DNA from: Pelomyxa schiedti
Taxonomy: Eukaryota; Protista; Evosea
Direction: 5' to 3'
DNA length: 64,000 nucleotides
Assembly (NCBI GenBank): GCA_020536535.1
Contig: JAHLWZ010000526.1
Span: forward strand, 96,843-160,842
Shown: positions 1-64,000 of the stretch, piece after piece
How the letters are laid out: each line of letters begins with the position of its first letter
How positions within the stretch are numbered: the first letter of the stretch is position 1
The notes under the pieces: model-generated
Told to the model about the DNA's origin: nothing
Databases searched by the model: none
Seen by the model: the letters and a program-made list of their open reading frames with translations, nothing else
Program-made: the position numbers and the translations under genes

Positions 1-1437
1 GGGAGTTCCCCTGTCTTTTTCTATGCCTAGAGAGATAACATAAGGTCCATTTAACATATGAAATAGTACAAATTGGGTGGAGCGGTTAGGGCAGATAATT
101 CGTGTATCGGCGACTGCGCATTGAACTCTGCAGGTTGTAACTCCGGAGGAGAGGAGGCAACTCTGTGACAATATTATTCTATGAGAGTAAAAAAAAAAAA
201 AAACACACATCAACGAGGGACAGCTTGTCAACTCTGCTATTTTTGGTACATACAATTCCTCTGAATCAACGACCTTTGCTTGAGGCTCGAGTGATTCTGG
301 GTAGCCACACTTCTGGTTGTGCTGAGCTGACAGTGGCAGAGCAGTGACTGGCTGTGTGGATGCTGTTGAAGAAAGAGTATTCGAAGATTGGGCAAAGGAA
401 TCTCGTTGCTCCTTTACCTCCACTGGTGCAGTCGACAAGGGAATTGTCGTAGTGACAGATGGCAAGATCTGGGAAAGGAGGTCTTGCCGGAGTTGTAATG
501 GGCTATTATACTTTCCCGAAAAGCTATCGCTGTCAAAAGAAAGAAAGTCCAGGAACTTGGAAGAGGGTGATAAAACTTTGCTGTAGTAATTTGGGGACGT
601 TTCCAGAGGTGGACGATTGGAGCTTCTTTTTGGGGTACTGAACTATAAACGAAATGAGACTTACTATAATAAAAGCACTCGGACCTGGGGGTCAGATATG
701 GTGCTAGGCTCTAAAGGAGTACGAAGTTGTGTCTCACAGGCATTCCCAAGGAAAATCTGGGGAGGAAAAAAAAATTATGTTCAAAAGGGTGCCAGCAATA
801 GTACTTGACTTAGCGAGTCCGTGGACAGACAGTCGCCCAACGCAAATGTACTTCCTGATGCTAATCCAGAATGAGTTTCGGCATATTCATTTTGTTCTCT
901 CTTGTGGTTTGGCTTACAGGTGCCAGCAGGTTCAGATATAACAGTGGTTTGAGTGCAGTTATTGGTACTGAGCGAACCCCTTGTGCATTCTGTTGCTGAT
1001 TCATCAAGTGGTATTAAAGACGGGGGAGGGGGTGGTGGTGGAGGAAGAGGCAGGGATGAAGAAGGTGTGGGCGCGCAGGCTGATTCCCCACCCAAAATGT
1101 TTGCGTTACGGGATTGTCGAGTCGTTTTTGTCCCGGGCTTTCTTCCTCGCCGTGGGGCAAGTTGTTGACAAACCCCCTCTGAAGGTTCATTCGGGTCAGC
1201 TGAAGCAACAAAGTACATTTCGTCGTAAGAACATTCTGGAGGATTGTACAAAGTTGATGGGGCCAAGATCTCGGCACCGATGTACACTTGTTCGGTAGGG
1301 TAAAAAGGAATGAAGCCATCGTGCAAGTAATAGCCCCCACCTCTGTTCATAGAGTCACAGTTATGCCCACCATAATCAATTTCCCCCGCAGCAGAAAAAA
1401 GGTCTTCTGTTTGTGCACCAGTACCAGTGTAGTCCAT
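1..1437 (-). CDS. Hypothetical low-complexity protein with AT-hook-like RRGRKPG motif; multi-exon, 3' end runs off the window
   Basis: ATG at 1437 and a long first exon, then GT-AG introns linking open exons (e.g. TALPLSAQHNQK..., VASSPPELQPAEF...) down to base 1. No recognisable globular domain. Confidence 0.6.
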
Positions 1438-1622
1438 GCCAACACGTACTTACGGTGACCAACACCACCCCTCGCCTTGGTTTTTTTTAATGTGTTAATT
1501 CTCTTTGAAGATCCACAGCAGGTGATGCATTTTGGTTTTTCCTTGGCATCAATTAATTCCCTGCGCGGATGTCAACACGCCAATCTGAAACAACCCCAAA
1601 CAACACACTGTTTTATTTACAA

Positions 1623-3112
1623 TTAAATCAGAACAAGCCAGGGTAGATTGCAGGACCAAGAGAACTCGATGATAGTCTGAAGGATGTGGAGTGGCAGATG
1701 GTGCTTTGAGAGTGGGCATGTGGGACCGTTGCAGCACCAGGCAGCTAGAATCGGTCGTATCACAGGCCATTTTGGCCATCTCGTTACGTGCGGCGTAACC
1801 TCTTTGATTACTCCCACGGCGCACACGGTTCCGTTGAAGCTGCAGAGGAATCTTCCAAACTGGGAGAATTGGGAAAAGCTGCCCACGGCCAATGGAAGGC
1901 ACGGGATAAGCGTGACTATGGCACAATCGCCTCTCCTCAATGTGGTCAGTGGATCTTCAAAGTCCCTGCCCGTTGCTTTGTCTATCTTCTGCACAATGCT
2001 GTCCAATTTACAAGGGACTGAGGCCGAATGAGTAAACAGTACAGGGACAGCTCCCACATTGATACAGTTTGCATCACGCAGCACAATCATCTGGTGCAAA
2101 ATGATTTAAGGTGCCAGTAAAGAAATTAATCTCACATTCGCACTGAACTTATCCACTCGGCGAATTTGTGACTCAGTTGAGCTGGAACCACCAATTGCAA
2201 TAGATCCACGTTTTGGCCTGCGTCTCGTATCACAATCAATCCTAAGGCCTGCAATATCACCTGGTTCGGCATTGTCTACCTGATTCCCACAAAGCTCGAT
2301 GGATCTCAGAGTTATGGAAAACTTCTGTGGTTCCACCCACAAAGTCATGCCATTTGATACTGTGCCGTATAATACCTTCCCGATGATTATGCTGCGGTTG
2401 TAAAGAACGCGAAGGATTTGTATGACTGGCGGGAAAGACTGAAGTTGTGAACTTGGAACTCTTGAGGGAATGGGCAATGAACCCAGAGCCGCGATTAGTG
2501 ATCGGCCTTGGTACCACTGATCTCCTTCCGTGCTGGAGGCTATATTTTCACCAGTGAGTCCATTGACTGGTATGAAGTCCTTCGTGGGAGGGTTGAACCC
2601 AACCTGTTTCTTCGTGATAAGGTATACCTTTACGAGCTAATCCGTACTTTATGGAGGTATGCAGTTAATTCTCCCCTTATTTCCGTGTACCTAGCCAACT
2701 CCTTCGTCAAGTTACTTGGCTCAAATGTCAGTTTGTTGACTGCAATTAAAATCCGCTTCGCACCCATTGTGAACGCCGCAAGAGGCATACTTCTAGTGCT
2801 GCCGTAACGTCCGTATCCCCTTTCCCATTCTCCCTCTGCGGCACTCACAACCAACACGCAGGCGTCAACCATCCCGAGCACCGGGACAGCGTTGAGGCTG
2901 TACTTCGGGTCGCCCGGTACCTCGAAAAACGTCACCCTGCGCCCGGCGATGCACGCAAACCTGTTGACCAGCTCCCAACTCCTCCCGGCACCTGACGCCG
3001 ACGTGGCTCTGCCCACCTCACCCGGCACAAGGTGCCGCAGCAACGTGGACTTCCCGCACCCAACATCCCCCATCACTGCCACGGACAGAGGCGAAGCCCG
3101 TAGCCAACTCAT
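1623..3112 (-). CDS. Divergent EF-1alpha/HBS1-family translation GTPase-like protein with C-terminal extension (3 exons)
   Basis: GDVGCGKST (G1), EVPGD (G3-like), LVVSAAEGEWE, AVNKL (G4-like), VGFNPP..FIPVNGLTGENI, domain II AEPGDIAGL, domain III GDCAIVTLIP...FGRF...VCAVGVIKEV. Two GT-AG introns restore the frame. Confidence 0.85.
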
Positions 3113-3167
3113 CGGCTTGCGGATCGGTCAAAACAACACTTTCTGGGAATTCCCCGGCACAAAAACG

Positions 3168-4430
3168 ATGGCGTTTTGTAACAGCGAAGTCGTTGCAACT
3201 ATTGACGACGACCCCTCGTCGTGCCGCTTGGCATCAGTCCCCGCGCTCTGTGCCATTGACCAGTTCGTTGCGCTGCTGATGTCGTCGCACCCGCGATGCG
3301 GCCCCCGCAGCCCGGCGGGGCCTGTGTGCTCCGTGGCTCCACTTGCGCGCCACATCTGGGACATGTCCGGAGTCGTCTACGTCGTGCTAGAGGTGAACCC
3401 CGAGGAGGAGCCGCCGGAATCGCGGTGCGCGATGTTTGGCGTGTCTGGCGCCACTCTGGGAGTGACTTATGGGCCCGTCTCGGGGCCCAACCGCCTGAGA
3501 GACTGGAAAACGCCGGGCCTCTGGGTCCACAGAGACAGAAACTCCGGCGATGACGACGGAGTTGGCTATTTGGTGCTCTACAGGGCGGATTATGGGACAC
3601 TTTCAAGTGCAACTGCTTGTTGTGCTGGTGGCGGGGAAGTGGTGCCTGTGGCTTTGGGGTGCATGTCAGGGGATTCTGCCATAAATAGGAAGTGGTTTGT
3701 TGCTTGTGCGGACTACAGCGGTGCAGTATTCGAAGGATATAAGCTGATAATCAGTAACATTCAGCATGGAAAAGAGCCTGATGTGATGGTGGCAGTGCCT
3801 GGGAGTGAGAAGCTTCTTGTGTGCCAGTGTTATGTGTTCTTTAACAAGGTGGCTGCTGATGAGGCTCTAGTCGTGATGCTGTGTGCTGGCGATCACTACG
3901 GACCTGCGTTTACTTTGTTTGATGTTGGTGCAACCTACAGGTCGAGGGAGCCTGCTGTGGTGATGAGCTCAATATGTACCACGTGGCCTCCTTATAACTC
4001 CTACACCTGTGAGGAGGTTTTGATTATGAGAAGACAAAATGGAGATGTCATTTTCATCTTGAAGGCAATTGAGAGCGTTCTCTGGGGTGCATTTGCAGTC
4101 GAGCCCACAACTGGGGTTTTCACACAGTTTGTGGAGCACTGTTCTCAGCTGTCACAGGTCAGCAACAGGGTGTTCTGCACAGGATGTCAGAGTATAGGGA
4201 CATACGAGCTGTGGGACTGCAACAACCTAGCCACACCACTGCGGAAGGTAAGTGACAGATTCCATCAAGTAGTTGGTGGCAGTGGGCTTCTGTTTGCAGT
4301 CCAACTAGGCAACAGGAAGATCACAGTACTTGAGGCCACCTCAGGAATCACTGTGCTAACAATCGAGGTGACCTCCCTGCCCAGAGGTGCTCCCTTTTCC
4401 ATCACTCCATGTTGCTCTCTGCTTTTTTGA
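3168..4430 (+). CDS. Intronless hypothetical protein (about 420 aa, Cys/Trp/Val-rich, likely beta-rich), probably from a lineage-expanded family
   Basis: Long uninterrupted ORF. ATG 3168 is preceded by the A-rich context seen at other starts. N-terminal AIDQFVALLMSSHPRCGPRSP...LARHIWD motif. Confidence 0.7.
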   Translation: MAFCNSEVVATIDDDPSSCRLASVPALCAIDQFVALLMSSHPRCGPRSPAGPVCSVAPLARHIWDMSGVVYVVLEVNPEEEPPESRCAMFGVSGATLGVTYGPVSGPNRLRDWKTPGLWVHRDRNSGDDDGVGYLVLYRADYGTLSSATACCAGGGEVVPVALGCMSGDSAINRKWFVACADYSGAVFEGYKLIISNIQHGKEPDVMVAVPGSEKLLVCQCYVFFNKVAADEALVVMLCAGDHYGPAFTLFDVGATYRSREPAVVMSSICTTWPPYNSYTCEEVLIMRRQNGDVIFILKAIESVLWGAFAVEPTTGVFTQFVEHCSQLSQVSNRVFCTGCQSIGTYELWDCNNLATPLRKVSDRFHQVVGGSGLLFAVQLGNRKITVLEATSGITVLTIEVTSLPRGAPFSITPCCSLLF

Positions 4431-5212
4431 TTAGAAGGTATTTATTGTTTTTTTCTTTCTCTTATCGAATCCCCAGCTATGAAAAGAACCTGCTTTGCAT
4501 TGACGGGTTCTATCTGTGCCAATATCTGGAAACATCCTCACAGCTGTGAAGGTTGTGATCCAACGGTACCTTTTGAAGTAAGTGGGGGATCACGTCACGT
4601 CGGATTTCGGAATTCACCGGGTGTCTGTTTAAGACTTAGGTCTGTAATACATCTCTTCTTTCCATTATTATTGGCTCACTATCTTCCAGTAGCTTATCTT
4701 GCCGCATGCTGACGGGTATGTACAACCCAACCGGTACCAAGATGGAGCACTGGCGTCATTCCGTTTTGAAGGGACATCGGCCACGTCAAAAATGTGACTC
4801 GTTATTTTTGATTCCCACAAACTCAACAGAGGGCTTTGCAAACGGGTCATATAGACATGACATCAACAGACGGGATAAAGATACACACCCGACAAATCAG
4901 CAAATATCAGATATCAATCAAATGGCTAGAACAAGGATTGCAAACAGTCTGGTAAGCAAAACTCTGACAGCAAAGTCTACTTCACAGTCACACCAAGGTA
5001 ATTACACACTTTCTCTCCAAACCCTCAATGTCCTGTCAGGTCACCAGTCTGCACTGTTACAAGCCTCAAAAACACTGCAAACCACCACCACCACAGTGGA
5101 AAAAGCACTGCTTTGCCATTGGGTGCTCTGGTGTCTGCACAACATATTGGAGGTGAATGTTCCAGTACCTTACATCCACCTGCAGTTCCCCACCCCAGCA
5201 CCAGAGAGATGC

Positions 5213-5304
5213 TTGAAATCCTTGAGGGCAATATTGACACTGTTGAAATGCTTGCCTCCTGCCGTTTGGAATTTCAGTATCAATATTGCCCTCAAGGGTT
5301 TCAA
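5213..5304. repeat. Inverted repeat with 30-bp arms (28/30 matches) and a 32-nt spacer
   Basis: 5213-5242 TTGAAATCCTTGAGGGCAATATTGACACTG versus the reverse complement of 5275-5304, TTGAAACCCTTGAGGGCAATATTGATACTG. Confidence 0.9.
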
Positions 5305-5327
5305 ATGGCAGAGCTTGCACAACATTC

Positions 5328-5504
5328 TCAGCCATAACGGTTAAAAACGCCAAGGAGCATTCCCAACCCCTTGAAGTTCTTCGCCATATCGGCAGAGACG
5401 TCGAGGGCAAACACAATTCTCTCTGGCATGAACGGTCGTTCTTCCAGTTGTACTGGTACCGTCGCAACCGCACCGCCGCTCACACTCGCTCCCTGTGTAC
5501 TCAT
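5328..5504 (-). pseudogene. Orphan 5' fragment of a vWA-domain gene (BABAM1/MERIT40-like first strand)
   Basis: MSTQG...PFMPERIVFALDVSADM resembles a vWA beta-1 DxS motif. No homologous continuation could be spliced downstream. Confidence 0.35.
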
Positions 5505-6132
5505 TTTCCCGAGATTTGATCGTAGTGACAGCTTACAAACGGCTTTAGATTTTCTATCCAAATATTTAGCTCACCTCGTCAAAAGAAACCTTTTTAAAAT
5601 GCTTGTTGATGAGAGAAATGAGATGAACCCTGTAAGAGCCCAGTACCAGAAAGGAGCTTCAACAGACGCAGAAAAAAAGAAACTTTGAAAGAAGCAGAAG
5701 AAAAAGTTTGACAAAGAACGATGTTTTCGTATTCCTTTCTGAAGCCATGGAATATCCACATAGAGAAATAGAAAGTTGAAATAGGGGTAGGTCCCATGTA
5801 CTTGGGAAAACAAAACAGAAGCCCATTAAAAAGAAAGGTTGACAAAGGAACAGTGATTTATTATTTTTTCTCTGCCAACAACCAAAGACGGCCAAAGCCT
5901 CAAAGGGCAACGGGAAGGAGTGTGTCTTGGCAGGTAATAGGGTTTCCTTTTCCCCCTGGCTCTATATGTTCAAGTTGGCCAAACCAGTGGCACAACCCGA
6001 AACCAGAGGAAGGGGGATAGAGCCCTGTGCTTACCACATTCAACAAGACTCCTAGCACTTCCCGTATAGCTGCCCAAGGAAGCTCTGTGGTCCGTATCTT
6101 TCCGGTTGTTGTCTGAAGGGTTTAGTGTGTGT

Positions 6133-7371
<1,239 letters not shown>

Positions 7372-7651
7372 TTATTTTGTTTGTTGTGTCTGCTTGCGGT
7401 TGTCTGTTAAAAAAAAGGTTGCTTCGGTCCTCTTTAAAAGCCCCAACGATTTCCAAAAAAGGACGGGACAGTCTTAGAATAGGCTTTCTCTTCACTTGAA
7501 AGAGCGACTTCAACTTGGCTCCTTAACTGTGACAATACACTGAGAGCTAAAAACCCTCTAATCCATCAGCGAAGAAGGGGCGTTTTCATCCACGCGATCT
7601 TCCTTCATTCGGAAATTCCAGTTCTGATCGACACCGAAATTCAGTGGCGTA

Positions 7652-10600
7652 ATGACCACAGAGCACGAGGGGCGCAGTGCGGAGGGTAACACCGCAATTG
7701 TGGGACACCCCCCAGATGCCATGCCAGCACACGCGGACGTGTCACCCGACTCGGACGCAGGAATACGGTCGCGGCACGACATGTGCCTGACTGAGTGCGT
7801 GGACCACCCCCTCATGCTGACGTCATCACCGGAAACCTGCAGTTGCAATGACGACTGTGGGTGTGACGGCCACGGCGACAAGGGAGGCGAAGGAGAGGGC
7901 GACGATTCTTCTGTTGCTTCTAATAATGACTCTACCTCTTCTGGTTCTGGTATGGTTGCAGTTGCATCCACCGCGTCAGATTGTAGCAGTGGTGGTTGTT
8001 CTTCTGAGGAGGCAGTGAGCGGAGGTGGCAGTGTTGATCAGGACCAGGACCCCCAATCCACAAGGGGTGCAAGTGGGGGGACACAGCCTGCTGTGGCGGG
8101 GCCTCGGCAGCAAAAGTGGAACGGACTCGATCAGCTGTTGCAGCTCGACGCTCAGGGAAGCACCGGCTTCACGAGGAAGAAAACTATGGATGTGCTCATC
8201 CTGCCTAATGAGGATGTTGTAAAGAGTGGGCACCAGGGAAGGGTCGCCAAGCTTTCATCTGCTTTGCAGTCTAGCAGCGCACCACCGTCTCCGGTAAATT
8301 CAACCAAGGCACATGTGCTTAATTCACCTCAGAAAGGTGCTGCACCCCAGAGTCCATCAAGTCCAAATCAAGCAAAGAAAGCTTCAATTGCTCAGAGATT
8401 TTCGACTCTACTGAGATCAACAAAGACCCCTCAGGTGAAAAAGGAATCCCCCCTACAAACACAATCAACAAATCCTTCAACGCCAAGTACATCATCCAGT
8501 GCTCCAAAAAAATCAGAAACAGAACCTCTTCCTACAGGCACTGCCCAACTTGAAAAACAAGAGGCCCACCAAACCCAAGATTCCTCTGATCCTTCATCTT
8601 CACCAGAAAAAATGACAAATGAAGTGTCTGTCAAACAGACAAACAGAGACCTCCAAACTGCGCTCCAAGGAAGCACTTCTCCCCAGGTAGCCAATGGTGA
8701 ATCTCACGCAAATGATACCACGGAACTTGAATCAAGTAAGACTGAGGAAACAGACCCGATCTCTAAATCAAATGAGAACTTAAACTCCTCCACAAGTAGT
8801 GTAACATCACTGCACACTGTCACTTCCACATCTGCAACACAAGCTCCCTCAGCCAGTACAAGTATGAACCCACAAGTCTCATCACCCTTTGACTGGAGTG
8901 CATGTCTGGCTGGATTGCTGGAACAAATTTCTGTAAGTACAGCTACCTCTTTGGCCGATTTAGGGGAGCCGGCATCGAGTCCAACTATTTCTACTGCCAA
9001 TGAAAAATCCTATGCAGTGAGTGTGGATGCCAATCAAAAGGCAGTGGCACAAGTTGAAGATAAAAGTATTTCACTCCAAGCGCCTTCAACCAGTGAAAAC
9101 GACAGAGCAACTTCTGTGTCTTCTGATCCCTCCAACTCTTTTGCCACTTTCTCTCATGCAGTGAATCAAAAATCATTTTTTTCCTGGAACAGGTTCATTG
9201 GTGACTGTGGAACCAAAGTAACAGCTGCAAATAGTACATCACAAGACACTACATATAACTCAACCCCATATGCACCTTCACCCAAAACCAAATGGCCCAC
9301 TTGTGCGCCAACCAAGAAGAATTCCACATTCTCATCAAACAAGACCAAATCTACTTGCAGACAGCGTTCAAATACCCTCGCATGTGCAAGTATATCTCGT
9401 CACCTCAAGGTACTCTCATCTAAAAGAGTGACTGGGTTAAATATTGACAGGACAAATGTAACCTCGCCTTTCCTCTTGTGGTATACTTGCCAGATGGTAC
9501 TGCTGTTGCCACGCCTATGAAGAGATACACTACACCTGCTCAAATTTGTTCCCGTATAGCTTTGCTCTGCCCACAACTAGAATCTAGATCACTAAGATTA
9601 ACATCGCACACTGGAGCCTTGCTAGATCATGGCTTCATACTATGTGAGTGTGAGGATGTTCTACAATGTACTAGATTTGGGGTGTGGCCCAGGGTGCATA
9701 TTGTTTCCTTTATTGCCCGAGGAAGACAGCTTGTTGCTAGCCATTTGAAAGTAAGTGTCTTGTATGTTCAACTCAAGTTAATAGCTTTCTCAAGCATTCT
9801 GTAACTGAAAAGCCAAAAATAGTCCTGGTAAATAATAACGCTGCTCTTTCTGTTCTAAATTGTCTCTGTTTGTTTCTAAGAATAGCACATTTCTCCCTTT
9901 CCAACTTCTCATACCTGGTGGCCAAACATTGTACTTGAAATGCTCTACTTCTGATACCCTTACACAAGTAAATGAAATTATCAAACAAGACTGATTTGTT
10001 TTCACGCAGATAAAGCAATTAATTATCCCACAAGCACTTCAAGAAGTGGGATTGATTCTGCCACCTAACGCCTATAATACCTTTGTACCTGGTCTCAAGA
10101 ATACACTTTCTATAATGAACGTGCCTTTCATTGCTCTGTGCAGAAGTTATGGTATTATACCAAAACTTGTTCTAGAAAGGCAATCAATTGTGTGTAAAGC
10201 ATTCCCGCTCGGTATTTCTTTTATTTCTTTGTCAACCATTTTAACAGGATAGACAAGTGGCAATTGAAAATGATATTTCCACTATTCTTGGGGAATATGA
10301 GCACTCCATCGGACTAGAAGAACTTATTTTCAAGCAAAAGGCAGCTAGGTACCCATCTGTGATATTGGTTTTTTTCTCAACTACACAGATTGAGATATCA
10401 ACAACGAATATCAGGGATACCACTGTGGTTATCGTCTGCTCCCCCAGAAAAACAGAAGGGGGCAATTGACATTAATATCGAGCTTCCCCTTCTGGGAACA
10501 ACGATGCATATCCCTTCGACACGTACGATTTTTTTTCCCCCTCACCCTGAGTTTAATTTTTCCTGTGAGCAGGTTCTGAAACAGCTGATGGTTTGATCAC

Positions 10601-13600
10601 CAAGCTCTTTTCTGCCTTTTATGCACAGGTAGCTAAAGACTGTTCTGCTAATGATTTTGTTCTTAAGGTATGCTCTTCCTTGTGGCGCCTTTGACTAAGC
10701 TTTAGGTCAAATTCTTGGATGAGTACATCTTTGGGAGCCAGCCCCTTGTTGCATTTCACTACATTAATGCCACCCTTGAGTCAAACCAAGTTCCATTTCT
10801 AGTAATAACAACGCGACCTGACCCATCACAATCACCTGATTTTGAACACTTCCCTGATGCTCCTGTATACACTTACCAAAGTAATGCTGGACTTATTTAA
10901 CATGACAGTTCTTTAAACTTCCAAGTTCAACTCTGGAGTATAGTCATGACTACTTGGATATATCCAAGAAACCATGGCAAGAGATACCATGTTTCTCGAT
11001 ATGGTCTTATAAGGTAGTAGCAATACCTTAGTTGTCCCTTTTCTCATTTCCACAGGATTTTTTTTCCTTCAAGGTGATTGGACTCGAATTTCCTCTCACC
11101 TCAGAACTACCAGCTGATTTAGTTTCGATATTCATAGCAGCTGGATTGTGAGCCTGTTAAATGTTTAACTCTAATACGTATGAAACATTCCTCTAAGATA
11201 TCATGGTGGTGAACTTCTCTCTCCCTTGATTTTCACTGATGTTGTGCCTGTGTCAAATTGTACTCACTGGAAGAAGCAATTGAGGACACTCACCCCAATG
11301 TGTGAGCTTCCAAGGGTACAGTGGAACCACCACATTTTTTTCCCGCGATTACAATTTTCCTGCAGGCGACAAGGCTTTGCTTTACAGCTTTTGGGAGAGT
11401 GTCAAAAGAAGATACGCAGGAAGTACTACCTAAAGACAACCCATTAGGATGGGTCAGCTGCCTCCTATTTGACTACAAGCATGAGCTAATCGTATATGAA
11501 ATTGATCTTGAAAATTTTCCCCAATAACCACTATCCAGACAGGAAAACATATTTTGGCTATGTGGCTTAATGATAAAGCTAATCCAATTGGAACTTGCAA
11601 TGAAAACTTTTCAGAGCATGACAAGACATTATCTATTTGCATTGAATTCCCAAAGTATACTTTGCCTATTGTTTTCCCCACTCAAGATGGTATGCAACGC
11701 AATCCATTTCATGTTGCAAACAGCAAAAAACCAGCAAGTATTGAAACTTCTACAAAAATGGATGGCTCGGACCCCATTGACGTGAAGCGAGTGGACGAGA
11801 TTTTAGAAAAAGGTTTCTCTTGTTGAAAAGGAAAAGCACCTAACCAAGTCCCCAGATCAATTGTACCCCCTCACAGAAAAAGATAAAAAAATTCTGTGGA
11901 GCCAAGCAGAACGCATTAAGGACAGGCCCAAGGTTGGACATGTAAACCCTACTCCACTCACTTATAGAGATTCTTAGGCTCTACCGAGAATCTTAAGTGG
12001 AGTTAACTACCGAGACAGATTTGCAGTATCTTATCTCCACAGGTAAAACTCCTTCCTTTACTTCACTGAAATACTACGAGACTATTGTCGTCAGTGGAAC
12101 TAAAGCCGTTTCACGCTTTGGAGGTTCTATTTTTCCTTTGTCCTTTGTTTGACAACTGTACCAGCTCCTCGATGCGAAGTATCCAGACAGTAGAGTACGG
12201 GAGCTTGCTGTTGAGACAATTGATAAAATGAGTGACCAAGAGATATTAGATTATCTTATACAACTTGTTCAGGTGCATCTTTTTAGCGGTGCCGATCCCC
12301 TTTCTAATTAGAACCAGGTTCTGAAGTATGAGCCATACCAAGACTCCTCCCTGGCAATGTTTCTGCTTAAAAGGGGGCTGACAAACCCCAAAGTATGCTT
12401 GGACATTGCAAATGTCTTTCTTACATTGGTCAGGTTGGGCAAGATATATTCTGGCATTTACTGGTACGCAAGTACTCTCATTAATTAACAATTTTTGCTA
12501 ACTGTAAATATCATCTTTTCATTGGGCAGAGTGAAGTTCATGTCCCCGATACACGGAGCCGATATCATCTCCTCTTGGACGCATACTTAAGGGGATGTGG
12601 CCCTCAAAGAAAAGAGCTACTCTTCCAACATAAACTTTTGAACGGCCTCCGCTCTGTGGCAAATGGACTTAAGGTGACATATTTATTAGGAGTGAAGTAT
12701 TGAGAATTAAATGTTCCAGGTTCTCAAAGATAGTGATAGGCAAAATTTTTTGCTTCAAGAACTCAAAAAATATCACGTCACCTCTCCCTTCCATTTACCA
12801 GTAAACCCAGAGTACACAGTTTAAATTTTGAAACTTTAAACGTTCTAAGTATTGACCAGCTTCATTGCTTGTGGGCTGGAGATACCAAAATGTAAATACA
12901 TGGATTCTAAAAAATTACCGCTTTGGCTTGTGTTTCAACACTGCAACAGTGAGCGAACGACCTACCCAGTTCTATTCAAATCAGGTGATGATCTCCGGCA
13001 AGATATGCTTACCCTGCAGGTAATGTCCAACCAGATGGTAATTTCTCTTACCACTTTTCAGATGATCCGACTTATGGATAATGTAACTTCACAATATCGA
13101 AGACCTTTAATTTATTTGTGCAGTTGTGGAAAGCAGAAGGACTCGATCTTCAACTTTCTCCTTACAGAACAATGAATATGGGAGACAGTGTGGGAATGAT
13201 TGAGATTGTCCAAAACGCCACTACAACGGCAAACATTCACAAGGTTAAAATATTACCAAGAAATGATCGATTCATTGATATCAAAATTTCCAGCAATCCG
13301 GAGGAGCAACAGCTGCGTTTAGGAATGAGCCTCTTGCCACATGGATACGCAAACACAATACCACAGATGAAGACTATAAATGTGCTGTCACTAGATTCAT
13401 GCTCTCTTGTGCTGGGTACTGCGTTGCGACCTACGTTCTTGGAATTGGGGACCGACACAACGACAACGTTTTTATCCATTTTTTCTACTTTCATGTAATG
13501 GTTCCCAGATTATGCTTACTAAAACGGGTTGTTTGTTCCATATAGACTTTGGACATTTTCTTGGTTGCTTTGTAATATCCTTTAAGACTCTTACCTTCAT

Positions 13601-14113
13601 CAGGACATAAGAAGAAAAAGCTGGGTATCAACCGGGAGCCAGCTCCATTTGTATTCACACCAGACTTTGCCTATGTGATGGGTGGCAGAAACTCCCCCGA
13701 TTTTGAACGCTTTACCAGTATTGCTTGCACTGCCTATAATATCATCCGCAGACATGCCTACATGTTTATTACACTTCTTGCACTTGTGAGCTTTTCTTTC
13801 TCCCTGACAATGAATTTGAGTCGTTCTAATAATAAGCTAGATGCTTTCAACAGGCATACCGGAACTGCAATCTGTATTCCCCCTTCGTTCTTTCTTCATT
13901 TTCGGTTACATCGCCGTATAGGAGAATGATATAAAATACCTTCGTGATGCTTTCAGCTTGGATATGACAGACAAGGAAGCGGCTGATAAATTCAAAGGTC
14001 TCATTATATTGAGCCTCACTACATGGACCACCCGAATAAATAACGCTGTACATATAGCCATGCGTGTGTACCATTACAGACTGTTGATAGTGTTTAATTG
14101 GCTGATAGATTGA
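7652..14113 (+). CDS. Class I-type phosphatidylinositol 3-kinase (disordered N-terminus, Ras-binding, C2, helical and kinase domains); about 30 introns
   Basis: Spliced motifs [78 protein letters not shown] (C2) and DFVLKV (RBD). Confidence 0.95.
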
Positions 14114-15558
14114 GGAATTTGTGTTTTAATAGGCAGTGCTTGTGGGTATGCCCACAAGCCAAAAAAAAAAAAAGAAACTCCAAATTTTGTACGACTGTTT
14201 AACACGCTATCCCCAACGTTGGCCAAGCTCATGTTCGAGACCTCCAATGCGGGGATTCGCTTGACTTTGAAACTTCGACGCCACAACACAATCGGATTTC
14301 CAGGCAGACCCACAGCTCGTGCACACTTCGCCATAAGTATCCAGGGTGGTGCTCGACGCTCGATCTTCACCTTTTTGTGTTATTCATGTTTCCCCAAACA
14401 CATCGATAAGGAGCCGAGGTGTTGTCGCAGCCTGTCACAGCACTAATCGCCAAACCACCTTGTCTTCAAACCACTTATTTCCTCTTCTGTTACAAAAAAA
14501 ACAAAGTTTGTAATGTTAAAACAATACATAGTTACTAGAAACACAAATCATAATCCATGCTTCTGTGTATTGTGTTTGAAACTAATGAGGGATCACTCAC
14601 TCAGCAATGAAATAAAGAGAGGAATTTGATTGGAATAAAAGGCACTATTTCTTGTTACAACACAATGTCATCCCTTTGGAACCACATAGCCAAGTTAATA
14701 CTCATACAAAAACAAAAAAACCCAAAAAAAAGAGAGGTAACCACACAAAAAGCAACTATTGGTGGGGATCAATAAAAGTTGCATCAGACAACTTGACTGA
14801 CAATCCCACCAGTAGGGAGAATTAAATACAGGATATTATGAAGGCTGAGTAGTGTAAAGGTATGTAACTCGGTCCGGCAGTAACAATCTGTGGGGTGGGC
14901 TATGCACTCAGAGCAGGTGGATGGCAGAAATTGGCTCACCTGTGTGTGATTCAGTGAATCCACAGGCAAACTCTTCAATGCAAACCGCTGAAGCAATGCA
15001 GGACTGAGAGGCCTTTATAAGCTTGACACTCCAAGCTCAGAATCACATCGAAAAAAACACACAAACCCAAACAAATAAACAACAAACACAAGGCAAACAA
15101 TAGAACCCTTTATTCCAATCGAATTCATCTCTTTCTGTCTTCCGTTATTGAGTGAGTATCCCCATATTAGCTCAAACGCAACATGCACAGAAGCATACAC
15201 CAGCCGCATTGTTTTTGGTTGTAGGTCATGTATGGTACCCTCCCGCTCCCTCCCCTCCCCCCCTCCCACCATCCACTAAATCCTACGTTGTAGGCCTCAG
15301 TGGCGCAGCTGATGGCGTAGGTGCTGGTGGGTCTGGGCTTTGGGTCGACCTTCACCCCCTTCACTCGGTCCGTTGCCGTGGTATCGCTGCTGTTCCCAAC
15401 ACCGCCGGTCGACGCCTACGCATACGCGGGACACCAACACATCGACAGTGGTGGCTGTTTTTACAGGAATTTGATAGGCCAAAAAACAGCCGCCCTTTGA
15501 TCCAGATATGGATCAAGTTTGAGCACGAAGCTGGAGTGTAAAAAAGAAAAAGTTTTGT

Positions 15559-16628
15559 TTAATTAAAGGCGACTTGTTGTAGCCTAGTCAAAACTTCCTC
15601 CAGATTGCCAAAAACAGAAGCAAAGCTGATGACTTGGGCAGGGATGGGTAGTGCTCCATCACCTCCTGGTCTTACTTGGATGCTGGTAACGCCGGTCTGT
15701 GGGTCTGTGGTTGTGGAACCTACGTCCTCGGCATTGATGCAACCTCCAAGCCAGTTGTAGACCATTCGGGATGAGGCGGCACTGTAGATTTTGATTACGT
15801 GCCACTTGCGAGAGAGCTCACTGTGTGGAGGTGTCTTGGCACCAACTGCGTGAATGAACAATAATTGCCCAGTTGTGTCATATTGAACCTTGCTCCCGTT
15901 AGAAGTTGGTGTATATGGTTTTGTACATACAAAAGAGTTACCACAGAACTCGCCATAGTCATTAATCACGCCTGCAGGTGACGGTGGCCATCGTATCATG
16001 TGATAAGGAGTCTGGGTGGCAATCCAAGAAAACAAAAATGTGTCCTTGTCCCCATTCACCATTGAATAATAGAAATCTTGCCGTTGGTTCATGAACCCCA
16101 CTAAAAGTAGCTGTCGCCAAACTCGAGACTTATCTACAACGAGTTGTCCACTTTCTTGAGCCCACATGTCGACAAAAGGAACACCCATAACTTGCCATAC
16201 GGCACTTTCCTACATGAATAAGAAGTACGAACTAAACGAAGCACTTACTTCAGAGATTCCGTACATATCAGGCCAGAAAATTGCCCCAGTGTTGATAAAC
16301 TCGGGTGTGTCAAAAAGATATGTGGGATCTCTTCCAGGAGTATTGTCCGCATCCAGGTACAGAATGTTGGTAAAATTACTGCATAAGATTGCCATAACTT
16401 TCATATCTATGTTCAGGAGTAAGTACTTGCTCATTTTCAAATGGTACATACGGAATCCTTTATGCCCCACGTTTGTACCGCCGCGTTGTAATCCTCCAAT
16501 GGCTCTGTCATACATTTCTGCAATTCCGTTGAGGGATCGCAGTCTGATATCACCATATTTGGTTAGCATCATTATGTCTTCTTTCTGGATATCACTCAAT
16601 TCTTCAGCAGCGTACCACACCTCTTTTT

Positions 16629-16663
<35 letters not shown>

Positions 16664-17493
16664 AATGGATTTGTATGTAAACGGTACCTATAGGAACACA
16701 GACTCTGTGGACTAAAACTAGCAGACGAAGGTTACCCAAACACAGAGGGAAGTATCTTCCACCACAGGACAACACTATACCGCGAGACGACACACCAGCT
16801 CCCGCAGCAAACGGTGCTGGCAGCCGTACAAGTGACTTGACAATAGCAAAGAACGCACGCCAGTCACGAGCCTCCCGCTCTATACGCTCCCGTGTGAAAG
16901 AGGAAAACTGGGCCTTGGCGTAATCTGTGTAATACTGGTCTGGGGAACGCTGTATCACTTGAGATCTCTTCATAGATTAGAAGGGCGAAATGCAGAGTAG
17001 TGGTTACCAGAGGGTTTATAGCAGTAACACGAGCTGGGACCTTCGTCAATCTTGGCACTTTAGCTGAAATATCATCTGAAAGTTGAGCCCTGCAAAGAGC
17101 TTGGATGCGATTTCGTTCTACTTGAAAAGGATCCAAGGACGGGAAGATATTTGCAAGGACACGATAAACTGCATGGCCATCAAGTGCAGCAAGTACAAGG
17201 ATAATAGTGCAGAGCCCTAGAATTGAAAGCACAAGGCACCCCTTTATGGAAAAGAGTCTTTGGATTAATCGGCAGTGACCACGTCCTGGGCTTTTCTTCT
17301 GGTATCTAGCAGGCGAATCCGTGTCATAATCAGACGAATCCGACAGCTCATGGTACACTCTGCCCTGGTGCCTGTGCTCGTGACTAGAGCCACACTCTTT
17401 GCCCTGGTGCCGACTAGAACTAGAAGCTCCAGTGTAACGAGGCGGAAGCAGTGGTGGTGTTTCACTGCCATTTGCCGTACGCCGTATATTCAT
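15559..17493 (-). CDS. GT71 / MNN2-like alpha-mannosyltransferase (type II membrane protein); start uncertain
   Basis: Transmembrane helix, then RGIVLSCGG, ILYLDADN (DxD), TGAIFWPD, QESGQLVVDK and GDKDTF motifs. Confidence 0.88.
16631..16663. repeat. (GTT)11 microsatellite in an intron of the GT71 gene
   Basis: Eleven perfect GTT units; on the coding strand, (AAC)n lies just before the AAAAAAG acceptor. Confidence 0.95.
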
Positions 17494-18063
17494 GCCTGCA
17501 CGAAACACTTCTCTGGAAGGCTCTTTCGCATCAGGAACGATTCTGACATCTACCACATCATCCGAGCACCCTACACGTCGCGAGCGCGCCAAGAGTGAGT
17601 GCAATTTTGCAAGTAAAACCACTCCAACCTGCTGTTTTCGGATAATCCCCCGCCATGCTCACAAGCTTTTCTGTACGCACTAAGTTGCAACGATCGCTGG
17701 ATCTCTCTTCATTTCTGGGTATGCGTTGTGTCATATAGTCGCCGCACAAATCGTCCTCCTCCAACACATTCGAATCTCTCGACTGCATTTGCACAACACC
17801 TCGCATCTGTACTCACTTTATTTTTATCATTGTTTTGCATCCATCGTTCCCATGACAAGTTGTCCGGCATCTGCGTTAACGCTCCCTACACTTCTTAAAC
17901 GAAAAGGAAAGGAAAAAGAAAAGGAAAATATCAGATCTACAAAAAAGGTCCCGGGCGAGGAAAGGGCACGTGGTTGGGCGTGGTGCTCAGTACCGCGATC
18001 TACAGGCAGATCTCGTGATATGACAACGTAGAATCTTTGATTTGGGGCGTTTGCGGCTCATTA

Positions 18064-18699
18064 TCAGAGAATGGACACAAAAACCGCCGAGCGGGATACG
18101 TAGGTTCTGGTAGTGACGAACTGTTGCTTGTTGTTGTTGCTGTTGGCATCGCCTTTTGTCGCCACTTCCACTTCCTCCCTCTTGGTGTCGGTGAGAACCC
18201 ACTCCTTGGAAGTTATCAATTCCGCCGGCACCGTCTTCTCCAGCTCCTCCGCCGTCGTTGCAGCAACAGCGGCGGGCTGCGTAGCCACAAGCACCGTCGT
18301 TGTCCCGCCCCCTCCCCCGGTGGCCGCGATGGGCGCCAGCGGCGGCCCGGCCCCGCCGCGCCCGCCCCCCGCGCCGACGCCCCGGCCGAGGAGGTACACC
18401 CGCCTGGAGGAGCCCAGGGCGCCGCTCTGCACCACCCGGACGTTGGGGATCGTCTCCAGCCACTCCTGGAGGGGGAGCTCGGGCGGGCGGGCCGCGGACA
18501 GGGCGTAGCGGAATCGGCAGGTGAACGTCTGCGAGAGGCTGTCGAGCAGCAGCCCCTGGTTGCCGTGCTCGCGCAGCAGCGTCTTCACGTCCTCTTGCGC
18601 GTTGGGTGCCCGGCACCCGTACTGCATCCCCATTGGCATCGGCATCTGCATCGGCATCGGCATCGGCATGCCGACCCCCGAGCCGTAAACCGGGAACAT
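18064..18699 (-). CDS. GC-rich ORF encoding an OST-HTH/LOTUS-like domain with low-complexity flanks
   Basis: DVKTLLREHGNQGLLLDSLSQTFTCRFRYAL...LQEWLETIPNVRVV fits the LOTUS pattern (G-l-l-xx-L-xxx-F-xxx-F-G/R...L-xx-IP). Strong GC3 bias. Confidence 0.5.
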   Translation of the reverse strand: MFPVYGSGVGMPMPMPMQMPMPMGMQYGCRAPNAQEDVKTLLREHGNQGLLLDSLSQTFTCRFRYALSAARPPELPLQEWLETIPNVRVVQSGALGSSRRVYLLGRGVGAGGGRGGAGPPLAPIAATGGGGGTTTVLVATQPAAVAATTAEELEKTVPAELITSKEWVLTDTKREEVEVATKGDANSNNNKQQFVTTRTYVSRSAVFVSIL

Positions 18700-18771
18700 C
18701 GCGCCCGCGATTAGATAGCAGATAACAGATAGATGTTTTTTTTTGAAATTTGAAATCCTTCAACAGTCGGC

Positions 18772-20082
18772 TCAGGCGAGTGGGAAATAAAGAGGGGCAA
18801 CAGTGTGGTATAGGCCAACTTCGGCGTCTGTGAAATTGGCAAAAACAATCCTATCTACCTGAATCGAGAGGTGAGGTCAAAATACCTGGACATCAACATA
18901 CCTTGGTTGCGTTGTCTCCAGTTTCTAGCCAGGTCCTAACTGCGTGCAATGCAACCGAACACGCTTTCTCGGCTGGATATCCGTATATCCCAGCGGAGAT
19001 TCTGGGTTTCATTAAATTTATAAAGAGAGGAAGGTGCCATACCCACAAAAGGCCTGTATCATGGGAAGATGGGACGAGGTAGTTTAGTACGAAAATGAAC
19101 TCAAAGAATTGTACCAGGGTTCTCAAGCGATGAGAGTCAATGAAACTTAGGCAAGTGTTGTAACAAGATAGAAGTAGCTCTTGGTTTTCGCCTTGTGGAC
19201 CCACAGTATGCAAAACATCTGTTAGTTAGCATAAACGGCTACTTTTCAGTGATAAATGTTCATACACTTGGCTGGCAACTTATACCCTTTGGTTATTTTT
19301 GTTTGACCTGTCTCACATCGTCCAATTGCCCGGCACTCACTCTTCAAATGTGGCCCAGCGGCAGCATGAATAGCGGCATCAACTATACCGAAACAATGTC
19401 AAGAGACCCCAGTGCATAATATCACCCATACCTCCACCGCCGCCACTGAGGGTAGCAGTTGCAGCATTCACTATGGCATCACCTGTATTATGTAAGGAGG
19501 GAAAAGGACAAGCATTTCAAAGTAGAACGCATTCTTATTAGATGAACGAAACCTTTCCTTGGAGATTCACAACTGCAAAAGTGGTTACGCAGGTTAGATA
19601 GAAAGTGCTGGTAGGTTATCGTACCACTTCCGTGAAACAGAGCAATCTTACCGTTGAGCAGTGGATTTGGTGCATAAGGGCCTCCAATGATAAGGCTCTT
19701 TGGACATTAAGAAGAACACATGACATAATATGGACAAGTTCACCTGCACCGCCTGTGGTTTCATCAATTTTGGCGGCACTTTGATGCCGGGGCTCTTGGT
19801 GCTACTTTTAGTTGGTTTCGCGGCAGCGGATGCCGTTGTTTTTCCTTTTGCGGCAGTGCCACCCGTGACATTTTTCCCCGTTGTTGTTGGTGTTGCATTT
19901 GCGTTTGCAGTAGTAGCTGTGGTAGTTGTCGTGGTGCTTGCATTATTGGGCTCACCGTCGTCTACAGCGTGCAATGTGTGCCAGTCTATTAGATCTGCCT
20001 ACAGGGAAAACCTTATCTCGTGACCCCCAAAAAAAACGAGAGCCGAAAATACCATCGGCGTCACGGTTCCTTGCCATGCCAT
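18772..20082 (-). CDS. MacroD-type macrodomain (ADP-ribose-binding) protein with altered active-site residues
   Basis: Spliced [40 protein letters not shown]...[18 protein letters not shown]...[13 protein letters not shown]...DRIVF. Confidence 0.9.
19483..19557 (-). other. Putative non-canonical GA-AG intron (75 nt) in the macrodomain gene
   Basis: CAAG|GAAAGG...AATACAG|GTGAT. Retention gives an in-frame TAA. Only this boundary gives a gap-free match to the macrodomain GDITKLEVDAIV strand. Confidence 0.65.
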
Positions 20083-20148
20083 CTCGTTCTTTTTTGTGAG
20101 AGACAATTCCCGATCAGTTCCACGAAACCACAAAACACTGTAAAAAAG

Positions 20149-22465
20149 ATGACGAGTAGAGGCGGTGAATGCGGGTGTTTCGACTACCACGGTGAAGCCC
20201 AGATCCATGCAGGAACTGGTCAACTCGCTACTAGTTGTGTGGTGGACGATTATTTGCCGTCGCATGTTGTTTCGCTCGTATGTGCGTTGAGATCTGTGGA
20301 TCACCCGGGCCTGTTGCCCGTTGTGGACGCTCATTTAGACTCCGGCACGAAGAAAACCTTGGTCGTTGTGTACGACATTTCCGGTGGATACATTACGCTG
20401 CACGACGCAATCTTGTCCGGAGAATGGCCGCCTGCATCTTTCTCGGATTGCGACGCCGCTCGCGCTATCAATTTCGTGCTCTCCGCGCTACAAATACTTC
20501 ACTCTGTTTGTGGGTGTGTTGGATGCATTATGTACGGTCATGTTAATGCAGCTCAGAAAACCTCATGGAGCCATCTCCACTAAGAGCATTTTTGTATCCA
20601 CCTCGTCGAAGTTAATCAAAATCGGAGGCTTCACAGACTATCTAATCATATCCGCCACTCATACAGCCCCTACTTGCACTCCACAACCACCTCAGAATTC
20701 CGTAAGATGGTGTGGCCTGTTTCCCACGCCTACAGATATGGGGGTTATCAAGACGTGCACACCATCCACATCACGTGATATACATTCCCTCAAAGAAGTA
20801 CTGCTACATGCATTGAGTCACTCACCCTATCTTGCCTCCACATTTCTTTACACTTCTCCCAAATTGGGTTCTGATTATCATTTTCACTCTTCACTGGAAA
20901 ATACTACTGGGTGGACACAATTTTTCTCCATTATGCAAGCACCCCAACGTGACCTAAAAGAAGCACAGCAGGCACTTACGGAACTTTTTCCAGTTGTTTC
21001 ATGTGGTGTGCATGTAACTCCCATAAACGTCTTACACCTGTTTCAGAGCCTGAATTTTTCCCGGGGGTCCTTGACTTGGACGTTTGGATTAAAACTCTAG
21101 CAAAAGATCCAGTTGTTACTCGGAATTTGTTGCACTCAATGCTGTTGAAGGAAGAGGATCCTATTGGTAGTCCAGTTTCTTTCTTAGAGAAAAACCTAAC
21201 ACGCTTCCGTAGCTCTTCTTCTGTGCAGAATGATATATCGACATTACCCCCATTCTGTAAATGACCTTATACCCTTTAATGCCTGTCCCAAAGAAGAATT
21301 GTTGCACCGAGCCAAGAAAGCTCCTGCTCACCTGAAGCAAGTTGCTCGCTTCTTTTTTCCCCAAGTCACCCTCACAACAAAACAACAGAGAGCGTATCAA
21401 CTCTTAGTACAGCATTCTAATCGCACACCAGTTCATGGATTTCTTTTAGCGCTATTATATGATTATGGAATTGGGACACCCCGCGATGTTGGCAAGGTCG
21501 TTATACTTTGTTTACCATGCTTTTCCCTCTTTTTGTTCATTGCTGTTATTTAGGCTGCAAGCCTATACAAAGGAGGTACAAGATCAAAATCATATCATTA
21601 CTGTGATGCCATTTTGTAGTAATTTTATGGTATAAATAGCTGGAAAACAAGGGTTGAGTGCCGCCACCAGAAACTTGGGTTACTGTTATGAGAGGGGAGA
21701 CGGGGTACCGAAAAATGAAACTAAAGGTTCAAACTCAAAAAAACCTCCCTTTCATTACTGCTATTTATAGCCTGGAAATACTATAAACGAGCAGAGTCGG
21801 CAGGCAACATTACAGCTTTATTTGACATTGGGTGCTGCTATGAGTGGGGTGTAGGTGTCCCAGCAGACTCTACAATGGCATTTGAGTATTTAAAAAAGGC
21901 AGCAAGTCTCGGAGATTCTGGTGCTGCATACTCACTTGCCTGCATGTACTGGGATCCCCCAGCACGCACACAGCCACCCGAACAACAACCACAATCCATC
22001 ACACCAGTTCCAACCTTCCGGGATGCACCAAACGCACTCCACTGGTTCCAAATAGCTGCTGATAGGGGATGCAGTGATGCTCAGCGACAGCTCGGCATGT
22101 TTTATTTCACTGGGGATATAGAGGCCAATGTGACACAAGATGTTTCCAAGGCAATGCAACTGTTCTCACTTTCTGCTGCACAAGGAAATAGTATCTCCGA
22201 AGTCAGCCTGGGGATGTGCTTTGAGCAAGGTGTTGGGAGTGGGCCGGACCTTGATAAAGCCAAGTACTGGTACACCAAGGCCTGTGACCAGGATTCTGCT
22301 CTTGCATTCCTGTTGTTAGGAAGTATGTCTATTACTGGTCATGCCAAAGCCAGAGACTTGCGTGAGGGACTAAGGCTCATCCGCCTCTCTGTACAATTGG
22401 GAGGAGCCAAAACCTTGGCAAAAAGTGCACTTGTATCTGAGCCCTCTCTTGATGCACTTTTTTGA
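20149..22465 (+). CDS. SCY1-like pseudokinase domain fused to Sel1-like repeats
   Basis: PHGAISTKSIFV...KIGGF (no HRD or DFG), then several Sel1 repeats (NLGYCYERGDGVPKN, DIGCCYEWGVGVPAD, SLGMCFEQGVGSGPDLDKAKYWY). Confidence 0.8.
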
Positions 22466-23476
22466 CCACCAAATTCCAAAAAAAAAAAGTGGAAACAACA
22501 AAGAAAGAATAAGCCCTCAAGTGAATCAACTTGTTGGGTCATATTTGTACAAACAAGAGTACACAGACTCAGAGACTGGACCAGGCAAGCCACGCCTCAC
22601 AAACGTCATCATCTTGCTCTCCACATTGAGGGGATCAGATATGAGCTAATAAGACATCATAAGTACAATGCCTGTTAACAGGTGTTGATGTTTGGGTACC
22701 TGGATATGAACGTCCAATGGGTGTGAAGACTCCGTTATGTTAGAATGCCAGTCTCTGAACAATGTGCCAATGGAAACACTTACAACAAGAGGGTGGTGAA
22801 CAACAGCTCTGAGCCTGTTAATGAGAGCCTGCTCAATTTCTGTTTTGGTGAGATATACCACAGGAAGGGAATACTGACCCTGTAACCTGGCTACGCCTGT
22901 GGGCCCAGCGTCCCTCACCGCGATTGCCAAGTCTGTTTAGTTGTGGGTTGCAAGTTACTGACTGTTGTGTGCGTGTGTTTTTTGGGGTTTATCGTAATTG
23001 ACTGGGGAGTACAAACTTCGGTGCATTCCGCACACTTTGTGGTCGAGACTCGCGTCCGACATCAGAGTGGCGTAACGTGTACCATCACACAACATTCCTC
23101 AGAAGATGCACAAAATCTCAATCAGGAAAATACAGAACATTATGTCACCGGGCCACCCACACTGAGAAGAAGCGTTTTGCACTTTGGGAAAGAGCTCACA
23201 CCGTGGCGAACAGAGTGGCAATGCTATGGTATTCCTTTGGAGCCGCGATCCTGGAGAGGGGGAACTGGAGGAAATTCGACCGCGGAGTACGGGCTTTTTT
23301 GTCACTGATAGGATCATTGTGACTTGCCTGCACTCTCCCCAAAAATTGGGGGTCAAATAACTCCAATTTCTTGGTTTTTGACACAACGATGCGACAATTT
23401 CGATTTTTTGACACAACGCTGTAGATTGTACCATTCTGCGAAATCTGTTACTACCATGTGGTCCGGAGCCAAGGTT

Positions 23477-24160
23477 TTAACGCTTTCGGGGTCGTTTTGG
23501 CTGAGGTGCTGTGGCAGTCTCCTTGGGAATGGGTGCCACTTGTGAAGCTGAAGGTCTGTGTTTGCTGTTGCTGAGGAACAGCTTGTGCTTGCTTTTCTTT
23601 GATAGAAGCCCCAGCTGTTTTTGTTGTTTCCATGTTTCCAGTTTTTGCAGCCCAGTCAGAGATGGCTTTCCTTCATGCATTTGCAGATGACTTTCTGCAA
23701 GCTGTAGGTCTGTGTCAGTGAGATGCAGTGCAGCTTGTAATGTCACCAGCAATTCAGAAGAGAAATGAGAAATCCCCAGATATGCTATAAACAGTAAAAA
23801 CAAAAAAAAAAACTGTGGTACCTACCCTTTTTTGGTGGTTTTCGCACTGAAGTTGTTGTGGTTGTCACAGAAGGTGGAGTTTGAGGTCCTTCTTGTTGGT
23901 AGGAATTGTAGGTCATCATCTCTTAGAGGTGGTGGAGCTATTGGTACCAACACAGCAATAGGAACTGTATGTTTTGGTGGGGGAAATTGGAATTCCACAA
24001 GGGGTAATCTATTCTCTGGTGAAGCAAGACCATACATTTTATACAACAACTCAGAAAATAAACTCTGCTCTTCAGTGACACAAGAATGAAACAACAGCTT
24101 TTTTTCAGCTGCTTTCACATGACCCCTGACACCTTCAGTCAATTTGTGCACAATCTTCAA
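23477..24160 (-). mobile_element. Truncated spliced ORF resembling the C-terminal part of a Mutator-like transposase (relic)
   Basis: A GT-AG intron joins ...RRTSNSTFCDNHNNFSAKTTKK to AYLGISHFSSELL...PKRPRKR (NLS-like). No real start codon, and the region is rearranged and gene-poor. Family assignment is from memory of the TxNxxExxN motif only. Confidence 0.35.
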
Positions 24161-24598
24161 TCTTCTCTTTTTGAGTTGATGTATAAAATGTATGGTCTTG
24201 TTTCACCAGAGAAGAGATTACTGTGTACTTTAGCAAGTACACGAGCTTTAGCTCTATGGACACTCTGCGGACTCTGTACGAATCTCGACTCTCGAGATCC
24301 AATGCGGGCTTGATGGGAATAAGGCAGTGACGATCTGATGAGACACAGAACGCACTAATGCGGACTGCAGTGGTGATTGATTCTAAGGTAATCTTGACTG
24401 AGAATTGGACAACAGCGTGGCTTCAAAGCTAACCGCACCTAACCGCACCAAATTAATTATCCTTTGAACATGTGCAACCCAAGCACGAGAACAAGCAAGA
24501 GAACCTTTACACTCTCACTCTCTTTCGTTCTTTTCCCTCTGTGGGGCTTTATTCTCTTCCCACAGAAGCTAACATTACCCCTTGTGGAATTCCAATTT
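23984..24598. repeat. About 70-bp inverted duplication whose right arm is split by an insertion
   Basis: The reverse complement of 23984-24053 matches 24172-24221 (47/50) plus 24579-24598 (20/20). Confidence 0.9.
24222..24574. mobile_element. 353-bp solo-LTR-like insertion with TGT...ACA ends and a 4-bp TTAC target-site duplication
   Basis: AGA-TTAC|TGTGTAC...GCTAACA|TTAC-CCCTTG. The uninterrupted site AGATTACCCCTTG is present in the inverted copy around 24005. Confidence 0.75.
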
Positions 24599-25506
24599 TC
24601 AGAAGAAAGCCTTGGTGGAGGAGGATTTGGGGTGTCAAAGGTGTTGAAATGTGAAGCCAATGTCATATTTTGGGACAATGGTGACTGTGGATGTGTGTTA
24701 GACCTCGAAACCATCATGCCACAACTTCTTATGCACTACCACATACACAACAGTTTGCCCACAATCAAACAGGTTTTTTGTAATCAATTTAGGAGAATGA
24801 TACAATCTGGTCTGGGTGCCGGAAAATTGTACTTTTTTTTGGGTTTCCTCAGTCCCAGTGCCTCCTTTTTCACTGGGAACCAAGGGAAACACTGCTCACA
24901 GCTCTGTACTACCTTCTCCCCCTGGTTCGACACGATTTTGACACCATCCGGACCAGATCCAGAATTTTCTTGTGTTTTTTGGGTAGAGTTGGTTTGACCC
25001 CCAAAAATGGTGTTTACCACTGGACCCGACTGCAGAAACCCGTATCCCAACTTTTCATGCAAGTGGCATATCTGGAGCCCAGGGGCGGTCATTTTACATA
25101 GAGGAAAAACCACATGATGTAATTTAGGGCGGTGACAAGTGACGACGAAGTGGTTTGCCGAACAATCAGTCTCCACATAGGTGGTTGTGGCCCTTCTGCT
25201 CCAGTGCGTTCTCTGGATGGTGCACTCTACACCCTCACAGAGAGTGAGGAAAGGCAGGCTTTTTCTGAGATGAATGCAAACATGTTTGTGCAGCTGACAT
25301 GTGGCCCCAATTCCGTGCTGACCTAGAAAGGGCCATCAACCTGCAGAGTGCACCCGTATCCTCAGACGGCTCTCGCCATTGATTATTTCCAAGTTTTTTA
25401 TGTGAGGGCACTTTCGGTGCTTTGTTTTTTGCACGTTTCCGAAAAGGAACAGCACGGCAACCTTGAGGCGTCCACGATTTTGTAACAAATTTCGACACCG
25501 GGGGTA

Positions 25507-28500
25507 ATGCTCGTCAGCGAGTACGGGGAGGGAATAGAAGGCTCTGTTGGCAGCAAAGCCTCCCGGCTCTTGCGTCTTAGGACTGCACTGTCCCAAGTTG
25601 GTGCGACTGTGCCGCCGCTGGCGTGCGTGCCAGCGTCCGCGTACGACAGGCACGTAGCGTTCGTGGTGGCGCGCACGCGGCGGGACGGAGCGGGGGAGGG
25701 CGCCGTCTCACAGTCACGGTGCGAGGCCCGCTCCGGCGATGGGGCCGGTGCCGCCGAGGGCGACGAGGAGGCCACGTGCGAGCGCGTGCGTTGTGCCATG
25801 ATGGGACCCGGATCCCTGGAATCCGAGACTACCGAGAGGCTGAGAGGCGAAGTGAAGGCGTTCCTGGAATCAGAACGGCTTATGGGAACCGACGGGGGCG
25901 TTGCACTTGCGGTGAGATCGTCTTGTTTAGTGGAAGACTCGGCCACTTGCTCTTGTGCTGGTACTTTTTTCCCCCATAATTTATTCCTTTTGCATAAAAA
26001 TAAGTCGATTAATTACATTAAGACTTTCCTATTGTTTTACACCTGTGTATTCCCACTGGGGGATGAATAGGAATGTTTGAAACAATTTTGAATGTAAGAG
26101 GGACTGATCAAGTGATGGAGGCAATAAAAGCTGTGTGGGCTTCGGCGTGGTCTCCACAGGTACCCCTAAATTTAAGAGGAAAGCCTCACACAAGAATGGC
26201 TGTGATCCTTCAGGTAAATATACCGCATTCTACCAGTGTTTTTGACTGGTGAATCAGGCACATGTAACCAGTGAAATCAGTGGTGTTGCTTTTACTTGTG
26301 ATCCTGTATATGGTGACACCAGCGTTGTGGTGGTCGATGCAGTTCCTGGTCATGGTCATGGAATTGTGTCTGGTGAGGTCACACCAGATCATTTTGTAAT
26401 TTCGAAGTCACAAAGACGTGTTGTGAGCTGGGCTATCGGTACACGAACTGGTGCATACTTCCCTGACCAAGTTGGTCTTTTGTGGAAAACAATTCCTCCA
26501 ACAACCCTGCCAGTTCTATCTGAAGAACAAGCTGTGATAGTGGCCAATGCGTCTCTCAGGGTGGAGGAACTTTTTGCAAGCATCCCGCAGGACATCGAAT
26601 TCTCATTCAACGCGGATGGGAAATTATACCTTCTTCAAGCAAGACCCGTTACTTCGTGCCACAGACTCATGTCATGGGAACCTCCTTTGTCTGGCGTGAA
26701 GTACTTACTGGAGACAAATTTCTTCAATAAACCGCTGGCTGAGTTATTTGCAACTGTAATGAGTGATGCTGTCACTCACGCCGCCACTGAGGCATATGAT
26801 GTTTATGGTGCTTCTGAGCACTGGCAGATGCACTTATTCAATAACTTTTTCTATTTATTCGTTGAGAAATCAAAATTTTCATGGGAAGAGCGTTTACCCC
26901 TGCAAGAAGCTGCCATTGCCTCCAAAAAGTGGCTGATCCAATTCCAAGAGTGGAACAAGATTTTGAAGCCCCAACTTATTGAGAGGCACATCAAACTCCA
27001 ATCACAAAATGTTTCCAAACTCACAAATGCTGAGTTGGCCGAACATTTGCGGGAGTGTGCCTACCACTATTCCAATTCAAGCTCAACTCATAGTAAGAAT
27101 GGACGTGCACCTGAAATACTCATGGGATTCATGTTCCTTCTACTGAAGGAAATATGCAGTGACTCAGATTCTCCTCAGTAACTTTTCTTTTTTTTTGTTT
27201 TCAACAAAAAATCATTTTTTGAAAGGAAAGTCGTGACAGTCATTGAAAACAGAATGCTTCGAGCTGGTCACAGTCCAAATATCAGATTCCCAGAACTTCA
27301 GTTATTATATGCTGCTTTCCAGGCCTCACCTGAAGCAACTTTTCGACTTAAGAGTTCACAAGATCCTGTTGTTATTGATGAACTTGCAGGAGGGTCGTAT
27401 CCTCACACACACATTCCGCAGGACTGCAGTTGTGTGCAGGTGCGTCATGCAATGCAGAGGTTCTTATCACATCACAGCTTCCTGTTGCTCGGCCCGTTGG
27501 GGCATGATGCTTGTTGCCTTGGAGATTTGAAGGAGAGTATGCTTGCCATTGTCAAAAGTTCTTTAGATAGGCCTGTGATGCTTGGGCAGGATATACATGA
27601 TGTGAAGGTACCTCTTGTGCTCAATCGGCTTTCTTAGACCTATGACAACAGCTGTCGGATTTTGAGGAAGACCCCATCTACATCTCACTTTTGGAGTCTA
27701 TCCAACCCAAAGATAGGGAGCGATTCCAACAGATGTTGGTTGAAGCTGGGGCAGTTCACACCATGCGAAATGAAAGAAACTTATATTGTGAAGCCTGGGC
27801 TGGTGGTATATTGAAAGCAGTAATTCTTGAAGCTGCAGGGAGACTTCACAAAACTGGTGGACTGGCATCAATTGAACATGCTTTTCATGCCAGAGTGGAT
27901 GAACTGGCCTCTGCTTTGACAAATGGTGAGAGTGCCATGAGGCACCTTTTTGAGAGTTCTTCTCAAAGATATGCTCTTCATCACGAACTTACACTTGCGG
28001 ATGCTCCCCCTTCCATTTTCTGGAAAGCTTCATCCTTCGAGGAAGAATCAAATGGCAAAAACAATCTGGGTCCAGTGGATAAAGCAATGCTTGCATATGT
28101 GGATGCAAGAGGCAGAGGGAAGTTCATCCCAAAGCAAATCCGTAAGGAAGAAGGGGAGGCGATCGTGTTACTTTCAGGCATTCCAGCCAGTCCCGGCTGT
28201 GCTATTGGTACTGCTTGCCACCTCCCAACACCATCAAGCATCCCGTGTCTTCTTCCTGGTGACATTGCCGTCATTGTAGACGCTTCCCCAGCATTCAGTG
28301 CCGCGTTGACTTTGTGTTCTGCAGCTCTTTCCGAGCAAGGTGGGCAGCTGTGCCATATGGCGATCTCTGCAAGGGAGGTTGCTACTCCTTTCTTCGAGTT
28401 AGATTCCCGATCATTAACCTCTTTAAGTTAAGAATTCCTGCTGTTGTTGGACTTGGAAAAGGTTTATCATGGCTCCACGGACACCAAGTCAGCGTTGATG

Positions 28501-29504
28501 GGGCAGCTGGCACAGTAAGAGTGCTGACAAATGAATGGCATCCTCCCTCTACCTCCAGTGCTGTGTGGCATCGCCTTCCCGTGTGTCAGTTCCCCCTGTT
28601 TGACATATCTTGGCACATAATCAACGGCACTCTCGAGCATACAAATGACTTAAGTCAGATCAAGAGAACTGGGATGTACTTAAAGGTGGCCAATGTCAAC
28701 AGAGTGCCGTACATTACATTTGAGACAAGCCTAACAGACGAGATGGCCGTGATACCAGATTTCGCTTCTATCAATCTCACGAACGTAGTGCTTCAACACC
28801 AATACCTTCTTCAGATGGAATCAACCATCACGATCTCGGATGGAGGTATAGGAACCCTTGCGGAACACATTCTTGCGTGCCATAAGAATGCCCTGTCTTG
28901 CTTCTCCCTTTTCTGGGAGTGTGGTGTGATTGCAGCTTCGCTTCTTGGGTCCTACCTTGAGAACGGCGGAGACCTTCTTGAAACAGTTAAGCAGCATACC
29001 TCCGCAATTTCCGCAGCAAAGTGCACAGAAATTCTTGCTCAATCGGATGATGTGGAGCGGTGCTGCTTGTCCCTGCAAGAAGCGTGCCGCCTCCCACCTG
29101 GAATCCTTCCAGAACCGCAAAATTCCACCCTTCAAAGGCTAATTTACTGCGGATTTATCACCACCGGCCCGGCGTGGAGTATACTCAGCCGCTCCCTGAT
29201 CAAAGCCGGACAAGCCCTCGGCATAGAACCACCGCAACAGGTTCTGGATGCTCCATCCCTAGAATGCATAATTGACGCCCTGCAAGCTCACCAACATTCA
29301 CACCAACCAAGCACCCCACAGCTCAACAAACTCAAAGTAGAGTGCACTCGTGGGGCACGGCAAAGGACCGCACTATCTCACAACAACCCACCGGCAAAAC
29401 TCACCAATCCCACCTCGGCTAACATAACACCATCTCCACCAGAAACAAGTCAAAAAGCACCAGTTATGTGCTGGGCCTTGGCTATTGGCTTGGGCTTGTG
29501 CTGA
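25507..29504 (+). CDS. PEP-utilising enzyme with rifampicin-phosphotransferase/PigC-type architecture (ATP-grasp, substrate domain, His-swivel) plus an extra C-terminal domain
   Basis: VGSKA, LAVRSSCLVEDS..SCAGMFETILNV, SGVAFTCDP, GIVSGEVTPD, PQDIEF, LLQARPVT, LSGIPASPG, EQGGQLCHMAISARELRIPAVVG, VSVDGAAGTV. About 6 GT-AG introns. Confidence 0.88.
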
Positions 29505-29698
29505 GGCCGCAATTTCATCTGCTAGCAACTGCGTTTTAGAAAACCGATGCTATTGTTCTTTCGTTACGTAAAAAAGAAAAAGAAAAGAAAAGAAAAGAAA
29601 AAAAGAAAAGAACCAAACAACAAACACGAGGTGCCGGCGGCCATTTCCAACAAAAAAAGCCCGCACAGATCGCGAAAAAGGGGAGATCCACATCATAA

Positions 29699-31662
29699 AT
29701 GAGCCAACAACAGGCGACACAGCAGCAGCAACCGCAACCGCCACCCCCTCCTACGCAGTACGTCACGTGGACAAACTCACACACACCGCCGCCCCCCGGA
29801 TCTACGATGTCTCAGTCGCCTATGGTAGCGGCGCAGCAGCCCACGATGATCAAGCAGATCGGCGTGCCGGTTCCCCCGCAGCAGGCGCAGCAGATTCAAC
29901 AGCAGCAATCGCAGCAGCAACAGCAGCTGCAACTTCAGCAGCAGCAACAGCAGCAGCAGTCGACGCAGCAACAGCAACAGCAACCACCTCCGCAGACGGT
30001 TAATATTTCGGCGGCGGGCGTGATGCAGGCGCAGGGAGGTGGCGTGGGAATGCCGGGGGTTGTTGTGCAGCACCCGGTGCACGTGCAACCTGGGGCGAAT
30101 CCCCCTCAGTCTGGTCAGTCGACTATGCCCAACGTGAACGTGGTGGCAAACTCACAGCCGCCGCCTCAACAGCAGCACCCGCAGCACATGCAGCAACAGC
30201 CCCAACATATACAGCCACCACAGCACATCCCACAACAAACGCAACTCATGCCGCAACAACCGCAGCATATACAGCAACCACAGCACATACAGCAGCAGGC
30301 CCACCAGCACCTGCAGCATCAGCCTCCACCACAGCACCCGCACAACCAGGCCCAAATGCAACCACACCAGCATCAATTTATGGCAATGCCTCCACAGACA
30401 ATAGGACCGCCTCCAATCACGCATTCCCAGCAACAACTTGTCCAGGGGACGTTACAGGCTATGCAGGCCATGCAGCAACCTCTGGCCCTTCAGCCCAGTA
30501 TGTCACAAGTCGTGCCTCCACCTCCTCCCACCCAACAGCCACAGAATACAATGATGAGTGCCAGCCCCCTCCAGATTCCAACACCACACTACGTAAAGAA
30601 TTCTGTTCAGTTTCACAATGCCACACCAAAGAAGGGGAAGAAACCCGGATCTGCAAGCTATACCAAGCCAAGCCTTGATTGTGCGTACTTTGCATTTTAG
30701 ATTCTCATTAAATTTGGTGTTCATGAATATACTAGAAGCACTATTGTGCAGTTAACACCAACATTGAAATACAGTGTTGATTTCATTAGTTCAAAGAAGA
30801 AAGCCACGAGGGCCTGAGGAATGGACATATTTGGCTGAGGAATACAACGCTTGGACCATAACGCAAACAAAAGAGAAACCCAGAACCGGAGCTGCTCTTT
30901 CAATGAAGTGAGTTCCTTTTTTTTTATGTTCTCTGTGTTATGTTAACACACGTTTTTATGGTGTCCACCTGTAAATGTCAATAATCTACCGTCTTTTCTA
31001 GATTCCTCATTCTGATTTAGATTTAAAAAACTTGCCTCACCTTCAAGTGCATCTCCCTTACAAATGGTGGCCAGACAGGCAGAGGCCAGTATATATCAGG
31101 ATGGTGATGAGTATGACTCGTCCGATGATTCCGACAAGGTAATAAGTCCACCTGTTATTCAACCAAGCTGATGTCCGACCAATAGGAAGGACCTGATACA
31201 GGAGAGCACCACACCCATGCTTCAGGACATCCACTGAAACCCGAGCACGCACAGACAACTGAAGGTGGCGTTCCTATCAGTCAGGAAGATGGGTCCACCA
31301 CACAACCAACAAAGCCTCCGGCCAAAAAACCAAGACTCTCTGCAGCAAAGTGCGATTCTACAGTGAGTTATGTTGTACAGTTGCACAATCAAATTGAGAA
31401 GGCGCGAAAAACCCAGAAAGACCTTAACAAGAAGAAGCTGAAGGAGAAAAAGGCCAAGTGGAAAGAAAATGAAGACATCACAAAGGCCAAGATACAACTA
31501 GACCATGATAAGCTGGAATTCGAAAAGGAGAAGCTTGAATTTGAGAGGGAGGAATTCAAAGTATCCAAAGGCTGCCCTCCACATAAGTACACAAAAGTTC
31601 CTGATCTGACTCCTGTTGTGTTGTTTTGTGAAAAGTGTGGGCAATCCAAAAATCTGGAATAA
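29699..31662 (+). CDS. Q/P/H-rich protein with a Myb/SANT-like (DUF6818-like) domain, coiled coil and C-terminal Cys/His knuckle; putative transcription factor
   Basis: Introns 30681-30774, 30908-31020 and 31139-31185 give KPGSASYTKPSLDLLISLVQRRKPRGPEEWTYLAEEYNAW...PRTGAALSMKFKKL, then PAKKPRL (NLS-like) and CPPHKY...FCEKCG. Confidence 0.75.
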
Positions 31663-31796
31663 TACTTTACACAACTAAAAATATGTATTTTTTTCTTCTT
31701 GTTCCTATTCAATAACATGTTCTCAATCTCTGAGCACGTGCCAATCAAGGAAAAACAATCAAAGTTCCTCAACAACGCAACAACAACCCGTAAAAA

Positions 31797-31997
31797 ATGC
31801 GACTAGGTTGGAGTGTTGTTAGATGCTTCTGGATTGTTCTAGCCGGGGTTTTAATTATCGGCGAGGGTGTTGAGGGAGCAACTGTGGAGGTGCGGTTGTG
31901 TTCGAGTGGAAATCCATGCATCTCAGTCCCTGGGTGGGCGAAATATTTGACCGTCAGTGTTTGGGGTATGGAGCCAAAAAAAAAACCTAGGAAGTGA
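31797..31997 (+). other. Signal-peptide-bearing first exon with no in-frame continuation (gene fragment)
   Basis: MRLGWSVVRCFWIVLAGVLIIGEGVEG|ATVEV... followed by a GTATGG donor. All nearby acceptors meet stop codons. Confidence 0.4.
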
Positions 31998-32015
31998 CTT
32001 GAACATATTCATGAC

Positions 32016-34255
32016 ATGATATTACTTACCTTCAACACTCCCACACTTTTTGGGGATATGATACTAATTGGCGCTACATCAGCACCTCTGCCCCCTTCTT
32101 CGAATGAGACAACAGGTTTTTCGACTTGGGAATGCTTACATTTTTAACATTACACAGATTTTAGTGATTTGTATGTGTCTCTTGACCAGTTTGATCCTGT
32201 GGAGAAGATGGATTGGGAATCTATCAAAGTCCTCACCACCATTACTGCTGGTGGTGATCCAGCAAGTGCTGACATCCAGCTCAGTGATATTGACTCATTT
32301 GATAAGTCCCGGCAGCACCGCATATCCTCTTATATAGAACAACTGGGTAGTTCTGAGGACGCTCCTACATCAATGCCCTTGGAACCTTTTGTGTTTGAAA
32401 TAGAACTGAAGTCATTTGAGTCTATTGGTGTCTCTAGAGTGTATTTTGGATTGATACTGCTTGCTATCACCTATCTCCTACTGGCCTTTGAAGTAATCAA
32501 CAGAGTTCTGATTTGCATCATCGCGGATGCTGTTGTTATCATTTTTATGGCTCTTTGCGGTGATACTCCTAGTGTAATCTCAATGGCGGGATTTGTTGAC
32601 AAAGACACTTTGATGATTCTATTTGGAATGATGATTATCGTAGGTAACTTTGGGAAAACAGGTTTTTTTGGATTTCTTGCTATAAAGTGTGCACTTTACC
32701 TTCTATAGTTCTAGTTCTAAGAGGTATGAAGGTGCTATCAAATGAGTAAGGGTCACTTGTGGCTGTTGGCTTTGATTATTTGCACAACAACAGCTTGTGT
32801 TAGTACTGTACTACCGAATGTCACAACAATTCTTTTAATGGCTCCAGTCAGTCTTAGTATTTGTAACACCGTTCAGGTAAAATTTACACTTATAATGTGG
32901 TAAAGTAACAGGGAAAAGGTGTCACCAGTGCCTTTATTGATGGCATCCGCAATGTTCAGCAATATCGGCGGAACAGCAACACTCATTGGAGACCCTCCAA
33001 ACATCCTCATTGGGAGTATGTTGGGTCTGACTTTTGCTGACTTTGTCATAAACATGCTTCCTGGAATTATAATATGTTTAGCGACCAGCACTCTGTATGT
33101 TCCTTCATTCTCTTTGCTGTTTTTCTCATTGATTAGATACATTCAATATGTTAACCATAAGATCTGGATGCGACCTAGAAAGGATGTCGATATCGCGTAT
33201 TTGCTGTCAGTGTTTCGTATACACGACTGGCCTCTTTTCATCAAAGTCATTATCACCTTGGGTGGCGCTCTGTGTCTATTTCTTATTTCCAGTTTCTTGG
33301 GAATATCCCCAGGATATATTGCAATGTTTGGTGCACTTCTACTTGTTCTGCTGACCACACCACAATCGGCCATGGGAGATCACTTTCGTGAAGTAGAGTG
33401 GGAGACACTCCTTTTTTACATGGCACTCTTTTCTCTTATTGGTTGCATTGAAGAACTTGGCGTGATACGTTGGCTTGGAAACATAGTATCAGACCTTATC
33501 GACCTAAGCCCTGAAGAGTGGCGCTTGACCATGTCAGTTATTGTTTTGATCTGGTTCAGTGGGCTCGTATCCAGTGTCATCGATAACACCATCTATGCAC
33601 GAATGATGATTCCCGGTAATTTCTCACAACATGTGATTAGAGCACAAGCCAATAACCCCCCTTAGTGATCCGAATTGTGGCCAAGAACTTGGACCTTCCA
33701 ATTGGCACTCTTGGCTGGGCACTTTCCTTTGGCTGCTGTCTCGGCGGAAATTCCACGCTTATCGGATCCAGTGCGAATGTAATCGCGGCAGCAATAGCCA
33801 AGCAGGCACATTTCCGCATGTCATTTCTGCAGTTCAGCAGAATCGGCGCACCCTTGACCGTCGTTACTCTGGCAACAAGCACAGCCTACGTAGTGGCCAG
33901 ATACGAGCCCGATGTGAGCGTCAAAGGCACGATCGTCGGAATCGTACTGGGGCTTGGAATTCTGACCTGCGCAATTGTTGCGATTTGGGAGGCATTCGAG
34001 TGGCACAGAAGCAAGAACAACAGAGCTCAGGAGACCAAGAGGATGATCCCAATGGTTTCACTCAAGAGCAAACCAACTGCTGCTACTGATTCTGCTGTGG
34101 CGGGTGACATCTGCGCAGCAGAGAAGGACAAGATCACGGAGATGGATGATGAGGCGGGAGAATTCCTGTCTGTGGAAACTGATGAGGTTTTGGTTCTGGA
34201 ATCGGTGTTTGATGTACAAGTAGTGGAACTACCGCCCAATGTAAACACAAATTGA
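32016..34255 (+). CDS. P-protein (OCA2)/ArsB-NhaD family anion permease; 5' end uncertain
   Basis: DTLMILFGMMIIV, PNVTTILLMAPV, SNIGGTATLIGDPPNILIG, VEWETLLF, SSVIDN, LGGNSTLIGSSANVI. Confidence 0.9.
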
Positions 34256-34314
34256 AAAAAAAAGTTTTAATTTCTTTGTACAAAAGCTCGATTTCGAGTA
34301 GTTTAGCCCCCTTG

Positions 34315-37300
34315 TTAAAAGGAGGTTAATTGGAGAACTGTTTTCAGCTTGTTGTGCAGTGCTCCTATGTGTTGTGCAATAACTTCTTTGTCCAATGTTT
34401 GTGGTGTTGTTAGTAATGTTGTTTGTTTATCCTGTGGTGTGGGTTGAGAAGTTTGTGCTGATTCTGATTGTGATGCGGATGGAGATATAGACGCAGATAA
34501 TGCGGAAGGTGTTTCTGTTTCTGATGCGAATGCTGATGCTGGTGCTGATGACGACGCGGATGCCGATGATGATTCGGGTGCTGATGGGGGTGAGTTGTGT
34601 GAGGGACTACAGTAAGTGCCGATGAGGGAATCGAGAAGACAAACCATGCGGGAAATGTAGTACTGGGACAAGGAGATGAAGTGTGCAACTTTGCTTTCGT
34701 CTTTCAAAGCAAACATATCTCCGGCAGGACTTGCAGCACCACTGCCGGTTGTTGTATTGGAGGGTTTGCTTGGAGGTGTTGGCAAATCGGAAACTGTGAC
34801 TTGGTGCTCGTGGCAGAAATGGGTTGTTTCCTTTTAGTTTGCCGTTTAGTTGAAATGAAAATTGAGTGTGAAGTGTTACCTTGACTAATTTGACGATAGG
34901 CCGTATTCCCACTATTAAGTTGTGGAGTGTGGCTGTATCAACGTTTTCTTTTCTGTTTAACTTTGTAAGGTAGTTTGCGAGGTGACACATTATTTCTCGG
35001 ATTTCCTCAGACAAGACAAGAACTGGAAAAAAGAGTTTAATGCGAGATGGGTTAGAACGAAGGTGTAAATTATTCTTGCACCTTCTAGCTCTCCTGTTGA
35101 TAACTTCGATTCATAAGCAAGCTCTTCTGCACCATAGTTCCAGTCCTGAACAAACGTGATTGTTACCATTAAGGTTGGTTTTTTACCTTCTTGATCACTT
35201 GCAGTACTTTCTTAAAGTTATTCAGTTGTTGGGTGTCAGTCGCACAGGTGACTTGGTGATTGAAATAACAAAGGGCCACATTTGTTGTTATGATATTTGC
35301 ATTCATGTTGATGCACATTTTTGGGATATCCATTGGTGTTTCAGACTGTGTTGGTGGTGTAGTGAAGGTGCGCTGTTTGATTGTGAGTAATGGACTCGAG
35401 GAGTTAAGGTATGTATTAGAGAAATAGAATGATTGGTAATCTTCTTCCAGTTTAGCCTTTTCAATAGAGGACACAACAACCTTTGGGTATCATTAAACGA
35501 TGGAACTAAGGCACAAAGAACTCACTTGACAGTTGCTGTAAATAATTTCGGCAATTTGAATGAACAAATTGGCAGTTGCGACCTTGTTAGCAGAATCAAC
35601 AATATTCAACATTGATCGGGAAAGGACAGCTAAGAGAGTTGTCATATTGATGAACTCTTGCTTGCCAAGATCCATGATCTTTGGGGTATTGCTTTGGACT
35701 GAGCTTAAACTGTCAAGTTCAACAGTGTCAGAAGAGGTGTCTGATGAATTCCCGCAAGCTTCACTTGAAGAACTGCATGTATTTCCAACATTTGGATTAT
35801 TTATGGGTCCATTCGATCTTGGGCTTGGTGATGGGGAAAGATTACTTGAAGAAGAAGACCCAATTCCAACACTTCCAGAAATTCCCCCTCGTGGGCTGGC
35901 TTGGGGTGAGCCAGAATTGGAAGCTAAGCCAAAACCTCCAAAACCAAGGAACCCCACCAAGATCCCAGCACCTCCTAATGCTGCACCAGTGGAAATATCA
36001 CATTTATCAGGCATGCTGTTCCTCTTGGGGGGATTTGTGTTTACTATGGGTAAACTTGAACTTAGTGGATTGCTTTGTCTTGGAGAAGCTGCAGATTGAG
36101 CCGAATTTAGTGTGGAAGAAGAGGTGGCATTGACATTCACTAGAAATGAAGCTTTTTCTGCTTCGATTTCTTCTTCTTTGTTTTCGCACATGGAACTGCG
36201 GCGAGGTTTCATTTTCCCTCCTAAGAATGAAAGTCTTCGAGGTCTCTTGGAAGCAGGGTTAGATGTCATTGCCATTGCTGTGGTTATTGCTGCCAGAGTC
36301 ACAGAGCTCGAGTTTGTGCTCGCAGTTGTATTGGATACAGGGGGGATACTCGCTACAGTGGGATGTCGCATGACATTGGGATTAGGACTTCCTACTGGAG
36401 ATGGAGTGCTTTTATGATCGGAGTCATCTTCAGGAGCACCACTATCATCATCCTTTACAGTAAATAGTTGACTATTTAATAAATTTGAGTGAAGACAGGC
36501 TTACTTGGGTGTCATCATCGTAATTGCCAGAAATATCACTGATGTTGTACTCAACGGAGGCTGTGAGCGCTTCTGGGGTATGCTGGACCAAGCTAAGCAA
36601 AAATGTCGTTTCAAGTTCCGTGAATCTCAGCATACTTGTGTCAGTGTGAGGACAGTGGAGAATACATGGTGAAAAAACCATTGCTAAAGTTGTTAGGTAC
36701 GAATATAATTGTGTTGGTACCAAGATTATCAGCTGCCATCTTGGTTTGTGGTGCATAAGTGGAAAGGTGCTGCATGAATCGCACAAGGAACATAAGCACT
36801 TCCTTGTGTACTGCAGGAAGCCTTGAAAAAACGAGCTTGTCAACGTTATTACAATCAAGTGACTGTATAAAATCTTCCTTGATAAAAGACTCACTGTAAA
36901 AAAGAAAAAATATTAGAAATGAAGAAATCAAGGGAAAAATGAAGGGGGACAGGCCACTAACTAAACGTCATTCGGGATGACAGGTATGGGGAGTTCACGA
37001 ATAAACTGTTTGAGAAGGGCACATAAATTGTGAACATTCTCCGTCCTTTTGGAAAAGTTGCCGTTATCAAAGCACTCTTGAAGATCATCAATATCACTTT
37101 TATTTCCTGGAACTCTGGGTTGCTCGGATCAGGAACAATTAGAGTGGCTATGAAATTCTACCGAAAAATCCCTTCAATATTGGTAGCTTTTCCAACAACG
37201 TTAGCTTACACATGGTAGAAGGGATAAATACCCCCACTGCCGAGTATTGCTTCACGCATGAATATTAGAAACACTGGTATAGTCAAGTTTGGTACAGTGT

Positions 37301-38776
37301 CTTTTTGCCTGGCCATAAGCTCATCGAGAGATACACCAAATACCTTTGCTTTGGTCTTTCAGATGTATTAGCACAGTTACAGTGGTAGAATTAGCACCTT
37401 TTTCTTTTGCGACAATGAAAACCACGATTTCGATTTTGCTTTTTCTGAAGGAATCGGGATGACTAGGTCAGACTGTATTTTACGAATTTTTATGAGTGCG
37501 AGAAATACATTTACTGTACCTTGTAGTTGTCAAAATTGAATAATTGTGGCAATGGTTGTCGTGAGGACCATTTGTTGAGAAATGATTCCACCTCGTCACT
37601 GTATGGAATGCTGTTCATTTCCTTAAGTGCATTTGTTGCCTCTGTCTGCTTTGGCAGCAGCTCAAGTAACACCTTTGTTTATTTTTAAATCGTTGAAGTT
37701 GAAAATGAAGAGTTCTACTTGAAAGAATTTTGCAACATGTAGATTTTGAAAGATGGCTCTTTTTTCGTCTAATTTCTGCAAACCCTAAAGGAGAATTTTC
37801 AATGGATGCTGTTATTTAAGAGTTGTACTTCGAGAACACGCTTATTCTCCTCTAAATATCTATGGATATGAGTTCGAGAGTGGAGACATTATGAAACAAG
37901 CTTACTTGAGTTGTGCCGTATTAGTATCATCAATTTGCATCCGAAACTCTTTCAAGGATTTGAGAAGCTCTTGGTTAATTTTTTGAAGTTTCTGCTCAAG
38001 GTAAGACAATGAAGACAAGCACTCAAGTAACTTTTTGCGCCTCTGGTTTCTGGGACTCATTTTGTTCGTCCCAGTCACGTGAAAGTTTCATGCACACTGC
38101 CTTGATCTACAAAAAAGGTAAGAGGCCATTAGTTCTCTGGATAAAACCTTTTCCAATTTTGTGATTTGAGTTTTATATTCTACAACATTTTTGCTACCAT
38201 CAGCAGCAAGCTGAAAAATACTTTAAAGGGCAAAGACATAAAGATAGACGAACTTGTTTAAAGTTAGCTTTTAACTCAGGCAGTGTATCTTTTAGAGGCC
38301 GATACACCTTGGAATCGAATTTTGTTAGAACAGGCTCAGGTGCTTATGAGTTCACAGTACCTTGGTAAACATATTTTCAGTGAGGTCTCTTGACCATCTT
38401 GAAGCAGCCATTGTGTGTGTGACAACTGACTTGAGTGGTCCAGTTTGGAGGTTCGGAGGTCTACAAGCGTATTTAAGGTCACAAGGACTTGCAGGGTGAA
38501 GAAAAGGAAAAAAAAAGTCATAGTACAAGGTGGTGAGGTGCTCTTCAAAATGTCTTGCAATTGACCCCAACACCTTGGCGTGTTCCTCCTCGGCTTTGGC
38601 CAGATCTCTGGCATGTTTCGTGAATCCCTTATACGCCTGAATGCCGCTAAGGACGAGTTTGCACACTCCGTCGCAGTCATCCTAGACACACAAGAAGTAC
38701 CACAATCAACAATGGCTGGGTAGGGTAGTCGCTGTTACGGCCAAATACATACCCACATGCACTCCGCAAACGACAT
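34315..38776 (-). CDS. F-BAR (FCH) + RhoGAP protein, MEGAP-like, with a long C-terminal region
   Basis: MSFAECMWDD FCH start and helical coiled coil, then VFGVSLDELM, EGIFRVPG, LLKQFIRELP and TKMAADNL. Confidence 0.88.
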
Positions 38777-38991
38777 GGTTTGTTTCGAATTGTGCAGATC
38801 TTGATTATCGGAAAACACGGATGCAGGGAATTGATGCCACTCCCGCCAGTTCGTTCTTGGATCCTTTGTCGTGTGCATAATATGCCATAAAGTGTGTAAA
38901 TTAAAAGTGTTTAGAACCCGATATCATAGGCCCCTTGAACGGCCGATGATCAACAAATCAAAACTAAAAAGAAAGAAAGACAGATCTCGTT

Positions 38992-41900
38992 ATGTCGGCG
39001 TCTGATGTAGAGGTGTGGCGGGAGAAAGGGAGTACGAAAGTGCTTGTTGTTTTGTGATCTCAATCTACTACAGGCGGACCGAGTTGCTGCCTGGCTTCTC
39101 GAGAAGAATTTCTTACTCACGTTGTTCCTCCTTCGTGCTTTTTTTTGCCTGTATTTGTGTTAACGTCGTGCAGTGCTCTCGAGTTACGTCAAGAGCTTCT
39201 TGAAACTGATTCTCAGGCACCTCCCCTCCGTCTGCATTGCTTTACAAATTCTCACCGTTAACGGTCAGGTTCCCCAGCCATTGGTGCAGGCTTTCGACCC
39301 GTCGAAGTTACCAAGGGGTCCTTCTGTTATATCCGAGGCTGCTTGTAGTTTTCTTTCTAATTTTATAGTCACTTGTTGTCTCACACTTTTGCAGCAAAAG
39401 GCCACGTTCGATCCCCAAGTGGTTCATCCAATCCCATCGTTACTCCAACAGCGAATTCTGTACCAAATTTGACAAGGCAGCTTAAGGAGAAAGATGAACA
39501 GCTGGCTCTGGTACGATACCAGTTGAGGTTCGATTTCATGTCCCAAATTCTTTCTTGTTATTGATGCAATTCACCTAATAGTATTGCACAAGAGGACCTT
39601 AAAGAACTCAAGCAACAGCTAGTTGCAGCCTCACAACACAACAAAACGGCCGTCGAGTCAACTGTGGGTACAACAAGTACCACCTCAGAGACGCAGGGAA
39701 ACCAAACTGAGGTTGACTGGGTTTTTTTTTGGTTTTAGCGTATTAAATAGAATCAGATAGCACCTATTGAACCACAGGAGTTTAATGTTTTGAACTACAT
39801 TATTGAGAAATATCTCCGGCAAAACAATCTAAACCTCACAGCCATAACTTTGGCACAGGAGGTGAGTTCACCCCCATTTCCAAGCTAGAATGATTGAATA
39901 AAGGCTGGAAGTGATCTTGATAACTGGGAACAAATTGGAGTTAAATCCACTCAGCCACCCAACCTCCTTGCTCTCAGTCGTTTTTACTTCAGTAAAAGTA
40001 AAGATGTTTTTCTTGAATACCAGGTCTGTAATCATGGGAGTCTTTTTTTATGGTTCAGAACCACCAGGCAAGGCTGGAATCCAGTGAAAGGGAACGCAAT
40101 GTCTTACAGCATCTTGTCAATGATACCAAAGAAAAACTTGTTCAATCTGAAAATTCCGTTTTGGTGTTGAAAAAAGAAAAGCAAGATCTCCAAGCCAAGG
40201 TATGTTGAAGTAACCTATTTGTCATTAAGTGGTCCAGTTATTAGAATCTTTGGAAGAGATAAAAAGAGCTACATTTGGGGCTTCACTCCCAACTACAACA
40301 GGTGTGGTTCTCATTCTTTTTTTTCCCTATTAACTTGTACCTTTCTCTGAAGCACATACTGTGGCTGTGGAGCAGAGACCCCTAACTACAGAAGTACCAC
40401 AACCAAGTAGTGGCCCCACTGTCAGTGCAGCTGCACCGCCTGCAGCAGAAAAGCCTGTCTCCTGGCAATTAAAATACCGGGTATTTGTTTTTTTATTTTT
40501 CCCCTCTTGAGAAATCTTATGTATAATTCCAGAATTCTAGACGGGAAAAGAATAGTGTGGAAATACGTAATGTCATGAAATCTGATGGCACCTCCCGTAT
40601 CTCTCAAGCAGTACAACTCTTTCAATGCATCCCTTGTCACTTAGTGTATCTAGGTTAAACTTATAGGGGATTCCAGTGAATCCGATAATAAGACAGCAGT
40701 TCTATTATTTGCTGAGTGTTTGCCAAATATTGTTCCAAATGTGCTTTTCAGTAAAAGAGACGTAGGCCACTTCTAACGATTACACCCCTCTAGCAGAGGG
40801 GTGTGACATACCTAAAATTATCTAAATTATTTCTCAAGGAGCTCATTCCTGTTCTGCTTTGTGTTATCCGTAGTCATCCAGAGCAAGACGTTCGTTTTAA
40901 GCTATCTCGTTTGGTACCGTTTTAGCCATTTTCTGTGCCTAACATCACACAGTTGTTTAATTTCATCAAACAACCCAACGAACTTCAAAGAAGTATTATT
41001 ATGGAGGGGTGTGTCTCTCTAGCGAGCCTCATCGGCCCTTCAAGAACGATGTCTGAACTCCTAAATCACTGCTGGGAACAGGTTGTCATTTTGGTTTTTA
41101 ATTTCTCACTTTTCCTTTCACCTCAGGTATCAGCTAAACATGAGGAAAGAAGGATACTAGTTGCAGACTCATGTGGGTCACTTGCTCCTTATACCAATCC
41201 CGATATACGACCCACAATCATTTATTCTATTCTACAAAAAGTATCTCCTCCCCATTGCTTCCTGAAGTCCAACAAAAGTGAAAGTTGATTGAAGATAAAT
41301 CCCCTGCAGTTCGAAGTGCTGTGACAAGAAATTTTGGAGCCCTGGCAACGTACCTAAAGGATTCAGAGAAATATCCAACTGCAAGTGCTCTCTGATGTGA
41401 CTATTTCTAACATAGCTCTAAGACACAAGATATCCTCGTTCGTTTCCTCAAGGATTCCGACCAGGGAGTCGTACAAAGTACACAAAAATATCTGCTTCCT
41501 GCAGTGGCCGATTGGGCAGATGTAGAAAATATCCTTACTCATCCAAATGGTTTACTCTCCTGTTTGTTATCTGACATTCATACGACTCTCACTGTAAGCT
41601 AATTTTTACCCACGCACCTAACTTGAGAAGAAAGCAGGGGCTGGCAGTGCAGATAAACCTATAAGTGACTCCGTTGTTCATGTTGTAGACATATTCATCA
41701 CATCATTTTCTGCGTGTGTCCCCCATTTGCATGAATATGTTTTACTCTCAGTTCCGGGAGCTGCTGCTCCACCTGTACATGTTCTAACCAGATCACTTTC
41801 AAGTACTTACTTTCACTCAGGATATTGTAAGTGGGACTCTTGACAAAGAATTTAAAGCCACACTCGTGGAACAGTTGAATACCTTTTTGCTAAGAAATGA

Positions 41901-43421
41901 ACACCCTCCCAATGTACCAAGATCTGGCATTGAGCCATTAGATTGGCTCACGAACCATTGTATTACCAAGTATTTCCTCGAGAGGTGGAAAAAGCGTGTT
42001 AACGTACTTGTAGATTAATTGAAATTGTGGATATGACACCAACAGGGGACTCACCACTTTTACGGTCAATTATAAAAATGATGTCATCAGTCTCCAAGTA
42101 TATGCTTCTTTTTTTTTTGTTCCCATTTCTTACTTTTTCCCAAGATCATTTGGCCAAGCCTTCACAAAGAAAGTTCTAATGCCACTCTTCAATGCTGCCC
42201 TGATTGCGGAACTTCCCAAAGAGAAATCTTCCCTTGATGGTATGCTACTATTTATGGAGGAAGTTCTGCTCATTTCTCATTAAAAAAAAGTAAATCCTAG
42301 AAAATCACGCCTTTTGCCTGTTTATCTCTGTAGCATTATTGCAAACATTGGTGATGAAGTTCTTATTGGAACAACTCGCGACTTACTTCAAGCCATGGCG
42401 GACAAGACATCTGGATGGAATCACAACCACTTCCCAGCCCTAAAAACTGCTGTCATTATGCTTTGGTACGCCATTCTTCATAAATATGTACATTTTGGAC
42501 TTAATGGATTTTCTCCTGTAAGCACCAAGAACAGCGAAAAGCAGAATGTTGTGATGTCTATGTTGCATGAACTGGCAAGCAGCAGAAATGCGAATGTTAG
42601 AGTCTATGTTACATATCTTTGTACTGCAGTGGTATGAAGTTTCTACAGTTGCCACATGTCATAACGTGTGAAAGATACCCTTAATACAACCCCCCGAGCT
42701 CGTGATGACACATATTGTTCCTTCACTCATCACACTGTCATCTGATCCAGAGCGATCTGTTCGGAGGGGATGTATTGCAGCACTTGGTGCAGCATCCATC
42801 TGTCCTGTTCCCCCTGACAATAAGGAGATTGGGAACAAACTCGTAGCTGCTCTTCAGGTATTAGCAGAAGATAGAGCGGGCGTGATGAGGCTAGAGCTTT
42901 GCCAAACATTCAGGAATATTATACCGTATGTCTCAGACAATTTTAGAGCATGTATTTCCCACGTAACTCAACTTGCTGTCTCATTCTGCTCTCCAAGTCA
43001 TTTTGAAACAGCTTGTAGCCATAGCAGCAGGAAATAATGAAGCCAAAGTTGAGAAAGAACGAGGAGAAACTGGTCAGGCATTATTTGAAGCATTTCGTGC
43101 CTTCAATGGCTGCAGTATGATTTTCTTGTGCAATAAAAATTATGCACACTTTTTCATTCAGCTGTCGATGAGGATGCTATTGAAAAGTTCATCCTACCAG
43201 GCTTGAAATTCCTCTTGAATGATACCCCCTACATGGAGTCAGGCTTCAAACCACTGATTACGAACATGATATCAGGTACCTCCCACTCCCTAGTTGAAAT
43301 GATTCATTTTACCATTTTACCACCAGAACTGGATGCACTGATCCACCCCACACAACCTGGGACGGGGACAAAATCCACCAAGACATGGTCCAACATCCTC
43401 AAATTTTCAAAAAAAACTTAG
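38992..43421 (+). CDS. RELCH: RELCH/KIAA1468-like LisH, coiled-coil and HEAT-repeat protein
   Basis: AAWLLEKNFLLTALELRQELLE, second LisH YLRQNNLNLTAITLAQE..DLDNWE, CLPNIVPNVLFSKRDELIP, LFNFIKQPN, CWEQVSAKHEERRILVADSCG. Confidence 0.88.
41381..41422 (+). other. GC-AG intron (42 nt) in RELCH
   Basis: ACT|GCAAGT...CTAAG|ACA. It contains an in-frame TGA, and no GT donor restores the frame. Confidence 0.8.
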
Positions 43422-43492
43422 AGTTGACTGTAGGAGTTGTTCTTTTTTTTGTTATATCATCAGCTTTTACTACAAAAAACCACCAAAATAAT

Positions 43493-46153
43493 CTACAGGT
43501 GTGTAGAGACAACAGAGTTCAAGAGTTGCTCAATCCTTTCGTTGTTGTTGTTGATTGTTGCCTTGAGAGCCAGAATCTTTGCTCTCTGATTTGCTATCTG
43601 TTGGTCCTGTTGTTGTATGCGCGCATGATACGGCTGCAAAGCTGCCTTCATTGCTCTGAAAGACAGAATTGTCACTCAATGTTTTCGTTTTAGATTTTAG
43701 TTACTATGATTTTTAGGTTGATAGGGGGGTATTATTGGTACCGTTCTTGTGCCTCCATTGCCTGGGAGTATGTCTCAGAGAGACGACGCCAAGAGGCAAG
43801 TTGGGTGTCCATGGCATCAATGTCCTCTTGAAGGTAGTCCATTGCTCGGCCTAGGGGTTGGACATTTTGGCAAACGCCTTTGATGTTTTCCCCTAAGGCG
43901 GTGAGCTGAGAGTGTAGCAGTCAGTGAGTTTGTTGGGAGCTAATGGGAAGAGTGTAGTGTAACTTTGTTTGTTTTGGTTTGATTTTCAAACATACATCTT
44001 TTTTCATTTTTTCCCGTTTGATTTCTGCTGCACCAGCGGACCTTTTTTGTGTTGGGGACTTGGTTCCTGGTGTCTAGTGCTTGGGTTACTGTTAAAAGGT
44101 AATTTGGGATTCTCACATTGGATAGTTCATTTACAGTATTAAGTGTGTCCCAAACAACTCCTAGCAAATCGTATGAGGGACGAAAAAGGGTTTAGGGAGG
44201 AAACCCTTGGTGTCCAACATTTTCTGTGATATGGGAACTGAGGAAGTCTGTTGAATACTATCTGTGTCAGTGGATGTTGGAACTTCAATGAATGCCCGGT
44301 CGTCTTCTTGGTCGCCAGCATTTTCTGAAACAATTCCGGTAGCATTTCTTTTCGCGAATTTGGGAATGGCTCAGCTTAAATAAAGAGAGATACTTGCTAA
44401 TTGTAGGAGTAGAACTTGTCTTCCCAGACAAGGTACGCTCTTTTCCAGATTGTGTCCTCTCTTTTCCTGAAGGTGTTCGTTCTTCATTTGCTCTGAAATC
44501 GAGTTATGAGTGTAAGGTAATGATGCCTGTACCTTGCGGCATTTTGAGGGTTTTCGTTTGATTCCAGTGGTTGGTGTGGAACTGGCTTTGGAGGTTGTGC
44601 TGTGATCTGTTGAGGCTGGGATGTTCTGGCTTGTTGGGGTATTTGTTGTTGAGGCACCTGTTGTTGACGAAGTTGTGGTGGGGATATTTGTGGTGAAGGT
44701 GCTCGAATAACAGTTGCTGGTTGTGACAACTGTTGAGAGGAGAGTTGTTGAGGTTTTGGAGAAGGGGAGCGAATCACAGCAGGTTGTTGAGGTGATATTT
44801 TTAATGTAGCCTGATTCTGACCTTGGGGATTTTGTCTAGTTTGTGGTTGGACTTGTTGTTGCGGTACTTGTGATTGCTGTCCTTGTAGTTGTTGTGCTGG
44901 GGGGGGTTGCCGCTGTGTCTGTTGTTGTGCAGTTTTCTGCTGTGCTTGCTGTTGTGTTGCAGTTGTTGGAGCAGGTGTAGCCTGAAGGTTTTTGGCAGGC
45001 AGTGAGTTTTGTGATTGCTGTGGGCTGACATTTTGTTGGGGCTGCTGCGGTTGAGGGTGCTGCACCTTTACCGTTTGTGGACTTTGTTGGGTTAGTGGCG
45101 TTGCCACTGTTGCCTGGTTTTGGGCAGGGGCAACTGCCTGTGGTCTGGAAGGTTGTTGTTGTTGTGCCGGTTGTGGAGACGCTCTATTTACAGGTACTTG
45201 GGTTTGTTGAGTAGTCTGTGGTGTAGCCACAGAGTTTTGGGTTTGAGGGGGAGATTTCAGAGATACTTGTGGTTGGGACTGTGCCGCAGAGGGCTGTTGA
45301 GCGGTTGGTTTTTGGGGTTGTTGTGAGACTGGTCTCTGTGGTTGAGGCTGTTGTGGAGTTGGTTTTTGTGCTTGTTGGGGTATAGGTCGCTGAGGTTGAG
45401 GCTGAGCAGGTGCAGTACTGGTTTGTTTGGGTGGGTTAGAGGATGCAGAGGTGGTACCTGGTGGCTTCTGTAGGGGAAAAAAGGCATAATAAGATATTAG
45501 AAAAAAGAAGGTCTGAAAAACCTCTGTGGCAGGCTTCACCGGTTGTGGTCTCCTTGGTTGTGAATTCTGGTACTAAGGGAGAAATTTATTAGGGAGAAAA
45601 ATATGTCATGGAAAAGAGTACTTGTGCGGCGTTGGCCGAGAGGACTTGCAAAAATCTCAAAGTCTTGGGGATTTCCTGTCCACCAACAATCATTTTTGCA
45701 CTCACTACATTTTGTTGTCCACTGTCACGCTCCACCTTTGTAATAACCTTTTGCAAGAAGTCTATCTTGTGCTGCTTGTCCAAGGACTACATACACATAA
45801 TAAGATGGAAGTAACGAGAGAGCAACAATTCGGAGATAACTACGTATTATATTATAGCCCTAATAGGAGAACAAAAACCGAACCACATTCGCCAGGTCCC
45901 TGTCCGCGGCAGTCAAAATATCCTCGAGATATCCGGTGGATTTCATCACAGCCACAACGACAGGGTGGACAACCTTGAAGGGCGGCCTCGTCAAATGCGC
46001 GGCACCTAGCTTGACCTTCCCTCCCATAACCCCAGACAGCGCCCCCAGTGTATTTACAACAAGCGGGTCGTCCTCGGCCAACCGCGGGTCATCGTCCTTG
46101 TTGGCGTTTGCATTTGGTGGTGCCGGTGTGTGCCTGTTGTCGGCTGGACGCAT
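43493..46153 (-). CDS. IFT54: IFT54 / TRAF3IP1 (MIP-T3) intraflagellar transport protein with a long Q/P-rich linker
   Basis: CH domain LTRPPFKVVH...STGYL...KIDFLQKVI...KMIVGGQEIPKTLRFLQ; C-terminal coiled coil VQPLGRAMDYLQEDIDAM...KATINNNNERIEQLL. Confidence 0.92.
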
Positions 46154-46346
46154 GCCGTAGTTACGAAGAGTAAAATCAAAGTAATTAAATTAGGGAAAAA
46201 GTTTTTTGGGTTTTTTATCAGTGATACATAAAGACAAATTTCACAGAATAATGCTGTCACATGATGGTACATAGGTAACAAAAAGCAGTCTCAAGATATG
46301 AAACACACTCATAGGGGAGGAGAAATGCAGGGTGGAGCACCGCGGA

Positions 46347-49300
46347 TCAGTAAAACTGCTGTGGCCCCAGCTTGCCGGTTTTCTCTATGCGTGTAATGAT
46401 GTGCTTTGCATAAGTCACCTTACGCAAAGCTGGGATGTGTGGCTTAATCTTGCTGATCAGGATGTCTCTTTGATCTTCTGTGGCAATGTCCAGTAATTTC
46501 TGAACCACATAGTTGGCAAAAGCATCCTTCACCATGATTAGCATAGGTGCCCCGTCTTGTCGTGGTCCCAATAACTCCATAATCAGGGCTGACCGCTCAG
46601 AAGGATTCGCGAATTGTACGCATTTCTCAACAACGTTACTGATGTAGCGTCAGTGAGTTGTGGTGGGTTGTAAAGTCCTTACCTGGCAAACTTATGTTGA
46701 CTCAACTGCACATACTGTCCAGCTAATTGGGAGATGATGCGTGATTTTTGGTCTGGTTGCCCATGCTCCAAAATATGCTGGATAACGTAGTTGCCATATT
46801 GATCCTGCACTAATATTGGGATATAATTGAGAAGTTCCTCAAGTATAGGTCTCTACTAATATGTTGGAGAAAGAATGGAGAAACACAACGATTACCGTTT
46901 GAACTTCACTGCAGTGCTCTAGAATTCTTTGGATAACACGGCAACCATAGGGATGCTGAGCAAGGTTTCCTACCTGGCCTCGGAAGGAGTCGACAATGAA
47001 CTGAATGTGTTCCGGTCGAACACATTCAATGCACTTTTGAATTACATGATTGCCATTTTGATCTTGCACGCATTTAAGTACTTGACCTGTGCTTTTGTCA
47101 TTCCGTTTCTTAAAGGCACGCACAAACCGTCAAGCTCTCTCACGATCTGTTCTTGCATGTTAACATCAACATGCTCAAGGGCTTTTTGAATGACTCTACA
47201 TCCGTACATTTGTACAGAAAGGGCAACAACTGATCCTTTGAGAGCTTGTGCTAGTTGCTTACGTTGCTCCTCCGTACCTTTTTATACAGTTATTTGAATT
47301 AAATGCCAGGAGTTCAGAAATAACCATGCTCAAAGAATTTCTGAATAACATAATTTCCAAATACGTCGCTTATCAAAGACTGTGCACCCAGAATTATTTC
47401 TTTAAAAACAAGCTGCTTTTCATGCGCACTACAAAGGAGGTAAGACGGTTAAATTTTCTATGGAAATAATCACGTTGCAGATTCAAGTTTTTGTTGAATA
47501 AATCGAGAACCATGCTGGTCCTAGAGCGCAGTTACGAAGGGAAGAAAAAACCGCAAGGCCGCACCTGTGATACTTCAGCAACGTGTCCAATTATATCCTG
47601 TTTTTACCATCACACAAAGGAGAAGTAGAATTGGTCATACCCCAAGAGAAAAATTGCGTCCTTTGTTACTTCGTAATTCATCCAAGAAAGAGCTTGTGGC
47701 AGGAATAAAGTTCGCAGGCTCCTCCCGTCCCCAGGCTGTTAACAGTTGATGTTATTAGCAGGTGGTAGAAAAGAGGTTTCAAAACCAAGATCTTTACGAG
47801 GGGGGAATGCAGGCCGAGGGTACTGCGGTACTTCAATTCCTTGTGAACCCTATATGTAATGTTACCACAGGGGGGAGGATGGGGCGTAATACACACCCTG
47901 TGAATCACTATGTCGATGGGTGCGATAGGTGTTGTGGGCGGCCCCATAGGCGTGTACACATCATGTGGAGTCGCAGTTACAGGAGGAAGTCGTATCGGAA
48001 GAGGATCGCGCGGTAATACATTAGGGGGTGTTGATGGGTAGGCCTGGTATTGATGACCAGGTGATGGGTTCAGAGGCTTACTGGGGAATGTCGTAGCTGG
48101 AATTGAAGGGGGGGGGCTGTATGGCGTATAACCACCCTGGGGAGGTGCTTCAGGAAAATACGTCCCAGGTGGGACAAAATTGGGTGGAAGTGCACTGGGT
48201 TGCTGTAAATATGTTAGATTCCCCACGGCATACAATTCAAACCTGGTTCTCGAAAGACAGCCGTGACATGTTGTCCTCCAGGTAAGTTATTTCATACCCC
48301 GTGGTAGTGGGAGTAGGCTGATATCTAAAGTTACCAGGGGGTGTGGGATCAGGAACCCACAAGGGAGGCTGTGCAGTTGGTTGTTGTGGAGTAAAAATTG
48401 TCTGAGGAGGGGAAAAAGGGGGTCCCGTCTTGAAAGGCTTTCCTGTTGGCATCTGATTAGCTAAGGGGTTCGTCATTGGTTGAATTGGTGGAGTAGCAGT
48501 GGGTACGCGTTTCTGGAAAGGGGGAAAAAGGAAAACGGTCACTCAAATATAAAACGAAACAAGCTGCACCTCGGGCTCTTGACCAACGTCCGGCACAGAA
48601 TCTCCATTAGAGCGCACCTTTTGGTACACCGGTGATGGTGTCCTGGGGAAATCATGTTGAATTTTTTCCAAAACCTAGTGAGGTGAGGAAGAAACATATG
48701 TACTTCCAGAGGGTCAATACAGATTTTGGTTGCACAGAAGCTGTAGTGGGAGAGCCATTAGAATCAGGGTCAAATCCCCACACTTTGTTGTCCTGCCTTG
48801 GTGGCTGCAAAAGGTAAATCACTCTATGGATAAAATAAAAAGTACCATTGGCTTGGCTGGGGAGTTTGCACTTCCACCAACAACGAGCACTTTTTCCTTT
48901 CGTGGTTCTAAAGCAGTAATACTAGCGCCTATCCTTGAATCAGGTTGCCAATTCCAGGCTGCTATGGGTGGGGGAAGGCGATGATCTATGGGCCTACGCG
49001 AGAAGTAGTATTGATGGTAGACGGGATCCTTGTGTTAAATTAATGACAGGTTGTAATTGAGAAGTGCGACCATGCGAAATTCTTGAGAGGTCAAGTCAGC
49101 ATAAATTGGGTCAGGCGTGTGCACTTGCTACAAGAAGGTTAAAAACAAAGCAAAAAACCACAATCAGAAATAGTAAGGCGTGGAGCATTTACGCACATCA
49201 GGAACCAAAGACGGGGGTGCAGAAGTGCTTCGTTGCACCAAATCACCTCTGAAATCATGCTCATCACCAAGAAGATTCACGGGTGGGGGCCTTCCACTAA

Positions 49301-49466
49301 CCAAGCGAGTTGTGTGTGGCGAACTGGGAGTCTTTGCCGTGTTATTGGCAAGGGAGGTGTTACGCGGAGGGGTGTTGTGGACAACGGGAGATTCGTTATC
49401 GTCGTCAACAATGCTAGAAACCCACCGCATTGCGTTGTTTGCGGTGTTTCCTTGTGGCTCCACCAT
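46347..49466 (-). CDS. Pumilio-family (PUF) RNA-binding protein with 8 repeats
   Basis: [58 protein letters not shown] and DAFANYVVQ; Pro-rich N-terminus. Confidence 0.95.
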
Positions 49467-49914
49467 CCACCCCTTGTGGTCCTGCGTTTGTGTTGGTTTT
49501 ATTTTTTTTTTTTATTCTTTTTGTGATGGTTCGAGATCTGATTTTTTTATGTTTTCTTGCTTTTTTTTTAGGAATTCAAACAGCCAACACAGTTTGAAGT
49601 GCCAACCGGCAATTAACGCCAAGGCAGGGCAACACTGAGAAAAAAGAATAAACAAATAATCAACAGCAGTCGCAGGGAAGGACAACGACTTACGGTGAAG
49701 CTCCAATCCTTTCTTGTTTCACATGTAGTTTTGCCTTCCCCGAAAGACTGATGCCTCTCGAAGAGGCTGGACCAAGCATAAAAAGAATAAAATCAAAACA
49801 TAGACCAAAGAAAATACAAAGGAAAGAAAGATTGACAAGAAAACTGTTTTATTTTTCTTGACCTCCTAGAAATACCAGGACAAGAGGAGAATGGAAAGCA
49901 TCTAGGCTCCTATC

Positions 49915-50565
49915 TCAATAGCCGGTGGCGCCGTCACCCTCGGGTGCGGGCTCGTCAACTGGGGCATCTGTTGGTGTGTCAACTGGGGCATCCGCTGGTG
50001 CTCCCTCTGATCCGTCGGCTGGGGCATCTGCTGGTGCTCCCTCGCCTGTGCCTCCCTCGACGGCTCCGAATGTCTGAATTTGGGGTTTGCCGCCGGTTCC
50101 CTTCTGGACTGTGCCGAGGCTCTCAGCGGTTCTCCTTGGGGCGTCTGTTGCGGTGAAAGGGGATTGTGGGTTAGAGGGCTGTTGTTATCTAGAGATATAA
50201 GAAGAGGGAAAGTACTTGTGGCGTTCTTGATGGCAACACTGTCGGTAACTTGGGTGGCCTTGGCCTTGGGGACGTGGAGGGCGCAGTAGATCTTGCCATC
50301 AAGTCCCTTGAAGTTGGTCAAGTTGAGTTTCAGTTTGCATGTCTCGCCTGTCAAAAGAAAAAAACCCGTTAATCCTCACTCGTCACTAAAGCAAATAGAA
50401 AGGAAAGAGAGAAAACGAGTTGGTGGAGGAGCAAAAGTTACGATACGAAACAAAAAAAAAAAATATACATTTGAAGCAGTCCTTGTGGTAGGTCTTTTCG
50501 ATGGCGTTGAAGGACTCAAGGGGATAGGCGGTCTTTGAGCAAATGGCGCACTTTGCTGACGGCAT
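49915..50565 (-). CDS. Single-LIM-domain protein with an acidic repeat tail
   Basis: CAICSKTAYPLE...YHKDCFKCETCKLKL...IYCALH; two GT-AG introns; tail EGAPADAP/DAPVD repeats. Confidence 0.92.
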
Positions 50566-50826
50566 TTTAGCGTTATTCGCTTGTCGCTTGGCTTTTCGGT
50601 TTGGTTTTTTATTTGTTTTTTTGATATTTTGTTCCTTTGTTGTTAAAAGCTTTTTAATCCGGTTTCAACGAAATTTCATCGTCCCTTGACGTGGTCCCCT
50701 TCTTCAATTGCTTCGATTAAAAAACAACCCTTGAGCAGACAGACCCAATTATGTGGCCAAGTATAGCCTCGGTGTACAGATCTGGCGATAGATGATTCTA
50801 TTCTATAATTCAAGGTTCGTTTTCGC

Positions 50827-53291
50827 ATGAAGGGCCTCTCGGTGCTGCTGCTGGCGATACCTCTGGTTGCATTTGCCGACGACTTCGCTTCGGCGACGCG
50901 AAACAACGCGAGGGAGTTATTATCTAACGCTTACCGTCGTGCAATCCAATTGGCGTCCGAAGAGAGGTTGATAGCATCAAAGTTTTGTTGTTGACATGTT
51001 GTTTATTATTTTTGTGCTTTCTCCTTTTTGTTTGCTTAGTTATTGGTAAGGTATGAAGAATCTGCTGGGATTTTCGCGGATATAGTGAAAGTGGTGCCTA
51101 GTGTGGAACAAGCATGGATGGATTATGGGAGTGTTTTGGAAATGGCTGGGATGGAGGATAGGGTTGATGAAGTCTACACGCAAGCGGATTCCATTTTGGC
51201 GAGCCCAACTTCAAAAATGAGGTTGTGTGAAACGAGGCTGAAGATGTACATGAAGGCTCCAAAGGGGCCAGAAACCGATTCTGTAGCATCCAATGACAGG
51301 GCTTTTTCAAATGTATTTACTCTCATGAGTGTGGGCTTCTCAGCCATTTGTAGGCGTATGAGCCGTGTAGGGTATCTGCAGTTCTAAATCCAAATTCTCT
51401 GGATGCTCAGTTTTATATGGGATTTCTTCTCAAGTCCCATCACAAGTAGTCTTGTTACTTTGTAGTCCTATGTTCACCATAAAAGATACCACGAAGCACT
51501 TCCCTTTCTTTGGAACACATATAACCTTACTCTAGCTGGCCTATCCTTGCAAAAAACCAGTGTAGACCAACTGATATCGTTTCTCATAGAAAGTACACAA
51601 AAAAGGGGGGAAATGTTGAACCTGACTTCTTGGGGTTTTTTAAAGCTTTCTGGGGCAGCGGGGATTGCTTCCATGCGTTATCTCTACTGAGATCCAATTC
51701 CAACACAATTGACAGTTGTTTCGCCGCTCATATTGTTGGTCACTGCACAAAACACAGTCCCGAAGCTTCCAACTTTCTGAAATCATGTATGTGTGGAACC
51801 CAGAACCCCACATGTGCCACCAGTACACTTTCTCAGCTGGCTACTTGCCCAAGCAAGTATTATCAAGTGGCAACTGGGTGGCAAGGTTCCCTCCCCAGGA
51901 ATGTGGTCATGAAAACTGTAGTCAGTGGGGGTGAAGGCTATGGGAGAAATAGACCTTATTCTGAAATCGAAGGCTTTCCCATGCCCCTGCAATACCTGGA
52001 GAAAGAGTCCTACATTATTGAAATCAGTGATGCGTATGACTTGTTTCCTATTTTCTTCCTTAACCAAACCACAGGCTGCCACACTTTTTCTCTCTTTCCT
52101 ATTTTTCCTTAATCCATGCAGATTTATCGGTGGGGAGAGTGGTGTAGTTTTCGATCGTTGCTTTTTCTATAGTGGTGGTCACGAAGCTAATGCGAGAGTT
52201 AATGAATTACCAGAAGCTCTGTCCCAGAAAATTGTGGAACTGCCATTAGTCTCTGTTGCACTAATGTTCAGCCAAACAGTACTCCCCCGTTTGCTCCATA
52301 CAACTCACCAGTTGTCAGCATAATAACTATTACCATTTCGTTGCTGAAGCTTTGGGACGGCTAATGCTGCTACGTGAGTTTCTTTTGTATACCCCAGATG
52401 GTGAGTCCGTGGTTGTTGCAGTACCAGGGCACAATCGCTTCGTTTCTGAGATTGTAACCCTTTTTGGATTAACGGATCGCATCATCGTAGTTGAGAAGAA
52501 TTACACATTGCACGTTCCCAAACTCTACATTGCTGACTGGCAGCGGCTATCACCTCCACCACCCCAATTTCCTATCGACGAAACAGTGAAGGACCATTAC
52601 CTGTATGACCCTTGGGCTGCATATCAACCCTCCCGGGCTGCTCTCAAGCTTGTTCAACGAGAGATGTGGGGCTGCATAGACAGATTACACCCATTGGACC
52701 CAAAGGAACCTCCTCTAATAATTTTAGTATCACGAGGTGATGTGAGCAGCCGAAATATAATTGGAGAGGTACTTCTCAATTTATATTATTTTATCCCGTC
52801 ACCAACCCCTTGGCTTCTTTCTTTTAAGGAGAAACTACTTTCAACTATGAGGTCTGAATTACCGTCTTATCACGTTGTATCATTTTTGGGCACCTCTCAA
52901 GGAATACTTGAGCAAGCCCGAACTTTCAGAAGAGCCAAGTAATTTTTTTTTTGCACACTTTGCTCCTTCTTACATTTCCTAGACTTGTAGTCTCTGGTCA
53001 TGGTGCATCACTTGCCAATTTAATCTTTTGTACCCCGCGAACTCAAGTACTTCTGTTTCCATTGGAGCCAAACGTTGATCAGAATTTTGGGCACATTGTA
53101 CTCTTCTTCTACTAGAGGGAATATTTAACCCAAAGTAGGTTTCCGCTATGGAACTGGACTTATGGCTGCTACCCATAACTGCGGCTTTTCATCAAAACTT
53201 TACCCTCACGGCCGATAGCCTTCTCGTAACAATGAACACGATACACAAGGCCCTTGCACACCAAAAAGAACACACCCACGACGAACTTTAA
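50827..53291 (+). CDS. Secreted/ER-resident TPR + glycosyltransferase family 61 protein ending in HDEL
   Basis: Signal peptide MKGLSVLLLAIPLVAFA; TPR-like helices; GT61 motifs NNYYHFVAEALGRL, VSRGD..SRN, EQARTFRRA..VVSGHGASLANLIF; last codons CAC GAC GAA CTT TAA. Confidence 0.82.
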
Positions 53292-53390
53292 CAAAAAAAT
53301 AAGAAAAAAAGTTTATTATTGACTCACAACAGTCTTTCCCCATACATTGGTTACATTCAAGTCCTACAGGTCCGGGTGTCAAAGAATCAA

Positions 53391-55831
53391 TCAGGACCAA
53401 ACAGAGGCCATAGGAGCATCCAAAGCTGGGTCAAGAGTTACGCTGAGAATAGCCGGTCCAGCACCACTATCCACATAGGCAAGGGCATCCTGCAAGGCAC
53501 TAGTGATTCCTTCCTTGTCCACACCATAGCAGCACTTGGAACTAGGCTTTGGCTTGGAACTCGGTTCTGCTTCCGGCTCAGTGGCACTTGGAGTGGGACA
53601 GGGTTCCGCTGTGACTGATGTGCATTGGGAACACTTCTGGCCGATTCTGAGGCCCATGGCGCCGTATGCACGGCCCACAGCAGCGAAATCCGGATTGGTA
53701 ATGCCAACGTAGGGCGAATCCCGCATGTGCTGAAGCTTGCTGTTGTCAAATATTATGAACAATATGGGCAGGTGGTACTGTACGGGGTTGGTTGGTACAT
53801 AGTAAATTGGGATGAGCATGGATTAATTTGGAAGGGGTTGCTACTTGTATGGCTGTTCCAAGCTCTTCCAGTGTCATTTGCGCACCACCGTCACCAGTGA
53901 GTCCTGAATAAGGTAAATCCATAATATTCTGTTGGAATTACAGGAGAACCTATGACAGTAGAGTTGGGTTCGGTCATCTTGCATGCAATTGATGAGGGTA
54001 TGCTCCATCCCATTGCTCCCATGTGCACACTATTAATCAATCTTTCCTCCCCTGTGAACCTCAAGAAGTGGGCGGCCCAAACTAAGTAATTTTAGTGTGA
54101 AAAGGAGTTCGCAACTTTCTATACTAGTGTTATCCCCGATATCAAGGCACTACAGAAGGAAAAGTAAGTAAAAATATGGCACAGGTAACAGGAACCAACC
54201 AATCGTGAATTTGTGCGCTTTTTCAGTTGCTTGTGTAAAGCAATAAGAAATTTTATAGGGTGCGCATAGTGATCAGAAAAATGCTTGCTCATGGCACGGT
54301 ACTCCTTCATAAACGAAACCTACATAAAAAGTTCGAAAAAGGAAAAAAGGGCAAACGTGCACCTTCATTCTTTGGGCTTCTGTCAAAAATTCCATTTGTT
54401 TAGGTGATTCAACCTTAGCTGGAAAACGATTAAGAAGGGAGTTCACGGATTCACTGATGTTGCCCACAACCGCTGATTCAGTTGTGAAGGGTATCAAAGT
54501 AGACGAGCAGCAACATATGCCAATAACTTTCCTAATCTGATTTCCGTCCGATGACATAGTGAACGGACTTAAATTGGAAACGCCAATGCTGAGCACATAA
54601 GAAGCTTTGTTGATCACTGACAATGAAATCTCAGAAGCCTGGATTGGGTTATTGGACTGTCTTGCACTGCAGCTCATACCGGTAAGCCAAATATTCCTAG
54701 TACTCCAATGACGTTCGGATGGCTGTCCGACACGACACCTTTGCCATCCAACTCATACAACACGGGTGCCTGTAAATTTTCCGCCAGTTGTGCAATATAC
54801 TTCCCACTTCCACGTGCCCTCAAGCCCACAGCAATTACCAGATTCTATGACTCAGAGTTATTGGAATACTCGTAAGAGTGATACAACATGTTGGAGGGAT
54901 GCTTTAAGTATTTCTGCCACTTTATCTAGCAAGTTATCATCAGGATGTACGAGTTGCATTGGATTCTCCCATGATTTCAGTTGAAGAGCCTGGTTCAATT
55001 GTTAGACAGTACATCTTTTGAGGGCAATACCTTTTCAAATACTGAACTTGAGGAAATGTCATAACTCCAAAAATCTCGAGGCACAGAAATGTGGACAACA
55101 TCGTGAAAGGTAGACGCCTTCACAAAAGCTTCCTATAGCAAATATTGTTACAAAACATTCATCCACAAACGAAAAAGAAACAAAAGGTGGAAGGAAAACC
55201 CTGCGCACCAAAAGTACAGATGGAAGGGCCTCAGGGTGAGACACTGAAACACTTGATAGAGTAACAGCTTGAACAACTTTTGCTTGGTCAGTAAATTGGA
55301 ACTCACGACTGAATCCACGACGGCGCTGTATGAAAGTTGGGTCAGATAACATTTGAATGCGATTAGTAACACACTGATGGAAGGTCACCAGAAATGCAAA
55401 CAACAGGTGCATGATCAGTATGTGCATCAGCCAACCCCGCAACAGCATTAACAAGACCTTTTTCCAAAAGAATACCAAGCATTAATAAAACAAAAAGCAC
55501 TTAACAGATATACCAAAAAAAAAAAGCTTAACAACACAAAATTGTTCTATATATAGACACAATACTAGAAATGCATACCAGGACCAGCAGTCACCACACA
55601 GAGTGAACAATGACCAGTCAACTTGGCTTCAGCAGAGGCAGCAAATGCAGCATTACATTCGTTTCGTACGACAACAAAATCAATGGGCGGGGCCGAGCCT
55701 CGAACCTCCGACTTCTTCCTCGACTCGAACGCGGTTACGAGCGGCGTGATTGGCCCGCCTAGGTACCCATAAGCCCGTTGCACGCCGTGCCTCGCGAAGA
55801 ACTCCACCACAAAGTCCGCTGCAGTCTTCAT
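53391..55831 (-). CDS. Thiamine-diphosphate-dependent enzyme of the acetolactate synthase/pyruvate oxidase family
   Basis: VRNECNAAFAASAEAKLTG, VTAGPG.VNAVAGLADA, GKGVVSDSHP, DIGDN, MGAMGWSIPSSIA, GDGGAQM...FDN, NPDFAAVGRAYGA; about 10 introns. Confidence 0.9.
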
Positions 55832-56257
55832 TTTCAATTTGTGAAACACAGTGATGTCGAGCCCTTGGACACAATGAGGGAGAAGTTACCCCATCACGGT
55901 GACGAGGCCGTTACTACGATCCCTCTTCAGTGGCCAATAATCAAGCGGAACAAAAAAAAAACAGAGTGATCAGATTCAGAAATCTGGAGAAAAAAAGGGC
56001 ACTCTCAAACCTCAGCACCTGATTTTTTTTTCGCTGCTGTTGTTGAGCGTTGTGCCGGACTGATCAAAGAAAGAAAAAAAAAAAAAACAAAAAACCAAGC
56101 GAGGGCAACACCTCAGTGGCGGTTCGCCTTCGAATTTTATTACTATAAAAAAAAATTTCCCCTCGAACGTCGTGTTGGGTCTTTTACTTTTTTTAAAAAA
56201 AAAAATTGCATTAACCAAGGGACTATTGGGGCAGAATAGGCAGTAACAGGGGAGGGA

Positions 56258-58556
56258 ATGGACGGGACGGGAGGGGGAGCACAGAATATGATAGTGAATG
56301 GGGACGATGACCCAGCACAGGTTGGTGAGTTGGAAGTGAAGGGTGGAAAAGTCAAGAAGTGGTCCAGAATGTTGACTGTGTTGGAGAACGGCGTTGTGAG
56401 GTGCTTCATTTCCCCGGTTGGTGTCCTGGTTCTTTGTTCTTTCTTTCTTTCCTTCTGTTATGCTTCTTCAACTCTTTTATGTTTGTTTGTGTGACCTGAT
56501 TGCACAGACTGAACCTGAAGCTTTGTCGGCCTCTTTGGATGTTTGGCGTTTAAAAGTGTGCCAAAAATACTCTTCCTCTCTTTTTTTTATGTTAAAATTC
56601 CTAGGAATTGGATAAGAAGGAGTGCCCTAAAACAGCTCCGTTTGGATTCCGACTATGCAATCCAAACGACAAAAAACCAAAAGACATATTCATGTGTTGT
56701 GTGTCCCAAGAGGAACTCAATATGTGGGTAAATTCCTTAGAAGCTGCCATACAAATAGGTTATTAAGCTTCGGCCTCTCAAACGTTTGTGACTCCTTCCT
56801 GTAGCGAGCCCAATTTTATTTGGGGTACCTTTGTGGATTGGTTTCAAAAAATCTGGGTCTCATTGCCCGGCACCCATCCAAAAAGCCCTTGAATACCTTG
56901 ATTCACATGACGGTTTGTACTTCGTCTCCTGGTGTCGTATTCGTACTTATATTTTATGTAGCCGTTTCAGCCAATGGCATCTTTCGAATTTCCGCAACTG
57001 GATCTGTTGTTCAAACGCTTAAGGAGCAATTCAATAAAGGTCATTCCCTCCTCTCACTTATGTATCCAACATTTCAAAAGGGGTTGTTCCTGATTTTGAA
57101 ACGTTTTCCGAACCTCATCCAGCTGCAAATATTCTAAAACTTTATCTCAGGGAGCTGCCAGATCCTCTCTTAACATTTGACTTATTTGATTCATTCGTTG
57201 AAGCAACAAGTAGTTTTCTGGTATCTAACAAAAAAGTAACATATCCAAAGAATCTGGAACGGCTGTTGCCGAGAAACTCACCGCATTAGTCACTAAGCTA
57301 CCTCATGTAAATAGGTTCACACTGTACTGCCTAATGTCGTACTTGACCAAAGTTCTTTTCCCTCAATTAATAATGTATGACAAGGGACCAATGAATAAAG
57401 TGCTCCACTTTTAGGTATCTGCCCGCAGTAGTGAGAATCTTATGACATCCCGCAATCTTGCTGTTGTATTTGGCCCTACAATTCTACGGCCACGAGAGGA
57501 AACTATGGCTATTGCTGCCAACTCTGAGGGCATTAATTACGTTTGTGAATCGATGATTAATAGCTTTGATACCATTTTTGCGGTATGGAAGCTTTACTTT
57601 GCCCATTTCATACCAATAGAAAAAAGGGTGTTCCAAAGGAGATAGCTGATTGGGAACTTGTATGTGCACTTTATTTTCCTTGTACTAAGAACCATTAGAA
57701 ACAAAAAGAAAAAGCAGCCCTCAAAGCCAGTGCTGCCACTGCTGCAACCCCTAGCGCTCCTCAATTACCACCAACTACAGCAACAGCAACAGCGACAGCA
57801 ACAACAACCTCCACAACTACTACACCCTCAGCTGCACCAGCATCAACTACTCCTGAGGATACTACAAGCAAATTGAGAGATTCTGATAAAGCTCTTAGAG
57901 AATCAGGCAAGGTAACTTCTTCTGCAAGGGACTCTGACAAAGCTCTAGCCAAGGCAATGAAAAAGGAAAAAGAAAGAAAGGAAAAGGAAGAAAAGGAACG
58001 GAGAGAGAAAGAAGAACGAGAAAAGAAAGAAAGAGAGGAAGCTGAGCGGAAAGCCAAAAAGGAAGCGGCTAAGGCAGAGAAGAGAGACAAAAAGGATAAA
58101 ATAGGAGAGAAGAGGAAAAATAGTGAGTCTCCAGGGCCCGAGCAACACATTATGGACCCACAACCACCTCCACAAGTCACAACTTCCACACCACCCCTCA
58201 AGCCCTCACAGCCTATGATAGCCCTGATACAACCCGGAGCTGTTAAACTGAAGCCCCTAACTGACCGGCAAAGCCCGGCACCCGAAAACCGGCAACCCGG
58301 TGGCCGCCCAGTCAATTCAGCAGAAAAAACAGAATCACCCAGAAACACAAATCCAGCACTGCCCCACCCTTCAATTACATCAGCTGCCCTGCGCGGAAGT
58401 GGCGGACTTGCTTCCACTGGAGTCTCGCTCAGTTCTCCGGCACTGATAGCCCCAGGTTCAGTAGTTCTCCGCAAAACCACCGTGCCTGTGACAAAGAAAG
58501 AGGGAGGTGATGCACCACTCTCTGAACTTCAAATGAAGCTTGCAAAGCGAAAGTAA
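56258..58556 (+). CDS. PH + RhoGAP protein with charged coiled coil and Pro-rich tail
   Basis: GELEVKGGKVKKWSR...EELNMWVNSL (PH); GIFRIS, ILKLYLRELPDPLLTF and NLMTSRNLAVVFGPTILRP. Confidence 0.92.
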
Positions 58557-59043
58557 GTGCAAGCTCAGTTTCCCATTTACTAACATTCTACAAAAAACAA
58601 AGGGAAGGCACAGCAACCGCAACATCACCACCAACAGCCACAACAGCACCAACAACATCAACAGAGGCAACAACCACCGAGGCATCAAATAGCAGCTAAA
58701 AAAAAATGATTCGAGGCAAAAAACTTGCTTATTCGTCCGAAGCAGTTTGAAGAAGCATTTTCTTCGTGGAATCCTGAAAAACAGAAGTCGGTTGGGGAAG
58801 TGTCGTTGGGAGTATGGGACAAACACGTGTGTACTTTGGTTACGAGAGAACCGACCACCAAAAAAAAACTCACCGGTGCTTTCATCACACACAGATGGTT
58901 CGAGGGCTAGGCGCCTGAATCAAGGTACCGCGCCTGTATATCAACGTTCAGGGTCGTCGTCGTCGTCTTCTTCGTCTTCTTCATCGGCATACAAAGGTGT
59001 GAAGGTCCGATTACCCAATCCCAGTGGGCCTGGAAACGGTGGG

Positions 59044-62000
59044 ATGGTTGATTACGCAGCTGCAAACGCGGCTATGGGCACTAGTACTTTCAGCGGGACC
59101 ACAACCATGATGGGTGGAAAGAAGAGAAGTAGTAGTAGCAGCAGCAGCAGCAGCACGGATACATCTTCTAGTGGAAGCGATAAGAGGTGGGGAGTTGGGG
59201 CGTGGAAGTTGTCGGCAAAGGCATCCCAGCTGTCAAGATGCATCACCGAAATTGAGATTGAGGCCAAGATTATGGACTTGTGTGCAGAGGTGAAGATGGC
59301 ACAGACGTACCAGAATACGACGGGCTCTCCGATTGAGGCTGTGTAGGAACCCTGTTGTTTCGGTGGAACAATTTTTTCCCTTACCTTTCTTCAGATACGA
59401 GTTCCCTCTTTTTGAAAGTCTGGCTATTGTAGAATTCATTGCTGAAATCAATGGAAAAGAAATTGTGGCCAAGGAAAGTCAGTTTTCACCAACCTCAAAA
59501 TTCACGTCATCATAGTTGGAAGAAAAAACCAAAGCTGTCAATAAATATGACGATGCCATTGTGTGTATCTTGTGTTAAAGGCATTAGCTCATTCATTCCA
59601 AAACAAAACAAAACAAAAAAAAAAGGCTTCAGGTTTGTTTACCAGTAGGTAGTTGGATTTTATACTCTTCACAGGACACGGGGCATTCCTTGGGGAAGTG
59701 TCAAATGACAAACGCAAAATGTTTAAGATCTCCGTTGGTTATTCTCAGTTTGAAATGGTTTTCTTCTCTTTTAACATTATTTAGGAAACTTACCTGTCGG
59801 ACAAACAGCCAAAAGTTTTTCTCTTTTTGTTGTTGAATGCTCATTGTTGTTTTTCTAGTAACAATAACCTGTGTGATGGAGCTAGAAACAGACCTAGAGG
59901 ACACCATATTTTCACTTCCTGTGGGGCTTTTCCCACGTGATCCTGTCCCTCTTTCAATCAAGATGTTAGTAATGACAACATTCCCCATCAAGGATGTTGT
60001 GTGTACTTCGCATTCAGATACATTCCAGGTTTTTCAGTACTTGCCTCTATTTCATTGACGTCACATCCAGATCCTTCCATCAACCAACCCTTTCCAAAAA
60101 GAAGCAATTTGGAAGGGAGCACATGGTACTCAATCAGAAAATTCCATTACCTATTACCAACAACACAGGACTCTGGGGCAATTCGTTTGAATGTAAAATA
60201 TCTTCACGGGAACAGCATAGACCAGCTGCTGCTATTGAAAGTGCCCCAGATGGTTCACTTGCTGCACTTGTTACATTTTTTCCTAGCTGGGCAAATATAG
60301 ACTCTGATTTATTGGAGCCAAGTGGAGAAATAGTGTTCCTGATAGATCGGTAGTTCTCGAGCACTTTGATTTTCATTCATTGGAGAAGGTCTGGGTCAAT
60401 GGCTGGCTCCTCCATCTCTAAGGTTTCTGAAACAATGGCATTATTTTTGCGCAGTCTACCTATGGATTGCAAATTCAACAGTTATCTTCAACATCCACTT
60501 TTTTAATTGTCTTTACCAAAATGAAATCAGTTGTTGGATTTGGTGATCGCTTTGAAAAGCTTTTTCCAACTAGCATGAAGTATGATGATACAAGTTTACA
60601 AAATGCTTTAAATCACGTTCAAGATCTTAAGGCAAATTTGGGTGGAACTGGTAGGCACCTTGTTCTTTACTTTTGTCTAATCATTCCAAGAACTTCTTGC
60701 ACCTTTGCTTAATGTGTTGACTGAGCCAGTAGAGGATGAGTACCCGAGACAGGTAAAGGAGCTTTGCGAATCCAACTCAAGTACTCTAATACCTGTAAGG
60801 TGTTTGTTTTGACTGATGGTGCCGTTTCTAAGAGAGAGGCCACAATAGATGCAGCTGCCAAGAATTGTCAAAGAGCCCGAGGTAAATTGTCTGATTTTGT
60901 CTACCATCTCATTTCACATCAGTGTTCACGTTTGGAATTGGCACGGGGGTTGACCAAACTCTGGTCAGTGGACTAGCTGCAGCAGGAAGAGGAAAAGCTG
61001 AGTTCATTACTGAAACCTCACAAATAAAAGAGAAAGTACAGCATTCCTCTATTACCACTCTTAATTTTTTTTCCAGGTCATGTTGCAGTTGCAGGTTTTT
61101 CAATACTATTGTAACCATGTCAATAATTTACACATCAAAGCGAGCACTGGAACCTATGATGAAGCAAGTCACGATTAACTGGCCCGCCCATCTACATTCC
61201 TCACAGGCCCCCACCCATCTTCGCCCTCTTTTTAGTGGCGAGAGATTATTGGCATATGCCATGTTTCCACCTGGTGAAAATTTATGGAGCTTTTCCTCAA
61301 AATCACTTCCAGTTGTTCTCAGTGGTATTGGACCTGAGGGAACTCCACTCTCTTTTGAAATACCACTTGAAGAAGGTAAGAACATTGACTTTTTTAAAAA
61401 TTGTGCCAAACTTATGGTTCCCTTTAATAAGGGCGACTCATCTACGGCCAAACAATTCACCGATTGGCGGCAAAAGTCTTGATACGGTATGGAAAAGAGG
61501 GAAAAATAACGAAAATAATCAAAGTGAAAAGGGAAATGGAAGAAACTATTCGTGGGTCTTCAAGACCAGATTTGAATGCACAAATTTTGGACCTCTCTCT
61601 AAAGTGGAATGTAGCATCTTCACTCACTGCCTTCTCAGCAGTCGATAAAAGGTACAGACTGCAACTAAATGGACTTGGGTTGATGTAATATAAAACAGAT
61701 CAGAGGAGACTCTTGGGAGCATGAAAACTATTACCGTCCCATCAAGCTCAGGTAATATTGGCCTCCACCCTTTTATTTCTCTTTTACAAACAGATAAAAA
61801 GTTCCACCAAGGAAAGCAAGTAAATCATCTACAACTTCTACCAGTAGTAGTTTAAAGAAGCGCATTATTTTGCCCACTGTGGCTCCGCCAAAACTCAAAG
61901 CTTCCTCTTCTTCCAGTTCATCTTCTAGTGGTCGACAATTTCTATTTTTCTCTTTTCAGTACTAAATAGCAATAGGAAAGGTGAAGGCAGAGGTCTCTTT

Positions 62001-63475
62001 GCCCCTTCCCAAAGTTGATGTCAAGGTTGAGGCCAGAAAGTCCCCAGGATTCAGATTTGGCTTCTCAGGAAAAGGCAATGCATCACAGAACCGACCCACA
62101 ATTGGGGCTGGTATCTACAAAAGCGGAAGCAGCAGCAGTAGCAGTGACGTAAAATTTGCTGTGAAAAAGCGTGGAACAGCCAGAAAATTTGGCCTGGGAA
62201 GACACGGCCACAGCAAAGCTGATGTCAAGGTTGAAATCAAGAAGCCCTCAGTGAGGGTTGAATATGAATCTGGAGGGAGCAAAAGCGGAAGTAGAAGCGG
62301 AAGTAGATGTAGAAGTAGAAGTAAAAGTACAAGTAGAAGTAGAAGTGGAAGTGGAAGTGGAAGTAAGAGTGAGAGTGAGGCCAAAGCTGATGTCCGGGTT
62401 GGAATCAAAAAGCCTGAAGTGAAAGTCAGTGTGGAAGCACAAAAGCGGAAAAAAAGCAAATCTGAAAGCAGCACTGATAGCCTAGTGGCGAAAGCCAAAG
62501 CAGATGTCAAGGTGGCAGTGAAAAAGCCTGAGGTGAAAGTGAAACTTGGACTTGGGAAAAAGACATCCAGCAGCAGTCCCCTGAGAGGAAAATATGATGT
62601 CAAGGTTGATGCCAAAGCGCCCAAGGTTGAGGTGAAAAAACCTGAATTGAAAGTGGGGTTTGGATTTGGGAAAATGAAACCCAACAGTGGGAGCGAGAGT
62701 AGTTCTCCAGTACTAGCCAAACCTTCTCTCAAAGCCGATGTCAAGGTTGAGGTGAAAAAGCCTGAACTGGCAGGGAAAAAGAAATCTAGCAGTTACAGCA
62801 GCAGTAGCACTAGTGCCCCTCTAGAAAAAGTCAAAGCTGGTATCAAGATTGAACTCAAAGCTGCACCGGCTGGAAAAAAGGATGGGGGTCTGTTTGGGAG
62901 GAAAGGAGCTCCTCTCAAAGTTGAAGTAAAAAAGCCCTCAGTTGGGATCAAAGCTGAAGTAAAAAAATCTGAGGTCCAAATTGGACCCGATGTAAAGGTT
63001 AAAGCCAAAAAAATGAGTAAAAGTACTAGCAGTAGTGGAAGTGGAAGTGGTGGCAAGCTAATCAAGGTTACCATCCCTTCAGGCGTTTCTAGACTCACCC
63101 TGGTATCTAATACCTTTCCCCTCCCCACTATTCTGAAATAATTCCCAGGAAAATGTAATATCCAAGCAACAAGCCAATGGTACCTGGGACATTGCAGCAG
63201 TAACATCACTCCTGGGGGTTCCAGCATCCACCATAGAATCCGTGTGCCCCCTTGAGGCCTATGGCCACGGAAGAGACCAACTGTGGTGCACAGTTCTGAT
63301 GGTGTCACTCCTGGAATCACTGTTCCAATCTTCAAAGACAAACTGGGCTCTGCTGGTTCAAAAGGCAAGGAAGCAAGTCATAAGGCTCAAGGACAGTGCA
63401 AATATCGGTAGGGATGTGGACCTGTATACCCCAGCTGCTGTGTACATAAAATCCCTCTCGCTCTCTGTTTCTTAG
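59044..63475 (+). CDS. VIT + vWA domain protein (VWA5A-like) with a Lys/Val/Ser-rich repeat insertion
   Basis: QTYQN..SPIEAVYEFPL, YDDAIASGHGAFL, VGNLP; MIDAS motifs FLIDRSGSM, LGGTEL and VLTDG; FTFGIG, IHRLAAK, QQANGTW. Confidence 0.9.
59474..59515 (+). other. Putative non-canonical GA-AG intron (42 nt) in the VIT-vWA gene
   Basis: GCCAAG|GAAAGT...CATAG|TTGGAA. Retention ends in TAG. Removal gives GKEIVAKLEEKTKAVNKYDDAI, gap-free against the VIT consensus. Confidence 0.7.
62031..63010 (+). repeat. Coding repeats: about 6 copies of AAAGCNGATGTCAAGGTTGA... (KADVKVEVKKPE) interspersed with Ser/Gly-Ser tracts
   Basis: Copies near 62031, 62215, 62383, 62497, 62590 and 62731. Confidence 0.85.
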
Positions 63476-63661
63476 CCAGTTGTGCAAATGAACAATAGAA
63501 ACTGAGAACAACAGATTCCCAACCGAGATTTCCATCAAATGTAAAAACAAAAAATTTTTCCCTTTCACACAATTTGTATAAAAATATAACATAAGCAAGC
63601 AACAACCGGCAGCGTCGTCAACAACCGACACAAACCAACAAGATCTTACCAATCATGAAAG

Positions 63662-64000
63662 ATGGCTTTGCTCAACACGAAATCTTCCCGCCCCGCAAAC
63701 AAGACAACGGGAGCCGTGGTCAATATTCCGATGTCCGTAGGTGATTCGTTCTATAGGTACCAGAGGCCAGATCTGTCAATCAAGGTATTTTGTTTACCTT
63801 ATGGGCGAGTTATTAACTTATTATTAAAAAGGTGGTTGGCATTAGAGGAGGTGCGAGGACCGTGCTTTCAAATATCGTGAAAGTGGCTGAGGCACTTTAC
63901 TGTCCTGCTTCGTATCCTACAAAGTACTTCGGAATCATGTTGGGTGCCAAGACCTCGATTCCCGAAGAGACCCCAAGCAAGAAGGGTGACTATTCTGTAA
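63662..64000 (+). CDS. Divergent eIF5 (eIF5/eIF2-beta N-terminal domain), truncated by the window end
   Basis: VNIPMSVGDSFYRYQRPDLSIK|VVGIRGGARTVLSNIVKVAEALYCPASYPTKYFGIMLGAKT. Confidence 0.82.

Follow-up and report, generated by a model that had tools for sequence, protein, structure and literature searches.

The GT (or GC) at the start of an intron is among the most conserved signals of eukaryotic genes, and is enforced by gene finders. A gene of the amoebozoan Pelomyxa schiedti raises the question of whether a spliceosome may accept GA at this position instead. In this gene, a 42-nt interruption that is bounded by AAG/GAAAGT and CATAG/ (slashes mark exon borders) and includes an in-frame TAG was proposed, from the DNA letters alone, to be a GA-AG spliceosomal intron, along with the suggestion that this lineage accepts GA donors when the flanking U1 pairing is strong. 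We evaluated this proposal in the 64,000-nucleotide stretch of DNA surrounding the candidate (hereafter the window), which represents the end of contig C526 of the P. schiedti assembly (G000), as well as in public RNA and DNA contigs and across the genome. Such an intron would be unusual: GA donors are, as the sequence-only reading held, extremely rare in most genomes, with 14 of 222,263 introns in human (PMC5714493) and exceptions in Eurytemora and Oikopleura, and the P. schiedti genome paper reports 149,016 introns of which 98.41% are GT-AG and 1.59% GC-AG, with one GT-GG only (PMC8887013).

The candidate lies in an intron-dense gene encoding a VIT domain followed by a von Willebrand A domain (Table 1), as identified through exon-by-exon Pfam matches, with which the alignment of genomic paralogues agrees. 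These searches and alignments used exons one at a time, and each exon's VIT or VWA_3 match alone falls below Pfam's whole-protein cut-off. The letters of the interruption (GAAAGTCAGTTTTCACCAACCTCAAAATTCACGTCATCATAG, running from GAAAGTCAG to CATCATAG) are exactly as had been claimed: exon 2 finishes with ATT GTG GCC AAG at 59473, exon 3 opens with TTG GAA GAA at 59516, and the in-frame TAG occupies 59513–59515, inside the intron. A branch-like TTCAC is found ~13 nt before the 3' end, and among the 20 introns of this gene, 42 nt is the commonest length (4 introns). At the other end of the gene, the long last exon (61981–63141) codes for a tail rich in Lys and Ser, in which KADVKVEVKKPE-like units are repeated, and displays 3-nt indel and SNP alleles among runs (62043, 62137, 62155). 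Searches with two exon/ORF queries returned no match to an ortholog of the VIT-vWA gene, the probable reason being the length window and fragmentary gene calls.

Table 1. Features of the VIT-vWA locus and further GA-AG introns (window positions, except where a contig is named)
Feature	Position	Strand	Details and evidence
VIT-vWA gene, intron-dense	59200–63100	+	Exon-by-exon Pfam matches and paralogue alignment
Exon ending at 59342	to 59342	+	Pfam VIT profile 1–33, E 0.0021
GT-AG intron, 52 nt	59343–59394	+	TGT/GTAGGA...TTCAG; modelled from VIT alignment (profile 1–33 before, 35–60 after)
Exon 2	59395–59473	+	Encodes (V)YEFPLFESLAIVEFIAEINGKEIVAK; residues 1–26 match VIT profile 35–60, E 0.003; RNA contig without differences
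GA-AG intron, 42 nt, phase 0	59474–59515	+	AAG/GAAAGTCAG...TTCACGTCATCATAG/TTG; sequence, RNA contig X3 record 7, DNA contigs X1 and X2
GT..AG alternative, 45 nt	59478–59522	+	Not observed
Exon 3	59516–59560	+	Encodes LEEKTKAVNKYDDAI; paralogue alignment and RNA contig
GT-AG intron, 65 nt, 5' of 7-nt microexon	59561–59625	+	RNA contig joint 59561 to 59672, CTT between
7-nt microexon GCTTCAG	59626–59632	+	A, S, and first base of G; RNA contig; fills 3-column ASG gap of paralogue alignment
GT-AG intron, 42 nt	59633–59674	+	CAG/GTTTGT...TTCACAG; RNA contig
Exon, VIT continued	59675–59737	+	Encodes (G)HGAFLGEVSNDKRKMFKISV(G); paralogue alignment; RNA contig reaches its start
Remaining gene (vWA part)	60029–61975	+	14 GT-AG introns of 39–56 nt with RNA support in X3 and X4
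Exon in vWA part	60533–60649	+	VWA_3 profile 40–78, E 6.6e-4
18-nt microexon (VMLQLQ)	61077–61094	+	Flanked by GT-AG introns (41 and 46 nt); present in X3 and X4
RPB1 GA-AG intron, 41 nt	C197:7506–7546 (L060 1612–1652)		AAG/GAAAGC; bridge helix
RBX1 copy with 48-nt GA-AG intron	C918:8690–8824 (L028)		ATG/GAAAGG

The protein sequence flanking the candidate intron was compared to other members of the family, for which at least 35 VIT loci were found in the genome. When the two exons were aligned separately to seven paralogues, the peptide of exon 2 abutted that of exon 3 with no gap or overlap. Exon 2 ends at position 60 of the Pfam VIT profile, while exon 3 alone, a 20-aa query and thus too short a piece, yielded no Pfam match. 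Across the junction, EINGKEIVAK/LEEKTKAVNKYDDAI pairs ungapped with the uninterrupted paralogue FINDKHIVGVVKEKEQAHKEYKEAI, and the exon 3 peptide also displays an ungapped match to paralogue VKEKEQAHKEYKEAI. The two closest paralogues both include a phase 0 intron with a GT donor at this very position (C842: IVGK, AAG/GTACTC...CAG/LQEK; C681: ITAQ, CAG/GTGCCG...TAG/IKEK), which indicates that the GA intron sits at an inherited position. In the same two paralogues, the codons of the microexon are continuous with the next exon, so that the intron at 59633–59674 is specific to the present copy, and was either gained here or lost in C842 and C681. Another intron, which follows ...FIN and lies 7 codons 5' of the GA site, is common to one group of VIT loci.

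Next, we evaluated whether this segment is removed from transcripts. Four public runs from one study contain the locus, two of them DNA-like (X1 and X2) and two derived from single-cell RNA (X3 and X4), and all are available as contigs, not reads, in which rare variants drop out and from which splicing efficiency is not derivable. The predicted junction GCCAAG-TTGGAA was present in one RNA contig from X3 (record 7, 273 nt, 0 mismatches): this contig passes from 59471 directly to 59514, skipping 42 nt, which corresponds to the removal of 59474–59515 and leaves GCCAAG/TTGGAA as the spliced product. Two letters at this joint fit either side, and the boundaries could also be AG..AT or GG..TA. This single contig, with a k-mer depth of 3.37 and from one single-cell run, constitutes the RNA support for the junction, which X4 does not reach. 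Since it also includes both canonical splices flanking the 7-nt microexon, the contig derives from spliced mRNA. The 52-nt intron at 59343–59394 is kept unspliced in this contig as well as in X4 record 11; a k-mer contig can chain reads from different molecules, and the order of splicing is therefore not inferable from the X3 contig. A 160-nt contig from an RNA run is also collinear with the genome over two modelled introns (59768–59909), and such unspliced pieces in RNA libraries represent either pre-mRNA or genomic DNA carry-over.

At the DNA level, the A at position 59475 held at contig resolution, being kept in contigs from both X1 (depth 42) and X2 (depth 14) that span 58900–61930. Their only differences from the window are a G>A change at 61085 and the insertion of AAATG at 61666, which shows that they do not simply reproduce the window assembly, although they carry the same A. 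The joined form lacking the 42 nt was found in neither DNA run. Both alleles at 61085, a position located inside the 18-nt microexon, are expressed (G in X3, A in X4).

Two further GA-AG introns were checked by homology, and are located in genes for invariant proteins, RPB1 and RBX1. The RPB1 intron (TGYIQRRLIK/GAAAGCTTC...GTTGTTTAG/AMEDVQCKYDGTVRNS, with acceptor GTTTAG/AMEDV) offers no usable GT. Where RPB1 has GA, its two paralogues among the polymerase large-subunit genes (C123 and C698) display a GT donor, and a relative in ENA ERZ21831265 (L071 1735–1771) has a 37-nt GC-AG intron (AAG/GCACAG), so that this one site is occupied by GT, GC, or GA depending on the gene and organism. The RBX1 intron (CAICRNHIM/GAAAGGCTT...CTGTAG/DLCIECQ) interrupts one of three RBX1-like genes, and another of these copies (C489, L026) includes a GT-AG intron with a GTAATA donor exactly at this position; the flanking CRNHIM/DLCIECQ is invariant between these two copies, with many silent differences between them. 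All three verified GA donors share G at -1, G at +1, A at +3 and +4, and G at +5, while the exon before them ends in AAG in two cases and in ATG in RBX1, so that an upstream AG is not obligate.

Elsewhere in the window, a macro-domain gene on the minus strand includes a candidate 75-nt GA-AG intron (19483–19557, AAG/GAAAGG) after a 15-nt microexon. A 72-nt GT..GT pair at this position also remains in frame and gives the typical GDIT...DAIVNAAN macro-domain spacing; because both the GA..AG and the GT..GT removal keep the frame, this candidate was left out of the verified set. In a screen of AG/GNAAG sites with open-frame joins across 192 kb, 25% of T sites passed compared to 29–39% of controls, the exons being too short for an ORF-only filter. 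A GA-AG candidate in a desulfurase gene was also looked for in locus C918, and was not located there.

The two internal GTs of the VIT-vWA intron (59478 and 59482) shift the frame when paired with the AG at 59515, as the sequence-only reading had pointed out, with introns of 38 and 34 nt. It had also identified correctly the sole canonical in-frame pair, from GT 59478 to AG 59522, as one that loses a VIT residue: this 45-nt removal skips the first AG and yields IVAKEKKTKAV, one residue shorter than IVAKLEEKTKAV, which leaves a one-residue gap relative to all paralogues. By the loose standard of this genome, GTCAGT at 59478 qualifies as a donor, and with one low-depth RNA contig covering the junction, the 45-nt pair may have some minor use. 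However, that this pair represents the normal splicing event, and the GA-AG junction a rare mis-splice caught in assembly, seems very unlikely, as the 42-nt junction is the only one seen (no 45-nt joint was found in the two RNA runs, X4 not being over the junction) and the GA introns of RPB1 and RBX1 have no canonical alternative. The transcribed allele could also really be GT if A59475 came from a mistake in the assembly, or from a variant that the RNA-providing cell did not carry: RNA and DNA were obtained from different cells (samples S2 and S1), the locus is polymorphic at 61085, 61666, and 62043, and a minor GT allele might drop out of contigs as rare variants do. This we consider very unlikely, since the A is found in the window assembly and in two Logan DNA contigs with the other 61085 allele, and since the GAAAG donor recurs in two unrelated genes.

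Non-canonical RNA-seq junctions are often artefacts, and a 2-nt repeat (AG) does flank the 42-nt deletion. The joint might be due to template switching by the reverse transcriptase, or to the k-mer assembly having jumped from one short repeat to another. Such a technical origin is nevertheless highly improbable here: the microhomology amounts to a minimal 2 nt, the deletion preserves the frame, takes out a stop codon, restores an ungapped VIT alignment, and coincides with the intron position used in paralogues, and the same X3 contig includes two canonical splices. Finally, about 90 minor introns are reported for P. schiedti (PMC10639083), and the RNA libraries include unspliced, DNA-like pieces, which would leave room for a U12-type intron or for an RNA contig originating from an intron-less DNA allele. 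Either of these is hardly credible, however, as the donor is GAAAGTCA and neither the U12-type donor [AG]TATCCTT nor the branch motif TCCTTAAC was found within 59474–59515, while the joined form is missing from the DNA runs and the X3 contig carries the microexon splices as well.

We thus consider that 59474–59515 is very probably a genuine U2-type spliceosomal intron with a GA 5' end, located at an inherited position, and whose excision keeps the VIT domain intact. The observations behind this reading are the sequence itself, its precise excision in RNA, the GA in DNA contigs, the fit to homologs, the recurrence in RPB1 and RBX1, and the lack of a compensatory U1 (see below). Excision joins IVAK to LEEKTKAV, while in a retained intron the in-frame TAG would end translation.

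To understand how such a donor may be recognized, we examined its pairing with U1. About 25 U1 genes (L001–L025) were identified with three different 5' arms (AUACUUACCUG, AUACAUACCUG, and AUACGUACCUG), and a pattern search detected the U5 arm in 8 genes, the A5 arm in 9, and the G5 arm in 2. Standard and A5 U1 genes often form divergent pairs ~150 nt apart. The AAG/GAAAGT donor forms 7 of 9 Watson-Crick pairs with the canonical arm, which equals the best GT donors on this arm, compared to 6 pairs for either the A5 or the G5 arm. The 19 GT donors of the VIT-vWA gene are very degenerate (3–8 pairs, with AAG at +3 to +5 in one only), and only 7 of the 19 reach at least 7 pairs with any U1 isoform, consistent with the earlier description of this GA donor as stronger than most GT donors of the gene. 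The broader suggestion, that the lineage accepts GA donors when U1 pairing is strong, stood in its first part, given the RNA contig, the homology, and the RPB1 and RBX1 introns, and only partly in its second: the verified GA donors form 7 (VIT-vWA), 6 (RPB1), and 5 of 9 (RBX1) pairs with canonical U1, an ordinary range for this genome, so that strong overall pairing is not their common factor. At the U1 5' end, which had been singled out as informative along with U6, no compensating U was found: arm position 7 is an A in all 25 U1 copies, a genome pattern search for an arm with T7, i.e., able to pair with the +2 A, yielded 0 matches compared to 19 for the A7 control, which together rule out a compensatory U1 variant, and the U6 box is the standard ACAGAGA.

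Based on these pairings, the standard U1 (AUACUUACCUG) would pair on both sides of a single A.A mismatch at +2, i.e., at -2, -1, +1, and +3 to +6, while with the A5 and G5 isoforms, +4 would be mismatched as well. The feature common to GA donors may then be contiguous pairing to U1 positions 4–6 and 8–9 around the mismatch, which would point to the standard isoform. Since every verified GA donor has AAG at +3 to +5, the class probably depends on this isoform, a role suggested by three donors of which some were found by looking for this motif. Later steps, involving the U6 ACAGAGA box and the active site with U5 and Prp8, would also have to tolerate an A at +2. As for the RPB1 and RBX1 introns, the absence of any nearby GT means that they must be constitutive. 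More tentatively, it is possible, if rather less than probable, that P. schiedti harbors a systematic class of constitutive GA-AG introns with the signature G/GAAAG, numbering hundreds or more and including some in single-copy essential genes (RPB1), which GT/GC-only annotation could not record, which would be read by the standard-arm U1 among the three isoforms, and in which +2 would evolve freely.

To our knowledge, every eukaryote accepts GC donors, whose C at +2 can keep a weak C.A contact. GC-AG introns, at 1.59% of P. schiedti introns (PMC8887013), resemble the GA-AG introns in being normal U2-type introns apart from a non-U base at +2, although an A at this position is far rarer. The closest known systems are found in animals: GA and GG donors jointly make up ~10–12% of introns in Eurytemora affinis, and GA is common in Oikopleura dioica too (PMC5714493, PMC7072748). 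As in P. schiedti, these introns are U2-type, with G at +1, A at +2, an AG acceptor, A at +3, and usually G at -1, and they are found in ordinary as well as conserved genes, where they are missed by GT/GC-only annotation pipelines. However, they represent 3–12% of introns in these animals compared to three verified cases in P. schiedti, and Eurytemora requires the upstream exon to end in AG whereas the P. schiedti RBX1 donor follows TG. The P. schiedti cases further differ by AAG at +3 to +5 in all three, in an amoebozoan with three U1 arm isoforms. A GA 5' splice site is also known from human FGFR1-3 (Brackenridge et al. 2003, as summarized in PMC5714493 and PMC7072748). According to these summaries, it is an efficiently used GA donor that, like the present one, matches U1 well at other positions, with a canonical GT located 6 nt upstream, compared to 4 nt downstream here; there, however, the GA donor is an alternative site dependent on the neighboring canonical site, while the RPB1 and RBX1 introns of P. 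schiedti have no nearby GT. Among the papers searched, none reports a GA-AG intron for Archamoebae, in line with the sequence-only reading, or for any other amoebozoan, and the Mastigamoeba genome paper does not mention them. GA-AG introns are already known elsewhere, and the P. schiedti case is, as far as this search found, new for an amoebozoan.

Overall, these results indicate that an amoebozoan precisely removes introns starting with GA, one of them located within the bridge helix of RNA polymerase II, and extend the tolerance of an A at +2 beyond the two animal lineages in which it was described. At least two essential P. schiedti genes include GA-AG introns that are unrecorded in the published annotation, and the published gene set must hold broken or mis-spliced models at GA-AG sites. 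With its three U1 isoforms, very degenerate donors, and short introns, P. schiedti thus represents a natural system in which to study how position +2 becomes dispensable, through contacts with U1 positions 4–6, U6, and U5/Prp8. The interest of these introns would grow with the size of the GA class. Should this class be systematic, recurrent GA donors would be known from a third eukaryotic lineage, and for the first time from a protist.
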